Positions 1-49,860 of a stretch of DNA of 49,860 bases are shown here, piece by piece. The stretch is from Candidatus Nanopelagicales bacterium. Its GTDB lineage: Bacteria > Actinomycetota > Actinomycetes > S36-B12. Under the pieces are notes generated by a model. It saw only the letters and a list, made by a program, of their open reading frames with translations. It did not search any database and was not told the origin of the DNA. The stretch is taken from contig JANQZS010000008.1 in the NCBI GenBank assembly GCA_030728405.1, forward strand, positions 1 to 49,860, given 5' to 3'. Within the stretch, counting starts at the first letter, position 1. Each line of letters begins with the position of its first letter. The position numbers and the translations under genes are program-made.

Positions 1-2
1 TG

Positions 3-482
3 CTCACCAAGGTTTTTGATCCCACGATTAATGCTGCCGATATCGAGTGGTTGCGCTCGATATGGACTGGACCACTCATTGTGAAAGGCATTCAGTCGGT
101 TGAAGACGCTCGCCTGGTGACCGATCTTGGAGTAGACGCTGTGGTGCTTTCCAATCATGGTGGCCGGCAGCTAGATAAGGCGAACGTTCCGCTGGAGATT
201 TTGCCCGAAGTTGTCGATGCCGTGGGTGATCGCGTTGAGGTTTATGTCGATGGCGGAATCCTGAACGGAACAGACGTTGTTGCAGCACTCGCATTTGGTG
301 CGCGTGGTGCCTTGATTGGTCGGGCATATTTGTATGGGTTGATGGCAGGTGGTGAAGACGGGGTGCGTCGCGTCGTAAATATTTTGCGTAAAGAAATTAT
401 GACGACGATGCAACTCATGGGAGTTACCTCGATTGATCAACTTGATCCGTCTATGGTTCGACTTCGGTCGACTCCGAACTAG
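3..482 (+). CDS. FMN-dependent alpha-hydroxy acid dehydrogenase (L-lactate dehydrogenase/glycolate oxidase family), C-terminal part; 5' end lies outside the window
   Basis: The frame is open from nt 3. The translation '...IVKGIQSVEDARLVTDLGVDAVVLSNHGGRQLD...VYVDGGILNGTDVVAALAFGA' shows the typical SNHGGRQLD and DGG(I/V)R-like motifs of this family. Confidence 0.8.
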   Translation, partial: LTKVFDPTINAADIEWLRSIWTGPLIVKGIQSVEDARLVTDLGVDAVVLSNHGGRQLDKANVPLEILPEVVDAVGDRVEVYVDGGILNGTDVVAALAFGARGALIGRAYLYGLMAGGEDGVRRVVNILRKEIMTTMQLMGVTSIDQLDPSMVRLRSTPN

Positions 483-516
483 CGTTTTGCGGTCTTTGTA
501 GGGGAGAATCACATGT

Positions 517-804
517 ATGGCAACTCTGCAGAGTGATCAAGCAATAACTGAATTTTGTGCGGCGCACCCGAGGTGGACTCGTGAGGGCGATGCTCTTGTT
601 GGATCGGTGCGCGCTCCTACTTTCCTAAAAGCAATTTCATGGGTGGATCAAATCGCGGTTATCGCAGAAGAACTCGATCACCATCCTGATATCGATATTC
701 GCTGGCGCACGCTCAACTTTCGGCTGAGCACCCACGAATCTGACGGAATTACCGAACTTGATTTCACACTCGGCCAGCAGATCGACCAGGTGTTCTCGAA
801 ATAG
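517..804 (+). CDS. 4a-hydroxytetrahydrobiopterin (pterin-4a-carbinolamine) dehydratase
   Basis: 95 aa. 'ELDHHPDIDIRWRTLNFRLSTHESDGITELD' matches the PCD/DCoH signature (DHHPD...). Confidence 0.85.
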   Translation: MATLQSDQAITEFCAAHPRWTREGDALVGSVRAPTFLKAISWVDQIAVIAEELDHHPDIDIRWRTLNFRLSTHESDGITELDFTLGQQIDQVFSK

Positions 805-816
805 TTGATGTGCTTC

Positions 817-1644
817 TTAGCTCAGATTGCGCAGCACCGGAAAGAGCGGATGATCCATCGGGGCACCGGCAGCAAGGTCGTCTTCAAGTCCTTCAAAATG
901 AGGGGATGTGACCCACGAACGTGGTGCATGGGTCACATCATCGCCAAGAAAGCGAAGCGAAAAAGCCCTGCGCCGGTTTTTGCCGGGAACTCCATACGCG
1001 TGATGCAACGTGAGCATATGGAAAAAGACTGCATCACCTGGCTCGAGAGCCCAGCCCATGATCTCGAAGTCTTCGCGGTTAGCTTCAATGTTAGGGAGTT
1101 CGGCAAGGGTGCCTTCTGGAAACCACTTTGCCTGGTTATCCATGAACGTGCGTGGCATAAGCCAGCCTTGACGGTGTGATCCAGCAAGAAATTCCAAGGT
1201 TGACTCAGGGGCAACTGGATCCACGGGCATCCACATGGAGCAGTTATCGAATCCATCGACGTTGTAGTAAGGCTGGTCTTGATGCCACGGGGTGTGCTGT
1301 TGTGTTCTGGGTTCTTTAACGAGCATGTGATCGTGATAGAGACGCACTTCCGAACTACCCATGAGGGCACCAGCTACGTCGGCTGCTTTGGATTCAAACG
1401 CGATGGTGCGGAACTCATCAATACGTTGCCAATTGCAAAAGTCTTCGACGAACTTGCCTGGATCGGCGTCAGTACTTGCGACTTTAAAGAGTGGACCAGG
1501 CTCGGCGAGGTTGCGTTCGATACCGCGTTCGACGAGAGCTACTTCATCAGGTGAAAAAAGACCTCGAACAACAGTTGCTCCATGGGTCCGAAACTCGCGA
1601 ACGGAATCGGGATTGACGACGGAGTAGTCAAGTTCAACAATCAT
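817..1644 (-). CDS. Phytanoyl-CoA dioxygenase (PhyH) family Fe(II)/2-oxoglutarate oxygenase
   Basis: 'WHQDQPYYNVDG' and 'HHAYGV' are PhyH-like motifs. I trimmed the ORF to the ATG at 1644 (MIVELDY...), which follows a GAGAGGACGG Shine-Dalgarno-like run and lies 24 nt after the TetR stop. The longer ORF to 1803 would overlap the TetR gene. Confidence 0.75.
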   Translation of the reverse strand: MIVELDYSVVNPDSVREFRTHGATVVRGLFSPDEVALVERGIERNLAEPGPLFKVASTDADPGKFVEDFCNWQRIDEFRTIAFESKAADVAGALMGSSEVRLYHDHMLVKEPRTQQHTPWHQDQPYYNVDGFDNCSMWMPVDPVAPESTLEFLAGSHRQGWLMPRTFMDNQAKWFPEGTLAELPNIEANREDFEIMGWALEPGDAVFFHMLTLHHAYGVPGKNRRRAFSLRFLGDDVTHAPRSWVTSPHFEGLEDDLAAGAPMDHPLFPVLRNLS

Positions 1645-1667
1645 GCTTTTTCCACCGTCCTCTCGGT

Positions 1668-2339
1668 TTACACGAGCAACTGACCTGCCCATTTCCGCAA
1701 TGCCACCACCGTGGTGCTGTCCGGTTCGGGTGAGTGACCTGCCCGCCCTGCAAACACAGAGGTCGCAAACACAGAGGTCATCGTGGTGAGGAGCAGGGTA
1801 CATCGTTGGGGGACATCTACAAGGTGGTTTTGTTCACAGTGGAGCGCCTGCTGGAGGGCGGCTGCGGCTTGCTGGTGCAGCCTGCCGGCTGCCTGCGCCG
1901 TGGCTGGCGAGGAGAGCAAAATGTTCCACGAGCGGGCACCAATCGCGTCCTGGCCCCAGTTCACGCTGAGCGCTTCGACCATATCTGAGCAGCGTTGCGG
2001 GAGTGAGACGGCAGAACTTGAGTAGACCTCGCCAAGTTGGTTGATGAGGGAATGGCCCGAGAGCTCGACCAGGCTGAGCAGAAGGGCGTCTCGGTCGGGA
2101 AAGAATTGATATACCGAGCCGATCGGGATTGCTGCGTGCTCGCTAATTGAGCTGGTGGTGACCCCCTCGGTGCCATGGGTGAGAAGTAATTCGTTTCCGG
2201 TGCCCAAGATGTCGATCACCCGCTGCCGGGAGCGCTTTTGCAGCGGAATGCGCCGCAATGGCAGGTGGGGCAGCAGATCAGTGATGTGATCTGTCTGGCT
2301 GATGGATCGAATCGTGGTGAGGGTGGTCACGCTCTCCAT
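1668..2339 (-). CDS. TetR/AcrR family transcriptional regulator
   Basis: N-terminal helix-turn-helix 'RSRQRVIDILGTGNELLLTHGTEGVTTSSISEHAAIPIGSVYQFFPDRDALL'. It sits directly upstream of the dioxygenase on the same strand. Confidence 0.85.
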   Translation of the reverse strand: MESVTTLTTIRSISQTDHITDLLPHLPLRRIPLQKRSRQRVIDILGTGNELLLTHGTEGVTTSSISEHAAIPIGSVYQFFPDRDALLLSLVELSGHSLINQLGEVYSSSAVSLPQRCSDMVEALSVNWGQDAIGARSWNILLSSPATAQAAGRLHQQAAAALQQALHCEQNHLVDVPQRCTLLLTTMTSVFATSVFAGRAGHSPEPDSTTVVALRKWAGQLLV

Positions 2340-2427
2340 TGTTGGCGCCTTTTCTGGGCTTTTCCTCGTGTTCTGGTCACGATCTGCTCCCGGATCTGTC
2401 TCAGGAAGGTCGCATAGGAGGGAGGGG

Positions 2428-2457
2428 TTGACGAGTGTCAGACCCGAGAGATACCTT
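2428..2457 (+). promoter_or_regulatory. Candidate promoter: TTGACG-N18-TACCTT. The same bases also read TGTCAGac-N8-TACCTT, resembling the mycobacterial RecA-independent (RecA-NDp, PafBC-type) motif tTGTCRgtg-N8-TAnnnT
   Basis: TTGACG lies at 2428-2433, TGTCAG at 2436-2441 and TACCTT at 2452-2457. The spacing matches both models. Motif match by eye only. Confidence 0.4.
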
Positions 2458-2466
2458 GATCACTGT

Positions 2467-2482
2467 TCGAACAGGTGTTCGA
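2467..2482 (+). promoter_or_regulatory. LexA operator (actinobacterial SOS/Cheo box)
   Basis: Perfect palindrome TCGAAC-AGGT-GTTCGA. It starts 10 nt after the candidate -10 and lies about 180 nt upstream of the HEPN gene start. Confidence 0.7.
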
Positions 2483-2661
2483 AATTACTCGTTAACACCT
2501 GTTTGGCACCTAGACCCGGATTCGCGGCCGGGTACTGGGCTAGATGGATCGCCTCGGTTGCCGCCGGTCGCCTCGACCCCGGCTGACGGCAGCCGAGGCT
2601 CCTCTGGCGGGTCATCGAAGTACGCACACGGATAGCTAGCCAAGTGAAAGGAAGCACCACG

Positions 2662-3057
2662 ATGACTCGCGCAGCACAAGATCTGATTCTCTCCGCCCGC
2701 CGGAGCTTGACCGAGGCCACTTTGGCCACCAGCCCTGAAAGCCGTTACAGCGCCGCGCACCTTTGCGCTCTTCGCGCCGCCGCCGCCGTTCTTGCAGCCC
2801 GCAGCACGTCTACTGGTCGGCAACGGGTTCGCAGCGTCTGGGTATTGCTACCCCAGATCGCTCCCGAGTTCGCCGAATGGGCTGAATTCTTTGCAGCCGG
2901 TGCGCGCAAGCGGGCGAGTGCGGAGGCGGGTATTCGCTGCGTCAGCCTTCGAGAGGCAGATGACCTTGTGCGTGACTCGGAGACTTTCTTGGCTCGGATC
3001 TGTGAATCCTTAGGTTTCGCGCATCAGCCCGCTTTGGCGGTTGCTGTCGCGATCTGA
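2662..3057 (+). CDS. SAV_6107-family HEPN-domain protein (small, function unknown)
   Basis: 131 aa from the ATG at 2662, which is preceded by AAAGGAAG. 'ESRYSAAHLCALRAAAAVLAAR...APEFAEWAEFFAAGARKRASAEAG...READDLVRDSETFL' is the pattern I recognise for this actinobacterial HEPN family. It contains RYSAAH (R-x4-H). Confidence 0.7.
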   Translation: MTRAAQDLILSARRSLTEATLATSPESRYSAAHLCALRAAAAVLAARSTSTGRQRVRSVWVLLPQIAPEFAEWAEFFAAGARKRASAEAGIRCVSLREADDLVRDSETFLARICESLGFAHQPALAVAVAI

Positions 3058-3113
3058 CCGCGCTGGTCCCGCGGTCGCACTGATCAAGACGCCTCCCGTC
3101 TGTCGATCAGCGT

Positions 3114-3165
3114 GACGGGCCTCGGTTCATCCCCCCGATACCGAGGCCCGTCCTCCCTCTTTTTG
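3114..3165 (+). terminator. Strong hairpin with a downstream T-run (terminator or attenuator) between the HEPN gene and the DnaE2-like gene
   Basis: Perfect 12-bp stem GACGGGCCTCGG (3114-3125) / CCGAGGCCCGTC (3141-3152), with a 15-nt loop. CTCCCTC follows, then TTTTT at 3160-3164. The T-run is 7 nt from the stem, so the element is not fully canonical. Confidence 0.5.
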
Positions 3166-3194
3166 ATCACCTCGATCTTTCGTCAGGAATCCTT

Positions 3195-6100
3195 GTGTCT
3201 GTATCCATCCCATTCGCCCACCTCCAGGTGGCGTCGAGTTACTCATTGCAGTTCGGGGCCAACCATCCAGAGGCGTTAGTGCAACGTGCAGCTGAACTTG
3301 GTCAGCAGGTAATGGCGCTCACCGATCGCGATGGGCTTTATGGCGCAGTTCAATGGGCACTGGCATGTCAAAAAGCCGGAATCAAGCCCGTACTTGGTGT
3401 GGATATCGCAGTAGAGCCAACAATCCCGGTTACTTCCCATGCAGTAGGTCAGGCCCGTCAAACCCCAGCCCGTCGCACTCCAGCCCGGGGAGGTGCGTGG
3501 GTTGATGAAGGGCGTCCTCGAGTAATGCTCATTGCTTCCAATGCACGTGGATGGGCATCGCTGTGTCGACTCGTCAGCATCGCCCACACTGGTGAGCACA
3601 CCGAGCGCGGCAAGCCATGGCTGCCGTGGGAAGCACTCGCGCAGAATCATGAAGGCGTGGTGGCGCTGTTAGGTGCGCAATCTGAACTCGGTCGGCTCAT
3701 GACCGCCGATCGTTCGTACCGATGTGATGCGGTGGTGCGACCGTGGCGTGCGGTTTTTGGCCGATGGTTGGGAATCGCCATCACGTCACATCGGCAATCG
3801 CGCGGACATCGGCATTCCACCGCTGTGGCTGCTCGCACTCTTGGGTGGGCGCGTAGCCAGCAATTGCCGGTGGTGCTCACTAATGCGGTGCGCTATCTCG
3901 ATCCCGCCGGCGCACATGTTGCCCAGGTACTTGATGCATCCCGGTTGCTTGTGCCACTGCGGTCAAAGCTGGTGGAGTCCGATAACGGTGAGGGGTATGT
4001 GAAATCGGGCGCAGAGATGGCGCAAATAGCTGAAGAGATCAGCCGTGCTGCGGGGGAACGCAATCCAGAAAAGTTGCTCACAGACACCATGCGGGTCGCC
4101 CAGTTCTGCGCCCTTGATCCGGTGGCAGATCTAGGCATTGGCCAGGTATTCGTACCAGAACTTGATGTCTTGCTCGGCCGGCCGGTTTCAGCCACTCAGG
4201 CCGATCACATCTTGATGAGCAGATGCCGTGATGCGCTTCCGGTTCGCTACCCGAGAGCTGACGATCAGCGGGTGGCCGCAGATCGTCTCGATGCGGAGAT
4301 GGCCACGATCCAGCACCTGGGCTTCTCTGGCTATTTCTTAACCGTTGCTGAAGTCGTCGAGATGATCAAAGCTAAGGGTGTGCGCGTTGCTGCGCGCGGT
4401 TCGGGAGCGGGCAGTCTTGTCACTCATCTCTTGGGAATATCCGGAGCAGATCCGATTCGCCACGGACTTTTGATGGAACGTTTTCTCTCCCCGTTGCGGA
4501 GAGCTTTGCCAGATATCGATATCGACGTTGAATCGGCTCGACGCATTGAAGCGTATGAGTGGATATTCGAACGGTTCGGCGCCAAGCGGGTTGCTTGCGT
4601 TTCCATGATGGAGACCTATCGGGTGCGGCACGCGGTCCGTGATGTTGGTGCCGCAATGGGTTTACCCGCGGCTGATATCGATACTTTCGCGAAGTCTTTT
4701 CCACATCTACGCGCCCGGCATGCACGGTCGGCACTCGCCGATCTCCCTGAGCTGCGTTCATCCTCCTTCGGCAAACTTGCTGCTGCTGGCAAACTCGATC
4801 ATTTCCTTGATCTCGTTGAGGCACTTGATGGATTGCCTCGCCATGTGGCAATGCATCCGTGTGGGGTGTTGCTCTCCGATGCGAGTCTGCTCGATCGCAC
4901 GCCCGTAGAACGCAGTGGTGCAGGATTCATGATGAGTCACTTCGATAAGCACGATGTCGAGCACATGGGGTTGCTCAAACTTGATGTATTAGGTGTGCGC
5001 ATGCAATCAGCAATGGCGTATGCGCTAGATGAAATTAACCGAACAACCGGTGAGCATGTAGAACTTGATGATTCTGCGTTAGCCGATGCTGCAACTTTTG
5101 AGTTAATTCGAACAACCCGCACCCTCGGATGTTTTCAGATCGAATCGCCGGGGCAACGCGAGTTGATTGGCAAGTTCGCTCCAGAGACTTTTGCCGATCT
5201 CATTATCGACATTTCACTTTTCCGGCCCGGCCCGGTGAAATCCGACATGATCACGCCGTTTCTGCGCGCCCGTCAGGGGTGGAGTGAACCGGTGTATCTG
5301 CATCCTGATCTGAAACCATTCCTCGAAGAAACATGCGGAGTGGTGGTTTTCCATGAGCAAGTACTCCAGATCATCTCGACCATGACCGGCTGCTCGCTCG
5401 CCGAAGCCGATGAGTCTCGGCGCTCGATGGGTTCACCGGACGGAATGGACGATGTGCGCGCGTGGTTCTACCCAGCGGCGCTGCGTCGTCGCTATGACCT
5501 CGACACGGTAGAGAAAGTGTGGGAGGTACTGCGCGCCTTCGCCTCCTTCGGATTTTGTAAGGCGCATGCGGCAGCTTTTGCGTTGCCGACCTATCAATCC
5601 GCATGGCTCAAGACTCATCATCCGGCTGCCTTCTTTGCTGGAGTGCTGACTCACGATCCAGGGATGTATCCCAAGCGGTTAATTCTTGATGATGCGCGTC
5701 ACTTCGGGATCGCAGTTCTCGGCCTTGATGTCAACGCATCCCGTGATACCTATCGGGTTGAACACGTGGCAGATAGGAAATGGGGGATTCGAGTCCCGTT
5801 CACTGAAGTATCGGGAGTGAGTTCTGCTGAGGTGGAGCGGCTGATGGAAGCCCAACCCTTTGCAGATCTCTCTGACACCTGGAATCGTGCCGGACTCTCT
5901 CGTCCTGTTGCAGAAAGTTTGGTGGTAGCCGGCGCATTTGATGCACTGCACTCGTTGGGCCAAGCATCCGCTGCTCGCAGCAGGCGGATAACTCGTCGTG
6001 ATTTGTTGCTGCAGATTGCTGACCTTGACCGATATCGCCGGTCCTCAGCAGGGCTTCCTCCTGCGCAGTTGTCTCTCGATCTCACTGATCATGTTGCCGC

Positions 6101-6716
6101 CAACGTCCCCGCTGGTCTGCCTGAGATGGACCCAGCTGAGCGGGTGCGGGCTGAAGTTCAGGTGACCGGTCTTGACATCAGCGCGCATGTGATCGATTTC
6201 TACGCGGATCTACTCGATGTGATCGGCACCACCAAAGCCACGGATCTATTAAACGGTCGGTCGCGCCGGCAAGTATTCATCGGTGGAGTGAAAGTTGCTG
6301 TGCAAACCCCACCGGTTCGTAGTGGTCGGCGAGTCATTTTCTTAACTCTCGATGACTCCACCGGGCCGGTAGACGCTGCGTTCTTTGAAGATGCGCAGGG
6401 TCCCTACGCGCAGACCGTGTTTTCCTCCTGGTTGCTATTGATTCGAGGTGAGTTGCGAAGGACCGGTCCGCGTGGGGTTTCAGTGCGCGCTACCGGTTGT
6501 TGGGAGTTAGGTGTCCTGCGCAGGCTCTGGCGGGAGGAGGGGATCGGCGCGGTGCGTGCGTTATTGGCTGAGAACCCGGTCGATCCGACCGCACCCACTT
6601 CTCGGCCAGTCCTTACGCACCCAAGTGGTTTCCGGCAATCCCCATACGCAGACGTGGCCCCAGCAGGCGCGCCGGCGAAGCTCTGGCACAGCAGTCCGGG
6701 GAGTTCGGGTTGGTAG
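3195..6716 (+). CDS. dnaE2: DNA polymerase III alpha-subunit paralogue (error-prone DnaE2-like), with a degenerate PHP domain
   Basis: 1173 aa. The Pol IIIα catalytic motifs are kept: 'LPDIDIDVES' and 'GLLKLDVLGV'. It ends with an OB-fold region and a 'KLWHSSPGSSGW' tail. The N-terminus 'FAHLQVASSYSLQFGA' lacks the HxH/D metal ligands seen in the window's other dnaE ('FVHLHVHTEYSMLDGA'). Confidence 0.85.
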   Translation: MSVSIPFAHLQVASSYSLQFGANHPEALVQRAAELGQQVMALTDRDGLYGAVQWALACQKAGIKPVLGVDIAVEPTIPVTSHAVGQARQTPARRTPARGGAWVDEGRPRVMLIASNARGWASLCRLVSIAHTGEHTERGKPWLPWEALAQNHEGVVALLGAQSELGRLMTADRSYRCDAVVRPWRAVFGRWLGIAITSHRQSRGHRHSTAVAARTLGWARSQQLPVVLTNAVRYLDPAGAHVAQVLDASRLLVPLRSKLVESDNGEGYVKSGAEMAQIAEEISRAAGERNPEKLLTDTMRVAQFCALDPVADLGIGQVFVPELDVLLGRPVSATQADHILMSRCRDALPVRYPRADDQRVAADRLDAEMATIQHLGFSGYFLTVAEVVEMIKAKGVRVAARGSGAGSLVTHLLGISGADPIRHGLLMERFLSPLRRALPDIDIDVESARRIEAYEWIFERFGAKRVACVSMMETYRVRHAVRDVGAAMGLPAADIDTFAKSFPHLRARHARSALADLPELRSSSFGKLAAAGKLDHFLDLVEALDGLPRHVAMHPCGVLLSDASLLDRTPVERSGAGFMMSHFDKHDVEHMGLLKLDVLGVRMQSAMAYALDEINRTTGEHVELDDSALADAATFELIRTTRTLGCFQIESPGQRELIGKFAPETFADLIIDISLFRPGPVKSDMITPFLRARQGWSEPVYLHPDLKPFLEETCGVVVFHEQVLQIISTMTGCSLAEADESRRSMGSPDGMDDVRAWFYPAALRRRYDLDTVEKVWEVLRAFASFGFCKAHAAAFALPTYQSAWLKTHHPAAFFAGVLTHDPGMYPKRLILDDARHFGIAVLGLDVNASRDTYRVEHVADRKWGIRVPFTEVSGVSSAEVERLMEAQPFADLSDTWNRAGLSRPVAESLVVAGAFDALHSLGQASAARSRRITRRDLLLQIADLDRYRRSSAGLPPAQLSLDLTDHVAANVPAGLPEMDPAERVRAEVQVTGLDISAHVIDFYADLLDVIGTTKATDLLNGRSRRQVFIGGVKVAVQTPPVRSGRRVIFLTLDDSTGPVDAAFFEDAQGPYAQTVFSSWLLLIRGELRRTGPRGVSVRATGCWELGVLRRLWREEGIGAVRALLAENPVDPTAPTSRPVLTHPSGFRQSPYADVAPAGAPAKLWHSSPGSSGW

Positions 6717-6732
6717 GGGTAAGGATGGGTGA

Positions 6733-7977
6733 ATGAGTCGTAGTCAGGTGCGCCGGCCCGCGGGCTTCGTGGGCTTCGGCGACGACGATTCCAGTTGCCC
6801 CATCCTGCATGTGGATATGGATGCTTTCTATGCCTCGGTGGAGTTGCGCACGCGGCCGGAGTTGATCGGGCAACCCGTGATCGTCGGTGGCGGAGGTGGG
6901 CGTGGCGTAGTGCTCTCTGCAACCTACGAAGCACGTGCATTGGGGATCCATTCGGCAATGCCGATCGCGCGCGCGCACCGGCTTGCACCACAAGCAATCT
7001 TCATCGAACCCACGCATGGGCTGTATTCCGAAGTGAGCGCGGGAGTGATGGAGATCTTTGAGTCCATTACTCCAATCGTTGAACCGCTCAGTCTTGATGA
7101 GGCATTTCTTGATGTCTCTGGCGCTTTGCGAAGACTCGGCACACCCACATCGATTGCCCATCTGATTCGGGCGCGAGTAGTTGCTGAGCAGGGGATCACC
7201 TGTTCGGTTGGGGTTGCGAGTACCAAGTTCGTCGCGAAGTTGGCATCTACTCGATCAAAACCGGATGGCTTGCTGGTCATCCCCATCGATAAAGTACTGG
7301 CGTTTTTGCATCCGCTCCCTGTCGGTGCACTGTGGGGGGTGGGTGAGCGCACCGAGGAGTCTTTGCATCGGTTAGGGCTGCGCACGGTCGGGGATATTGC
7401 ACATACACCCCTTGACACCATGAAACGAGCGCTCGGCGAGGCAGCCGGAGTCCAGCTTCACGAACTTTCGTGGGGTCGGGATAACCGCAGCGTCACACCT
7501 CATCAACCGGATAAGAGCATTGGCAATGAGAGCACGTTCAACCAAGACGTGGACGATCCCGAAGTGATCCTGCGCCATTTGATGCGGCTCTCAGATCAAG
7601 TAGCCGGCCGAATGCGCAATGCCGGACACGTGGGTCGGACTATCAGCATCAAGATTCGATTTGCCGATTTCAGCACCATCACTAGGTCTCGAACAATGCA
7701 AGTTCCCACGGATACCGCCAAAGAGATCTTCGACGTTGCGCGCGGTTTATATGAGGCGCTAGGTCTTCAGCGGGTTCGGATTCGCCTCGTGGGGGTGCGA
7801 ATGGAAGGGTTGGAAGATGCGAGTGAAGCCCCCCACCAGATGACCTTTGACGAACCCGCGCATGGGCATAGAGATGCTGAGGTGGCCATCGATGCCCTGC
7901 GTAGTCGATTCGGGGCCACCGCGGTGCAGCCGGGGCGCCTCACACCGGGCAAGACTGAACAAAAGGGGCAAGAATGA
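6733..7977 (+). CDS. dinB: DNA polymerase IV (Y-family translesion polymerase)
   Basis: 'ILHVDMDAFYASVE', 'SLDEAFLDVS' and 'GVGERTEESLHRLGLRTVGD' are Y-family motifs. An AAGGATGGG Shine-Dalgarno precedes the ATG. It starts 17 nt after the DnaE2-like stop. Confidence 0.9.
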   Translation: MSRSQVRRPAGFVGFGDDDSSCPILHVDMDAFYASVELRTRPELIGQPVIVGGGGGRGVVLSATYEARALGIHSAMPIARAHRLAPQAIFIEPTHGLYSEVSAGVMEIFESITPIVEPLSLDEAFLDVSGALRRLGTPTSIAHLIRARVVAEQGITCSVGVASTKFVAKLASTRSKPDGLLVIPIDKVLAFLHPLPVGALWGVGERTEESLHRLGLRTVGDIAHTPLDTMKRALGEAAGVQLHELSWGRDNRSVTPHQPDKSIGNESTFNQDVDDPEVILRHLMRLSDQVAGRMRNAGHVGRTISIKIRFADFSTITRSRTMQVPTDTAKEIFDVARGLYEALGLQRVRIRLVGVRMEGLEDASEAPHQMTFDEPAHGHRDAEVAIDALRSRFGATAVQPGRLTPGKTEQKGQE

Positions 7978-8068
7978 GGGTCGGGTTCCCCTCGAAGCAG
8001 AACATGCTTATCCTTGGGGGAGTAAACGCGAGCTGCCTGCCAGCCCGCCCGACCGAGAGGGGGTCGTA

Positions 8069-8476
8069 ATGCCGCTATCTGAGCATGAGCAGCGTCTGCT
8101 CGAACAGATGGAAAAGGCGCTGTATGCCGAAGACCCCAAATTCGCTACGAGCCTGCGCTCCACATCTGTAGGAGCAGCCAGCCGTGGTCGAGCTGCCCTC
8201 GGTGTGCTGGGACTTTTCGCTGGCATGGGATTGATCTTGGCTGGCATGGCCGCCACGGTGATTGCACTTGGTGTTGCTGGTTTCGTCGTCATGCTTATTG
8301 GTGCCGTCATCACTTACACCGCATTTTCCACACGCACTGTCGTCACTGTTGTTGATGAAGAAGGCAACGAGATTCCTCAAGCCGCTGCGCCTCAGGCTCC
8401 GCCAGCTCAGGGCAACGGATTCATGGACCGACTTGAAGATCGCTGGCGTAAGCGCGCAGAAGGCGGCGAGCAGTAA
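8069..8476 (+). CDS. DUF3040 family membrane protein
   Basis: 'MPLSEHEQRLLEQMEKALYAEDPKFA' followed by two hydrophobic helices. GAGAGGGGG Shine-Dalgarno before the ATG at 8069. The upstream extension to 7847 overlaps dinB and was discarded. Confidence 0.8.
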   Translation: MPLSEHEQRLLEQMEKALYAEDPKFATSLRSTSVGAASRGRAALGVLGLFAGMGLILAGMAATVIALGVAGFVVMLIGAVITYTAFSTRTVVTVVDEEGNEIPQAAAPQAPPAQGNGFMDRLEDRWRKRAEGGEQ

Positions 8477-9745
8477 TTAACTCGCTGCCCCGCTAGGTAC
8501 TTCGGTAGCAACCGGCGGAGGAAAGTCGCACGTACTTGAAGCAGGGAGACCTTCAAATCTCTCCCACATCCAGCGCACCACACTCGGGCCCGCATCGAGT
8601 CCCGCGGTCATGTGGCCGACCCCACCCATCCACAAAGACGTGAGCGTTGATCCGGCTGCGCACCACTTTTCTTCGAGGTAGGCATTTGGTTCTGGAAGCA
8701 CTACTTCATCTGCAGTGCCCTGAGCGAGGAAGAACGGCAGATCGGCGGGCAGAGGTGCTGGCGTCTGAGCTTCCATAGCCGCAAGCCACTCGGGAACTGT
8801 CAGCGGATTCTTCTCGAAGAAATTCTGTCCGTAAATGTTCTGTCGCACCGTGGCTTCGAGTGCTGCGTTCTTCACGCAATCCTCGGCCAAACTCTCGTAA
8901 GAATTTTGGGCTTCGGAGGTGAGGATGGAATCCACGGGTAATTCGGGATATTCCAGCGGCCATGAGCGCAACACTTCCGCACCGATCACCCAGCCGATGA
9001 GCCCGGACCATTGAGCATCCAAAATCCGGGTCAGTTCAGCCGCTGGTGCGGCCGCCGCGACTCCCACCAAATTCAGTTCGGGTGCAAGCTCGGCCGCCAA
9101 TTGACCGGTCCAGATCGCGGAGTGACCCCCTTGGGAGTGGCCATACACACCCCAGGATTTAGAAGTGTCAGCTCCGGGAAGTTGGGCCACGGCTCGCACG
9201 CTGTTGACTACATCCCGGGCTTCTTGCTCACCGACCAGGTAACGCTCGATGCCTGGCGTGCCTAGGCCGTAGTAGTCAGTGGCAACAACCGCCCAACCCA
9301 GATCGAGCATTTGAGGCAGGAAGGTTACAAGTTGGCTCGTCGGGTCTGCCGAACGAGAGGGCGCGCATCCATCCCCTTGGCCAACGGTGCCGTGGGCCCA
9401 CGCCAGGGTTGGCCTACCGCTCGTAGCGGCCGGGGCATCAGGGATGAAAGCCGTTCCTGATGCTGCAGCCAATTCATCGTCAGTAGTGGCTGTGACGTAG
9501 AGAATTCGGTAGGCGGTGCCGCCGGAGACCGCGATCGGAAGTTGCTCAAAGTTCAGCAGGTCTCCTGCGAGGGCGCCGTTCAGCGGTGGGGGCTCATAAA
9601 AGGGGGCAATGCGATCTTGGGCGATGTCAGTATTCACCCGTTCGCTGAGGTAGATCCCCACCCCGACCATAAATCCAGCTACGAGAATCGCGCTGAGCGC
9701 GATGCCAATCAACTTCAAGACTTCACGAAAAGGTAGGTGCGGCAC
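8477..9745 (-). CDS. Secretory lipase (LIP family) / alpha-beta hydrolase with N-terminal membrane anchor
   Basis: 'GHSQGG' nucleophile elbow and N-terminal TM segment 'LKLIGIALSAILVAGFMVGVGIYL'. Overall LIP-like layout. GTG start. Its stop abuts the DUF3040 stop. Confidence 0.7.
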   Translation of the reverse strand: MPHLPFREVLKLIGIALSAILVAGFMVGVGIYLSERVNTDIAQDRIAPFYEPPPLNGALAGDLLNFEQLPIAVSGGTAYRILYVTATTDDELAAASGTAFIPDAPAATSGRPTLAWAHGTVGQGDGCAPSRSADPTSQLVTFLPQMLDLGWAVVATDYYGLGTPGIERYLVGEQEARDVVNSVRAVAQLPGADTSKSWGVYGHSQGGHSAIWTGQLAAELAPELNLVGVAAAAPAAELTRILDAQWSGLIGWVIGAEVLRSWPLEYPELPVDSILTSEAQNSYESLAEDCVKNAALEATVRQNIYGQNFFEKNPLTVPEWLAAMEAQTPAPLPADLPFFLAQGTADEVVLPEPNAYLEEKWCAAGSTLTSLWMGGVGHMTAGLDAGPSVVRWMWERFEGLPASSTCDFPPPVATEVPSGAAS

Positions 9746-9802
9746 ACCGCCACCGTACAGGTGCTAGATGATGGAGCCGTGGAGTCTCGCGAAGAGGTAG
9801 TT

Positions 9803-10321
9803 ATCGTGGTCCGGCCTGTGCCGGAACCCTTCAGCCCACGTGAATCGGAAGGGGGCGTAACCAATCCGATTGGCGCCGTAAAAGATGCTGCGCAAGACGC
9901 AGTTGCCAGTGCGGTGGGGTTGTTTTCTTACACAGCGCAATCTGCCGCAAAACTGGCCCAGGACACGGCAACGTCGGCCATCAATGTCACTCTCGATGTG
10001 GTTGTTCCAAAAGTTTCCGGGGCGATCTTGAGCCGTTTGGATTTAACTCAAATCGTGGTTGACAATGTAGATGTCAACAAGATTGCTGCGGCCGTAAACC
10101 TGGAGCCCATCATTGATCGAGTACCGATCACAGATATCGCTGACTACGTGATTGCTGAGATCGATCTTCCTGAAGTGATTCGAGGAAGCACGGGAGGTAT
10201 CGCCGATCAAGTGATGCAGGCAGTGAGGTTCAAAGCCATTTCGAGTGATCAGTCACTCGCCAGAATCGTCGACCGCATCTTGGTATGGCGTGATGGTCGT
10301 TCATTGAAGACAGAGAAATGA
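9803..10321 (+). CDS. Hypothetical protein, first gene of the envelope operon; start uncertain (GTG candidates at 9737, 9761, 9779, 9803 and 9815)
   Basis: The ORF is open from 9737. I chose the GTG at 9803 because GAAGAGG lies 8 nt upstream and the 9737 start would overlap the divergent lipase start. I recognise no family. It carries repeated acidic 'D(L/V)xx(I/V)(V/I)' segments. Its stop overlaps the next start (ATGA). Confidence 0.45.
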   Translation: MVVRPVPEPFSPRESEGGVTNPIGAVKDAAQDAVASAVGLFSYTAQSAAKLAQDTATSAINVTLDVVVPKVSGAILSRLDLTQIVVDNVDVNKIAAAVNLEPIIDRVPITDIADYVIAEIDLPEVIRGSTGGIADQVMQAVRFKAISSDQSLARIVDRILVWRDGRSLKTEK

Positions 10322-10839
10322 CGACCTTCAGCGAGTTTCAAAAAAATCCGGTGCCCCCTGCCGAACTCATCAAGAGTCAGAGAATCCCGCCGGCGGCCCG
10401 TCCCTTCCAGGGGAGTCGGGCCGGGCTCTTCTCCCGAGTAGCAGCGGATGTAATTGATGTTGTTGCGGTCAGCGTGCTGATGGTGGTGCTGTACTTCGGG
10501 TTAATGGCTGCCGAATTCATCTTCCTTCCCGAATCAAACATAATCAAATTGAATCCTTATCTTTTCCTTGCAGCCGGATATTTTGTGATGTGGCTGTACT
10601 GGACGTGGTCCTGGGCCACCACCGGCCGGACCTTGGGCAAAGGGATCATGGGGCTACGGGTGCTCAACCACAAAGGTGAACGGATGAGGTGGAGTGGTGC
10701 CGCGCTCCGATCGGTTTTCTGTCTCGTTTTCCCTTTCGGTTTGCTCTGGACCGTTGTCAGTAATCGGAACCGATCGGTCCAAGATGTCGTCTTACGAACG
10801 AGTGTGGTCAATGACTGGGGAGAGACGGTGAGCATATGA
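10318..10839 (+). CDS. RDD family membrane protein
   Basis: 'GRTLGKGIMGLRVLN...RSVQDVVLRTSVV' with three predicted TM helices is the typical RDD-domain architecture. Confidence 0.8.
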   Translation: MTTFSEFQKNPVPPAELIKSQRIPPAARPFQGSRAGLFSRVAADVIDVVAVSVLMVVLYFGLMAAEFIFLPESNIIKLNPYLFLAAGYFVMWLYWTWSWATTGRTLGKGIMGLRVLNHKGERMRWSGAALRSVFCLVFPFGLLWTVVSNRNRSVQDVVLRTSVVNDWGETVSI

Positions 10840-11192
10840 GCGCCACAAAGGTTCGAGGAATTTCTTCCGCAGCGAGCATAGGTTTGGTCATTGTGTTGGG
10901 ATTGACTGCGTGTGGGGGTGCCGATCCCGTCCCAGAACGCAGCCCGATGACCAGTCAGGAGGAAGGTTCAGCCATGAATGAGATCACGTCTGATCAGGTC
11001 ACCTTCGCTGAAGATCTGATTGCGCAAGGTGTAGATGAAGCAACGGCCGCTGCCACCATTGAAGCCGCGGGTTACACCTACCGCGTGATCATGATTGATG
11101 GTGAATCTCTGCCCATGACAATGGATTACAGACTGGACCGAATCAATCTCACCTTGCAAGATGGGATTGTTGTGGATGCCTCGTGGGGTTAA
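10836..11192 (+). CDS. Lipoprotein with a C-terminal I78-family peptidase-inhibitor-like domain
   Basis: Signal peptide plus lipobox 'LGLTAC|GG'. The C-terminus 'AAGYTYRVIMIDGESLPMTMDYRLDRINLTLQDGIVVDASWG' resembles the I78 inhibitor fold signature (...R(V/I)i..g...TmDyr.dRlN...). Confidence 0.6.
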   Translation: MSATKVRGISSAASIGLVIVLGLTACGGADPVPERSPMTSQEEGSAMNEITSDQVTFAEDLIAQGVDEATAAATIEAAGYTYRVIMIDGESLPMTMDYRLDRINLTLQDGIVVDASWG

Positions 11193-11905
11193 GCCGATGG
11201 GTGGCCGCCTGCGCCGCTCTCACGCTCGCCCTCGGGGTGACCGCACCTGCGGTCCACGCGGAAACTATCTCTACGCCCCCGGTGATCACCCCATACGCCG
11301 AATTTTCCATTGCAATGGAAAACGATTTGGAGTTTCAAAGTAGTTCGTGCCTGTATGTTCCGCTGGAAATCACGTTTGGCCGCTCAGATGAAGCGATCAT
11401 GTTGGGGGAGTTGACCGTGACCCGCCCCGGCACTGATGTTCTCAACGAGGGCACCTTCGTGATCTTGCCGGCTGATCCAGTCTTTGGCACCCGCCTCGAC
11501 GAAGTGTTTGTTTGCCCAGCAGATGGCTCGGGAGAGTTTCGCCTCGCTGGCCAGGTTGTTGTCACATCTGGGATAAACGAGGTGGTGGCTGCCGTTCCTG
11601 AATTGACTTTCTATGTGAAGCGAACCCCGAGCGCTATTCGTACGCTTCGGGCTAGCACCAACGCCACGGGAGTCGTGGTTCAGGGAAAGGCCGTGGCGAA
11701 TGGCTTCCCAGCGACCGGAATAGCGCGAATACAGGTAAAGGTCCCTGGTTCGAAGAAATGGTCAACTGCGATAAATGCCCCCATTGACAGGCGCGGTGCC
11801 TTCAGCCAGGTACTTGCTCGCACTGTTCCTCGTGGCAGCCTGATTCGAGCAACTTTGACTGATTGCTCATGGTGCGGTCGATCCAGCGCCTCAACGCGTC
11901 TGTAG
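11183..11905 (+). CDS. Secreted hypothetical protein (beta-rich, four Cys)
   Basis: Sec signal 'WVAACAALTLALGVTAPAVHA|ET'. No family recognised. Overlaps the preceding gene by 10 nt. Confidence 0.5.
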   Translation: MGLSRWVAACAALTLALGVTAPAVHAETISTPPVITPYAEFSIAMENDLEFQSSSCLYVPLEITFGRSDEAIMLGELTVTRPGTDVLNEGTFVILPADPVFGTRLDEVFVCPADGSGEFRLAGQVVVTSGINEVVAAVPELTFYVKRTPSAIRTLRASTNATGVVVQGKAVANGFPATGIARIQVKVPGSKKWSTAINAPIDRRGAFSQVLARTVPRGSLIRATLTDCSWCGRSSASTRL

Positions 11906-12027
11906 TTCCCCTTGCCCGCAACTCATTGACGGGTAAAAGGGTAGATCTCAGTCGGAGGGGAACGTGGTGATCCGGCACATTGTCGGTGGTGACCGGTAGT
12001 TTGCAGGCACGCCCTGAAGGAGTCTGA

Positions 12028-13230
12028 ATGAATGCCGTGTCACTCGTTGTTGTGGTTGCTGCCGTTGTCATAGGCGCTGCCATCGGCTGGCTGGTTGCTG
12101 CCCGCACATGGAAAGCGCGAATGGGTGAACTCGATGCTCAGTTGCGCCGTGAAAGTGAAGTCGGCGCCGCCGAGTTGCGCACGGAACTTGCCGGAGCAGA
12201 AGGCGAATTGCGCTTACTCAAAGCAGACCGCGAGAAACTGCAGGTGGAACAGGCAGAGGGTAAATCACTTGAAGAGAAGATTCAGCCGCTCAAGGATGCT
12301 CTTGAGTCGGTCCGGATCCAAGCTCAGCGGGCCAATGTGGAGCGGGCTGAAGCAGATGCCCAATTGCGTGAACAGATTGAAGGTGTTCAGCGCGGTTACA
12401 CATCCTTAGAGGGGGCCACCAGGCAATTGGTTGCAGCCATGTCTTCTGGGCAATCTCGTGGCCAATGGGGCGAAATGCAACTTGAGCAATTGCTTGATCA
12501 CTCGGGCTTGATTGAAGGAACCCACTACAAACGCCAAGACACTCGCCTTGGCGCAACCGGATCTTCTCGCCCAGACATTGTCATCATGCTTCCCGGCGGG
12601 GGTGAAATCCTTATTGATGCGAAATTTCCATTTGATGCCTATTGGAAAGCCATCGAAGCGGGTCAAACGCCCGAATCGGCGCTGCATCTGAAAAAGCACT
12701 CTGACGACGTTCTGGCCCGGGCCAAAGAACTATCCGGCAAGCGTTACTCAGACTCATCATCAAGTCCCGATTTCGTCATCATGTTCCTTCCGTTGGAGTC
12801 ATTGCTATCTAGTGCTCTAGAAGCGAATGGCCTCATCTTGGAAGAGACTTTCCAGCGCAACGTCATTTTGGCGACACCTACCTCGATGCTGGGAATGCTG
12901 CGCACAATTTCATTCGGATATCAGCGTCGGTTGATGGCTGATAACGCTGAAGAAATCCGGGAAGCCGGGGCTGAAATGCTCAATCGCCTTGGTGCGGCAG
13001 TTGAGCACATTGATGGCATGCGGCGCGGGCTCACGCAAGCCGTTAAGGGCTATAACAGTTTTGTCGGGTCCTTTGACAGCCGAGTAATGACTCAGGCGCG
13101 CAAGATGAGTGAATTGGGAGTGTCTACTCAGCGAAGTCTGGAAGCACCCGAAGAGATAAGTGAAACCCCGCGAGAGACGAGGAATTCACCGGCACTTCCC
13201 GAGGCCGAGGAACTATTTCTAGATTCGTAG
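12028..13230 (+). CDS. rmuC: DNA recombination protein RmuC
   Basis: N-terminal TM helix, a long coiled coil, then 'GQWGEMQLEQLLDHSGLIEGTHYKRQ...PDIVIMLPGGGEILIDAKFP'. This is the RmuC nuclease-like core. Confidence 0.85.
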   Translation: MNAVSLVVVVAAVVIGAAIGWLVAARTWKARMGELDAQLRRESEVGAAELRTELAGAEGELRLLKADREKLQVEQAEGKSLEEKIQPLKDALESVRIQAQRANVERAEADAQLREQIEGVQRGYTSLEGATRQLVAAMSSGQSRGQWGEMQLEQLLDHSGLIEGTHYKRQDTRLGATGSSRPDIVIMLPGGGEILIDAKFPFDAYWKAIEAGQTPESALHLKKHSDDVLARAKELSGKRYSDSSSSPDFVIMFLPLESLLSSALEANGLILEETFQRNVILATPTSMLGMLRTISFGYQRRLMADNAEEIREAGAEMLNRLGAAVEHIDGMRRGLTQAVKGYNSFVGSFDSRVMTQARKMSELGVSTQRSLEAPEEISETPRETRNSPALPEAEELFLDS

Positions 13231-13253
13231 TCTTCAATGCTTCGATTACTCAT

Positions 13254-15371
13254 TCAGTCTTCGATGGTCACGAGGTGCAGATCTCGGGTGGCCCGGGTGC
13301 AGGCAACATAGATATCTGCTCCATGAGGTGCCTGACGACTGATCTCTTCAGGATCAACAACAAACACAATGTCGAATTCAAGTCCTTTGGTATCGCGCAC
13401 GGGGAGTACTGCGATCCGCGCATCAACTGCTGTTTCTCCACGACCAAACTCCGCCGAAGTCAACAACTCATTCCACGAATCGAGTTGCGCATCGGGGACA
13501 ATCACTACGACCCGTCCAGGCTCGTCTGCCGTGGTCTGCACGAGGAATTCCGACAATGACTGCTTGCTGATCCGCTCATTAATCGTTGGACTGCCATCTC
13601 TAATTGCAGTGAGATGCGGCGCGGAACCACCGGCCTGTTGGAGTAATCTACTTGCGGTATCGGCCGTCTGCCTTGTGATTCGGTAGGTAACCGAAAGCTG
13701 GTGAACAGTAATCGAATCGGACGCCCATTCAAGGGCTTGTTGCCAAGATCGCGCTCCGGCCGGATGCGATCCTTGTTGCAAATCGCCCACAATTGTCATT
13801 GACCGTCTGACTGCTCTGCGTTGCACGGAGCGCCATGCCATCCGGCTTAGCTCCTGCGCCTCATCGACCACAACATGGCCATATACCCACTCGCGATCTG
13901 AAAGTGCTCGCTCGACGATCGAGGATCCGCTTCGTTCCACATGAAGGGCGTTCGCGGTATGAAGAGAGCGTGCATCAAGTTCGTCAACATCGCTTCGGCT
14001 TGCTGTGCGAGCTGGGGGAGTCCAGATGCCAAGCAGGTCTGCACATTCATCGAGCAACGGAACGTCGTCGACAGTCCAGGGCGCTGCAGCATCTCGCTGC
14101 AACAGGCGAATTTCCGCATGGGTCAGAATTCCTTGAGCGCATTGCACGGCGAACGCCTCATCGTTAAAGAACCGAGTGAGCAGGCGCTCTGGGCTGGTGG
14201 GTAGCCACATGAGGTTGAGGGTGCGTCGGATACCAACATCATCCACGATTTCACCGATGATGTCGGTGCGCACATCCACATCATCCGGGTCATCGCCGGA
14301 GCTTCTGGCGATTGTTCTGGCCATCTGATCAAGAAGTCGCCGGAGGAATGGCTCGCGGGCTTCATGGAACGTCGCATTTTTGGGAACAGCTTTCAACGCC
14401 GAGCGCAGTTGGGTGGTGGTGACTGCAATAGTTCTACCGTTCTCGGTACGAATGGTGATGTCTTGGTCGGGCACTCGCTTGCACGAGTCCACCAGTCGTG
14501 CAATCACCTCAACCATGCGGAGGTCACCCTTGAGGCGCGCAACCTCTGTGGCGTCGGACTTTGACGTAGAGACGCCCGGATAAAGCTGGCCTGGAGTTAG
14601 AAGCACAACATCGGTTTCCCCCAAGCTTGGAAGAACTTGATCGATGTAGCGGAGAAAGACCGGGCTCGGCCCAATGATGAGTACGCCATCTTGGGCTAGG
14701 CGATCTCGGTACGTGTAGAGGAGCCAGGCTGCGCGGTGGAGCGCGACCACGGTTTTGCCAGTACCGGGACCACCCTCAACCACGGTGACTCCGGCTAGTG
14801 GGCTGCGGATAATTGCATCTTGATCCGTTGCGATGGTTGCCAGAATGTCTGCCATGCGTCCATCACGTGGCGCCAACACGGAAGCAGCAGCGGCATCGTT
14901 ATTGGCGGAGGTCGCTCCCGTGAGATCCCCGAAAAATTCATCGTCGACGTGGGTGACCTCGTGTGTTGAACCATCTTCCTTGATGATGATTCGTCGTCGC
15001 CTTTCTAATCCCATGGGGTCGACGGTTGTCGCCTGATAGAACGGGGCTGAGTGTGGGGCACGCCAATCGAGCAGAAGCGGCTCGCCATCTGGGGTGCGCA
15101 ATCCGATGCGACCTATTCGGTGACTCGTGCCATCGTCTGCATCGATGCGACCGAAACAAAGCCGGTTGGATCCGGCGAGAGCGGCTCGTTCCTGTCGGTG
15201 CACATCACCGAGGAGTGCCTCACGTTCTAGGACATCTTGTCCGGTACCGGTAGCTGGTGCGTTGGTGAGTGCATCTCGCCTGCGGCGAAGATCTTTGAGG
15301 TAGTCACCGAGAAGCGCGTAGGCAGAGTCAACAAAACTCTGCTCCTCCTGCAAACTCGATGACACGTGCAC
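13254..15371 (-). CDS. helD: HelD-type UvrD-like helicase/ATPase (RNA polymerase-associated, class II actinobacterial HelD-like)
   Basis: Walker A 'GGPGTGKT' and Walker B 'VVDEAQE'. C-terminal 'LPVRDTKGLEFDIVFVV' and 'YVACTRATRDL'. The N-terminal extension is typical of HelD. The start could be the second GTG at 15365, which has better spacing from AGGAG. Confidence 0.75.
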   Translation of the reverse strand: MHVSSSLQEEQSFVDSAYALLGDYLKDLRRRRDALTNAPATGTGQDVLEREALLGDVHRQERAALAGSNRLCFGRIDADDGTSHRIGRIGLRTPDGEPLLLDWRAPHSAPFYQATTVDPMGLERRRRIIIKEDGSTHEVTHVDDEFFGDLTGATSANNDAAAASVLAPRDGRMADILATIATDQDAIIRSPLAGVTVVEGGPGTGKTVVALHRAAWLLYTYRDRLAQDGVLIIGPSPVFLRYIDQVLPSLGETDVVLLTPGQLYPGVSTSKSDATEVARLKGDLRMVEVIARLVDSCKRVPDQDITIRTENGRTIAVTTTQLRSALKAVPKNATFHEAREPFLRRLLDQMARTIARSSGDDPDDVDVRTDIIGEIVDDVGIRRTLNLMWLPTSPERLLTRFFNDEAFAVQCAQGILTHAEIRLLQRDAAAPWTVDDVPLLDECADLLGIWTPPARTASRSDVDELDARSLHTANALHVERSGSSIVERALSDREWVYGHVVVDEAQELSRMAWRSVQRRAVRRSMTIVGDLQQGSHPAGARSWQQALEWASDSITVHQLSVTYRITRQTADTASRLLQQAGGSAPHLTAIRDGSPTINERISKQSLSEFLVQTTADEPGRVVVIVPDAQLDSWNELLTSAEFGRGETAVDARIAVLPVRDTKGLEFDIVFVVDPEEISRQAPHGADIYVACTRATRDLHLVTIED

Positions 15372-15468
15372 AACTCCTGTATCTCTTAGTCGGCCTCACC
15401 GGCAGCGCTATCGCGCTTGGTTTCGGGGCTAAGAGTCTGGCACGTCACGTGTGAACGCGCACACGGGG

Positions 15469-16593
15469 TCAGGCCAAAAGGTGCCGAGCCATGACAACCC
15501 GCTGAATTTGGTTGGTTCCCTCGTAGATCTGGGTGATTTTGGCATCTCGCATCATGCGTTCAACGGGATAGTCGGTGGTAAATCCGTATCCGCCAAGGAG
15601 CTCAACGGCCTTACCGGTAACCATGTTGGCCACATCGGATGCGAAGCACTTGGCAGCTGAGGCGGCGTAGGTGGCACGGATGTGGCCGTCCTCAGCCAAT
15701 CGGGCGGCTTCGTAAGTGAGTTGGCGGGCGGCTTCAAGTTGCATCCCCATCTCAGCCACCATGAATTGAATCCCCTGAAAGTCCGAGATCGGCTTACCGA
15801 ACTGACGTCGCTCTTTGATGTAGCCAATGGCGTAGTCGAGTGCGCCCTGCGCAATACCGACAGCTTGCGCGGCAATGGTGGGTCTTGTGTGATCGAGACT
15901 TCGCAGCGCAGTGGAGAATCCGGTGCCCTCATCACCAATGAGGCGATCTGCAGGAACCTCGACGTTATCGAAGTACACCTCTCGGGTGGGAGACCCCTTG
16001 ATTCCAAGTTTGCTTTCTTTAGCACCGAAACTCACTCCAGGGTCATCGGCGTGCACCACGAACGAAGAAATTCCACGCGCACCCTTATCTGGGTCGGTGA
16101 CAGCCATGACGGTATAGAACTGTGACACGCCAGCATGTGTTATCCAACGCTTGACTCCGTTCAGCAGCCAACCAGCATCAGTTGATACCGCGCGGGTCTT
16201 CATAGCGGCCGCATCTGAACCTGCATCTGGTTCGGAAAGTGCGTACGAGAACATCACTTCGCCGGAAGCCAACTGTGGAAGATAGCGGGAGCAGATGTCA
16301 GGGGAGCCGGCAAGAAGCATCCCTGCTGAACCAAGTTTGTTGACCGCCGGGATGAGTGATGACGATGCGCAGCCTTGGGCAACTTCCTCAATAACGATGC
16401 ACACACCAACTGCATCCATCCCTGCTCCGCCAAAATCCTCGGGTATGTGCGGTGCGTGTAGGTCAGCAGCAATCAGAGCCAGTCGGGCCTCTTCTGGAAA
16501 ACGAGACTCACGATCAACTTCAGCGGCAAAGGGGGCTATTTGCTCTTCGGCGATGGTGCGAGAGAGCTGCCGTATCTCCCCGTGTAGATCCAT
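15469..16593 (-). CDS. Acyl-CoA dehydrogenase
   Basis: 'YALSEPDAGSDA', 'WITHAG' and C-terminal 'IYEGTNQIQRVVMAR' are canonical ACAD motifs. Confidence 0.9.
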   Translation of the reverse strand: MDLHGEIRQLSRTIAEEQIAPFAAEVDRESRFPEEARLALIAADLHAPHIPEDFGGAGMDAVGVCIVIEEVAQGCASSSLIPAVNKLGSAGMLLAGSPDICSRYLPQLASGEVMFSYALSEPDAGSDAAAMKTRAVSTDAGWLLNGVKRWITHAGVSQFYTVMAVTDPDKGARGISSFVVHADDPGVSFGAKESKLGIKGSPTREVYFDNVEVPADRLIGDEGTGFSTALRSLDHTRPTIAAQAVGIAQGALDYAIGYIKERRQFGKPISDFQGIQFMVAEMGMQLEAARQLTYEAARLAEDGHIRATYAASAAKCFASDVANMVTGKAVELLGGYGFTTDYPVERMMRDAKITQIYEGTNQIQRVVMARHLLA

Positions 16594-16614
16594 GACGCCA
16601 GCCTATGGATCAGG

Positions 16615-17784
16615 CTAGTTGGCTGCTACCGCAGTAGGACTCGGTGATGAAGTCCGGGCGACCAATTTCTGCACAGCAGTGAGGGGTTTGGGGCGAATCG
16701 TTGCTGGCCTTTTGGTATCCAGAAGGACCACCCATTGCTGTCCGGGTTTAAATGGCATGGGTGAACCGTCGGCCTGAGTGAAAGTGGTTCCTGATTCGAC
16801 GTCGGGGCGCGTCCAATTAACCTTGTAAGCCAACCCATCTCGCAGCACAGTTGCGGTTCCTGTACCGATGGTCTCGGCATGAGGCGTATTGCCTCCACCT
16901 TTGTCATTGTATGCGCTGGGAGTCTGTGTGACGTCTTGGATGATGACCGTTGCGGCTTGTTGGCCCATGTCATTTTCGTCGGCTTGAGCAGGCTCTCCGT
17001 TGAGAAATACCTTGTACAAACCAGAAATCGGGTCGTATACGAATCGTGCTGAGGCGTAGGACCATTCCATGCTCGCCTTCTGTCCTGGCAATTCCGAAGG
17101 GGGAGCAATGTCGGAAAAACTAAAGCCGATGTCTTTGTCCAATGAGGCCTTGGGAGTTTGGTTGACGGCCATCTTTCCGTCGAGGAAGTAGTTGTACGGA
17201 GCTCTTCTTGATCCGTCACGAAAGTAGGCCTGCGCCATCTTGTTGGGTGAAATGTCTATCAATGACGATGCGCTTATGACAGGCCACATCTTCGATTGCA
17301 CGCCAGAGAACGCGAAGGCTGGAGATCCGTACTGCTCGAGTAGGTCGATATCGGTGATTCGAGCGCTGCGCACTGGACCGATGCGTTCGGGAATTTTTGA
17401 CGAGAAGACCGCAGCCAGCCGAGTGATTCCGTATTCCACTTCTTCGATGTAGACAACATCGGCATCCATGAGACCAGAGTGCGGCTGGGCATTGCGAGTG
17501 TTATCGAGTTTTACGACTAGTACGGGTTGCGGAGATTGAAGGATTTCTCCGGTGAGGGGCGACCTCGGCTGCGGGGCAGCGGTTGGGGTTGGGGTCGCGG
17601 TTGGGGTTGGTGTCGGGGTTGGAGTTGGAGTTGGGGTTGGGGTTGGACTCGCTGAAGGAGATGTCGCTGAGGCAGTGGGCATAGGTGGGGAAGTGGCGTC
17701 GGTGCCGCTCGCGCACCCACTGAGCAGAACGGCGCAGCCGAGGATCACTACCGCCATGTGGCGAGCCGATGTGTGGGTGATCAC
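16615..17784 (-). CDS. DUF3048 domain lipoprotein with a Pro-Thr linker
   Basis: Lipobox 'LLSGC|ASG', a (PT)n linker, then 'PLTGE...PVLVVKLDNTRNAQPHSGLMDADVVYIEEVEYGITRLAAVF' (DUF3048 signature). Confidence 0.8.
   Translation of the reverse strand: MITHTSARHMAVVILGCAVLLSGCASGTDATSPPMPTASATSPSASPTPTPTPTPTPTPTPTATPTPTAAPQPRSPLTGEILQSPQPVLVVKLDNTRNAQPHSGLMDADVVYIEEVEYGITRLAAVFSSKIPERIGPVRSARITDIDLLEQYGSPAFAFSGVQSKMWPVISASSLIDISPNKMAQAYFRDGSRRAPYNYFLDGKMAVNQTPKASLDKDIGFSFSDIAPPSELPGQKASMEWSYASARFVYDPISGLYKVFLNGEPAQADENDMGQQAATVIIQDVTQTPSAYNDKGGGNTPHAETIGTGTATVLRDGLAYKVNWTRPDVESGTTFTQADGSPMPFKPGQQWVVLLDTKRPATIRPKPLTAVQKLVARTSSPSPTAVAAN
17581..17646. repeat. Hexanucleotide tandem repeat (GGTGTC/GGGGTT/GGAGTT variants on the + strand) encoding the (Pro-Thr)n linker
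   Basis: Visible as ggttggggttggggtcgcggttggggttggtgtcggggttggagttggagttggggttggggttgg. It translates on the minus strand to PTPTPTPTPTPTATPTPT. Confidence 0.8.
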
Positions 17785-17868
17785 CTCGTGACTTTAGGCC
17801 GCTTTGTCCTCTAACCGGTGCTCGCCACGGCACGAAGCTGCCTCGTTCGCCCCTGATGTAGATCAGAA

Positions 17869-17945
17869 GTGGAGGATTTCTCCCCGAAATTGCGGGTAGA
17901 GGGTTGACTGTGGAGGAAAGTGGAGTATTGTGGCGGCACTTGGAG
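17869..17945 (+). promoter_or_regulatory. dcw promoter region with candidate MraZ operator boxes (GTGGAG-type direct repeats)
   Basis: GTGGAG at 17910, GTGGAG at 17920, GTGGCG at 17930 and TTGGAG at 17940 have exact 10-bp spacing. A fifth GTGGAG lies at 17869. TTGACT (17904-17909) and TATTGT (17926-17931) form a -35/-10 pair with a 16-nt spacer. Confidence 0.55.
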
Positions 17946-17987
17946 TTACCAAGGTGATTAATGGTTCTGATGGGGAAGGAGGGGCAC

Positions 17988-18419
17988 ATGTTTCTTGGTA
18001 CCCATGCCCCTCGCCTCGATGAGAAGGGCCGACTAGTTCTTCCTGCCAAGTTCCGTGAGGGATTGAGCGCAGGAGTGGTTCTGACCAAAGGTCAGGACCG
18101 ATCGATTGTGGTCTGGCCGGCGGCAGAGTTCGCGGCTTACGCCGAGCGTCTAAATGAGGCCTCCCGGTCAGATGCTCGCGTTCGGGCCTACCTGCGGGTG
18201 CTGTTCTCCGGGGCATTTGATGAGATTCCCGATCGTCAGGGGCGAGTCACCATGCCTGCAGCGCTGCGTGAGTACGCCGGCCTCGACCGCGATGTGATGG
18301 TGGTCGGTAACGGGACCACGGTCGAAATCTGGGATGCAGCAGCTTGGGGTACTTACCTCGAAGGTCAAGAAGAGGGCTTCTCCGATCTCAGCGAGGAGGT
18401 AATCCCCGGAATCTTGTGA
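17988..18419 (+). CDS. mraZ: Transcriptional regulator MraZ
   Basis: 'MFLGTHAPRLDEKGRLVLPAKFRE' and a second 'DRQGRVTMPAALRE' repeat. GGAAGGAGGGG Shine-Dalgarno before the ATG at 17988. Confidence 0.95.
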   Translation: MFLGTHAPRLDEKGRLVLPAKFREGLSAGVVLTKGQDRSIVVWPAAEFAAYAERLNEASRSDARVRAYLRVLFSGAFDEIPDRQGRVTMPAALREYAGLDRDVMVVGNGTTVEIWDAAAWGTYLEGQEEGFSDLSEEVIPGIL

Positions 18420-18588
18420 GCCGCGCGGTGAGGTCTCCTCCCGCTCCCGCATCCCTGACGCCACTTCCCCGGTGCCAGGAAACCGCTGAATAGACAGCGG
18501 GCGGGGACCTGGCCTCGCGGCCTCAAACAAGAAAACTCACACCGAAAACGACCCGACCGCGAATCGTGTCCACCACGAAGGGGAAGAA

Positions 18589-18723
18589 ATGAGCACAATC
18601 ACGGAGTTTGCCCACCACCCGATGGTGCGTTCGATCCGCACAGGGGCTGTTGTTCTCGCAGCTGGGGTCATGACCGGCTCGGTTTTATACGGGCTTTCCA
18701 TCGTCGTCTCGAACTGGGCATAA
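18589..18723 (+). CDS. Candidate small membrane protein (44 aa), absent from the ORF track
   Basis: ATG preceded by GAAGGGGAAG at 5-nt spacing. Translation [44 protein letters not shown] has one clear TM helix and G/C-rich third codon positions. It fills part of the 320-bp mraZ-rsmH gap. Confidence 0.35.
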
Positions 18724-18743
18724 CAGGTCAGACGACGAGGTTG

Positions 18744-19700
18744 ATGATGATGAGTTCACAGATGCGGCATATCCCAGTACTCCGGGATCGGGTAATCGCC
18801 CTACTCGCACCTGCGCTCTCCAACCCAGGTTCTGTACTGGTCGATGCGACCGTCGGGCTAGGCGGACACGCGGAATTGGCTTTGCAAACATTCCCGGCGC
18901 TCACTGTGATCGGTTTGGACCGCGACCAGTCTGCCCTCACCCACTCGCGGGAACGCCTAGCTCCGTTCGGTGAGCGGGTGAACCTCGTTCATGCGGTGTA
19001 CGACGAAATGCCAACCGTGTTGGCTGAGCTCGGTTACTCCCATGTGCAGGGTGTGTTATTTGACCTAGGTGTTTCCTCAATGCAGCTCGATGAGGCTGAT
19101 CGCGGTTTCTCTTACTCCCAAGATGCCCCACTTGACATGCGGATGGACCAGTCAAGTGGCGTGAGCGCAGCGGATGTTGTCAACACGTATTCACTAGATG
19201 AGATCACTCGCGTCCTTCGCCAATACGGAGAAGAAAAATTCGCTCGCCGAATTGCTCAACGGATTGTCGCCCAACGAGAAGTACAGCCATTCACGAACTC
19301 TGCGCGCTTGGTAGATGTCATCCGAGAAGCAATTCCGGCACCTGCTCGTCGAACTGGTGGGAATCCCGCCAAGCGCAGTTTCCAGGCGTTGCGCATCGAA
19401 GTGAATGATGAACTCGGAGCCCTACGGCGTGCCCTTCCGGCTGCTCTTGAATCGCTGAGCGTTGGTGGCCGAATTGTCGTTATGTCCTATCAATCCCTTG
19501 AAGATGCAATGGTCAAGCAAGTTTTGCGTTCGGCCACCACAGTGGATCTCCCGTATGACCTTCCCTTTATTCCAGAACATGCCGCAGCGCATTTTTCCTT
19601 GCTCACGCGCGGAGCTGAGAAGGCATCGGCGAAGGAGATCGAGATGAACCCACGCGCAGCATCTGTTCGGGTTCGTGCAGCTGAGCGGGTGGCAGCATGA
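18744..19700 (+). CDS. rsmH: 16S rRNA (cytosine1402-N4)-methyltransferase RsmH (MraW)
   Basis: 'HIPVLRDRV', '[10 protein letters not shown]', '[11 protein letters not shown]' and '[11 protein letters not shown]'. The start is ambiguous among TTG 18741, ATG 18744/18747/18750 and ATG 18762. Confidence 0.9.
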
Positions 19701-20464
19701 GTGCGGCCCCACAGCTCGATCCGACATCGAAATCGTCGATGGATGCACAGGAATCAGTTGAACCTGTTGTTACTGAATATGCGACCAGGGGAGTACGCCG
19801 CAAGGGTCGGCATCACCTGAAAATCGTTGCTCCTCTGCGCGCCGAGCGTGCTAGCCGTGGTGTTTTCGCGTTAGTGGTTACGGGTGCGTTGGGCCTTGGG
19901 TTGGTGGGCATGCTTTTGATAAACACGACCGTTGCTCAAGGGGCATACACCTTGAGTGAACTCAAAGGTCAGCAACGTGAACTCAATCAGGCACTGGCTA
20001 CCTTGACCGAGCAAGTCGAAGCTGTCGGAGCACCTGGTGTTCTCGAGGCTAATGCTCGAGCCCTTGGCATGGTGCCAAGTGAGACACCGGTCTTTATCGA
20101 AGTGCCTGACGGCCGCATTCTTGGTAAGCCAAAGGCTGCACCAGGGCAAGTAAATGGAATCCCCGTTCTTGCTACCCCTGCAGATGCAACTGCGTCGGAA
20201 GCAGTCGACAACATCTCCGTGGGAACAGTCCTCCCCATCGCTCCTGGCGAGAACTATGACCCTGCCGCTGCGGATGCAGCAGCTAATGAAGCTGCCCAGA
20301 CTGCAGCGATTGGAGCAGCCGGGGCAAAGAGTCCAAAAGGAGCAGCGGGAAAGAAAGCAAAAAGTGAAGACGCGCTCTGGCAGGAAGTTCCAGCAGCGGC
20401 TGTGATCTCACAGGGGCAAAGCATCAGTGTTGATGGGCAACTCGACGCTGTGCCGGTGGAGTGA
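19697..20464 (+). CDS. ftsL: Cell division protein FtsL-like (bitopic, coiled coil) with a long Ala-rich C-terminal extension
   Basis: The position between rsmH and ftsI supports the call. There is a single TM segment '[23 protein letters not shown]' followed by '[17 protein letters not shown]'. ATGA overlap with rsmH. Confidence 0.65.
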
Positions 20465-20468
20465 GCGC

Positions 20469-22271
20469 ATGTCACGAACGGCAACGAAGCCACGGGTAAC
20501 ACCGTCATCAGGCAAGAGTGGGGCAGGTAGTGGTCGACGACCTTCCCCTTTAGTTCTGGCTGATCCAGGTAAGCGGGGTCTGGCACTGCTTCTTGTCACC
20601 GGCGTCATTCTCACAATTTTTGCTGGACGACTTTTTGAGATTCAAGGGATTCGTGGTGAGGCTCTCGCTACGGCTGCATTGGATCAACGTTTACGCACGA
20701 CGGATCTCCCGGCGCTGCGCGGGGCGATTCTTGACTCCGCTGGTCAGCCGCTGGCCGTCACCGTTGAAGCGCGAAACCTGACCGCAGACCAGACCTTGAT
20801 TAAAGATGCGGCCGCTGTTGGTGCGCAGTTAGCTCCATTACTGGGTGTCGATGCGGATGTGTTGGCAACGAGGTTGACGGGAACCAAGCGTTTTATCTAC
20901 ATCGCAAAGGGGCTCACACCCCAAACGTGGGATCGAATTTCCGAACTGCGATTGCCCGGCATCATGAGCGAGTCAACCAGCCGCAGGATTTATCCCGCAG
21001 GGGAGGTTGGCGCGAATGTTGTGGGCTTTGTTGGCGCTGATGCTGCAGGACTGGGCGGCATCGAATATGCATTTCAGGAGCAACTTGCCGGCGTGAGTGG
21101 TTCCCAGACTTCAGAAAGAAACCCGCGGGGTCGAGTTATTCCCACATCGTCATCGAACACGATTGATGCCGTCCCAGGCCAAGACGTTCAGTTGACCATT
21201 GATAGGGATATTCAGTACGTGGCCCAAAATTCGATTGCATCGCTCGTTCGAACGAGTGGTGCAAAGAGTGGCACCGTGGTTGTTATGGATCCTCGCACTG
21301 GTGATTTGCTGGCTCTGGCTACGGCCCCGACCTTCGATGCCAACAAGCCGGCCCTCAGTGATGACGCTGATCGGGGCAATCGAATCTTGACCGATGCATT
21401 CGAACCAGGCTCAACGAGCAAACTCATTACCTTGGCTGCTGTGGTGAATGAGAAAGCTGCAACGCCCTCCACGTGGATCAAAGTTCCTGGCGGACTCGAG
21501 CGCGGAGACAAAGTATTCAAGGACCACACACCGCACGGAACCCTTAACTTGACGCTGACGGGTGTTATGGCCAAATCAAGCAACATTGGCACGATCCTTG
21601 CCGCTGAGCGCATAGGCAAAAGAAAGTTCGCCAGGTATTTGGACAAGTTTGGTGTAGGCCAACTAACGGGCATGGGAATCCCTGGTGAAAACCGAGGTTA
21701 CGTGCCACCGCTTGAAAATTGGTCGCCCACGACCTTCCCCACTCTCGCATTCGGTCAAGGGCTGAGTGTTAACGCGGTCCAAGCAACCAGCGTTTTCGCA
21801 ACGATCGCGAACGATGGCCTAAAGGTTCAACCTCGCCTCGTCTCGGGGTTAATAGGCGCTGATGGCACGGTCACAGAGCCAGAAGTTGCACCGCCCACCC
21901 GCGTTGTTTCCGCTGAAGCAGCCGCGCAGGTGCGATTGATGCTTGAAGCCGTTGTCGGAGAAGGCGGAACAGCTCAACAAGCCAAAATCCCGGGCTACCG
22001 AGTGGCTGGTAAGACCGGCACCGCTCAGGTAGTCGATCAAGTCCGTGGGGGATATTCCCGCGAGGTGATCGCCTCGTTCATCGGCATGGCCCCAGCGGAT
22101 GACCCTCAACTCGTCGTCGCAGTATTTGTCAACGAGCCGCAATATGGTCGATACGGCGGATCCTTAGCCGGACCTATTTTCAAAGATGTGATGACCCACG
22201 CACTCCGAGCCCGTGAGATTCCCCCGACTGGGCTAAAGAGCCCAGTTATGGCATTGACCTACAAGGGCTGA
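20469..22271 (+). CDS. ftsI: Peptidoglycan D,D-transpeptidase FtsI (class B PBP)
   Basis: SxxK 'STSK', 'SSN' and 'KTGT' motifs, plus an N-terminal TM anchor. I chose the ATG at 20469, just after the ftsL stop. Confidence 0.9.
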   Translation: MSRTATKPRVTPSSGKSGAGSGRRPSPLVLADPGKRGLALLLVTGVILTIFAGRLFEIQGIRGEALATAALDQRLRTTDLPALRGAILDSAGQPLAVTVEARNLTADQTLIKDAAAVGAQLAPLLGVDADVLATRLTGTKRFIYIAKGLTPQTWDRISELRLPGIMSESTSRRIYPAGEVGANVVGFVGADAAGLGGIEYAFQEQLAGVSGSQTSERNPRGRVIPTSSSNTIDAVPGQDVQLTIDRDIQYVAQNSIASLVRTSGAKSGTVVVMDPRTGDLLALATAPTFDANKPALSDDADRGNRILTDAFEPGSTSKLITLAAVVNEKAATPSTWIKVPGGLERGDKVFKDHTPHGTLNLTLTGVMAKSSNIGTILAAERIGKRKFARYLDKFGVGQLTGMGIPGENRGYVPPLENWSPTTFPTLAFGQGLSVNAVQATSVFATIANDGLKVQPRLVSGLIGADGTVTEPEVAPPTRVVSAEAAAQVRLMLEAVVGEGGTAQQAKIPGYRVAGKTGTAQVVDQVRGGYSREVIASFIGMAPADDPQLVVAVFVNEPQYGRYGGSLAGPIFKDVMTHALRAREIPPTGLKSPVMALTYKG

Positions 22272-22277
22272 GCTGAC

Positions 22278-23804
22278 GTGCAGGACAGGTTGCACCGACC
22301 TCACGTCGCCCCTCTAGAGCTCAGTGACCTAGTTGCCGAAGTACAAGGGACGCTTCATATAGGTGGGAGAGAGTCGACGGAGATAGATTCTCGCCTTCTC
22401 ATTACGGGCATCACGCATTCATCGAGTGAGGTCGTCCACGGTGATGTATTCGCTGGTCTTCCCGGCCGGCGCCTGCACGGAGCTTCGTTCGCAAGTGCCG
22501 CGGCTGACCAGGGGGCAGTGGCGGTACTCACTGACGAGGAAGGCCGAGTGGAAGCAGAAAAGTCAAGGCTGCCCGTGGTGGTGGTGCCCAATCCACGTTC
22601 AGCCCTGGGCCCGGCCTCTGCATTGATTTACGGCAACCCTGGAGAGCGCATCGCACTTGCTGGAGTCACCGGCACAAACGGCAAAACCACGGTTACCGCC
22701 ATGCTTGTTGCTGCGCTCACGGCCGCTGGTAAGGCGACAGGTGCTATCGGAACCTTGGGAGTCACCTTCGGTGGGAAATACATTTCAGGGGTGCGCACGA
22801 CCCCTGAAGCGCCAGACATTCAAGCGATACTTGCCTTGATGTCAGAGGAAGGAATTAGCTCTGCAGTGATGGAGGTTTCCAGCATCGCAGTCTCAGAACA
22901 CCGCGTTGACGGACTTGTTTTTGACGTAATGGGCTTCACAAATTTGACGCAGGATCATCTTGATTACCACCACGACATGGAGTCCTACTTCGCGGCAAAG
23001 GCGCAGATGTTCGGTCCTGAACGATCGCGATGCAGTGTCATCTGCGTTGACGATGAATGGGGCCAGCGACTCGCCGCCCAAGTAGGGGAAGTTTCGGCAT
23101 CACATGGCCATCAGGTCGTCACTGTTTCGGCAAGTGGGTCACCTGCAGATTGGCGCATTACCCACCAAGGAATGGCAGCGCACATTACCGGACCTGATGA
23201 GGTCACGATCGAGATGCGACTGCCTATGCCCGGTGCGGTCAATGCGGCTAATACGGCGGTTGCACTTGCGATGGCTGTGCATCTAGGTGTGGCGCCGGGG
23301 ACAGCTGCTGGGGCAATTGGTCAAGTCCGTGTTCCAGGGCGTTGTGAAATCATTGAAGCCCCTCAAGCTCCACTCGTGATAGTTGACTACGCGCATACCC
23401 CCGATGCCATTTCGCGGATGGTGCACCTTGCCCGCGAGGCCGTGACTGGGCGTGTTGTCATCGTCTTGGGTGCAGGTGGTGATCGTGATCAGTCGAAGCG
23501 CCCCCTCATGGGCGCGGCTGCCTCGATGGGTGATCATGTAGTGGTGACCGACGACAATCCGCGCGATGAGGATCCGGCAGCGATCAGAGCAGCTGTCATC
23601 GCAGGCGTCACTGGTCCGGTGGACGTTGAAGACATTGCAGATCGCGCTACGGCCATCAGGCATGCGATCGCGATCGCATCTGAGCGTGATGTGGTGTTAG
23701 TGCTGGGGAAAGGTCATGAAACAGGACAGCAGATTGGCGTTCAAATCTTGCCTTTTGATGATCGGGAAATTGCGCGTGCCGCACTGGCGGAGGAGCGCAC
23801 GTGA
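22278..23804 (+). CDS. murE: UDP-N-acetylmuramoyl-L-alanyl-D-glutamate--2,6-diaminopimelate ligase (MurE)
   Basis: 'GVTGTNGKTT' P-loop. The 'DDNPRDEDP' (DNPR) motif is typical of DAP-adding MurE. Confidence 0.9.
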   Translation: MQDRLHRPHVAPLELSDLVAEVQGTLHIGGRESTEIDSRLLITGITHSSSEVVHGDVFAGLPGRRLHGASFASAAADQGAVAVLTDEEGRVEAEKSRLPVVVVPNPRSALGPASALIYGNPGERIALAGVTGTNGKTTVTAMLVAALTAAGKATGAIGTLGVTFGGKYISGVRTTPEAPDIQAILALMSEEGISSAVMEVSSIAVSEHRVDGLVFDVMGFTNLTQDHLDYHHDMESYFAAKAQMFGPERSRCSVICVDDEWGQRLAAQVGEVSASHGHQVVTVSASGSPADWRITHQGMAAHITGPDEVTIEMRLPMPGAVNAANTAVALAMAVHLGVAPGTAAGAIGQVRVPGRCEIIEAPQAPLVIVDYAHTPDAISRMVHLAREAVTGRVVIVLGAGGDRDQSKRPLMGAAASMGDHVVVTDDNPRDEDPAAIRAAVIAGVTGPVDVEDIADRATAIRHAIAIASERDVVLVLGKGHETGQQIGVQILPFDDREIARAALAEERT

Positions 23805-25210
23805 CTGTAATCAGCATCGGTGAGCTATCCGACATCATCGGAGGAGAACTTCACGGTGATCCTCGAGAAATAGTCAGCGGGGCAGTGGTTGATTCCCGCC
23901 TGGTCACACCAGGCGTGGCCTTCGTCGCGATTGCGGGAGAGCAAGTCGACGGGCATGATTTTGCCGAAGTCGCACTTGGTGCCGGCGCCGTTGTCGCAAT
24001 AACAACTCGCATCTTGCCAATTCCTTGCATTGTGGTGCCTGACCCCATCGAGGCATTGGGGCAGTGGGCGCGATGGTGGCGAAATAAACTCGCAGAGTCC
24101 GGTCAACTTTCGGTGATCGCGATTACAGGATCCAGCGGGAAAACTTCGACAAAGGATCTTCTCGCCACGGTTCTGCGGTCAGCGGGTACAACAGTGGCAG
24201 CACAAGGTTCGCTCAATACTGAGGTAGGAGTACCCCTTTCCGTTCTCGCAGCTCCGATCGCCACAAGGTTCTTGGTTCTTGAGATGGGGATGAGAGGTGT
24301 AGGCCACATCCGGTATCTCTGCTCTGTAGCTTCTCCCGATATTGCTGTGATCACCAATGTTGGATCCGCCCACCTTGGCGTGCTGGGATCGCGCGGTGCA
24401 ATAGCTCAGGCAAAAGCGGAAATATTAGAGGGTCTTTCAGATTCGCAGTGTGCGATTGTGCCCGCAGGTGAGCCATTGATCAGCGCCGAACTTTATCGAA
24501 CATCAGCTCGGGTTGTAACTTTCGGTGAGGGTGCAGATGCTGATGTCCGTGCTGAGAATGTCGGCTTAGATGATCAGGCCCGAGCCCATTTTGAGTTGGT
24601 CAATGGACAGGAGAAGGCCCATGTTTCTCTTGCGGTTCATGGCGAGCACTTTGTTTCTAATGCATTAGCAGTTGCGGCAGTTGCTCGTGAAGTAGGAATC
24701 CCGTTGGCTTCGGTGGCCGAACTGCTCTCCGTGGCTCGCATTGAAAGCAAGTGGCGGATGGAGGTGACCACAACTCCGAGTGGGATAACTCTCATCAATG
24801 ACGCGTACAACGCTAATCCTGAGTCGATGCGAGCCGCATTGAAGTCTTTGGCATCAATGCGGGGTGAAGGCCGCACTTGGGCAGTACTAGGAGAGATGCT
24901 CGAGTTGGGGGCTGACTCCGTCGAGGAGCACGACGCAATAGGACGCCTTGCGGTGCGCCTCGATATTTCGCAGTTGATTTGTGTTGGCGCGGGCACTCGC
25001 GTGATGCACCTGGGTGCTAGCAATGAAGGTTCGTGGGGCGAGGAATCGCGCTGGGTCCCAGACGCTGAATCGGCATTGGCCATTTTGCGTAGTGAGACTC
25101 GCCGCGGTGACGTCGTACTTGTTAAGGCCTCTCGCGGAATAGGTTTGGAAACCGTGGCTGCAGCTCTCTCTCATGAAGCAGCTGGCGCGCATGGAGGCGA
25201 TACCGCATGA
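23801..25210 (+). CDS. murF: UDP-N-acetylmuramoyl-tripeptide--D-alanyl-D-alanine ligase (MurF)
   Basis: 'ITGSSGKTSTKD' and 'INDAYNANPESM'. GTGA overlap with murE. Confidence 0.9.
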   Translation: MTVISIGELSDIIGGELHGDPREIVSGAVVDSRLVTPGVAFVAIAGEQVDGHDFAEVALGAGAVVAITTRILPIPCIVVPDPIEALGQWARWWRNKLAESGQLSVIAITGSSGKTSTKDLLATVLRSAGTTVAAQGSLNTEVGVPLSVLAAPIATRFLVLEMGMRGVGHIRYLCSVASPDIAVITNVGSAHLGVLGSRGAIAQAKAEILEGLSDSQCAIVPAGEPLISAELYRTSARVVTFGEGADADVRAENVGLDDQARAHFELVNGQEKAHVSLAVHGEHFVSNALAVAAVAREVGIPLASVAELLSVARIESKWRMEVTTTPSGITLINDAYNANPESMRAALKSLASMRGEGRTWAVLGEMLELGADSVEEHDAIGRLAVRLDISQLICVGAGTRVMHLGASNEGSWGEESRWVPDAESALAILRSETRRGDVVLVKASRGIGLETVAAALSHEAAGAHGGDTA

Positions 25211-26274
25211 GGCTTGTGGTGATCGCTGGCGCCATAGCCACGATTTTCTCGCTTATCGGTACCCCACTCTTGATCAAGTTGCTGGCCCGACACGGATACG
25301 CACAAGCCATTAGAAGTTCGACTGCAACAGAATTCTACCCAGACCACGAAGCCAAGCGCGGAACTCCGTCGATGGGTGGAGTGGCGATCATCATCGCGGT
25401 TCTAGCGGGTTACTTTCTCACTCACTTGATCACTTGGCGGCCCGTTTCGATTTCCGCCCTCCTGGTTCTTTACCTGATGGTGGGACTCGGTTTAGTGGGT
25501 TTGGCTGATGACTATCTGAAAATATTTAAGCAGCGCAGTACCGGACTCCGAGCTCGGACCAAACTATTCGGTCAGGCGGTGGTCGCGTTCTCTTTCGCGT
25601 ACCTCTCGGTGCAGTTTCCCGACCAGGCCGGAAACACCGCGGCATCGATGGCGATCTCGTTTGTCCGCGATACAAACATCGTGTTACCGCTCGGGCTTTT
25701 CCTTGTATGGGTCTGGTTCTTAGTTACGGCCACCACAAATGGTGTGAACCTCACCGATGGGCTCGATGGCCTAGCTGTGGGCGCGTCCATCATGAGCTTT
25801 CTGGCCTATGTTCTTCTGGCAATCTGGCAATACGGGCAAAACTGTGCTTTCGAAGTAACGCCATTTTGTTACAACACTCAAAATCCGTTAGATCTAGCAA
25901 TGGTTGCTGCTGCTGCGGCCGGTGCGAGTTTCGGTTTTCTCTGGTGGAACACCGCGCCTGCTCGGATCTTCATGGGAGATACCGGATCTCTTGCCTTGGG
26001 CGGTGGAATTGCCGGTCTTGCGATCCTCACCCGTACCGAGCTGCTGTTGCCGCTTCTTGCTGGCCTCTTCTTGATCACCACCTTGTCAGTGATTGGTCAA
26101 GTGGGGTCCTTCAAACTCACAGGTCGCCGAATTTTGCGAATGGCACCGTTACATCATCACTTTGAAATGCTTGGTTGGCCAGAGATTCAGATCGTCGTTC
26201 GTTTTTGGATCATTCAAGGCCTGTGCATCGGAGCCGGCTTAACCCTGTTCTACGCGGAGTGGGTGCGGGCATGA
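25207..26274 (+). CDS. mraY: Phospho-N-acetylmuramoyl-pentapeptide transferase (MraY)
   Basis: 'NGVNLTDGLDGLA', 'FMGDTGSLALGG' and 'APLHHHFE'. Ten-TM-type hydrophobicity. Confidence 0.95.
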   Translation: MRLVVIAGAIATIFSLIGTPLLIKLLARHGYAQAIRSSTATEFYPDHEAKRGTPSMGGVAIIIAVLAGYFLTHLITWRPVSISALLVLYLMVGLGLVGLADDYLKIFKQRSTGLRARTKLFGQAVVAFSFAYLSVQFPDQAGNTAASMAISFVRDTNIVLPLGLFLVWVWFLVTATTNGVNLTDGLDGLAVGASIMSFLAYVLLAIWQYGQNCAFEVTPFCYNTQNPLDLAMVAAAAAGASFGFLWWNTAPARIFMGDTGSLALGGGIAGLAILTRTELLLPLLAGLFLITTLSVIGQVGSFKLTGRRILRMAPLHHHFEMLGWPEIQIVVRFWIIQGLCIGAGLTLFYAEWVRA

Positions 26275-27695
26275 TCCTGCACCGCGATTCGGATTGGACT
26301 CCTGTCCGTGTGACTGTGGCAGGAATCGGGGTCGCTGGCTTTGCCGCGGCAGATGCTCTTATGCAACTTGGCGCCATTGTGACCATCGTTGATAGTTCTG
26401 ATGGAGAAAAACAGCGGGAACGAGCCGAAATATTGGGAGCGCTCGGAGCCACCATTGAGTTGGCTCATCAAGGACCGATCCCGCAGAGTGATCTGCTCGT
26501 GGTCTCACCCGGCCTTCGGCCCAGTGATCCCTTGATCGTTTCCGCTGTGGCCATGGACGTGCCAGTGTGGGGTGAGCTTGAACTCGCCTGGAAGCTGCGA
26601 GCGCCGGCAACTGCTGCCCCGTGGCTATGCGTCACTGGCACTAATGGCAAAACCACAACAACCCTGATGTGCGAATCCATGTTGGAGTCGGCTGGATTGC
26701 GGGTTGTCGCTGCTGGGAATATTGGCCACTCGATCGTCGACGTGGTCATGCATGACCTCATGGATGCGATCGTTGTTGAGGTGGGAGCACCTCAACTGCC
26801 ATTTGTACATTCCATCAGTCCTCTGGCGTCGGTGTGCCTAAACATCGCTGACGATCACATTGATCACTTCGGCAGCATGGATTCCTACGTCGCTGCCAAA
26901 GCTCGCATTTACGAACGAGTTCAGCATGCAGCTATCTTTAATGTCGAAGACGAAGCCACACTTCGAATGGTCGAAGAGGCCGATGTAGTTGAGGGAGCCC
27001 GTGCGATTGGCTTCACGCTCGGCGTTCCGGACGTCTCGATGCTCGGAGTGGTCGACGACATTCTGATTGATCGGGCTTTTGTTGAAGATCGCCGAAACAC
27101 GGCTCAGGAATTAGCGACCGTCGCTGACGTTCAACCATCTGCTCCACACAATGTCGCGAATGCGCTGGCTGCAGCTGGACTCGCGCGGGCTTATGGAGTG
27201 CCGGCAACTGCGGTCCGTGACGGTCTGATCGCTTTTTCACCCGCCCCCCATCGGATTAGTTTCGTCGCACGCATCAACGATGTGGATTATGTAGACGATT
27301 CAAAGGCGACGAATGCGCATGCGGCTCAAACGTCACTGTCGGCCTATCCATCGATCGTGTGGATAGCTGGGGGTATGGCAAAGGGACAGGAATTCGACGA
27401 ATTAGTGAAAAGCGCAGCTCCTCGATTGCGGGCAGCGATTTTGCTGGGGGTAGACCGGGGGGTGTTGGCGGAGTCTTTGTCCCGACACGCGCCAGATGTC
27501 CACGTGACGGTGCTCGATGGCGGTGAGACTGGGACCATGGCATTGGCGGTCGATCGTGCGATGGAAGTTGCACGCGCCGGCGATACCGTTTTACTGGCCC
27601 CGGGCTGTGCCTCGTGGGATATGTTCCGTGACTACTCCCACCGAGGCGATCTTTTCGCTGAGGCTGTTCGCCTTCGCGGGGGTGATTCCTCGTGA
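26271..27695 (+). CDS. murD: UDP-N-acetylmuramoylalanine--D-glutamate ligase (MurD)
   Basis: 'VTGTNGKTTT' and 'DDSKATN'. The ATG at 26271 overlaps the mraY stop (ATGA). The ORF-track extension to 26175 lies inside mraY. Confidence 0.9.
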   Translation: MILHRDSDWTPVRVTVAGIGVAGFAAADALMQLGAIVTIVDSSDGEKQRERAEILGALGATIELAHQGPIPQSDLLVVSPGLRPSDPLIVSAVAMDVPVWGELELAWKLRAPATAAPWLCVTGTNGKTTTTLMCESMLESAGLRVVAAGNIGHSIVDVVMHDLMDAIVVEVGAPQLPFVHSISPLASVCLNIADDHIDHFGSMDSYVAAKARIYERVQHAAIFNVEDEATLRMVEEADVVEGARAIGFTLGVPDVSMLGVVDDILIDRAFVEDRRNTAQELATVADVQPSAPHNVANALAAAGLARAYGVPATAVRDGLIAFSPAPHRISFVARINDVDYVDDSKATNAHAAQTSLSAYPSIVWIAGGMAKGQEFDELVKSAAPRLRAAILLGVDRGVLAESLSRHAPDVHVTVLDGGETGTMALAVDRAMEVARAGDTVLLAPGCASWDMFRDYSHRGDLFAEAVRLRGGDSS

Positions 27696-28936
27696 GTGAA
27701 TCAGGGCATGAACGCCCGGATAGTGATGTTTTATCTGACGCCGAACCGAACCCTGCCCCTCCCAGTGCTGTCCGCGGGCTCAGGTTGCTACTCAGTCACC
27801 CGCTGAGTACTTATTACATACTGCTGGGCAGCACCATGTTGCTCCTGGTACTCGGCTTGATCATGGTGCTATCTGCCTCAACGATTCGAAGCGTCGAGAT
27901 TTTTGGCTCGCCGTACACGATCGCCCTGCGCCAACTTATGTTCGCAGTGTTGGGTGTTGCGGTCATGTTCGTGGTTGTTCGCACGTCGACGCATTTCTGG
28001 AAGTCATTCGCCTGGCCACTCTTGGGAATAGCAGGGGTTCTGCTCGTTGCCGTCCTCATCATTGGAGTTGAGGTGGCTGGCCAACGGAACTGGATCGAAA
28101 TTTTCGGCCCCTTCCGATTGCAGCCGTCAGAGTTTGCCAAATATGCACTTGTTGTGTGGGGGGCTTTCATGCTCTCCCGTGAACGTCGCGGACCGCACAC
28201 GTGGCAATCGCTCTTGGTGCCAGTTGTTCCGGTTGGTTTGATCATGATGCTCTTGGTGTTGGCTGAGGGCGATGTAGGCAATGTGCTCATGCTCGGCGCC
28301 ATCTTGGCGGGAATGCTCTTCGCTGCTGGCGCGCCTCTTCGGCTCTTCGCTCTCATGGGTGGGATTTCACTCCTCAGCATCTGGGTTTTGACGTTACTCG
28401 CGCCCTATCGAATGGACAGAATCACCTCCTGGTTAAACCCCGACGAGGATCGGTTGGGTGTGGGCTGGCAGGTAACTCAGGGACAGTACGCCCTGGGAAC
28501 CGGAGGTTTTTGGGGTGTCGGGTTGGGGGCCAGTCGAGAAAAATGGGGTTCTCTGCCAGAAGCGCACACCGACTTTATTTTCTCGGTGATCGGTGAAGAA
28601 CTGGGAATGGTAGGGACCTTCTCAATTCTGGTTCTCCTCGGTGCCATGGCTTTTGCGATTTTTAGGTTGTCGAGAACAACGTCAGATCCTTTTGTTCGCT
28701 TGGCATCGGCAGGCGTTGGCTCGTGGATCGTTGTACAGGCGATGATCAACATTGGTGGAGTGTTGGGTGTGCTGCCCATCACGGGTGTACCACTGCCCCT
28801 CGTTTCATATGGTGGATCTTCACTGGTTCCAACACTGGTTGCGTTGGGCATGGTCATGGCTTTCGCCCGTCAAGAACCGGGTGCTCGTCGCGCACTGCGC
28901 AGGCATTCAACGGCTCGTTCATTGCGCAAACGTTGA
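27692..28936 (+). CDS. ftsW: SEDS-family peptidoglycan glycosyltransferase FtsW
   Basis: 'LQPSEFAK', 'PEAHTDFIFSVIGEELG' and 'GVPLPLVSYGGSS'. Confidence 0.9.
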   Translation: MSESGHERPDSDVLSDAEPNPAPPSAVRGLRLLLSHPLSTYYILLGSTMLLLVLGLIMVLSASTIRSVEIFGSPYTIALRQLMFAVLGVAVMFVVVRTSTHFWKSFAWPLLGIAGVLLVAVLIIGVEVAGQRNWIEIFGPFRLQPSEFAKYALVVWGAFMLSRERRGPHTWQSLLVPVVPVGLIMMLLVLAEGDVGNVLMLGAILAGMLFAAGAPLRLFALMGGISLLSIWVLTLLAPYRMDRITSWLNPDEDRLGVGWQVTQGQYALGTGGFWGVGLGASREKWGSLPEAHTDFIFSVIGEELGMVGTFSILVLLGAMAFAIFRLSRTTSDPFVRLASAGVGSWIVVQAMINIGGVLGVLPITGVPLPLVSYGGSSLVPTLVALGMVMAFARQEPGARRALRRHSTARSLRKR

Positions 28937-28943
28937 GATTTGC

Positions 28944-30035
28944 ATGCATATCGTTTTTGCGGCGGGCGGAACTGCCGGTCACATTGAACCAGCGCTCAAT
29001 ACTGCTGATGCTGTGCGTCGATTAGATTCGTCAGTCTCGATTTCTTTCATTGGTTCAGAGCGGGGACTCGAATCCGAACTCGTCCCGGCGCGTGGCTACC
29101 CGCTTGTCACCACGGCTGCGGTCCCATTTCCTCGGAGGGTGAGTACAGATCTGCTACGTATCTGGCCAGCCCTGAGTTCATCGGTGCGCACCGCCCGTGC
29201 CCACCTGCGCAGTTCCCAGGCGCGCGTCGTTGTCGGGTTTGGTGGATACGCCGCGGTACCCGGATATCTGGCTGCTTGGCGTCAAGGGGTTCCACTCGTT
29301 ATTCACGAAGCCAATGCCACCCCGGGACTTGCTAACAAACTCGGTGCGCGTCTCACACCGCACACTGCAAGCGTGGTGGCCGGGGTGCTTCCGCATTCCC
29401 GCTCGATGGGGATGCCCATGCGCCGGTCGATTACCTCACTGGATCGGATGTCAGCTCGTGAGGGTGCGCGAGATCGCTGGGGAATTCCAATGGAGGCTCC
29501 GGTATTGCTCGTATTTGGGGGATCGCAGGGTGCTGCCCGGCTGAACTCTGCGCTAGAGCAAGCACTACCGGATCTTTTAGCCGCGGGAATCGTCGTCGTA
29601 CATTCCTACGGCACCAGAAACCAAGAGCCGGCTTCTATGCCCGGCTACTTTCCCGTGCCGTACATCGCAGATATGGCCGAGGCCTATGCGGTGGCCGATC
29701 TGGCTCTCACGAGAGCCGGTGCGATGACGTGTGCCGAACTCGCTGCTGTTGGTCTTCCCGCGGTGTACGTGCCACTTCCGGTGGGGAATGGTGAACAGCG
29801 GTTAAACGCCCTTCCCGTGGTGAATGCAGGTGGTGGACTGCTGGTGAGTGATCAAGAACTCACCCCGGAGTGGCTCCGTGCCGCAGTTCCACAGATCCTG
29901 CACGATGAACAAAGATTGATTTCGATGAGCCGTGCTGCATCTGATTTTGGAGATCGTAATTCTGACGAGCGCATGGCTCGTTGGATACTTTCGGTGGGAG
30001 AGATGAGTGGGAAACGTGGAGATGCTGCCGCATAA
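28944..30035 (+). CDS. murG: UDP-N-acetylglucosamine--N-acetylmuramyl-(pentapeptide) pyrophosphoryl-undecaprenol GlcNAc transferase (MurG)
   Basis: 'MHIVFAAGGTAGHIEPAL' and 'RAGAMTCAELAAVGLPAVYVPLP'. I chose the ATG at 28944, 8 nt after the ftsW stop. The extension to 28752 lies inside ftsW. Confidence 0.9.
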   Translation: MHIVFAAGGTAGHIEPALNTADAVRRLDSSVSISFIGSERGLESELVPARGYPLVTTAAVPFPRRVSTDLLRIWPALSSSVRTARAHLRSSQARVVVGFGGYAAVPGYLAAWRQGVPLVIHEANATPGLANKLGARLTPHTASVVAGVLPHSRSMGMPMRRSITSLDRMSAREGARDRWGIPMEAPVLLVFGGSQGAARLNSALEQALPDLLAAGIVVVHSYGTRNQEPASMPGYFPVPYIADMAEAYAVADLALTRAGAMTCAELAAVGLPAVYVPLPVGNGEQRLNALPVVNAGGGLLVSDQELTPEWLRAAVPQILHDEQRLISMSRAASDFGDRNSDERMARWILSVGEMSGKRGDAAA

Positions 30036-31428
30036 GTTGACTGATCTTGGCCGGGTTCACATTGTGGGCGTTGGTGGCGCTGGCATGTCAGGAATCGCCA
30101 GGGTGATGCTTGATCGTGGAGTCACAGTTTCTGGAAGCGACGCAAAGGATTCCCGTCGTCTCGCCGCACTGCAAGCTCTTGGCGTGCGAACGCATGTAGG
30201 TCATGCTGCGAGTTGGGTAACTGACGTCGACACCCTCGTGGTGTCTACTGCGATTCCGGCGACCAACCCCGAGCGTCTGGCTGCGATGGAGCGAGGCATT
30301 CCGATCCTGACGAGAGCGCAGGCGCTGGCCTCGGTGATGTCGGGATATCGGGGAGTTGCCGTTACTGGCACGCACGGCAAGACCACCACTACCTCGATGT
30401 TGACTGTGGCACTTCAACATTGCGGTGTCGACCCTTGTTTTGCCATTGGGAGCGAACTCAACGCATCCGGTGCCAATGCGCATGTGGGGTCGGGTGACAT
30501 CTTTGTGGTGGAGGCAGATGAGAGCGACGGTGCTTTCCTTGAACTAGCTCCCATTGCCGGCGTTGTCACCAATATTGAGGCCGATCACCTCGATCACTGG
30601 GGCTCCCTCGAGGCAATCGAAGCCGGATTCGACGAGTTTGCCCTGGGCATTCGAGATCGTGGCGGCTTTCTTGTTGCATGCGCCGATGACCCAGGTGCGG
30701 TGGCAATGACGGCCCGCGCTCGAGCCGCCGGAGTGGATGTGCGTACCTATGGTGCCGCAGCCGATGCGGACTATTTGATGGTCAATGAGCAAAAGGGACC
30801 AGACGGATGGAGTTTCACGGCCGTTCATGATGGCGTCCGGTTAGGCACACTTGTTATGCAAGTCCCTGGCCGCCACAACGCGCTCAATGCCCTCGGTGCC
30901 TGGGTTGCCGGAATTGGCCTCGGTATAGCCCCAGAGCAAATGAGGTCAGGGCTCGCCGAATTCACCGGTACGCGCAGGCGTTTTGATTTAAAGGGCGTGG
31001 TGAACAACATCCGCGTGTTTGATGACTACGCACACCACCCCACAGAAATCGCCGCGACTTTGACCGCTGCCCGCGAAGTCGTGGGGACCGGCAGGGTCAT
31101 AGTGGCGTTCCAAGCGCACCATTACTACCGCACGGCGCTTTTCTCCAAGGAATTTGGTCAAGCGTTGGGCCTGGCAGATGACGTGGTTGTGATGGAGGTT
31201 TTTGCGCCGGGTGAAGCCGCGATCCCTGGGGCAAGTGGTCAAACGATGGCCTCGCACGTCCCGCTGAGTGCGGAGCATGTGATTTTTGAGCCGTCGCTCT
31301 CTGCAGTAGCGGGTCATTTGGCGCGACGAGCTCGGCCAGGAGACATTGTGATGACTTTGGGTGCTGGCGATATCGGTTTACTGTGCGGTGAGGTCATCGA
31401 ACTCCTTCGAGAGGGCGCTTCTTCGTGA
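30007..31428 (+). CDS. murC: UDP-N-acetylmuramate--L-alanine ligase (MurC)
   Basis: 'HIVGVGGAGMSGIA', 'VTGTHGKTTTT' and 'DDYAHHPTEI'. The start is GTG 30007 (GGGAGAG upstream) or ATG 30022. Confidence 0.9.
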   Translation: MGNVEMLPHKLTDLGRVHIVGVGGAGMSGIARVMLDRGVTVSGSDAKDSRRLAALQALGVRTHVGHAASWVTDVDTLVVSTAIPATNPERLAAMERGIPILTRAQALASVMSGYRGVAVTGTHGKTTTTSMLTVALQHCGVDPCFAIGSELNASGANAHVGSGDIFVVEADESDGAFLELAPIAGVVTNIEADHLDHWGSLEAIEAGFDEFALGIRDRGGFLVACADDPGAVAMTARARAAGVDVRTYGAAADADYLMVNEQKGPDGWSFTAVHDGVRLGTLVMQVPGRHNALNALGAWVAGIGLGIAPEQMRSGLAEFTGTRRRFDLKGVVNNIRVFDDYAHHPTEIAATLTAAREVVGTGRVIVAFQAHHYYRTALFSKEFGQALGLADDVVVMEVFAPGEAAIPGASGQTMASHVPLSAEHVIFEPSLSAVAGHLARRARPGDIVMTLGAGDIGLLCGEVIELLREGASS

Positions 31429-32162
31429 CCGAATCAGCAGATATGGGCGATCCCATCGATAGCTCAGTTTTGATTGATCGCCAAGCCCAACGACGACGAC
31501 GATTGCGGCGAACTGTTGCCGTCATCGTCGTATTGGTGGGCATCTTCACCTTGTGGCTGGTGTGGTTTTCTCCCGTGCTGTCTGTGCAGCAAGTTGAAGT
31601 GGTGGGCGTTGATGGGGCTGCCGCTAACGAGGTGTTTGAGCTTGCGGATATTCCGTTAGGGGTGCCGATTGCAAGACTCGATACCAATGCGCCACTGCAA
31701 CGGGTGCTCAGCCTGCAGTGGTTGGCAGCTGCTGAAGTGCGGCGGGGCTGGCCATCCCAGGTAGTGATTGCGGTTCAGCCGCGCACTGCCGTAGCTCGGA
31801 CCAAGGTGGATGGGCAATGGCTTGGAGTCGACTCACAAGGTGTTGCATTCGCACCTCCGGCACCTTTAGGTAAAGGTCTTATCGAGGTCTCTGGTATTGG
31901 CGTTGCATTAAGGGCAGGTGTCGAAGTATTGGAGTCGCTGCCTGTTGATCTGCTGGCTCGAGTTTCATCCGTTTCGGCCACAACCCGCGACGATGTGGAG
32001 CTCACCTTGAATTCGGGCGCCCTCGTGCGGTGGGGGAGTGCGGATGAGGCTGATTTCAAGAGCCAGGTGCTCACTGCGCTACTCGCTCGACGGGCTCAGG
32101 TCTACGACGTGAGCGCCCCAGAGTTGCCTACGACCTTCAATGAACGGCCCAAAAAACCTTAA
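31425..32162 (+). CDS. ftsQ: Cell division protein FtsQ (POTRA domain)
   Basis: Basic N-terminus, one TM segment 'VAVIVVLVGIFTLWLVWF', then POTRA-like 'VQQVEVVGVDGAAANEV'. GTGA overlap with murC. Confidence 0.8.
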   Translation: MTESADMGDPIDSSVLIDRQAQRRRRLRRTVAVIVVLVGIFTLWLVWFSPVLSVQQVEVVGVDGAAANEVFELADIPLGVPIARLDTNAPLQRVLSLQWLAAAEVRRGWPSQVVIAVQPRTAVARTKVDGQWLGVDSQGVAFAPPAPLGKGLIEVSGIGVALRAGVEVLESLPVDLLARVSSVSATTRDDVELTLNSGALVRWGSADEADFKSQVLTALLARRAQVYDVSAPELPTTFNERPKKP

Positions 32163-32281
32163 AGTACAACTGGAGACTTATCCTGATTTATAGGGGAGTT
32201 CAGAAAGATTTTCAAAAAAGTTTCGCTTTAACCCCATTCTCACCTTGCGCCACAGGGGTGTGACCGCCTAACCTCCGCGCG

Positions 32282-32333
32282 GCCGCAAACGGACCAAATT
32301 CTTAGCCTTAACTTAAGGTTGAGGGTTTGCGGC
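32282..32333 (+). promoter_or_regulatory. Nested inverted repeats in the ftsZ leader/promoter region
   Basis: GCCGCAAAC (32282-32290) is the reverse complement of GTTTGCGGC (32325-32333). The pair encloses the perfect palindrome CCTTAAcTTAAGG (32306-32318). The element lies 43 nt upstream of the ftsZ GTG. Confidence 0.3.
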
Positions 32334-32375
32334 AGGGAGTCGATCTCACCATCGACGCAAACGAAAGGACGGGCT

Positions 32376-33476
32376 GTGGCAGCTCCACAGAATTACCTCG
32401 CAGTGATCAAGGTCGTGGGCATCGGAGGAGGTGGCGTCAACGCCGTCAACCGAATGATCGAAGTCGGGCTCAAGGGCGTCGAGTTCATCGCGATCAACAC
32501 GGATGCGCAGGCTCTGCTGATGAGCGATGCCGACGTCAAGCTCGATATCGGTCGCGAACTCACGCGTGGACTCGGCGCCGGCGCTAACCCTGAGGTTGGT
32601 CGCAAGGCAGCAGAGGACCACATCGAAGAGATCGAAGAGGTTCTTCGTGGCGCGGACATGGTCTTCGTCACGGCTGGAGAAGGTGGCGGCACAGGAACCG
32701 GCGGTGCACCTCTCGTTGCCAAGGTGGCTCGTTCACTCGGTGCCCTCACCATCGGCGTAGTAACTCGCCCGTTTGGTTTCGAGGGACGCAGGCGTGCCGC
32801 CCAGGCAGACCAAGGAGTCGAGGATCTGCGTGCTGAGGTCGACACTTTGATCGTCATCCCGAACGACCGATTGCTATCTCTCGCAGATCGCGAGATCAGC
32901 GTCATTGATGCATTCCGTCAGGCAGACCATGTGCTGCTCCAGGGTGTCTCGGGGATCACCGACCTCATCACAACCCCAGGCCTGATCAACCTTGACTTTG
33001 CCGACGTGAAGAGTGTCATGCAAGGTGCCGGCTCTGCACTGATGGGAATCGGCTCAGCTCGGGGGTCGGACAGAGCTACTGAAGCAGCTGAGCGCGCCAT
33101 TTCCAGTCCGCTCTTGGAGGCTGGCATTGACGGGGCGCACGGTGTGCTGCTGTCCATTTCGGGCGGAAGCGATCTCGGGCTGTTTGAAATCAACGAGGCT
33201 GCGCGATTAGTGAGTGATGCAGCCCACCCCGATGCCAACATCATTTTCGGTGCCGTCATCGACGACACCTTGGGTGATGAGGTCCGAGTCACAGTCATCG
33301 CTGCTGGCTTTGACGGTGGCGAGCCACCGGCCAAAAAGGCCACTGAGCCGAGGCGTTCTGACGGTAGTTCAACGGGGGAGATCCCGACGATCTCTTCCCG
33401 CCCCGTCCAAGAGCCACGCACGATTGTCTTTGAGGATACGGACGACGATCTCGACGTACCGGATTTCCTGAAATAG
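32376..33476 (+). CDS. ftsZ: Cell division GTPase FtsZ
   Basis: '[17 protein letters not shown]' and the tubulin signature '[10 protein letters not shown]'. C-terminal '[11 protein letters not shown]'. GTG at 32376 preceded by AAAGGA. Confidence 0.95.
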
Positions 33477-33523
33477 CTCGGGAGAAAACCATCTCGACGC
33501 GAAAGCGCTCTTATCTTCCCCTT

Positions 33524-33549
33524 GCGGCCGGGGTTTTTTCCTCGGCCGC
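33524..33549 (+). terminator. Hairpin downstream of ftsZ (possible U-tract-less terminator or processing site)
   Basis: GCGGCCGGGG-TTTTTT-CCTCGGCCGC forms a 10-bp stem with one G.U pair. It starts 48 nt after the ftsZ stop and has no trailing T-run. Confidence 0.35.
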
Positions 33550-33598
33550 ACCTGGTGACCGTCCAGCTAACTGGGCGGTCACTGGTCGTTTTGGCGGC

Positions 33599-34273
33599 GT
33601 GAGTAGGCCCCCGTTCAACGAACTCAACTTGGCCGCACATGTGGGCGACGACCCTGCGAATGTGGACGCGAACTTGGCGTTGGTCTCCGGCCTCCTTGGT
33701 TTGCCGAGGAGCCGTATCGTGACCATGGGAGCAGCGCATGGTGCTCGAATTGGGGTCGTGAATGAGCCCGGTCACGTTGAGGACGTCGACGCACTGATCA
33801 GCACTTCACCTGATCTTGCGCTTGTGGCCCTAGGCGCGGACTGCGCCACTATTGCGCTTTCCGGCGCCGGAATCATCGGGGTTGTGCATTGCGGTTGGCG
33901 CGGACTAGCAGCTGACGTGGTGGGTGCAGCAGTCGCGCGCATGCGGACTGAGGGTGCCGGGTCACTAGAAGCAGTTATCGGTCCCGCCGTGTGTGGGCGG
34001 TGCTATCCGGTCTCGCCAGAGCGCATTCAGGAGTTGGCATCCGCGGTCAGTTCTGGGGTAGGTGCCCGTGCGATCAGCACGTCAAGCGATGGGCAGCCCT
34101 CCATCGATGTTCGCGCTGGCGTCTGTGAGAGGTTGACCGAACTTGGCGTGCCAACTCATGTGATCGGTGGCTGCACCGTCGAAGATGAGGCACTGTTCTC
34201 CCATCGCCGCGATGGTGTTACCGGTCGACAAGGGATCGTCGTCGCGTTCGGGACCGTCGATGGACAAGACTGA
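33599..34273 (+). CDS. pgeF: Peptidoglycan editing factor PgeF (YfiH / polyphenol-oxidase family); 5' end uncertain
   Basis: '(GG)VSRPPFNELNLAAHVGDDPANVDANL' and 'VVHCGWRGLAADV'. The first canonical start (GTG 33599) falls inside the conserved GGVS motif (see findings). Confidence 0.8.
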   Translation: MSRPPFNELNLAAHVGDDPANVDANLALVSGLLGLPRSRIVTMGAAHGARIGVVNEPGHVEDVDALISTSPDLALVALGADCATIALSGAGIIGVVHCGWRGLAADVVGAAVARMRTEGAGSLEAVIGPAVCGRCYPVSPERIQELASAVSSGVGARAISTSSDGQPSIDVRAGVCERLTELGVPTHVIGGCTVEDEALFSHRRDGVTGRQGIVVAFGTVDGQD

Positions 34274-34278
34274 TACTT

Positions 34279-34983
34279 ATGAGTGATGACACGCGTAGAG
34301 CAGAAATCGCGCACAACCTTGTTGAGGTCCAGAACCGCATCGCAGTAGCCACGGTTCTTGCTGGACGCGAGGTCCCGCCCCAACTGGTTGTTGTCACAAA
34401 AACATTTCCAGCGACCGATATTGCCATTTTGGCGGAACTCGGAGTTCGCGACATTGCTGAGAATCGAGGTCAAGAAGCTCGACGTAAATTCGAAGAGTGT
34501 TCCGGATTGGATCTGCGCTGGCACATGATCGGCCAAGTTCAGCGCAAGAAGGCTGCGTCGGTCTTATCTTGGGCAGACTTAATTGAGACAGTGGATCGCT
34601 TAGAACTGGCCGATTCCCTTCATCGAGCAGCCACAACGCTGGACCGAACGGTAGATGTGCTGCTCCAGGTGTCACTCGATGAGCCGTTTAGGGAGGGTCG
34701 GGGCGGCTGTCGCCCGATTGACCTCGAAGCACTGGCCCATCACGCAATGTCCTTGGACGCACTGAAAGTTCGGGGTGTGATGGCTGTTGCCCCATTTCCT
34801 GGCGACCCGGATCAAGCATTTGATCGCCTCGCCAAGATGGTTCACGCACTTCGGGATTCAGTTCCTGGCCTTGAAGTTGTCTCGGCCGGAATGAGTGGGG
34901 ATCTGGAGGCCGCCATTGCCCACGGGGCGACACAGGTGCGCATAGGCGGCTCGATACTCGGAGCTCGGCCCCTTGTGCAGTAA
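34279..34983 (+). CDS. yggS: YggS family pyridoxal-phosphate homeostasis protein (YlmE)
   Basis: 'LVVVTKTFPATDI' (PLP lysine), 'HMIGQVQRKKA' and 'LSAGMSGDLEAAIAHGATQVRIGGSILG'. Confidence 0.9.
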   Translation: MSDDTRRAEIAHNLVEVQNRIAVATVLAGREVPPQLVVVTKTFPATDIAILAELGVRDIAENRGQEARRKFEECSGLDLRWHMIGQVQRKKAASVLSWADLIETVDRLELADSLHRAATTLDRTVDVLLQVSLDEPFREGRGGCRPIDLEALAHHAMSLDALKVRGVMAVAPFPGDPDQAFDRLAKMVHALRDSVPGLEVVSAGMSGDLEAAIAHGATQVRIGGSILGARPLVQ

Positions 34984-35035
34984 CGTCAGCGGGGCACAGT
35001 GTCTGTGCTCAAGAATTCTTTCAAGGAGGTAGGCC

Positions 35036-35611
35036 ATGGCTGGCGGTATGCGCAAGATGGCCGTGTATCTCGGGCTCGTTGAGGATGATCGCTACGAGGA
35101 GTATGTAGAGGTCGACGAGTACCAGCAGCAACCTCAGCGTGATTCTCGATCCTCTTCAAAGACCCGTCGTGGTTTTGCCGACTCGTACTCAGAAGAGACC
35201 GACGATCGCTACACCCCCCGAAGCGTCCGAACAGTGAATGAACCGCGGGCGGTGAGAACTTTCCGAAATGAATCCGGTGCTGAGCGTCGGCCGTCGGTAG
35301 CCCCGATGGCTGATCGCCGCCCGGCCGCAGATCTCAGCCGAATTGAAACGATCCATCCGCGCTCGTACAACGATGCCCGGCGCATCGGTGAGGATTACCG
35401 CGACGGTGTGCCGGTCATCATGAATCTCAGTGAACTAGATGATGCCGATGCAAAACGGATCATTGACTTCGCAGCAGGTTTAGTTTTTGGAATGCGGGGG
35501 AGCATCGAGAGAGTCACCCCCAAGGTGTTTCTGCTGTCCCCGTCTAACGTCGACGTAGGAGATCAAGCTCGCGCTCAACTGGCTGAAGACGGTTTCTTCA
35601 ACCAAAGTTAG
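35036..35611 (+). CDS. sepF: Cell division protein SepF
   Basis: '[14 protein letters not shown]' N-terminus and C-terminal '[24 protein letters not shown]...[17 protein letters not shown]'. Confidence 0.9.
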
Positions 35612-35661
35612 ATTTCACAAGAGCACAGTTGATACGCCGCCACTAATAGAGGAGACCCGCA

Positions 35662-35946
35662 GTGAGCATCGTCGGCCAGATTCTGGCAACGGTTCTGCTG
35701 TTGTTCTGGCTGGTACTCATTGCTCGACTTGTTTTCGACATGGTTCAACTCTTCGCACGATCCTGGCGACCCACCGGTTTTGTGCTGGTGATTGCTGAGG
35801 GCGTCTTCTCCATCACGGACCCGCCGCTTCGGTTATTGCGACGCGTCATTCCACCGCTCAAATTTGGCAACGTCCAATTTGATCTTGCATTCTTGATCTT
35901 GCTGATTGGCGTTCAGATTTTGATGAATTTCGCGAGAACGCTCTGA
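35662..35946 (+). CDS. YggT family membrane protein (YlmG)
   Basis: 94 aa with two TM helices. 'TDPPLRLLRRVIPPLKFGNVQFDLAFLILL' is YggT-like. Confidence 0.85.
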   Translation: MSIVGQILATVLLLFWLVLIARLVFDMVQLFARSWRPTGFVLVIAEGVFSITDPPLRLLRRVIPPLKFGNVQFDLAFLILLIGVQILMNFARTL

Positions 35947-35948
35947 CC

Positions 35949-36275
35949 ATGCCGCTCACGCCGGCTGATATTCGGGCAGCAAAGTTTTCCTCGCGGCGCT
36001 TTCGCCTTGGCTATGACGTTGATGAAGTGGATCGATTCCTTGATCAGGTCGAGGGAGATATCGCTCAGTTAACCTCGGAACTTCGACTCGCACGCGACGC
36101 AGAAGGTGTATTGGAGAGCCAACTTGAGCAGTTGGCCATTCGTGTTGAGTTTCTGGAGAAGGCCTTGCGAGATACGACTCCATTGGGTGACCGAACGAGC
36201 GTCGATTCCGGTCTTGTCAAGGAGAAACTGAGGGCAATGCTGCTCGAGCAGCTTGCACTGTTAGACCGCTCGTAG
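35949..36275 (+). CDS. divIVA: DivIVA domain protein (short, 108 aa)
   Basis: 'MPLTPADIRAAKFSSRRFRLGYDVDEVDRFLDQVEGDIAQL' is the DivIVA N-terminal lipid-binding domain. Only a short coiled coil follows it. Confidence 0.85.
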   Translation: MPLTPADIRAAKFSSRRFRLGYDVDEVDRFLDQVEGDIAQLTSELRLARDAEGVLESQLEQLAIRVEFLEKALRDTTPLGDRTSVDSGLVKEKLRAMLLEQLALLDRS

Positions 36276-39200
36276 AATTGCTAACTCAACGGGAAGTTCG
36301 GTCTTTATCACCGTTGCCTCACTCGGTGCCGCCGCGTTCTGTACCTGAACGGCAAGAACATCGTCAGCGATTTCTGCCTCATGGGTGAGCAGAGCCGCGC
36401 TGAGTTTCTCGTCGGAGGAAGTCCAGAAAACCTGGATGCGATCGGTGATATCGAGCCCCGAAGTTTTCCGACCCTCTTGAAGGGCTCGAATCAGTTCTCT
36501 AGACAATCCAGCACTGATCAGTTCATCGTTCATGGCGAGATCCAGTGCAACACTTTCCCCCGCATCAGATGCAACGGTCCAACCCTCCTGAGGGGTTTCG
36601 GTGATGACGAGATCTTCTTCAGAAATATCAATGTCACCAAACCCCGTGACAGTTATCTGGCCTGTGCCAGTTGCTCTAATCGAGGCGACCAGCGCAGCTG
36701 CATCAGCGCCAGCGATGGCTGTTGCGATTGACGGAGTGTCTTTGGCGAATCGTTGGCCCAGCGAGCGGAAGTTCGCCTTGACGCTGAGGTTCACCAGAGC
36801 GTTATCGCCAAGGCCTTCTAGGTTCCACACATTGAGCTCTTCTGCGATCTGATCGCGAAGGTCGGATGAGAGTTCATTCCACCCAGAAGCAGAGATCAAC
36901 GCCCGTCCGAGTGGCTGCCTCGTGCGAACTCCGCTGTCTGCGCGAGCGGCTCGGCCGAGTTCCACCAGACGCCGCACGAGCGCCATGTCTGATTCGAGGC
37001 GGTCATCGATGAGGTCTTCACTGAGCTTCGGCCACGAAGCGAGGTGGACCGAACCGGAGGCATCGGGATCGGTACTGCGGAACAAGTCCTGCCACACCCG
37101 CTCAGTGATAAATGGTGTGAATGGGGCCATGCACAGGGTGACGGTCTGAAGCGCTTCGTGCAACGTAGCCAGCGCAGCTGGGTCACCGTCCCAGAAACGT
37201 CGCCGTGATCGGCGCACATACCAATTGGAAAGATCGTCGATGAAGGTGGCGATGAGACGTCCGGCTCGCTGAGTATCAAATTGATCGAGGGCAATGTCTA
37301 CCTCTCGGGCCAGTCGGTTGGATCCAGAGAGCACCCACCTGTCAATGAGTGGCCTATCGGCCGGCGCCGGATCACTGGAGGAAGGTGACCATTGCGAGGT
37401 CCGGGCGTAGAGCGATTGGAATGAAACCGTATTCCAATACGTAAGCAGCGTTTTGCGAACTACCTCGGAAATCGAGTTGTGCCCAACTCGCCGTGCCTGC
37501 CAGGGCGAGCCGCTCGCGAGCATGAACCACCGGACCGCATCGGCACCGTGCGCGTCCATGAAAGGAATGGGTTCGAGGACGTTGCCGAGATGCTTGCTCA
37601 TCTTGCGGCCCTCCTCGTCGAGGATGTGGCCAAGGCACACCACGTTCTTGTACGAGGACTCTTCAAACACAAGAGTGCCGATCGCCATGAGCGTGTAGAA
37701 CCAACCGCGCGTCTGGTCAATGGCTTCGCAAATAAAGTCAGCGGGATATTGCTCGGCGAAAGCTTCCGCATTGGTCTGTGGGTAGCCCAGTGCTGCGAAC
37801 GGCATTGATCCCGAGTCGTACCAGCAATCGATGACTTCAGGCACGCGGTGCGCGATGAGTGAACATTGCGGGCATGGGAATGAGATGTCATCGACAAAAG
37901 GTCGATGCGGATCGGTTTCAGTCACATCTTTTCCGCTGAGTTGGCTCAGTTCTGCCAATGACTCAATGGCCGTGAGATGGTCATCAGGGCACCGCCAAAT
38001 CGGCAACGGGGTTCCCCAGTAGCGATTGCGGGAAAGTGCCCAGTCGACGTTATTGGTTAGCCAATCGCCATACCGACCCCACTGAATCGTGGGTGGGAAC
38101 CAGTTGGTTTTTGCATTCTGTTCAAGAAGCTGGTCCTTGATCGCTGTCGTTCGGATGTACCACGAGGGCTGTGCGTAGTACATGAGTGGCGTGTGGCAGC
38201 GCCAGCAATGCGGGTACGCATGCTCATAAGGGTCCTTGCGAAACAGGAGGCCGCGTTCGAGGAGTGATGCGACCAAAGTCTCATCGGCCTTCTTAAAGAA
38301 CACGCCGCCCACCATGGGCACACTCGGCTCAAAGTGGCCATCTGCCGTGATCGGATTCACTACCGGCAAGTTGTAGGCGCGGCAAGAGATGAGGTCATCG
38401 GCACCAAACGCGGGAGACTGGTGCACAAGGCCGGTGCCGTCGTCGGTGGTGACGTAGTCGGCCAAGATCACGATGTGGGCATCGGGGATGTCGATGAGGT
38501 CGAATGGTCGCTGGTAGGTGGTGTATTCAAGATCCCGGCCGGAAATTGTCGCAAGAACCTTGTGCTCGGTATCGCCAAAAACCTGTGCGACGAGTTCGCT
38601 CGCTACGACGAGTTTCTCCCCGTCACTTTCGACGACGCAATACTCGGCGTTCGGATTCACCGCGACGGCCGTGTTAGAGACCAGAGTCCAAGGAGTCGTG
38701 GTCCACACCAAAAGTGCGCATCCGGGGAAACGCTCTGCAAGGCCACCCCCGGTTATGGGAAAGCGCACGTACACCGAAGGATCGACCACTGTTTCGTAGC
38801 CTTGCGCCAGTTCATGATCGGAGAGTCCGGTGCCGCAGCGCGGGCAGTAGGGCGCTACTCGATGATCCTGAACCAACAGGCCCTTATTGAAGATCTGCTT
38901 CAAAGACCACCAGACGCTCTGCACGTACTGGGCATCCATGGTCCAGTAGGCGCCGTCCATATCGACCCAGTAGCCCATCCGGCGAGTCATGTCGGAGAAT
39001 TCACCGACGTGCCGGAGTACCGATTCCCGGCAGCGGGCGTTGAATTCGGCAACCCCGTACGCCTCGATGTCACCTTTCCCGGTGAAACCGAGCTCCTTCT
39101 CGACAGCAAGTTCGACGGGCAGCCCGTGGCAGTCCCAGCCGGCCTGCCGTGGAACGTGGTAGCCCTTCATGGTGCGGTACCGGGGGAAGACATCCTTGAA

Positions 39201-39389
39201 GACCCGCGCCTCGACGTGATGAGCGCCAGGGGTGCCGTTGGCGGTCGGGGGCCCCTCGTAGAAAGTCCAGAGCGGCTTATCGGCTCGCGCAGCGACGGAG
39301 GCGGCAAATACCGCTTCCTCATCCCACATCTGGAGGATCTCGTGCTCAAGCCCAGGCAGGTCGATCTGCGCTGGCACAGCCTTGTACAT
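36261..39389 (-). CDS. ileS: Isoleucine--tRNA ligase (type 2 IleRS architecture)
   Basis: 'PPTANGTPGAHHVEARV' (HIGH-type), 'GRKMSKHLGN' (KMSKS) and zinc-finger-like 'CPRCGT', 'CWRCHT', 'CPQCS'. The ATG at 39389 is preceded by GGAGGA. The extension to 39479 was discarded. Confidence 0.95.
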   Translation of the reverse strand: MYKAVPAQIDLPGLEHEILQMWDEEAVFAASVAARADKPLWTFYEGPPTANGTPGAHHVEARVFKDVFPRYRTMKGYHVPRQAGWDCHGLPVELAVEKELGFTGKGDIEAYGVAEFNARCRESVLRHVGEFSDMTRRMGYWVDMDGAYWTMDAQYVQSVWWSLKQIFNKGLLVQDHRVAPYCPRCGTGLSDHELAQGYETVVDPSVYVRFPITGGGLAERFPGCALLVWTTTPWTLVSNTAVAVNPNAEYCVVESDGEKLVVASELVAQVFGDTEHKVLATISGRDLEYTTYQRPFDLIDIPDAHIVILADYVTTDDGTGLVHQSPAFGADDLISCRAYNLPVVNPITADGHFEPSVPMVGGVFFKKADETLVASLLERGLLFRKDPYEHAYPHCWRCHTPLMYYAQPSWYIRTTAIKDQLLEQNAKTNWFPPTIQWGRYGDWLTNNVDWALSRNRYWGTPLPIWRCPDDHLTAIESLAELSQLSGKDVTETDPHRPFVDDISFPCPQCSLIAHRVPEVIDCWYDSGSMPFAALGYPQTNAEAFAEQYPADFICEAIDQTRGWFYTLMAIGTLVFEESSYKNVVCLGHILDEEGRKMSKHLGNVLEPIPFMDAHGADAVRWFMLASGSPWQARRVGHNSISEVVRKTLLTYWNTVSFQSLYARTSQWSPSSSDPAPADRPLIDRWVLSGSNRLAREVDIALDQFDTQRAGRLIATFIDDLSNWYVRRSRRRFWDGDPAALATLHEALQTVTLCMAPFTPFITERVWQDLFRSTDPDASGSVHLASWPKLSEDLIDDRLESDMALVRRLVELGRAARADSGVRTRQPLGRALISASGWNELSSDLRDQIAEELNVWNLEGLGDNALVNLSVKANFRSLGQRFAKDTPSIATAIAGADAAALVASIRATGTGQITVTGFGDIDISEEDLVITETPQEGWTVASDAGESVALDLAMNDELISAGLSRELIRALQEGRKTSGLDITDRIQVFWTSSDEKLSAALLTHEAEIADDVLAVQVQNAAAPSEATVIKTELPVELAILRAV

Positions 39390-39523
39390 GTGTTCCTCCG
39401 TGAGGGTGGCCTTGAAGGATATCGGCCTCACCGGCGAGGCAACGAGGCGCGGACACCGATTGGCGCTTAGCATGCGCACGCGCAGCCCATTACGGGCTGC
39501 GGTCTCTTTGGGAGGGGGCGCAG

Positions 39524-40045
39524 GTGGCTACAGCAAAAAAGGTGGCTCCGGTTAAGAAGGCTGCTCCGGTTAAGAAGGCTGCTCCGGTTAAGAAGGCTGC
39601 TCCGGTTAAGAAGGCTGCACCGGTCAAGAACGCGCTGACTAAGAAAAAGAAGCCGCTCGTGGTCCGCGAGGACGAGAGTCCCTGGACAAAAGCTGAATTG
39701 ACGCAGGTCCGCAAAGCGCTTGAGGAAGAGAAAGTCCGCTTGCTCGAGGAGATCGCTGTCAGCGAAGCTGGACTTGAGGATCTGATCCGCGATTCAGGCG
39801 ACGGCGCAGGCGATGATCAAGCTGATGCTGGCAGCAAGACTTTTGAACGCGAACATGAAATGTCTCTGGCGAATAACTCGCGAGCGATGCTCTTGCAGGT
39901 GGAACACGCCATAGTCCGCATTGGCAATGGTACTTACGGAGAATGTGAAGTGTGCGATAAGCCAATCGGCAAATATCGCCTCCAGGCCTTCCCCCGGGCA
40001 ACCCAGTGCATGAGTTGTAAGCAGGCTGAAGAGCGGCTGATGTAG
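39524..40045 (+). CDS. TraR/DksA family C4 zinc-finger regulator with a basic KKAAPV-repeat N-terminal tail
   Basis: 'CEVCDKPIGKYRLQAFPRATQCMSCKQ' (C-x2-C-x17-C-x2-C) and the coiled-coil region 'LEEEKVRLLEEI'. GGGAGGGGG Shine-Dalgarno before the GTG. Confidence 0.85.
   Translation: MATAKKVAPVKKAAPVKKAAPVKKAAPVKKAAPVKNALTKKKKPLVVREDESPWTKAELTQVRKALEEEKVRLLEEIAVSEAGLEDLIRDSGDGAGDDQADAGSKTFEREHEMSLANNSRAMLLQVEHAIVRIGNGTYGECEVCDKPIGKYRLQAFPRATQCMSCKQAEERLM
39541..39630 (+). repeat. Five tandem 18-bp units (in-frame, coding (V/A)APVKK)
   Basis: Units 2-4 (39559-39612) are identical: ggctgctccggttaagaa. Unit 1 differs at 2 nt and unit 5 at 2 nt. Confidence 0.95.
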
Positions 40046-40051
40046 TAATCG

Positions 40052-40627
40052 GTGGCAGGAGACATGTGCCCCTGCCCGTACAGTGAGTGCGTGAGTGAAG
40101 AAGTGGAACAGGTTCAGGCACCGAAACGGCTCCTGTGGCTGGTACTCGTTGTAGCGGCCGTGGTCGTGGTGCTGGATCAGATCTCCAAGTACTGGGCTGC
40201 AACCTCGATCCGCGATCGGCTCGAATCTGGCGAAGGCGCCATCGAGATCGTGGGAAGTTTCCTGAAATTCACATATGCAGAAAACACCGGTGCAGCTTTC
40301 AGTATTGGTACTGGTTTCACCTGGATCTTCACATCGGTGGCGATCGTCGTCGTCATTGTGATTATTCGATCTGCCTCGCGCTTAACGAACCCAGCGTGGG
40401 CAATTGCCCTGGGGGGGCTGCTTGGTGGGTCCTTAGGCAACCTCATAGACCGAATGACCCGCGACCCTGCCCCGTTCCGAGGCTATGTTGTTGATTTCAT
40501 TCAAGTTCCGAATTTCCCTATCTTCAACGTCGCCGATATGGCGATTGTTGGATCATCAATCTTGATGGTGGTCCTTGCCGTTCGCGGAGTTGAATTCAGC
40601 AAATCCAGCCGGAAAGTGTCCGCATGA
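40052..40627 (+). CDS. lspA: Lipoprotein signal peptidase II
   Basis: '[12 protein letters not shown]', 'GNLIDR' and '[20 protein letters not shown]'. The start is uncertain (GTG 40052, ATG 40064 or GTG 40091). Confidence 0.9.
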
Positions 40628-41568
40628 CCGTGCGATCCATGCCAGTGCCCGAGGGACTCGCCGGTGAAAGAATTGACGTCGCATTGACCCGACTGCTCGG
40701 CGTTTCCAGGTCCCGAGCTGCGCTCATCATTGATGCCGGTGCCGTAGCGATAAATGGCAAGGCTGCCATCAAGTCGGACCGAGTCGGGGAGAACGCTTGG
40801 CTTGAAGTCGATATGGACGCCGTCGATGATCAGCCAGCAACTGACATTGTTGCGGTTGAAGTTCCCGGTATGAAAGTGCTCTACGACGATGCTGATGTGG
40901 TGGTGGTGGACAAGCCAGTAGGCGTAGCCGCCCACCCAAGCCCTGGCTGGACCGGACCCACTGTGTTAGGCGGGCTGGCAGCTGCGGGCTATCGCATCTC
41001 GACATCAGGAGCGGCAGAACGGCAAGGAATCGTGCACCGCCTCGATGTGGGTACCTCCGGTGCAATGGCAGTTGCCAAGAGTGAGATCGCCTACACCTCC
41101 TTGAAACGTCAGTTCAAGGAGCGCACCGTTGAAAAGGAGTACCACGCGGTTGTGCAGGGGCAACTAGATCCGCTGCGCGGCACGGTGGATGCACCCATTG
41201 ATCGACACCCCACGGCTGAATACAAATGGGCGGTGGTCTCCGGCGGTCGGCCAAGTGTCACGCACTATGAAACTCAGGAAGCCTGGCCACACGCATCGTT
41301 GGTGCAGGTCCATCTAGAGACTGGGCGTACGCACCAAATCCGGGTGCATATGGCAGCCATGAAGCACCCCTGTGTGGGCGACATTACATATGGGGCCGAT
41401 CCCATCCTTTCGGCTCGCTTGGGACTCAAGAGACAGTGGTTGCACGCGGTGCAATTGGGATTTGATCACCCGGTGACCGGGGAGCGGATAGTTGTTCGGA
41501 GCGCTTACCCTGAGGATCTGGCGTTTGCTCTGGAGCGTCTGCGCGATCAGCAACCGTCAAAAAGTTAG
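40624..41568 (+). CDS. rluD: RluA-family 23S rRNA pseudouridine synthase (RluD-like)
   Basis: N-terminal S4-like domain, '[15 protein letters not shown]' catalytic motif and '[12 protein letters not shown]'. ATGA overlap with lspA. Confidence 0.9.
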
Positions 41569-41577
41569 GGTGGGGAG

Positions 41578-44500
41578 ATGCCTTCGGAGGATTCGTTCGT
41601 ACACCTCCATGTGCACACCGAGTATTCAATGCTCGACGGAGCGGCGCGGCTAAAAGACCTCTTTACAGAGGCGAAACGGCTAGAAATGCCGGCGGTTGCC
41701 ATGACCGACCACGGCAACCTCTTTGGCGCCTACGACTTCTACAAGACCGCGCAAGCTCATGGAATCAAGCCCATCATTGGGATCGAAGGTTATTTCGCTC
41801 CGCAGGGCAGGTTTGAGCGCAAGCCGTTTGATTTCGGTGGTGGGTTCGACGAAGGGACCCCGGAAGACCCCGGCGCAGGTCGCGGTAAACACAGCTACAC
41901 CCACATGACCCTGTGGGCAGAAAATTCACCCGGGATGCACAATCTTTTCCGGCTTTCATCATTAGCCAGCCTGGAAGGGATGTATCACAAACCGCGCTTT
42001 GATCGCGATCTGCTGCAGACCTACGGCAAGGGGATCATCGGTACCACGGGGTGTCCGAGCGGCGAAGTCAACCGCTGGCTGCAGGCGGGGCAATATGACA
42101 AAGCCCGGGCTGCGGCAGCGGATATGCGCGACATTCTTGGCGCCGAAAACTATTTCTGTGAGCTCATGGATCACGGGCTCGCCATCGAAAGACGTTTTCG
42201 TGAAGATCTGATCAAGATTGCGCGCGATCTCAAGCTTCCGCTAGTGGCTACCAACGATTTGCATTACGTGCACGCGAGCGATGCCGACATGCACGAAGCT
42301 TTGTTGTGCATCGGTACCCGAACCACGATGGACGACCCCAAACGCTTCCGATTTGATGCCCGAGATTTCTACGTCAAATCCGCCGCTGAAATGCGTTCGG
42401 TATGGTCCGAATTCCCCGAGGCCTGCGATAACACCCTTCTCATCGCAGAGCGCTGCGACGTGTCATTTAACGAAGGCGCAAATCTGATGCCCGCCTTCGA
42501 CGTGCCGGTAGGTGAGTCAGAAGAGTCGTGGTTGGGTAAAGAGGTCGAACGGGGGCTGCTGCACAGATACAAAGGCGCGGTCCCGGAAAACGTTCGCAAG
42601 CAGGCCGAATACGAAATCGGCGTCGTGAATCAAATGGGCTTTCCTGGCTACTTTCTGGTGGTCGCAGACCTTTGCCGCCATGCAAAAGAAAGCGGAATCA
42701 GGGTCGGCCCAGGTCGTGGGTCGGCAGCAGGAGCAATGATCGCTTACGCACTGGGAATCACAGATCTCGATCCCATTGAGCACGGATTGCTGTTCGAGCG
42801 GTTCTTGAACCCGGAGAGAATTTCCATGCCTGATATCGACATCGACTTCGATGAGCGTCGTCGCGGCGACATGATTCGCTACGCAACTGAAAAGTACGGC
42901 GAAGAACGCGTCGCGCAAATCGTCACCTACGGCTCCATTAAGGCCAAGGCTGCGATCAAGGACAGTGCACGGGTTCTGGGCTATCCGTACGCGGTCGGAG
43001 ACAAAATCACCAAAGCAATGCCACCTGCGGTGATGGGAAAAGATCTCTCTCTTGCAGGCGTGTTTGATCCGAGTGAGTCGCGGTATGGCGAAGCTGCGGA
43101 ATTCCGCGCGCTGTATGAAACTGATCCAGAGGTGAGAAGAGTCGTTGATACAGCCAAGGCCCTGGAGGGATTGAAGCGCCAACCCGGCGTGCACGCGGCT
43201 GGTGTGATTCTGTGTCGCGAGCCACTCCTTGACGTAGTGCCACTGTGGCGACGCGAACTTGACGGCGCGGTCATCACCCAATTCGACATGGGTGTGTGTG
43301 AATCACTCGGCTTGCTCAAAATGGATTTCCTGGGACTACGAAACCTGTCTGTTTTAGATGACTGTCTTCACAACATTGAAGTGAACGGCGATTCTCGAAT
43401 CGTCCTCGAAGAGCTCACGCTGGATGATCCGGTTACGTATGAGTTGCTCTCTCGCGGTGACACCTTGGGGGTTTTCCAGCTCGATGGTGGTCCTATGCGC
43501 GCACTGCTCCGCTCGATGCAGCCGGATAACTTTGAAGACATTTCAGCGGTGCTTGCGTTGTATCGCCCCGGACCCATGGGTGCTAACGCGCACAACGACT
43601 ACGCAGACCGAAAAAATGGGCGAAAGCCTGTAGTGCCGATCCATCCTGAACTAGAAGAGCCGCTCTCGGAGATTCTCGGTGACACCTACGGATTGATCGT
43701 TTACCAGGAACAGGTCATGGCCATCGCCCAACAACTGGCTGGCTACTCCCTCGGCAAGGCGGATTTGCTGCGCCGCGCGATGGGCAAGAAGAAGAAATCC
43801 ATTCTTGACGCTGAATTCGTCCCGTTTCGAGACGGCATGCGTGAGCGCGGCTATTCAGACGGCTCAATTAGCACTCTGTGGGAAATTCTCGTCCCCTTCT
43901 CGGACTATGCGTTCAATAAGGCACACACCGCTGGCTACGGATTGGTGTCGTACTGGACCGCATTCCTGAAAGCCAACTTCCCTGCGGAGTACATGGCCGC
44001 GCTGCTCACCAGTGTTAAAGATGACAAAGACAAGTCAGCCATCTACCTCAACGAGTGCCGACGAATGGGCATCAAGGTGCTACCCCCTGACGTGAATGAC
44101 TCTGATTTTGATTTCACGCCACGGGGCACAGACATCCGTTTTGGGCTTTCGGCAATCCGAAACGTGGGTGGAAACGTCGTCGATTCTATTTTGGCAACCC
44201 GCAAAAGTGTGGGTCGGTTCGCAGATTTCCATGATTTCATCGCGAAGGTGGAATCTTCTGTCTGCAACAAGCGTGTGGTGGAATCGCTCATCAAAGCTGG
44301 CGCATTCGACTCTTTGGGCCACACGAGAAAAGGCCTCACATTCATTCACGAATCTGTTCTTGATAATGCGATCGACATCAAACGCGCAGAAGCGATCGGA
44401 CAATTTGACCTCTTTGGTGGATTGGGCACGGATGAGGTGACCTCTCTTGTCGAGCGTCCAGTCATTCCAGTGGGCGAATGGGAAAAGAGCGTTTTGCTAG

Positions 44501-45114
44501 CCCATGAGCGCGACATGCTGGGACTGTATGTTTCTGATCATCCTTTGCAAGGACTCGAGGGTTTGCTTGCGCAGTCATCTGACCGGAGCATTGCATCGCT
44601 CTTGATGGATGATCGACTCGACACCGCGGTTGTCACTCTCGGTGGGTTGGTCACGTCCGTGCAACGCAAAACGACCAAAAAGGGTTCTTCATGGGCCATC
44701 GTCACCCTCGAAGATCTTGAGGGATCCGTTGACATCATGGTCTTCCCGCAAACGTATAACCAAGTGAGCACGATGCTCGTCGACGACACCGTCATCATCG
44801 TGAAAGCGCGGGCGGAACGATCTGACGACGAAGGCGTGCGGGTTATCGCACTCGAGGTCAGTGCTCCGGACACATCAGAAGCGATTTCTGGGCCTGTTCG
44901 ATTGAGCATGGCTGCTGCTCGGTGCATTCCTCCGCTAGTGGAAAGACTCAAGGAAGTTTTGGCAGCTCATCCCGGAACCACTGAGGTGCACTTACACCTG
45001 ACGGGTGGCGCCAACACAACAGTTCTCCGACTCGACGATGCGCTTCGAGTGACGCCGTCTCCATCGCTGTATGGCGATCTCAAAGCGCTCTTGGGTCCTT
45101 CGTGTTTGAGTTAA
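41578..45114 (+). CDS. dnaE: DNA polymerase III alpha subunit (replicative DnaE1)
   Basis: Intact PHP domain 'FVHLHVHTEYSMLDGA...MTDHGNLFG', catalytic 'MPDIDIDFDE' and 'LLKMDFLGLRNL', clamp motif 'QFDLF' and an OB fold. Confidence 0.95.
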   Translation: MPSEDSFVHLHVHTEYSMLDGAARLKDLFTEAKRLEMPAVAMTDHGNLFGAYDFYKTAQAHGIKPIIGIEGYFAPQGRFERKPFDFGGGFDEGTPEDPGAGRGKHSYTHMTLWAENSPGMHNLFRLSSLASLEGMYHKPRFDRDLLQTYGKGIIGTTGCPSGEVNRWLQAGQYDKARAAAADMRDILGAENYFCELMDHGLAIERRFREDLIKIARDLKLPLVATNDLHYVHASDADMHEALLCIGTRTTMDDPKRFRFDARDFYVKSAAEMRSVWSEFPEACDNTLLIAERCDVSFNEGANLMPAFDVPVGESEESWLGKEVERGLLHRYKGAVPENVRKQAEYEIGVVNQMGFPGYFLVVADLCRHAKESGIRVGPGRGSAAGAMIAYALGITDLDPIEHGLLFERFLNPERISMPDIDIDFDERRRGDMIRYATEKYGEERVAQIVTYGSIKAKAAIKDSARVLGYPYAVGDKITKAMPPAVMGKDLSLAGVFDPSESRYGEAAEFRALYETDPEVRRVVDTAKALEGLKRQPGVHAAGVILCREPLLDVVPLWRRELDGAVITQFDMGVCESLGLLKMDFLGLRNLSVLDDCLHNIEVNGDSRIVLEELTLDDPVTYELLSRGDTLGVFQLDGGPMRALLRSMQPDNFEDISAVLALYRPGPMGANAHNDYADRKNGRKPVVPIHPELEEPLSEILGDTYGLIVYQEQVMAIAQQLAGYSLGKADLLRRAMGKKKKSILDAEFVPFRDGMRERGYSDGSISTLWEILVPFSDYAFNKAHTAGYGLVSYWTAFLKANFPAEYMAALLTSVKDDKDKSAIYLNECRRMGIKVLPPDVNDSDFDFTPRGTDIRFGLSAIRNVGGNVVDSILATRKSVGRFADFHDFIAKVESSVCNKRVVESLIKAGAFDSLGHTRKGLTFIHESVLDNAIDIKRAEAIGQFDLFGGLGTDEVTSLVERPVIPVGEWEKSVLLAHERDMLGLYVSDHPLQGLEGLLAQSSDRSIASLLMDDRLDTAVVTLGGLVTSVQRKTTKKGSSWAIVTLEDLEGSVDIMVFPQTYNQVSTMLVDDTVIIVKARAERSDDEGVRVIALEVSAPDTSEAISGPVRLSMAAARCIPPLVERLKEVLAAHPGTTEVHLHLTGGANTTVLRLDDALRVTPSPSLYGDLKALLGPSCLS

Positions 45115-45139
45115 GGCAAGCCCGATCTGCGGTGATTTC

Positions 45140-45655
45140 GTGAGTGCCACAAAGCGAGCCAGTGCGGTTATCGGCGCCGGAATCATCATGGGCGGACTGG
45201 CTGGCGCGGCCCTCGGTGTCTTGTGGTGGCAATTGGCTCCCCGAGTGCCGATAGTCGTTAAGGGAGATGACGTTCGCCCCGACGTGTTTCAGCCAGAAGG
45301 CTTTTTTGCAGCAGACGTTGCCTTTACAGCGCTTGCTGTGGTTGCCGGACTCATCGTCACCATCGGCCTTGCCAGAATGCGTCGTGAAGACTTAATCGGC
45401 GTGTTGGTCGCCGCGCTACTCGCCGGAGCAATCGGCACCTTTGTTATGTGGTTCGTGGGAACCCGACTCGGATCGGTCGACATCGAGGGCCTGATTGGAA
45501 CCACCGAGTCGGAAATCGTGGTCGATGGTCCACTGACCGTTTCCCTCCCTGCAGCATTTGTCGTGTGGCCCTTGATTGCGGCAATAACAGTCACGCTGTT
45601 GGCGCTGGGGGACTGGCTCTCCCAACGGCGATCTGCGCCACCATCGCACTCGTAA
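45140..45655 (+). CDS. Hypothetical integral membrane protein (4 predicted TM helices)
   Basis: Hydrophobic segments 'VIGAGIIMGGLAGAALGVLWW', 'VAFTALAVVAGLIVTIGL', 'VLVAALLAGAIGTFVMWFV' and 'FVVWPLIAAITVTLLAL'. No family recognised with confidence. Confidence 0.55.
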   Translation: MSATKRASAVIGAGIIMGGLAGAALGVLWWQLAPRVPIVVKGDDVRPDVFQPEGFFAADVAFTALAVVAGLIVTIGLARMRREDLIGVLVAALLAGAIGTFVMWFVGTRLGSVDIEGLIGTTESEIVVDGPLTVSLPAAFVVWPLIAAITVTLLALGDWLSQRRSAPPSHS

Positions 45656-46115
45656 CTTGCAACAGATCCTGGGGAATCAAGCCCACATCAAATCCTCTTG
45701 CGCCACCAGAAACGTAGACATGATCAAGATCCAAAACACTGTTATCGATCACCGTGGGCAGTTGTGTGCGCTGCCCGATGGGACTGATCCCACCAAGGAC
45801 GTATCCCGTGAGGCGCTGGGCAGTGTCGGTAGGTGCCATTTCCGCACGTTTTCCACCGGCAGCCTGCGCAAGCATCTTCATATTCAGGGTGCAATCGACG
45901 GGAACAACGGCCACGTGGGGTTGGGCGTCGACTAAAACAATGAGCGTCTTGAAGACTTCGGCAGGTGATAGGCCGAGTGCGTGTGCGGCCTCAATTCCGT
46001 AGCTCGTGGATGATGGATTGTGTTCATAGCTATGGCTGGTGAACGCTACGCCCGCATCGAGCAGAGCCAGCGTTGCTGGCGTTCCTTTCCCGCGGGGAGA
46101 TTTATCTTTCGCCAT
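45591..46115 (-). CDS. ybaK: Cys-tRNA(Pro)/Cys-tRNA(Cys) deacylase YbaK
   Basis: 'TPATLALLDAGVAFTSHSYEH...GLSPAEVFKTLIV...GYVLGGISPIGQ...VYVSGGARG' is the YbaK/EbsC pattern. Confidence 0.85.
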   Translation of the reverse strand: MAKDKSPRGKGTPATLALLDAGVAFTSHSYEHNPSSTSYGIEAAHALGLSPAEVFKTLIVLVDAQPHVAVVPVDCTLNMKMLAQAAGGKRAEMAPTDTAQRLTGYVLGGISPIGQRTQLPTVIDNSVLDLDHVYVSGGARGFDVGLIPQDLLQVTSAMVAQIAVGRASPPAPTA

Positions 46116-46135
46116 CGCAGTGTGGGTTCTTCGAT

Positions 46136-46804
46136 TCAGTTCATTGATGGTGAGTGGAGATGCGGGTCGACGGTCGGCACCATAGACAGTGCTTCGATCA
46201 GCGCAGTTTCACTACGGAGCAGTGAGCGGGCTCGTCTGAGCCGTTCGGCAGTGTCTGGTGCACCGAGCAGCCACTGGCGTTGGTCCATCGGGAGCACCAT
46301 GGCCGCAGTGATGAGAAAACTGAGGATGGTGGCATCTCGAGGAGTCTCATCAAGGTCGCTCACTTCGTCCTGAAGCCGTCCCGCTAATGCAGATCGGTAC
46401 TGCAAGAAGTCGCGGGCAAGGAGTGGCCCGAGGTCTTCTGTTCCTTCATCGACCTCCTCGATGAAATCGACTTCAGCGCGGAGCAGAGGTGATGAGTCAT
46501 CCACCGCAAGCACATGGAATCTACGGTTACCCGTGGTCACCAGATCGAATCTCCCATCGGGCAGTTCATCACACTCCCGGATGGCTGCTGAGACACCGAT
46601 TGGGTAGAAAGCATCGAGTCCGTGGCTTGCGAAGGTTCGGCCCTCCCGGACGGCAACAACCCCAAATTCGCGTTGATCCTCGTCCTCGATGGCGAGCAGT
46701 TCATTGACCATGAGGCGATATCGCGGTTCGAAAATGTGGAGGGGGACAACCAGCCCGGGCACGAGCACAATATTGATGGGAAACAGCGGCAGAGTGGTTG
46801 TCAC
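46136..46804 (-). CDS. LON peptidase substrate-binding (Lon N-terminal) domain protein
   Basis: '[29 protein letters not shown]' is the canonical LON-N start. There is no ATPase or protease domain. GTG start at 46804. Confidence 0.8.
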
Positions 46805-46828
46805 AAGATGGAGCGTAAACTCCTACAC

Positions 46829-48160
46829 ATGATCAGGCGCGTGGACCTTCGAGATACCAATGTTGACGCTCGCTCCGTGGTGCCCCGCGCAGCCATGGAT
46901 GTTGCTGATGCGACCGCTCGAATCCGGCCGATTCTCAGTGATGTCAAGCTTCGCGGTGCCGAAGCCGTGCTGGAGTGGAGCGAAAAACTCGACAAGGTCC
47001 GCCCTCCAGCTCTGCGGGTGCCGATCGCGCTATTGCGAAAGGCTGAAGATTCGCTCGACCCCGAAGTTCGGGCTGCCCTTCTGGAGTCCATCGCTCGGGC
47101 GCGCAAAGTGCACATGGATCAGCGCCGAACAGATATCACCACGGCGGTAGTGCCGGGAGGTTCAGTAACTGAGCGATGGATACCTGTCGAGAGGGTTGGG
47201 CTCTACGTTCCCGGCGGCCGCGCCGTGTACCCAAGCAGCGTGGTCATGAACGTGGTTCCTGCCCAGGTGGCTGGGGTTGAATCGCTCGTTGTCGTTTCTC
47301 CGCCGCAACCGGATTTTGGTGGTTGGCCGCATCCCACGATTTTGGCAGCCTGCTCTCTGCTGGGAGTTGAGGAGGTTTATGCCGTCGGCGGGGCACAAGC
47401 AATCGCGATGTTGGCGTACGGAGTCGACCTGCCCGATGGGGCACAGTGTGAACCAGTTGACCTCGTCACCGGCCCAGGAAATATCTATGTGACTGCCGCC
47501 AAGCGCGAACTACAAGGCATCATTGGGATCGACTCGGAGGCTGGACCTACTGAGGTGGCCATTTTGGCCGACGACACTGCTGATGCTCGCCACGTGGCGG
47601 CTGACTTGATCAGCCAAGCCGAGCACGACGTCATTGCGGCCGCCGTTCTGGTCACCACCAGTGCGGAATTAGCTGATGCTGTTGAGGCAGAGGTTACTGC
47701 TCAAGTTGCTTTGACTAAGCACAGCGCTCGTATCACTGAAGCGCTTACTGGTGCCCAAAGTGCGATCGTAGTGGTTGACGATCTTGAAACGGGCATTCGA
47801 GTGATCGATGCATATGCAGCTGAGCACCTTGAGATCCATACGCGCAATGCACGCGAGGTCGCCATGAAGATCAAGCACGCTGGTGCAATTTTTGTGGGCA
47901 CATGGTCCCCTGTTTCCCTCGGTGATTACTGCGCGGGATCCAATCACGTTTTGCCCACGATGGGATCAGCGCGCAACTCATCTGGACTTTCAGTGCAGTC
48001 ATTCCTGCGCGGTGTGCACATCATCGATTACAACGAGCAGGCATTAGCGGATGTTGCGACTCACGTGTTGGCGCTTTCCCATGCTGAAGATCTTCCTGCG
48101 CATGGCCAAGCGATATCCATTCGTTTTGGTAGCAGCACGTCAATCGATCGTGCGCAATGA
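46829..48160 (+). CDS. hisD: Histidinol dehydrogenase
   Basis: 'MIRRVDLR...', '[14 protein letters not shown]', 'SQAEHD' and '[13 protein letters not shown]'. The ATG at 46829 matches the usual HisD N-terminus. The ORF-track extension to 46622 runs through the divergent Lon-N gene. Confidence 0.9.
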
Positions 48161-49263
48161 GTGAGGACTTTGTGCTGCCAGTGCGTGCAGACCTCGTCGG
48201 GATTTCATCGTATGGCGCACCTCAACTCGATGTTGCTGCCAGATTAAACGTCAACGAGAACCCGTTTCCGTTGCCTGCTTCCGTTGTAGAAGCGATAACT
48301 CAAGCAGTGAGCAGTGCAGCCCATGGACTTAACCGGTACCCAGAACGCGATGCTGTGGAGCTCCGCGCCGCACTCGCTGATTTCATCGCCCGAGACTGTG
48401 GCGTGGATCTACCGGTTGAGCAAGTATGGGCCGCAAATGGTTCCAATGAAGTAATGCACCAGATCTTTCTGGCATTTGGTGGCCCGGGTCGACGCGCGCT
48501 CACGTTTGAACCCACATATTCCATGTACCCGGAATATGCACGAGACACGTTCACAGATTTTCGAATGCTTCCTCGACTGCCGGATTTCACGGTCGACGTT
48601 AAGCGCGCGGTCGATGCGATCGCTGATCTGCGTCCATCGATAGTCATCTTGACCTCACCAAACAATCCGACCGGAACCAGCCAAGACCTCTCAGATACTC
48701 GAACAATTGCTCAGGCGGGCCTGACCTACGGAGCCATGGTTGTCGTTGATGAGGCCTATGCGGAGTTCCGTAGAGATGGCGTCCCTAGCGCATGTGAGCT
48801 TCTTGGCGAGTTCCGCAACCTCATCGTGACTCGGACTATGAGCAAGGCCTTCGGATTAGCCGGTGCCAGGCTTGGCTACGCCCTCGCGGCTGACTCCCGA
48901 GTTGTTGACACGCTGCACGTGGTGCGGCTGCCCTACCATCTATCAGCCATCACTCAAGCGGTGGCGTTGGCAGCGCTCGCGAATTCCGAGTTACTCACGG
49001 CGCAAGTTCAACTCATCCGATCTGAGCGGGATGCACTCGCTGAGTGGCTCAATGAGCAGGGATATGACGTTGCCCCGAGTGATGCCAATTTCATTCTTTT
49101 CGGAAAGTTTGAAGATCGCCATGCGGTGTGGCAGCACCTCTTGAGTAGGGGTGTATTGGTCCGGGAAACCGGTCCACCCCAGTGGCTTCGGGTGAGCGTG
49201 GGTACTCCTGAGGAGAACGCTATGTTTAGGGACGCACTTCTTCGAGCGAAAGAGGACCAATGA
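48157..49263 (+). CDS. hisC: Histidinol-phosphate aminotransferase
   Basis: 'LNVNENPFP', 'SPNNPTG' and '[16 protein letters not shown]' (PLP lysine). ATGA overlap with hisD. Confidence 0.9.
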
Positions 49264-49856
49264 GTCGGACCGCGCGCATTGAGCGCAACACCAAGGAGAG
49301 CGAAGTCCTCGTCGAACTTGAACTAGACGGGACAGGCGCGAGCAACATCGAGACCGGTGTTCCCTTCTTCGACCACATGCTCGCTCAACTCGCCAAACAT
49401 GGTGGCCTGGACCTCACCGTTCGTACCAAGGGTGATCTTGAAGTGGATGCGCACCACACCGTCGAAGACACCTCGCTCGCGGTGGGGCAAGCGCTTAATG
49501 CGGCCCTGGGCGATCGGGCTGGGCTACGCCGTTACGGCGACGCGCTGGTGCCCTTGGATGAATGCCTCGTTCAGTCGGCTATCGACCTATCCGGTCGGCC
49601 CTACCTCGTCCATGAAGAACCCGACATGGTCGAACTCATTGGCTCATTCGACACCACCTTGACCCGGCACATCTGGGAGTCCATCGTGGCTACATCTCAA
49701 ATAACCCTTCATGTGCGAGTGCTGTCAGGTCGCAACGCTCACCACGTGGTGGAAGCCCAGTTCAAGTCGGTGGCACGCTCCCTTCGCGAGGCAATCGCCC
49801 TCGATCCGCGGGTCGTGGGAGTTCCCTCGACTAAGGGCACTTTGACCGCATCGTGA
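49260..49856 (+). CDS. hisB: Imidazoleglycerol-phosphate dehydratase
   Basis: 'GVPFFDHML', 'DAHHTVEDT' and 'GRNAHHVVEAQFKS'. ATGA overlap with hisC. Confidence 0.9.
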   Translation: MSRTARIERNTKESEVLVELELDGTGASNIETGVPFFDHMLAQLAKHGGLDLTVRTKGDLEVDAHHTVEDTSLAVGQALNAALGDRAGLRRYGDALVPLDECLVQSAIDLSGRPYLVHEEPDMVELIGSFDTTLTRHIWESIVATSQITLHVRVLSGRNAHHVVEAQFKSVARSLREAIALDPRVVGVPSTKGTLTAS

Positions 49857-49860
49857 CGTC

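Follow-up and report, generated by a model that had tools for sequence, protein, structure and literature searches.

The window analyzed here, the whole stretch of 49,860 nucleotides (49.9 kb), contains a cassette that we interpret, with a probability of roughly 0.7, as an operon of the "DnaE2B" type, under LexA repression (SOS), that serves mutagenic or translesion DNA synthesis. Gene neighborhoods suggest that the first gene of the cassette encodes a HEPN_SAV_6107 protein that is probably a genuine conserved member of the DnaE2B operon family and not a chance neighbor. This gene is the new part: it accompanies such operons widely across Actinobacteria, in a conserved association that seems not to have been described. 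A first-pass annotation of this DNA had proposed a cassette of three same-strand genes headed by a LexA box, and all of its features lie where that annotation had placed them. Its further suggestion that the cassette as a whole is an uncharacterised system does not hold, since earlier work has described this polymerase combination, in which a DnaE2 lacking ImuA/ImuB has a Y-family polymerase as its partner: "DnaE2B-PolY(-ImuB-C)-RecA" modules of Actinobacteria were reported in a 2026 NAR survey (PMC12926913) and earlier in 2019 (PMC6511836), and the dnaE2-dinB2 operon is known from Streptomyces (PMC3273824).

A predicted SOS promoter heads the cassette

A promoter was read off the sequence at positions 2428-2457 of the forward strand, with a -35 hexamer TTGACG (2428-2433), an 18-nt spacer, and a -10-like hexamer TACCTT (2452-2457). 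It was not called by a generic sigma-70 scan. In a phylogenetic footprint of 93 related leaders, 80 have TTGAC no more than 50 nt upstream of the LexA box, with TAnnnT a further 16-19 nt along in 55 of the 80. The same strand carries, some 10 nt past the -10 hexamer, the LexA (SOS) box TCGAACAGGTGTTCGA (2467-2482), a perfect TCGAAC-N4-GTTCGA and the sole zero-mismatch LexA box in the 49.9-kb window. By sequence match, this box is a predicted operator of the LexA/SOS regulon that overlaps the promoter. Of the 87 HEPN loci among the matches listed, 59 have a perfect LexA box at the corresponding position, and most others have one with a single mismatch. The SOS box in HEPN loci lies upstream of DUF6504/HEPN, not between HEPN and dnaE2B. 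The arrangement points to induction of the cassette by DNA damage and to co-transcription of its genes.

The polymerases resemble a described module

The gene at 3195-6716 (forward strand) encodes a Pol III alpha paralogue of the DnaE2B type. This protein of 1173 aa comprises PHP, core, finger, HhH and OB domains and has an internal QLSLDL at residue 958 and a C-terminal KLWHSSPGSSGW. It falls under both NCBIfam cut-offs, for DnaE1 (654 < 1002) and DnaE2 (634 < 939), and is no canonical DnaE2. Its PHP metal motifs, HLQVASSYS and LTDRDG, are degenerate, in agreement with the earlier description of a PHP-degenerate paralogue; the DnaE1 encoded in the window has HLHVHTEYS and MTDHGN instead. PDIDID and KLDVLG, the polymerase motifs, are intact, and the degenerate PHP motif HL[HQ]VAS / TDRDG is common to the whole DnaE2B clade. 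The N-terminal 400 aa matched DnaE2B of Tessaracoccus (44% identity, 285 bits) and of Streptomyces alboniger (42% identity, 274 bits). When these two DnaE2B proteins were used as queries, they scored 119 and 92 bits, respectively, against the same DnaE2A, and 105 and 68 bits against the window's DnaE1. Sequence similarity thus places the paralogue in the DnaE2B clade, distinct from DnaE1 and DnaE2A and at an equal distance from the two, a class assignment made by comparing best matches, not from a full phylogeny.

Sixteen nt after the dnaE stop codon is the gene for an active-type Y-family polymerase, Pol IV or PolY (6733-7977, forward strand; 414 aa), which passes NCBIfam NF003015 (403 > 367) and retains the catalytic DMDAFY and SLDE motifs. 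Its C-terminus carries a QMTFDE motif and a RecA-NT-like AIDALRSRFGATAVQ tail. Pfam DUF4113 was not matched in this protein at E <= 0.01. The PolY from which the Tessaracoccus DnaE2B-PolY-ImuB-C-RecA complex was modelled shares 51% identity with this polymerase, and the C-terminal tails of the two follow one pattern: AIDALRSRFGATAVQ aligns with the Tessaracoccus PolY tail used in the published RecA-containing model. The adjacent Y-family polymerase has intact catalytic residues and, as judged from the alignment with its Tessaracoccus homologue, a putative RecA-NT motif.

In the published survey, DnaE2B was found in genomes without imuA/imuB, paired with a PolY bearing a RecA-NT motif and with or without ImuB-C, and an AlphaFold tetramer was modelled for Tessaracoccus lapidicaptus VEP41449-VEP41451 (PMC12926913). 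The window cassette is like the Tessaracoccus module in its DnaE2B-clade polymerase with a degenerate PHP motif, its active PolY, the clamp-like and RecA-NT-like tail, the order small gene-dnaE2B-polY, the SOS box and the lack of accompanying imuA/imuB. The two differ in the small gene, which encodes the helical HEPN_SAV_6107 protein in the window, whereas that of Tessaracoccus encodes the beta-barrel ImuB-C (DUF6504), absent in the window. Most relatives of the window cassette carry both small genes. The HEPN gene is unmentioned in the published description of the DnaE2B module, supplement text included (PMC12926913).

The window lacks ImuA', ImuB and ImuB-C

The first-pass annotation had found no imuA/imuB, and indeed the 49.9-kb window contains no ImuA' and no second Y-family or ImuB-like gene; Micromonospora ImuA' and ImuB queries found nothing in it but the active PolY itself. 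The combination that defines ImuA'-ImuB-DnaE2, namely ImuA' and a dead ImuB with fused ImuB-C encoded together with DnaE2, does not occur in the window, and its DnaE is below the NF004225 cut-off. A standalone ImuB-C (Pfam DUF6504) was not found in the 49.9 kb by tblastn, and an iterated DUF6504 HMM run over the window gave only a 16.6-bit noise match inside hisD. The LexA box and the HEPN start codon lie only 195 nt apart. We conclude that the window cassette is a derived, rarer variant that has lost the ImuB-C gene normally found just upstream of HEPN. An ImuB-C gene could lie elsewhere in the genome, outside the 50-kb window.

The HEPN gene recurs beside translesion polymerases

The first-pass annotation had proposed a neighborhood census of the HEPN family, and the census was strongly positive from both sides. 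Both the HEPN-side and the DnaE2B-side census used the 80 best matches only and so favor relatives of the window's proteins. Among the matches listed, the HEPN side comprised 87 loci, 82 of them assessable, and the HEPN gene lay directly upstream of a translesion polymerase gene in 75 of the 82, many of them behind LexA boxes. DnaE2B was immediately 3' of HEPN in 44 of these 82 listed loci, PolY alone was beside it in 16, imuA'-imuB-like-dnaE2 in 15, and no polymerase in 7. On the DnaE2B side, 63 loci had at least 900 nt of upstream sequence; among the matches listed, a HEPN gene preceded DnaE2B in 59 of them, with DUF6504 and HEPN upstream in 57, HEPN only in 2, DUF6504 only in 2 and neither in 2. 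HEPN is thus present in about nine-tenths of the sampled operon loci (among the matches listed) yet in no published model, which makes it a testable candidate for a missing subunit or regulator. The first-pass annotation had called the link between this HEPN family and translesion polymerases undescribed, and we found no paper that mentions it in the literature searched. The layout of the window itself recurs in two metagenome contigs (L168 and L169), where the HEPN protein is 97-98% identical.

The usual order is LexA box-DUF6504 (ImuB-C)-HEPN-DnaE2B-PolY; the standalone ImuB-C gene ahead of HEPN had escaped the first-pass annotation.

An unlikely alternative to membership of the operon is that HEPN is a bystander: HEPN and DUF3040 would be the two sides of a conserved frame of synteny ahead of the dcw cluster, between which translesion cassettes or methyltransferases have been inserted or lost, and HEPN would serve a function unrelated to the polymerases. 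In the window, the DUF3040 membrane-protein gene (8069-8476, forward strand; Pfam PF11239, E 4e-26) is a synteny anchor whose membership of the operon is uncertain. Every architecture, polymerase-free ones included, has a DUF3040 gene downstream of the HEPN locus, and the interval between the two varies, holding polymerases, a methyltransferase or a ParA-like gene, as a bystander would predict. In Streptomyces, HEPN stands alone as HEPN-methyltransferase-DUF3040 near the dcw cluster, and thousands of strains keep it with no polymerase gene beside it; no LexA box (up to 2 mismatches) was found at this locus, and the dnaE2B-dinB2 genes are located elsewhere with their own SOS-like box. Because the Streptomyces HEPN stands alone without an SOS box, the HEPN-polymerase link is not obligatory. 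A few DnaE2B operons also have no HEPN gene (Tessaracoccus, and loci L115, L121, L125, L134 and L164). Against a bystander, however, the majority form has HEPN inside the mutasome operon, downstream of the LexA box and between two mutasome genes, ImuB-C/DUF6504 and dnaE2B, and the spacing is very tight in many loci, with an estimated gap of at most 30 nt between the HEPN stop and the dnaE2B start in 32 of 71. Additionally, in Micromonosporaceae a HEPN_SAV_6107 gene heads imuA'-imuB-dnaE2, and in the Micromonospora locus L046, where the genes after HEPN encode ImuA' (NF058630, 178 bits), an ImuB-like protein and DnaE2 (NF004225, 1526 bits), the sole SOS-like boxes precede HEPN and none lies between HEPN and imuA'. 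Pseudonocardiaceae have no polymerases beside LexA box-DUF6504-HEPN, so that here too HEPN is not tied to them, yet the DUF6504-HEPN pair is kept together behind its LexA box.

The HEPN protein is most likely a non-catalytic subunit

The HEPN_SAV_6107-family gene (2662-3057, forward strand) is the first of the cassette and encodes 131 aa. Its start was taken as the ATG with an AAGGAAG ribosome-binding site, whereas the mechanical open reading frame begins at GTG 2644. The protein matches the family profile, Pfam PF18726, with E 1.4e-33 and 115.8 bits against a cut-off of 27.2. An AlphaFold2 model (pLDDT 89.4) is a helical bundle, and its best Foldseek matches in the PDB are HEPN proteins (2hsb, 1wol, 1ufb, 7bxo and 3o10; TM 0.59-0.65), with weak E-values (best 0.011) despite these TM scores. 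The predicted model and the Foldseek matches together support a HEPN helical-bundle fold.

The Rx4-6H motif was not found at the start of the last core helix, which begins READDLVR and has no histidine there, and a published HEPN survey lists the SAV_6107 family as lacking the conserved motif (PMC3710099). Because this canonical motif is missing, the protein is most likely a non-catalytic accessory or regulatory subunit that acts with the polymerase complex or controls its deployment; it may make physical contact with the polymerases. Invariant in the family alignment are R28-x4-H33, the READDLVR motif and Q122 of the C-terminal tail. The invariant R28-x4-H33 leaves some chance of enzymatic activity.

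We consider it very improbable that HEPN is instead an SOS-induced RNase toxin or defense effector, like HEPN-MNT or abortive-infection HEPN toxins, that halts growth after damage independently of the polymerases. The fold would suit such a role, many HEPN families are RNases (PMC3710099), and R28-x4-H33 formally fits Rx4-6H, but this R-x4-H is in helix 2 and not in the canonical last helix. Moreover, no MNT or antitoxin partner is adjacent in any locus examined, PADLOC gave no match, and the gene sits in a core region of the chromosome where the synteny looks vertical. The HEPN superfamily systems, HEPN-MNT pairs and DUF86 (PMC3710099), share with the window a helical bundle of about 130 aa beside a nucleotidyltransferase-type enzyme; they differ in that the window protein lacks the canonical-helix Rx4-6H, an MNT partner and any defense or toxin-antitoxin database match, and is encoded in a conserved chromosomal SOS operon.

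The predicted transcript has a covarying leader hairpin and a structured spacer

The 5' leader contains an RNA hairpin (2545-2606, forward strand) whose stem, about 17 bp long, varies in sequence and whose loop, CCUCGACCCC (about 2571-2581), is invariant. In an alignment of 53 loci (A3), compensatory double changes occur at 14 of 14 pairs and the loop CGACCC is invariant. A covariance model (R1) gave a single match in the window (47 bits, E 2.7e-5), and in 1.28 Mb of related loci its matches fell at leader positions on the forward strand only. No Rfam family matched the hairpin. We conclude that the leader hairpin is a new covarying RNA element and part of the cassette. Its conservation suggests that error-prone polymerases are controlled not by LexA alone but also at a second, post-transcriptional level.

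The 137-nt spacer between HEPN and dnaE (3058-3194), which holds the second RNA element of the cassette, is also highly structured (MFE -55.7 kcal/mol, z = -4.7, with 0 of 200 shuffles as stable). It forms two stable hairpins (3078-3156, forward strand) with the C-rich loops CCUCC and AUCCCCCC, followed by the U-rich stretch CUCCCUCUUUUU, and part of the transcripts may end here. This spacer bears on a rather doubtful alternative in which the cassette comprises two transcription units. The two-hairpin element would then either terminate transcription or act as an independent 6C-like small RNA. HEPN mRNA, with or without the small RNA, would be the main product of SOS induction, and the polymerases would be expressed separately or only by regulated read-through. 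The stability of the fold and the CUCCCUCUUUUU that follows it are consistent with such an arrangement, as are a sub-threshold match to Rfam 6C RNA (RF01066; 38.5 bits where the gathering score is 47; E 0.0026 for 951 nt searched) and the recurrence of comparable spacers of at least 80 nt at the same junction in about one-third of related loci, where 13 of 23 unique long spacers have hairpin loops with CCYCC or CCCC. The other two-thirds of relatives, however, lack such a spacer and have HEPN and dnaE2B close together. A terminator scan does not call the spacer hairpin, and 3058-3194 contains no promoter-like site and no second LexA box. Relatives' spacers gave no Rfam 6C match at E <= 0.1, nor did any Rfam family reach its gathering score anywhere in the window. 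The element resembles 6C RNA in its two adjacent hairpins, its C-run loops (CCUCC, CCCCCC) and its actinobacterial genome, and differs in lying inside an operon spacer and not at the usual 6C locus.

Proposed function of the cassette

For the single SOS operon that we prefer, DNA damage would activate RecA and lead to LexA cleavage, upon which the promoter at 2428-2457 would fire, because the LexA box lies just downstream of its -10 hexamer. The transcript would consist of the structured leader, HEPN, the structured spacer, the DnaE2B polymerase and the active Y-family polymerase. DnaE2B, in which the PHP site would be dead and the polymerase site intact, would bring its own QLSLDL, which resembles a clamp motif, and the Y-family polymerase would bring its RecA-NT-like tail. 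Both polymerases, presumably with RecA and the beta clamp, would then bypass lesions or extend past them.

As a tentative extension, which we hold to be possible but doubtful, HEPN_SAV_6107 might be a dedicated, unrecognised component of DnaE2 mutasomes across Actinomycetota, of both the DnaE2B-PolY and the ImuA'-ImuB-DnaE2 kind, serving as a non-catalytic module that docks onto the polymerase complex and gates its use, with the covarying leader hairpin, with its invariant CCUCGACCCC loop, acting as a new riboregulator of the whole operon after LexA release. One possibility, by analogy with HEPN-nucleotidyltransferase pairs, is that HEPN would dock onto the Pol-beta-like palm of DnaE2; another possibility is docking through its conserved C-terminal PHQxx[LM] tail. 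If this is true, the window, lacking ImuB-C, would show that HEPN can suffice as the only small subunit. The natural variants, with both small genes, HEPN only (as in the window), ImuB-C only or neither, are ready comparisons for genetics and structure prediction.

Relation to other DnaE2 systems

The cassette resembles the mycobacterial and actinobacterial ImuA'-ImuB-DnaE2 mutasome in probably being LexA-controlled and in pairing a non-replicative Pol III alpha paralogue with a partner of Y-family fold, and the Micromonosporaceae version of that mutasome is itself preceded by the HEPN gene. Unlike it, the window has no ImuA', catalytically dead ImuB or ImuB-C, its DnaE scores 634 against the NCBIfam error-prone cut-off of 939, and its Y-family partner keeps the catalytic carboxylates.

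The Streptomyces dnaE2-dinB2 operon (SCO1739-SCO1738) has an SOS box in its promoter and is induced about 6-fold by UV and MMS, and deletion of dnaE2 in S. coelicolor gave no UV phenotype (PMC3273824). Like the window cassette, it has a DnaE2B-type polymerase gene followed by a Y-family gene, a promoter SOS box and no ImuB-C. It differs in that its Y-family partner, scDinB2, is truncated, classed as inactive and 34% identical to the window PolY, that its two genes overlap by 4 bp, and that the HEPN gene is not adjacent to it. The persistence of HEPN without neighboring polymerases, as in Streptomyces, is a further feature that the first-pass annotation had missed.

The cassette in its chromosomal setting

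The window comes from the core of the chromosome of an uncultured actinobacterium (G+C ~57%), to which "Candidatus Nanopelagicales" MAGs are the nearest relatives that bear a name. It carries mraZ-mraW...ftsZ-sepF, ileS, hisD, hisC and the replicative dnaE1 (41578-45114). A TetR-family regulator gene (1668-2339) is encoded on the minus strand, and in the opposite orientation to it, ~10 kb 5′ of mraZ, are a promoter-like pattern, TTGACG-18-TACCTT (2428-2457), and a LexA box of the actinobacterial type (2467-2482), which is the one perfect match to the box sequence in all of the window. Three genes follow on the same strand, which is the plus strand: a 131-aa HEPN gene (2662-3057; Pfam PF18726 HEPN_SAV_6107, E 1.4e-33) with its start codon only 195 nt from the LexA box, a 1173-aa Pol III alpha paralogue with all DnaE domains (3195-6716), and a 414-aa Pol IV, an active Y-family polymerase (6733-7977). 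Sequence, Pfam and NCBIfam comparisons bore out the positions and descriptions that the first-pass annotation had given for the cassette.

The TetR/HEPN/dnaE2B layout is repeated in two independent metagenome contigs where HEPN is 97-98% identical, and therefore the arrangement is not an assembly artefact. One of these two contigs, L168, has the TetR gene as the neighbor as well. Downstream, 4-7 kb 3′ of the cassette, are an RmuC-family gene (12028-13230, plus strand) and a UvrD-like SF1 helicase gene (13254-15371, minus strand), and no LexA box was seen adjoining either gene in the window.

The polymerase module belongs to a described kind

The Pol III alpha paralogue scored below the NCBIfam cut-offs for both DnaE1 (654 against 1002) and error-prone DnaE2 (634 against 939). 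The metal-binding motifs of its PHP domain have degenerated (HLQVASSYS and LTDRDG versus HLHVHTEYS and MTDHGN in the DnaE1 of the window). It retains intact polymerase motifs, PDIDID and KLDVLG, and carries an internal clamp-motif-like QLSLDL as well as KLWHSSPGSSGW at the C-terminus. A 2026 survey divided DnaE2 into DnaE2A, which occurs with ImuA-ImuB, and DnaE2B, which occurs in genomes that lack imuA/imuB and is partnered by active or inactive Y-family polymerases with a RecA-NT motif and sometimes by a standalone ImuB-C (PMC12926913). The DnaE2B of Tessaracoccus, the modelled example of that survey, is 44% identical to the window paralogue (285 bits over 400 aa), and one Streptomyces DnaE2B is 42% identical. 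As queries, the Tessaracoccus protein reached only 119 bits with a DnaE2A and 105 with DnaE1, and the Streptomyces protein 92 and 68 bits, respectively. The window Pol IV keeps its catalytic carboxylates, is 51% identical to Tessaracoccus PolY and has a C-terminal tail in common with it (QxxxxDEP...AIDxxxxRFGxxAVQ).

The resemblance of both polymerases to those of Tessaracoccus makes the pair a member of the described kind and, judged by sequence, it is an SOS-controlled DnaE2B-PolY module. In Streptomyces, dnaE2-dinB2 has an SOS box and was shown experimentally to be induced ~6-fold by UV and MMS (PMC3273824). The first-pass annotation had put the whole cassette forward as a candidate uncharacterized system, which does not hold for the polymerases; the HEPN gene is an apparently undescribed member.

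HEPN is conserved within SOS DnaE2B-PolY operons

We surveyed HEPN neighborhoods in the best 80 of at least 504 species-level genomes with relatives and in six loci from protein look-ups; of 87 loci, 82 were assessable. Among these best matches, dnaE2B lies directly downstream of HEPN at 44 of the 82 loci, most of them in the order LexA box-DUF6504-HEPN-DnaE2B-PolY-DUF3040; HEPN has only PolY beside it at 16, an ImuB-like gene and DnaE2 at 15 (Micromonosporaceae and relatives), and no polymerase nearby at seven. A perfect LexA box precedes DUF6504/HEPN at 59/87 loci. From the other side, we collected 80 metagenome loci with a DnaE2B N-terminal profile and counted the 63 that had at least 900 nt upstream. 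DUF6504 and HEPN both precede dnaE2B at 57 of these best-matching loci, and HEPN only (as in the window), DUF6504 only (as in Tessaracoccus) and neither gene each account for two. Both censuses consist of best matches only and are thus biased towards relatives of the window.

Since DUF6504 and HEPN precede dnaE2B at most loci with the LexA box upstream, the majority form makes HEPN an internal gene of the operon, flanked by two mutasome genes, and the estimated gap between HEPN and dnaE2B is ≤30 nt at 32/71 loci. The proposed association of this HEPN family with translesion polymerases was thus upheld among the best matches, with HEPN beside polymerases at 75/82 HEPN loci and before dnaE2B at 59/63. 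We conclude that HEPN belongs to SOS DnaE2B-PolY operons as a robustly conserved, apparently undescribed member.

In Micromonosporaceae, HEPN_SAV_6107 lies directly 5′ of a canonical imuA′-imuB-dnaE2 operon, in Micromonospora sp. (locus L046, 9460-16465) and at 14 similar loci. At L046, the genes after HEPN encode ImuA′ (NF058630, 178 bits), a protein resembling ImuB and a true DnaE2 (NF004225, 1526 bits), and the SOS-like boxes, a tandem pair with one mismatch each, occur solely upstream of HEPN.

The claim that the link is undescribed also stands, as no paper in the searched literature combines HEPN with DnaE2. SAV_6107 appears there only in the 2013 HEPN survey, and DUF6504 is not mentioned by any of the papers searched. 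The HEPN gene goes unmentioned in the main texts of the 2013, 2019 and 2026 papers on ImuB-C/DnaE2 operons and in the text supplements of the 2026 survey, the only supplements searched (PMC12926913).

The window lacks ImuB-C

The small gene before dnaE2B in Tessaracoccus is ImuB-C, which we identified as Pfam DUF6504. Because the HEPN gene occupies the same position, we considered whether it is the ImuB-C of the survey. This was ruled out, as the ImuB-C of Tessaracoccus, 99 aa long and beta-rich, matches DUF6504, and DUF6504 and HEPN are separate genes in relatives. DUF6504, ImuA′ and a second Y-family gene are all absent from the window, in agreement with the earlier statement that imuA/imuB are absent beside the cassette. 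Nor did Pfam or HMM comparisons reveal a DUF6504 gene, whether overlooked or decayed, in the stretch from the LexA box to HEPN, including an ORF at 2302-2586, which runs across the operator. The window is a rarer form of the operon, without ImuB-C.

Loci that separate HEPN from the polymerases

In Streptomyces, from which the family takes its name, HEPN is solitary in a HEPN-methyltransferase-DUF3040 arrangement near mraW where no LexA box was found at ≤2 mismatches, and dnaE2B-dinB2 occupies a separate site with its own SOS-like box. We expected SAV_6107 beside dnaE2 in S. avermitilis, but the genes are not adjacent. This solitary position is probably why the 2013 HEPN survey entered SAV_6107 without a contextual association (PMC3710099). 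The dnaE2B of S. avermitilis GCA_005405985.1 (L167, 7001-10485) is called as two ORFs of 690 aa and 496 aa, which points to a frameshift or sequencing error. Five loci from Pseudonocardiaceae and Actinomycetospora (L037, L045, L055, L069 and L079) keep LexA box-DUF6504(ImuB-C)-HEPN without an adjacent polymerase; they also have a ParA-like ATPase on the opposite strand ahead of DUF3040.

The DUF3040 membrane-protein gene (8069-8476, plus strand, in the window) follows the HEPN locus in every actinobacterial architecture, whether polymerases are present or not, and is the landmark of a conserved locus that precedes the dcw (mraZ) cluster. Because this neighbor is constant in every form, HEPN...DUF3040 as a syntenic frame with a variable insert remains a rival to operon membership, but such a frame leaves unexplained why HEPN sits between ImuB-C and dnaE2B.

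A predicted accessory role for HEPN

An AlphaFold2 model of the HEPN protein built with 37 homologs is confident and all-helical (pLDDT 89.4, pTM 0.83), and its best PDB structure matches are HEPN domains (2hsb, 1wol, 1ufb, 7bxo and 3o10; TM 0.59-0.65) with weak E-values, the best being 0.011. A PDB sequence search with the HEPN profile returned nothing at E ≤ 10. The last helix starts with READDLVR and does not contain the RNase motif Rx4-6H that is canonical there. R28-x4-H33, in helix 2, and Q122 are among the invariant positions; Q122 belongs to the C-terminal tail, PHQxx[LM]xxxLLHVG, which is conserved and modelled with low confidence. No MNT partner of the gene was found, and PADLOC gave no match to HEPN. 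We infer that HEPN is a non-catalytic accessory or regulatory protein, which is the least certain part of our explanation. Two points of interest in the cassette are HEPN, a candidate for a missing subunit or regulator, and the leader, a candidate new RNA.

Structured RNA in the leader and the spacer

The leader hairpin (2545-2606, plus strand; 47 bits with a covariance model) is located 3′ of the LexA box and 5′ of the first gene and is the sole copy in the window. Its stem of 14-18 bp varies freely in sequence, the loop (G/A)CCUCGACCCC is invariant, and compensatory double changes occur in 14/14 modelled pairs across 53 loci. Over 1.28 Mb of related loci, the model matched leader positions only and the plus strand only, and two of the matched loci had not been used to train it. 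The motif has no match in Rfam and is a candidate new leader RNA specific to SOS polymerase operons. The complement of the loop (GGUCGAGG / GGGUCGAG) is enriched downstream and recurs in many loci, which suggests a possible pseudoknot; the enrichment is confounded by coding constraints, since the complement coincides with codons for a conserved DDPVEV in DUF6504-containing loci. In the window, the complement is present only imperfectly.

The hairpin noted earlier between HEPN and dnaE2B consists of two highly stable stem-loops, both with C-rich loops (3078-3156, plus strand; z = -4.7), and a U-rich stretch follows. A true 6C RNA was ruled out (38.5 bits against a threshold of 47, relatives undetected), and the Rfam 6C model recognized none of the structured spacers of relatives. 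A terminator scan ruled out a canonical intrinsic terminator. Similar structured spacers occur at the HEPN-dnaE junction in ~1/3 of relatives, and the putative element may attenuate or stabilize the transcript. Loops of related spacers read CCYCC/CCCC, or YCCUGUGAC in L003, L010 and L071.

No Rfam match in the window reached the gathering score. In the related locus L009, a match to the mraW RNA motif (RF01746) at 12229-12346 on the plus strand, upstream of the dcw cluster, was sub-threshold (37.3 bits against 50). The intergenic spacers of the close relative L001 (7909-8000 and 8412-8480) are short tandem repeats, with CCGGCCCCACTCGA repeated ~4 times and CACCACATGTCCCCT three times, at places that hold structured RNA or nothing in the window.
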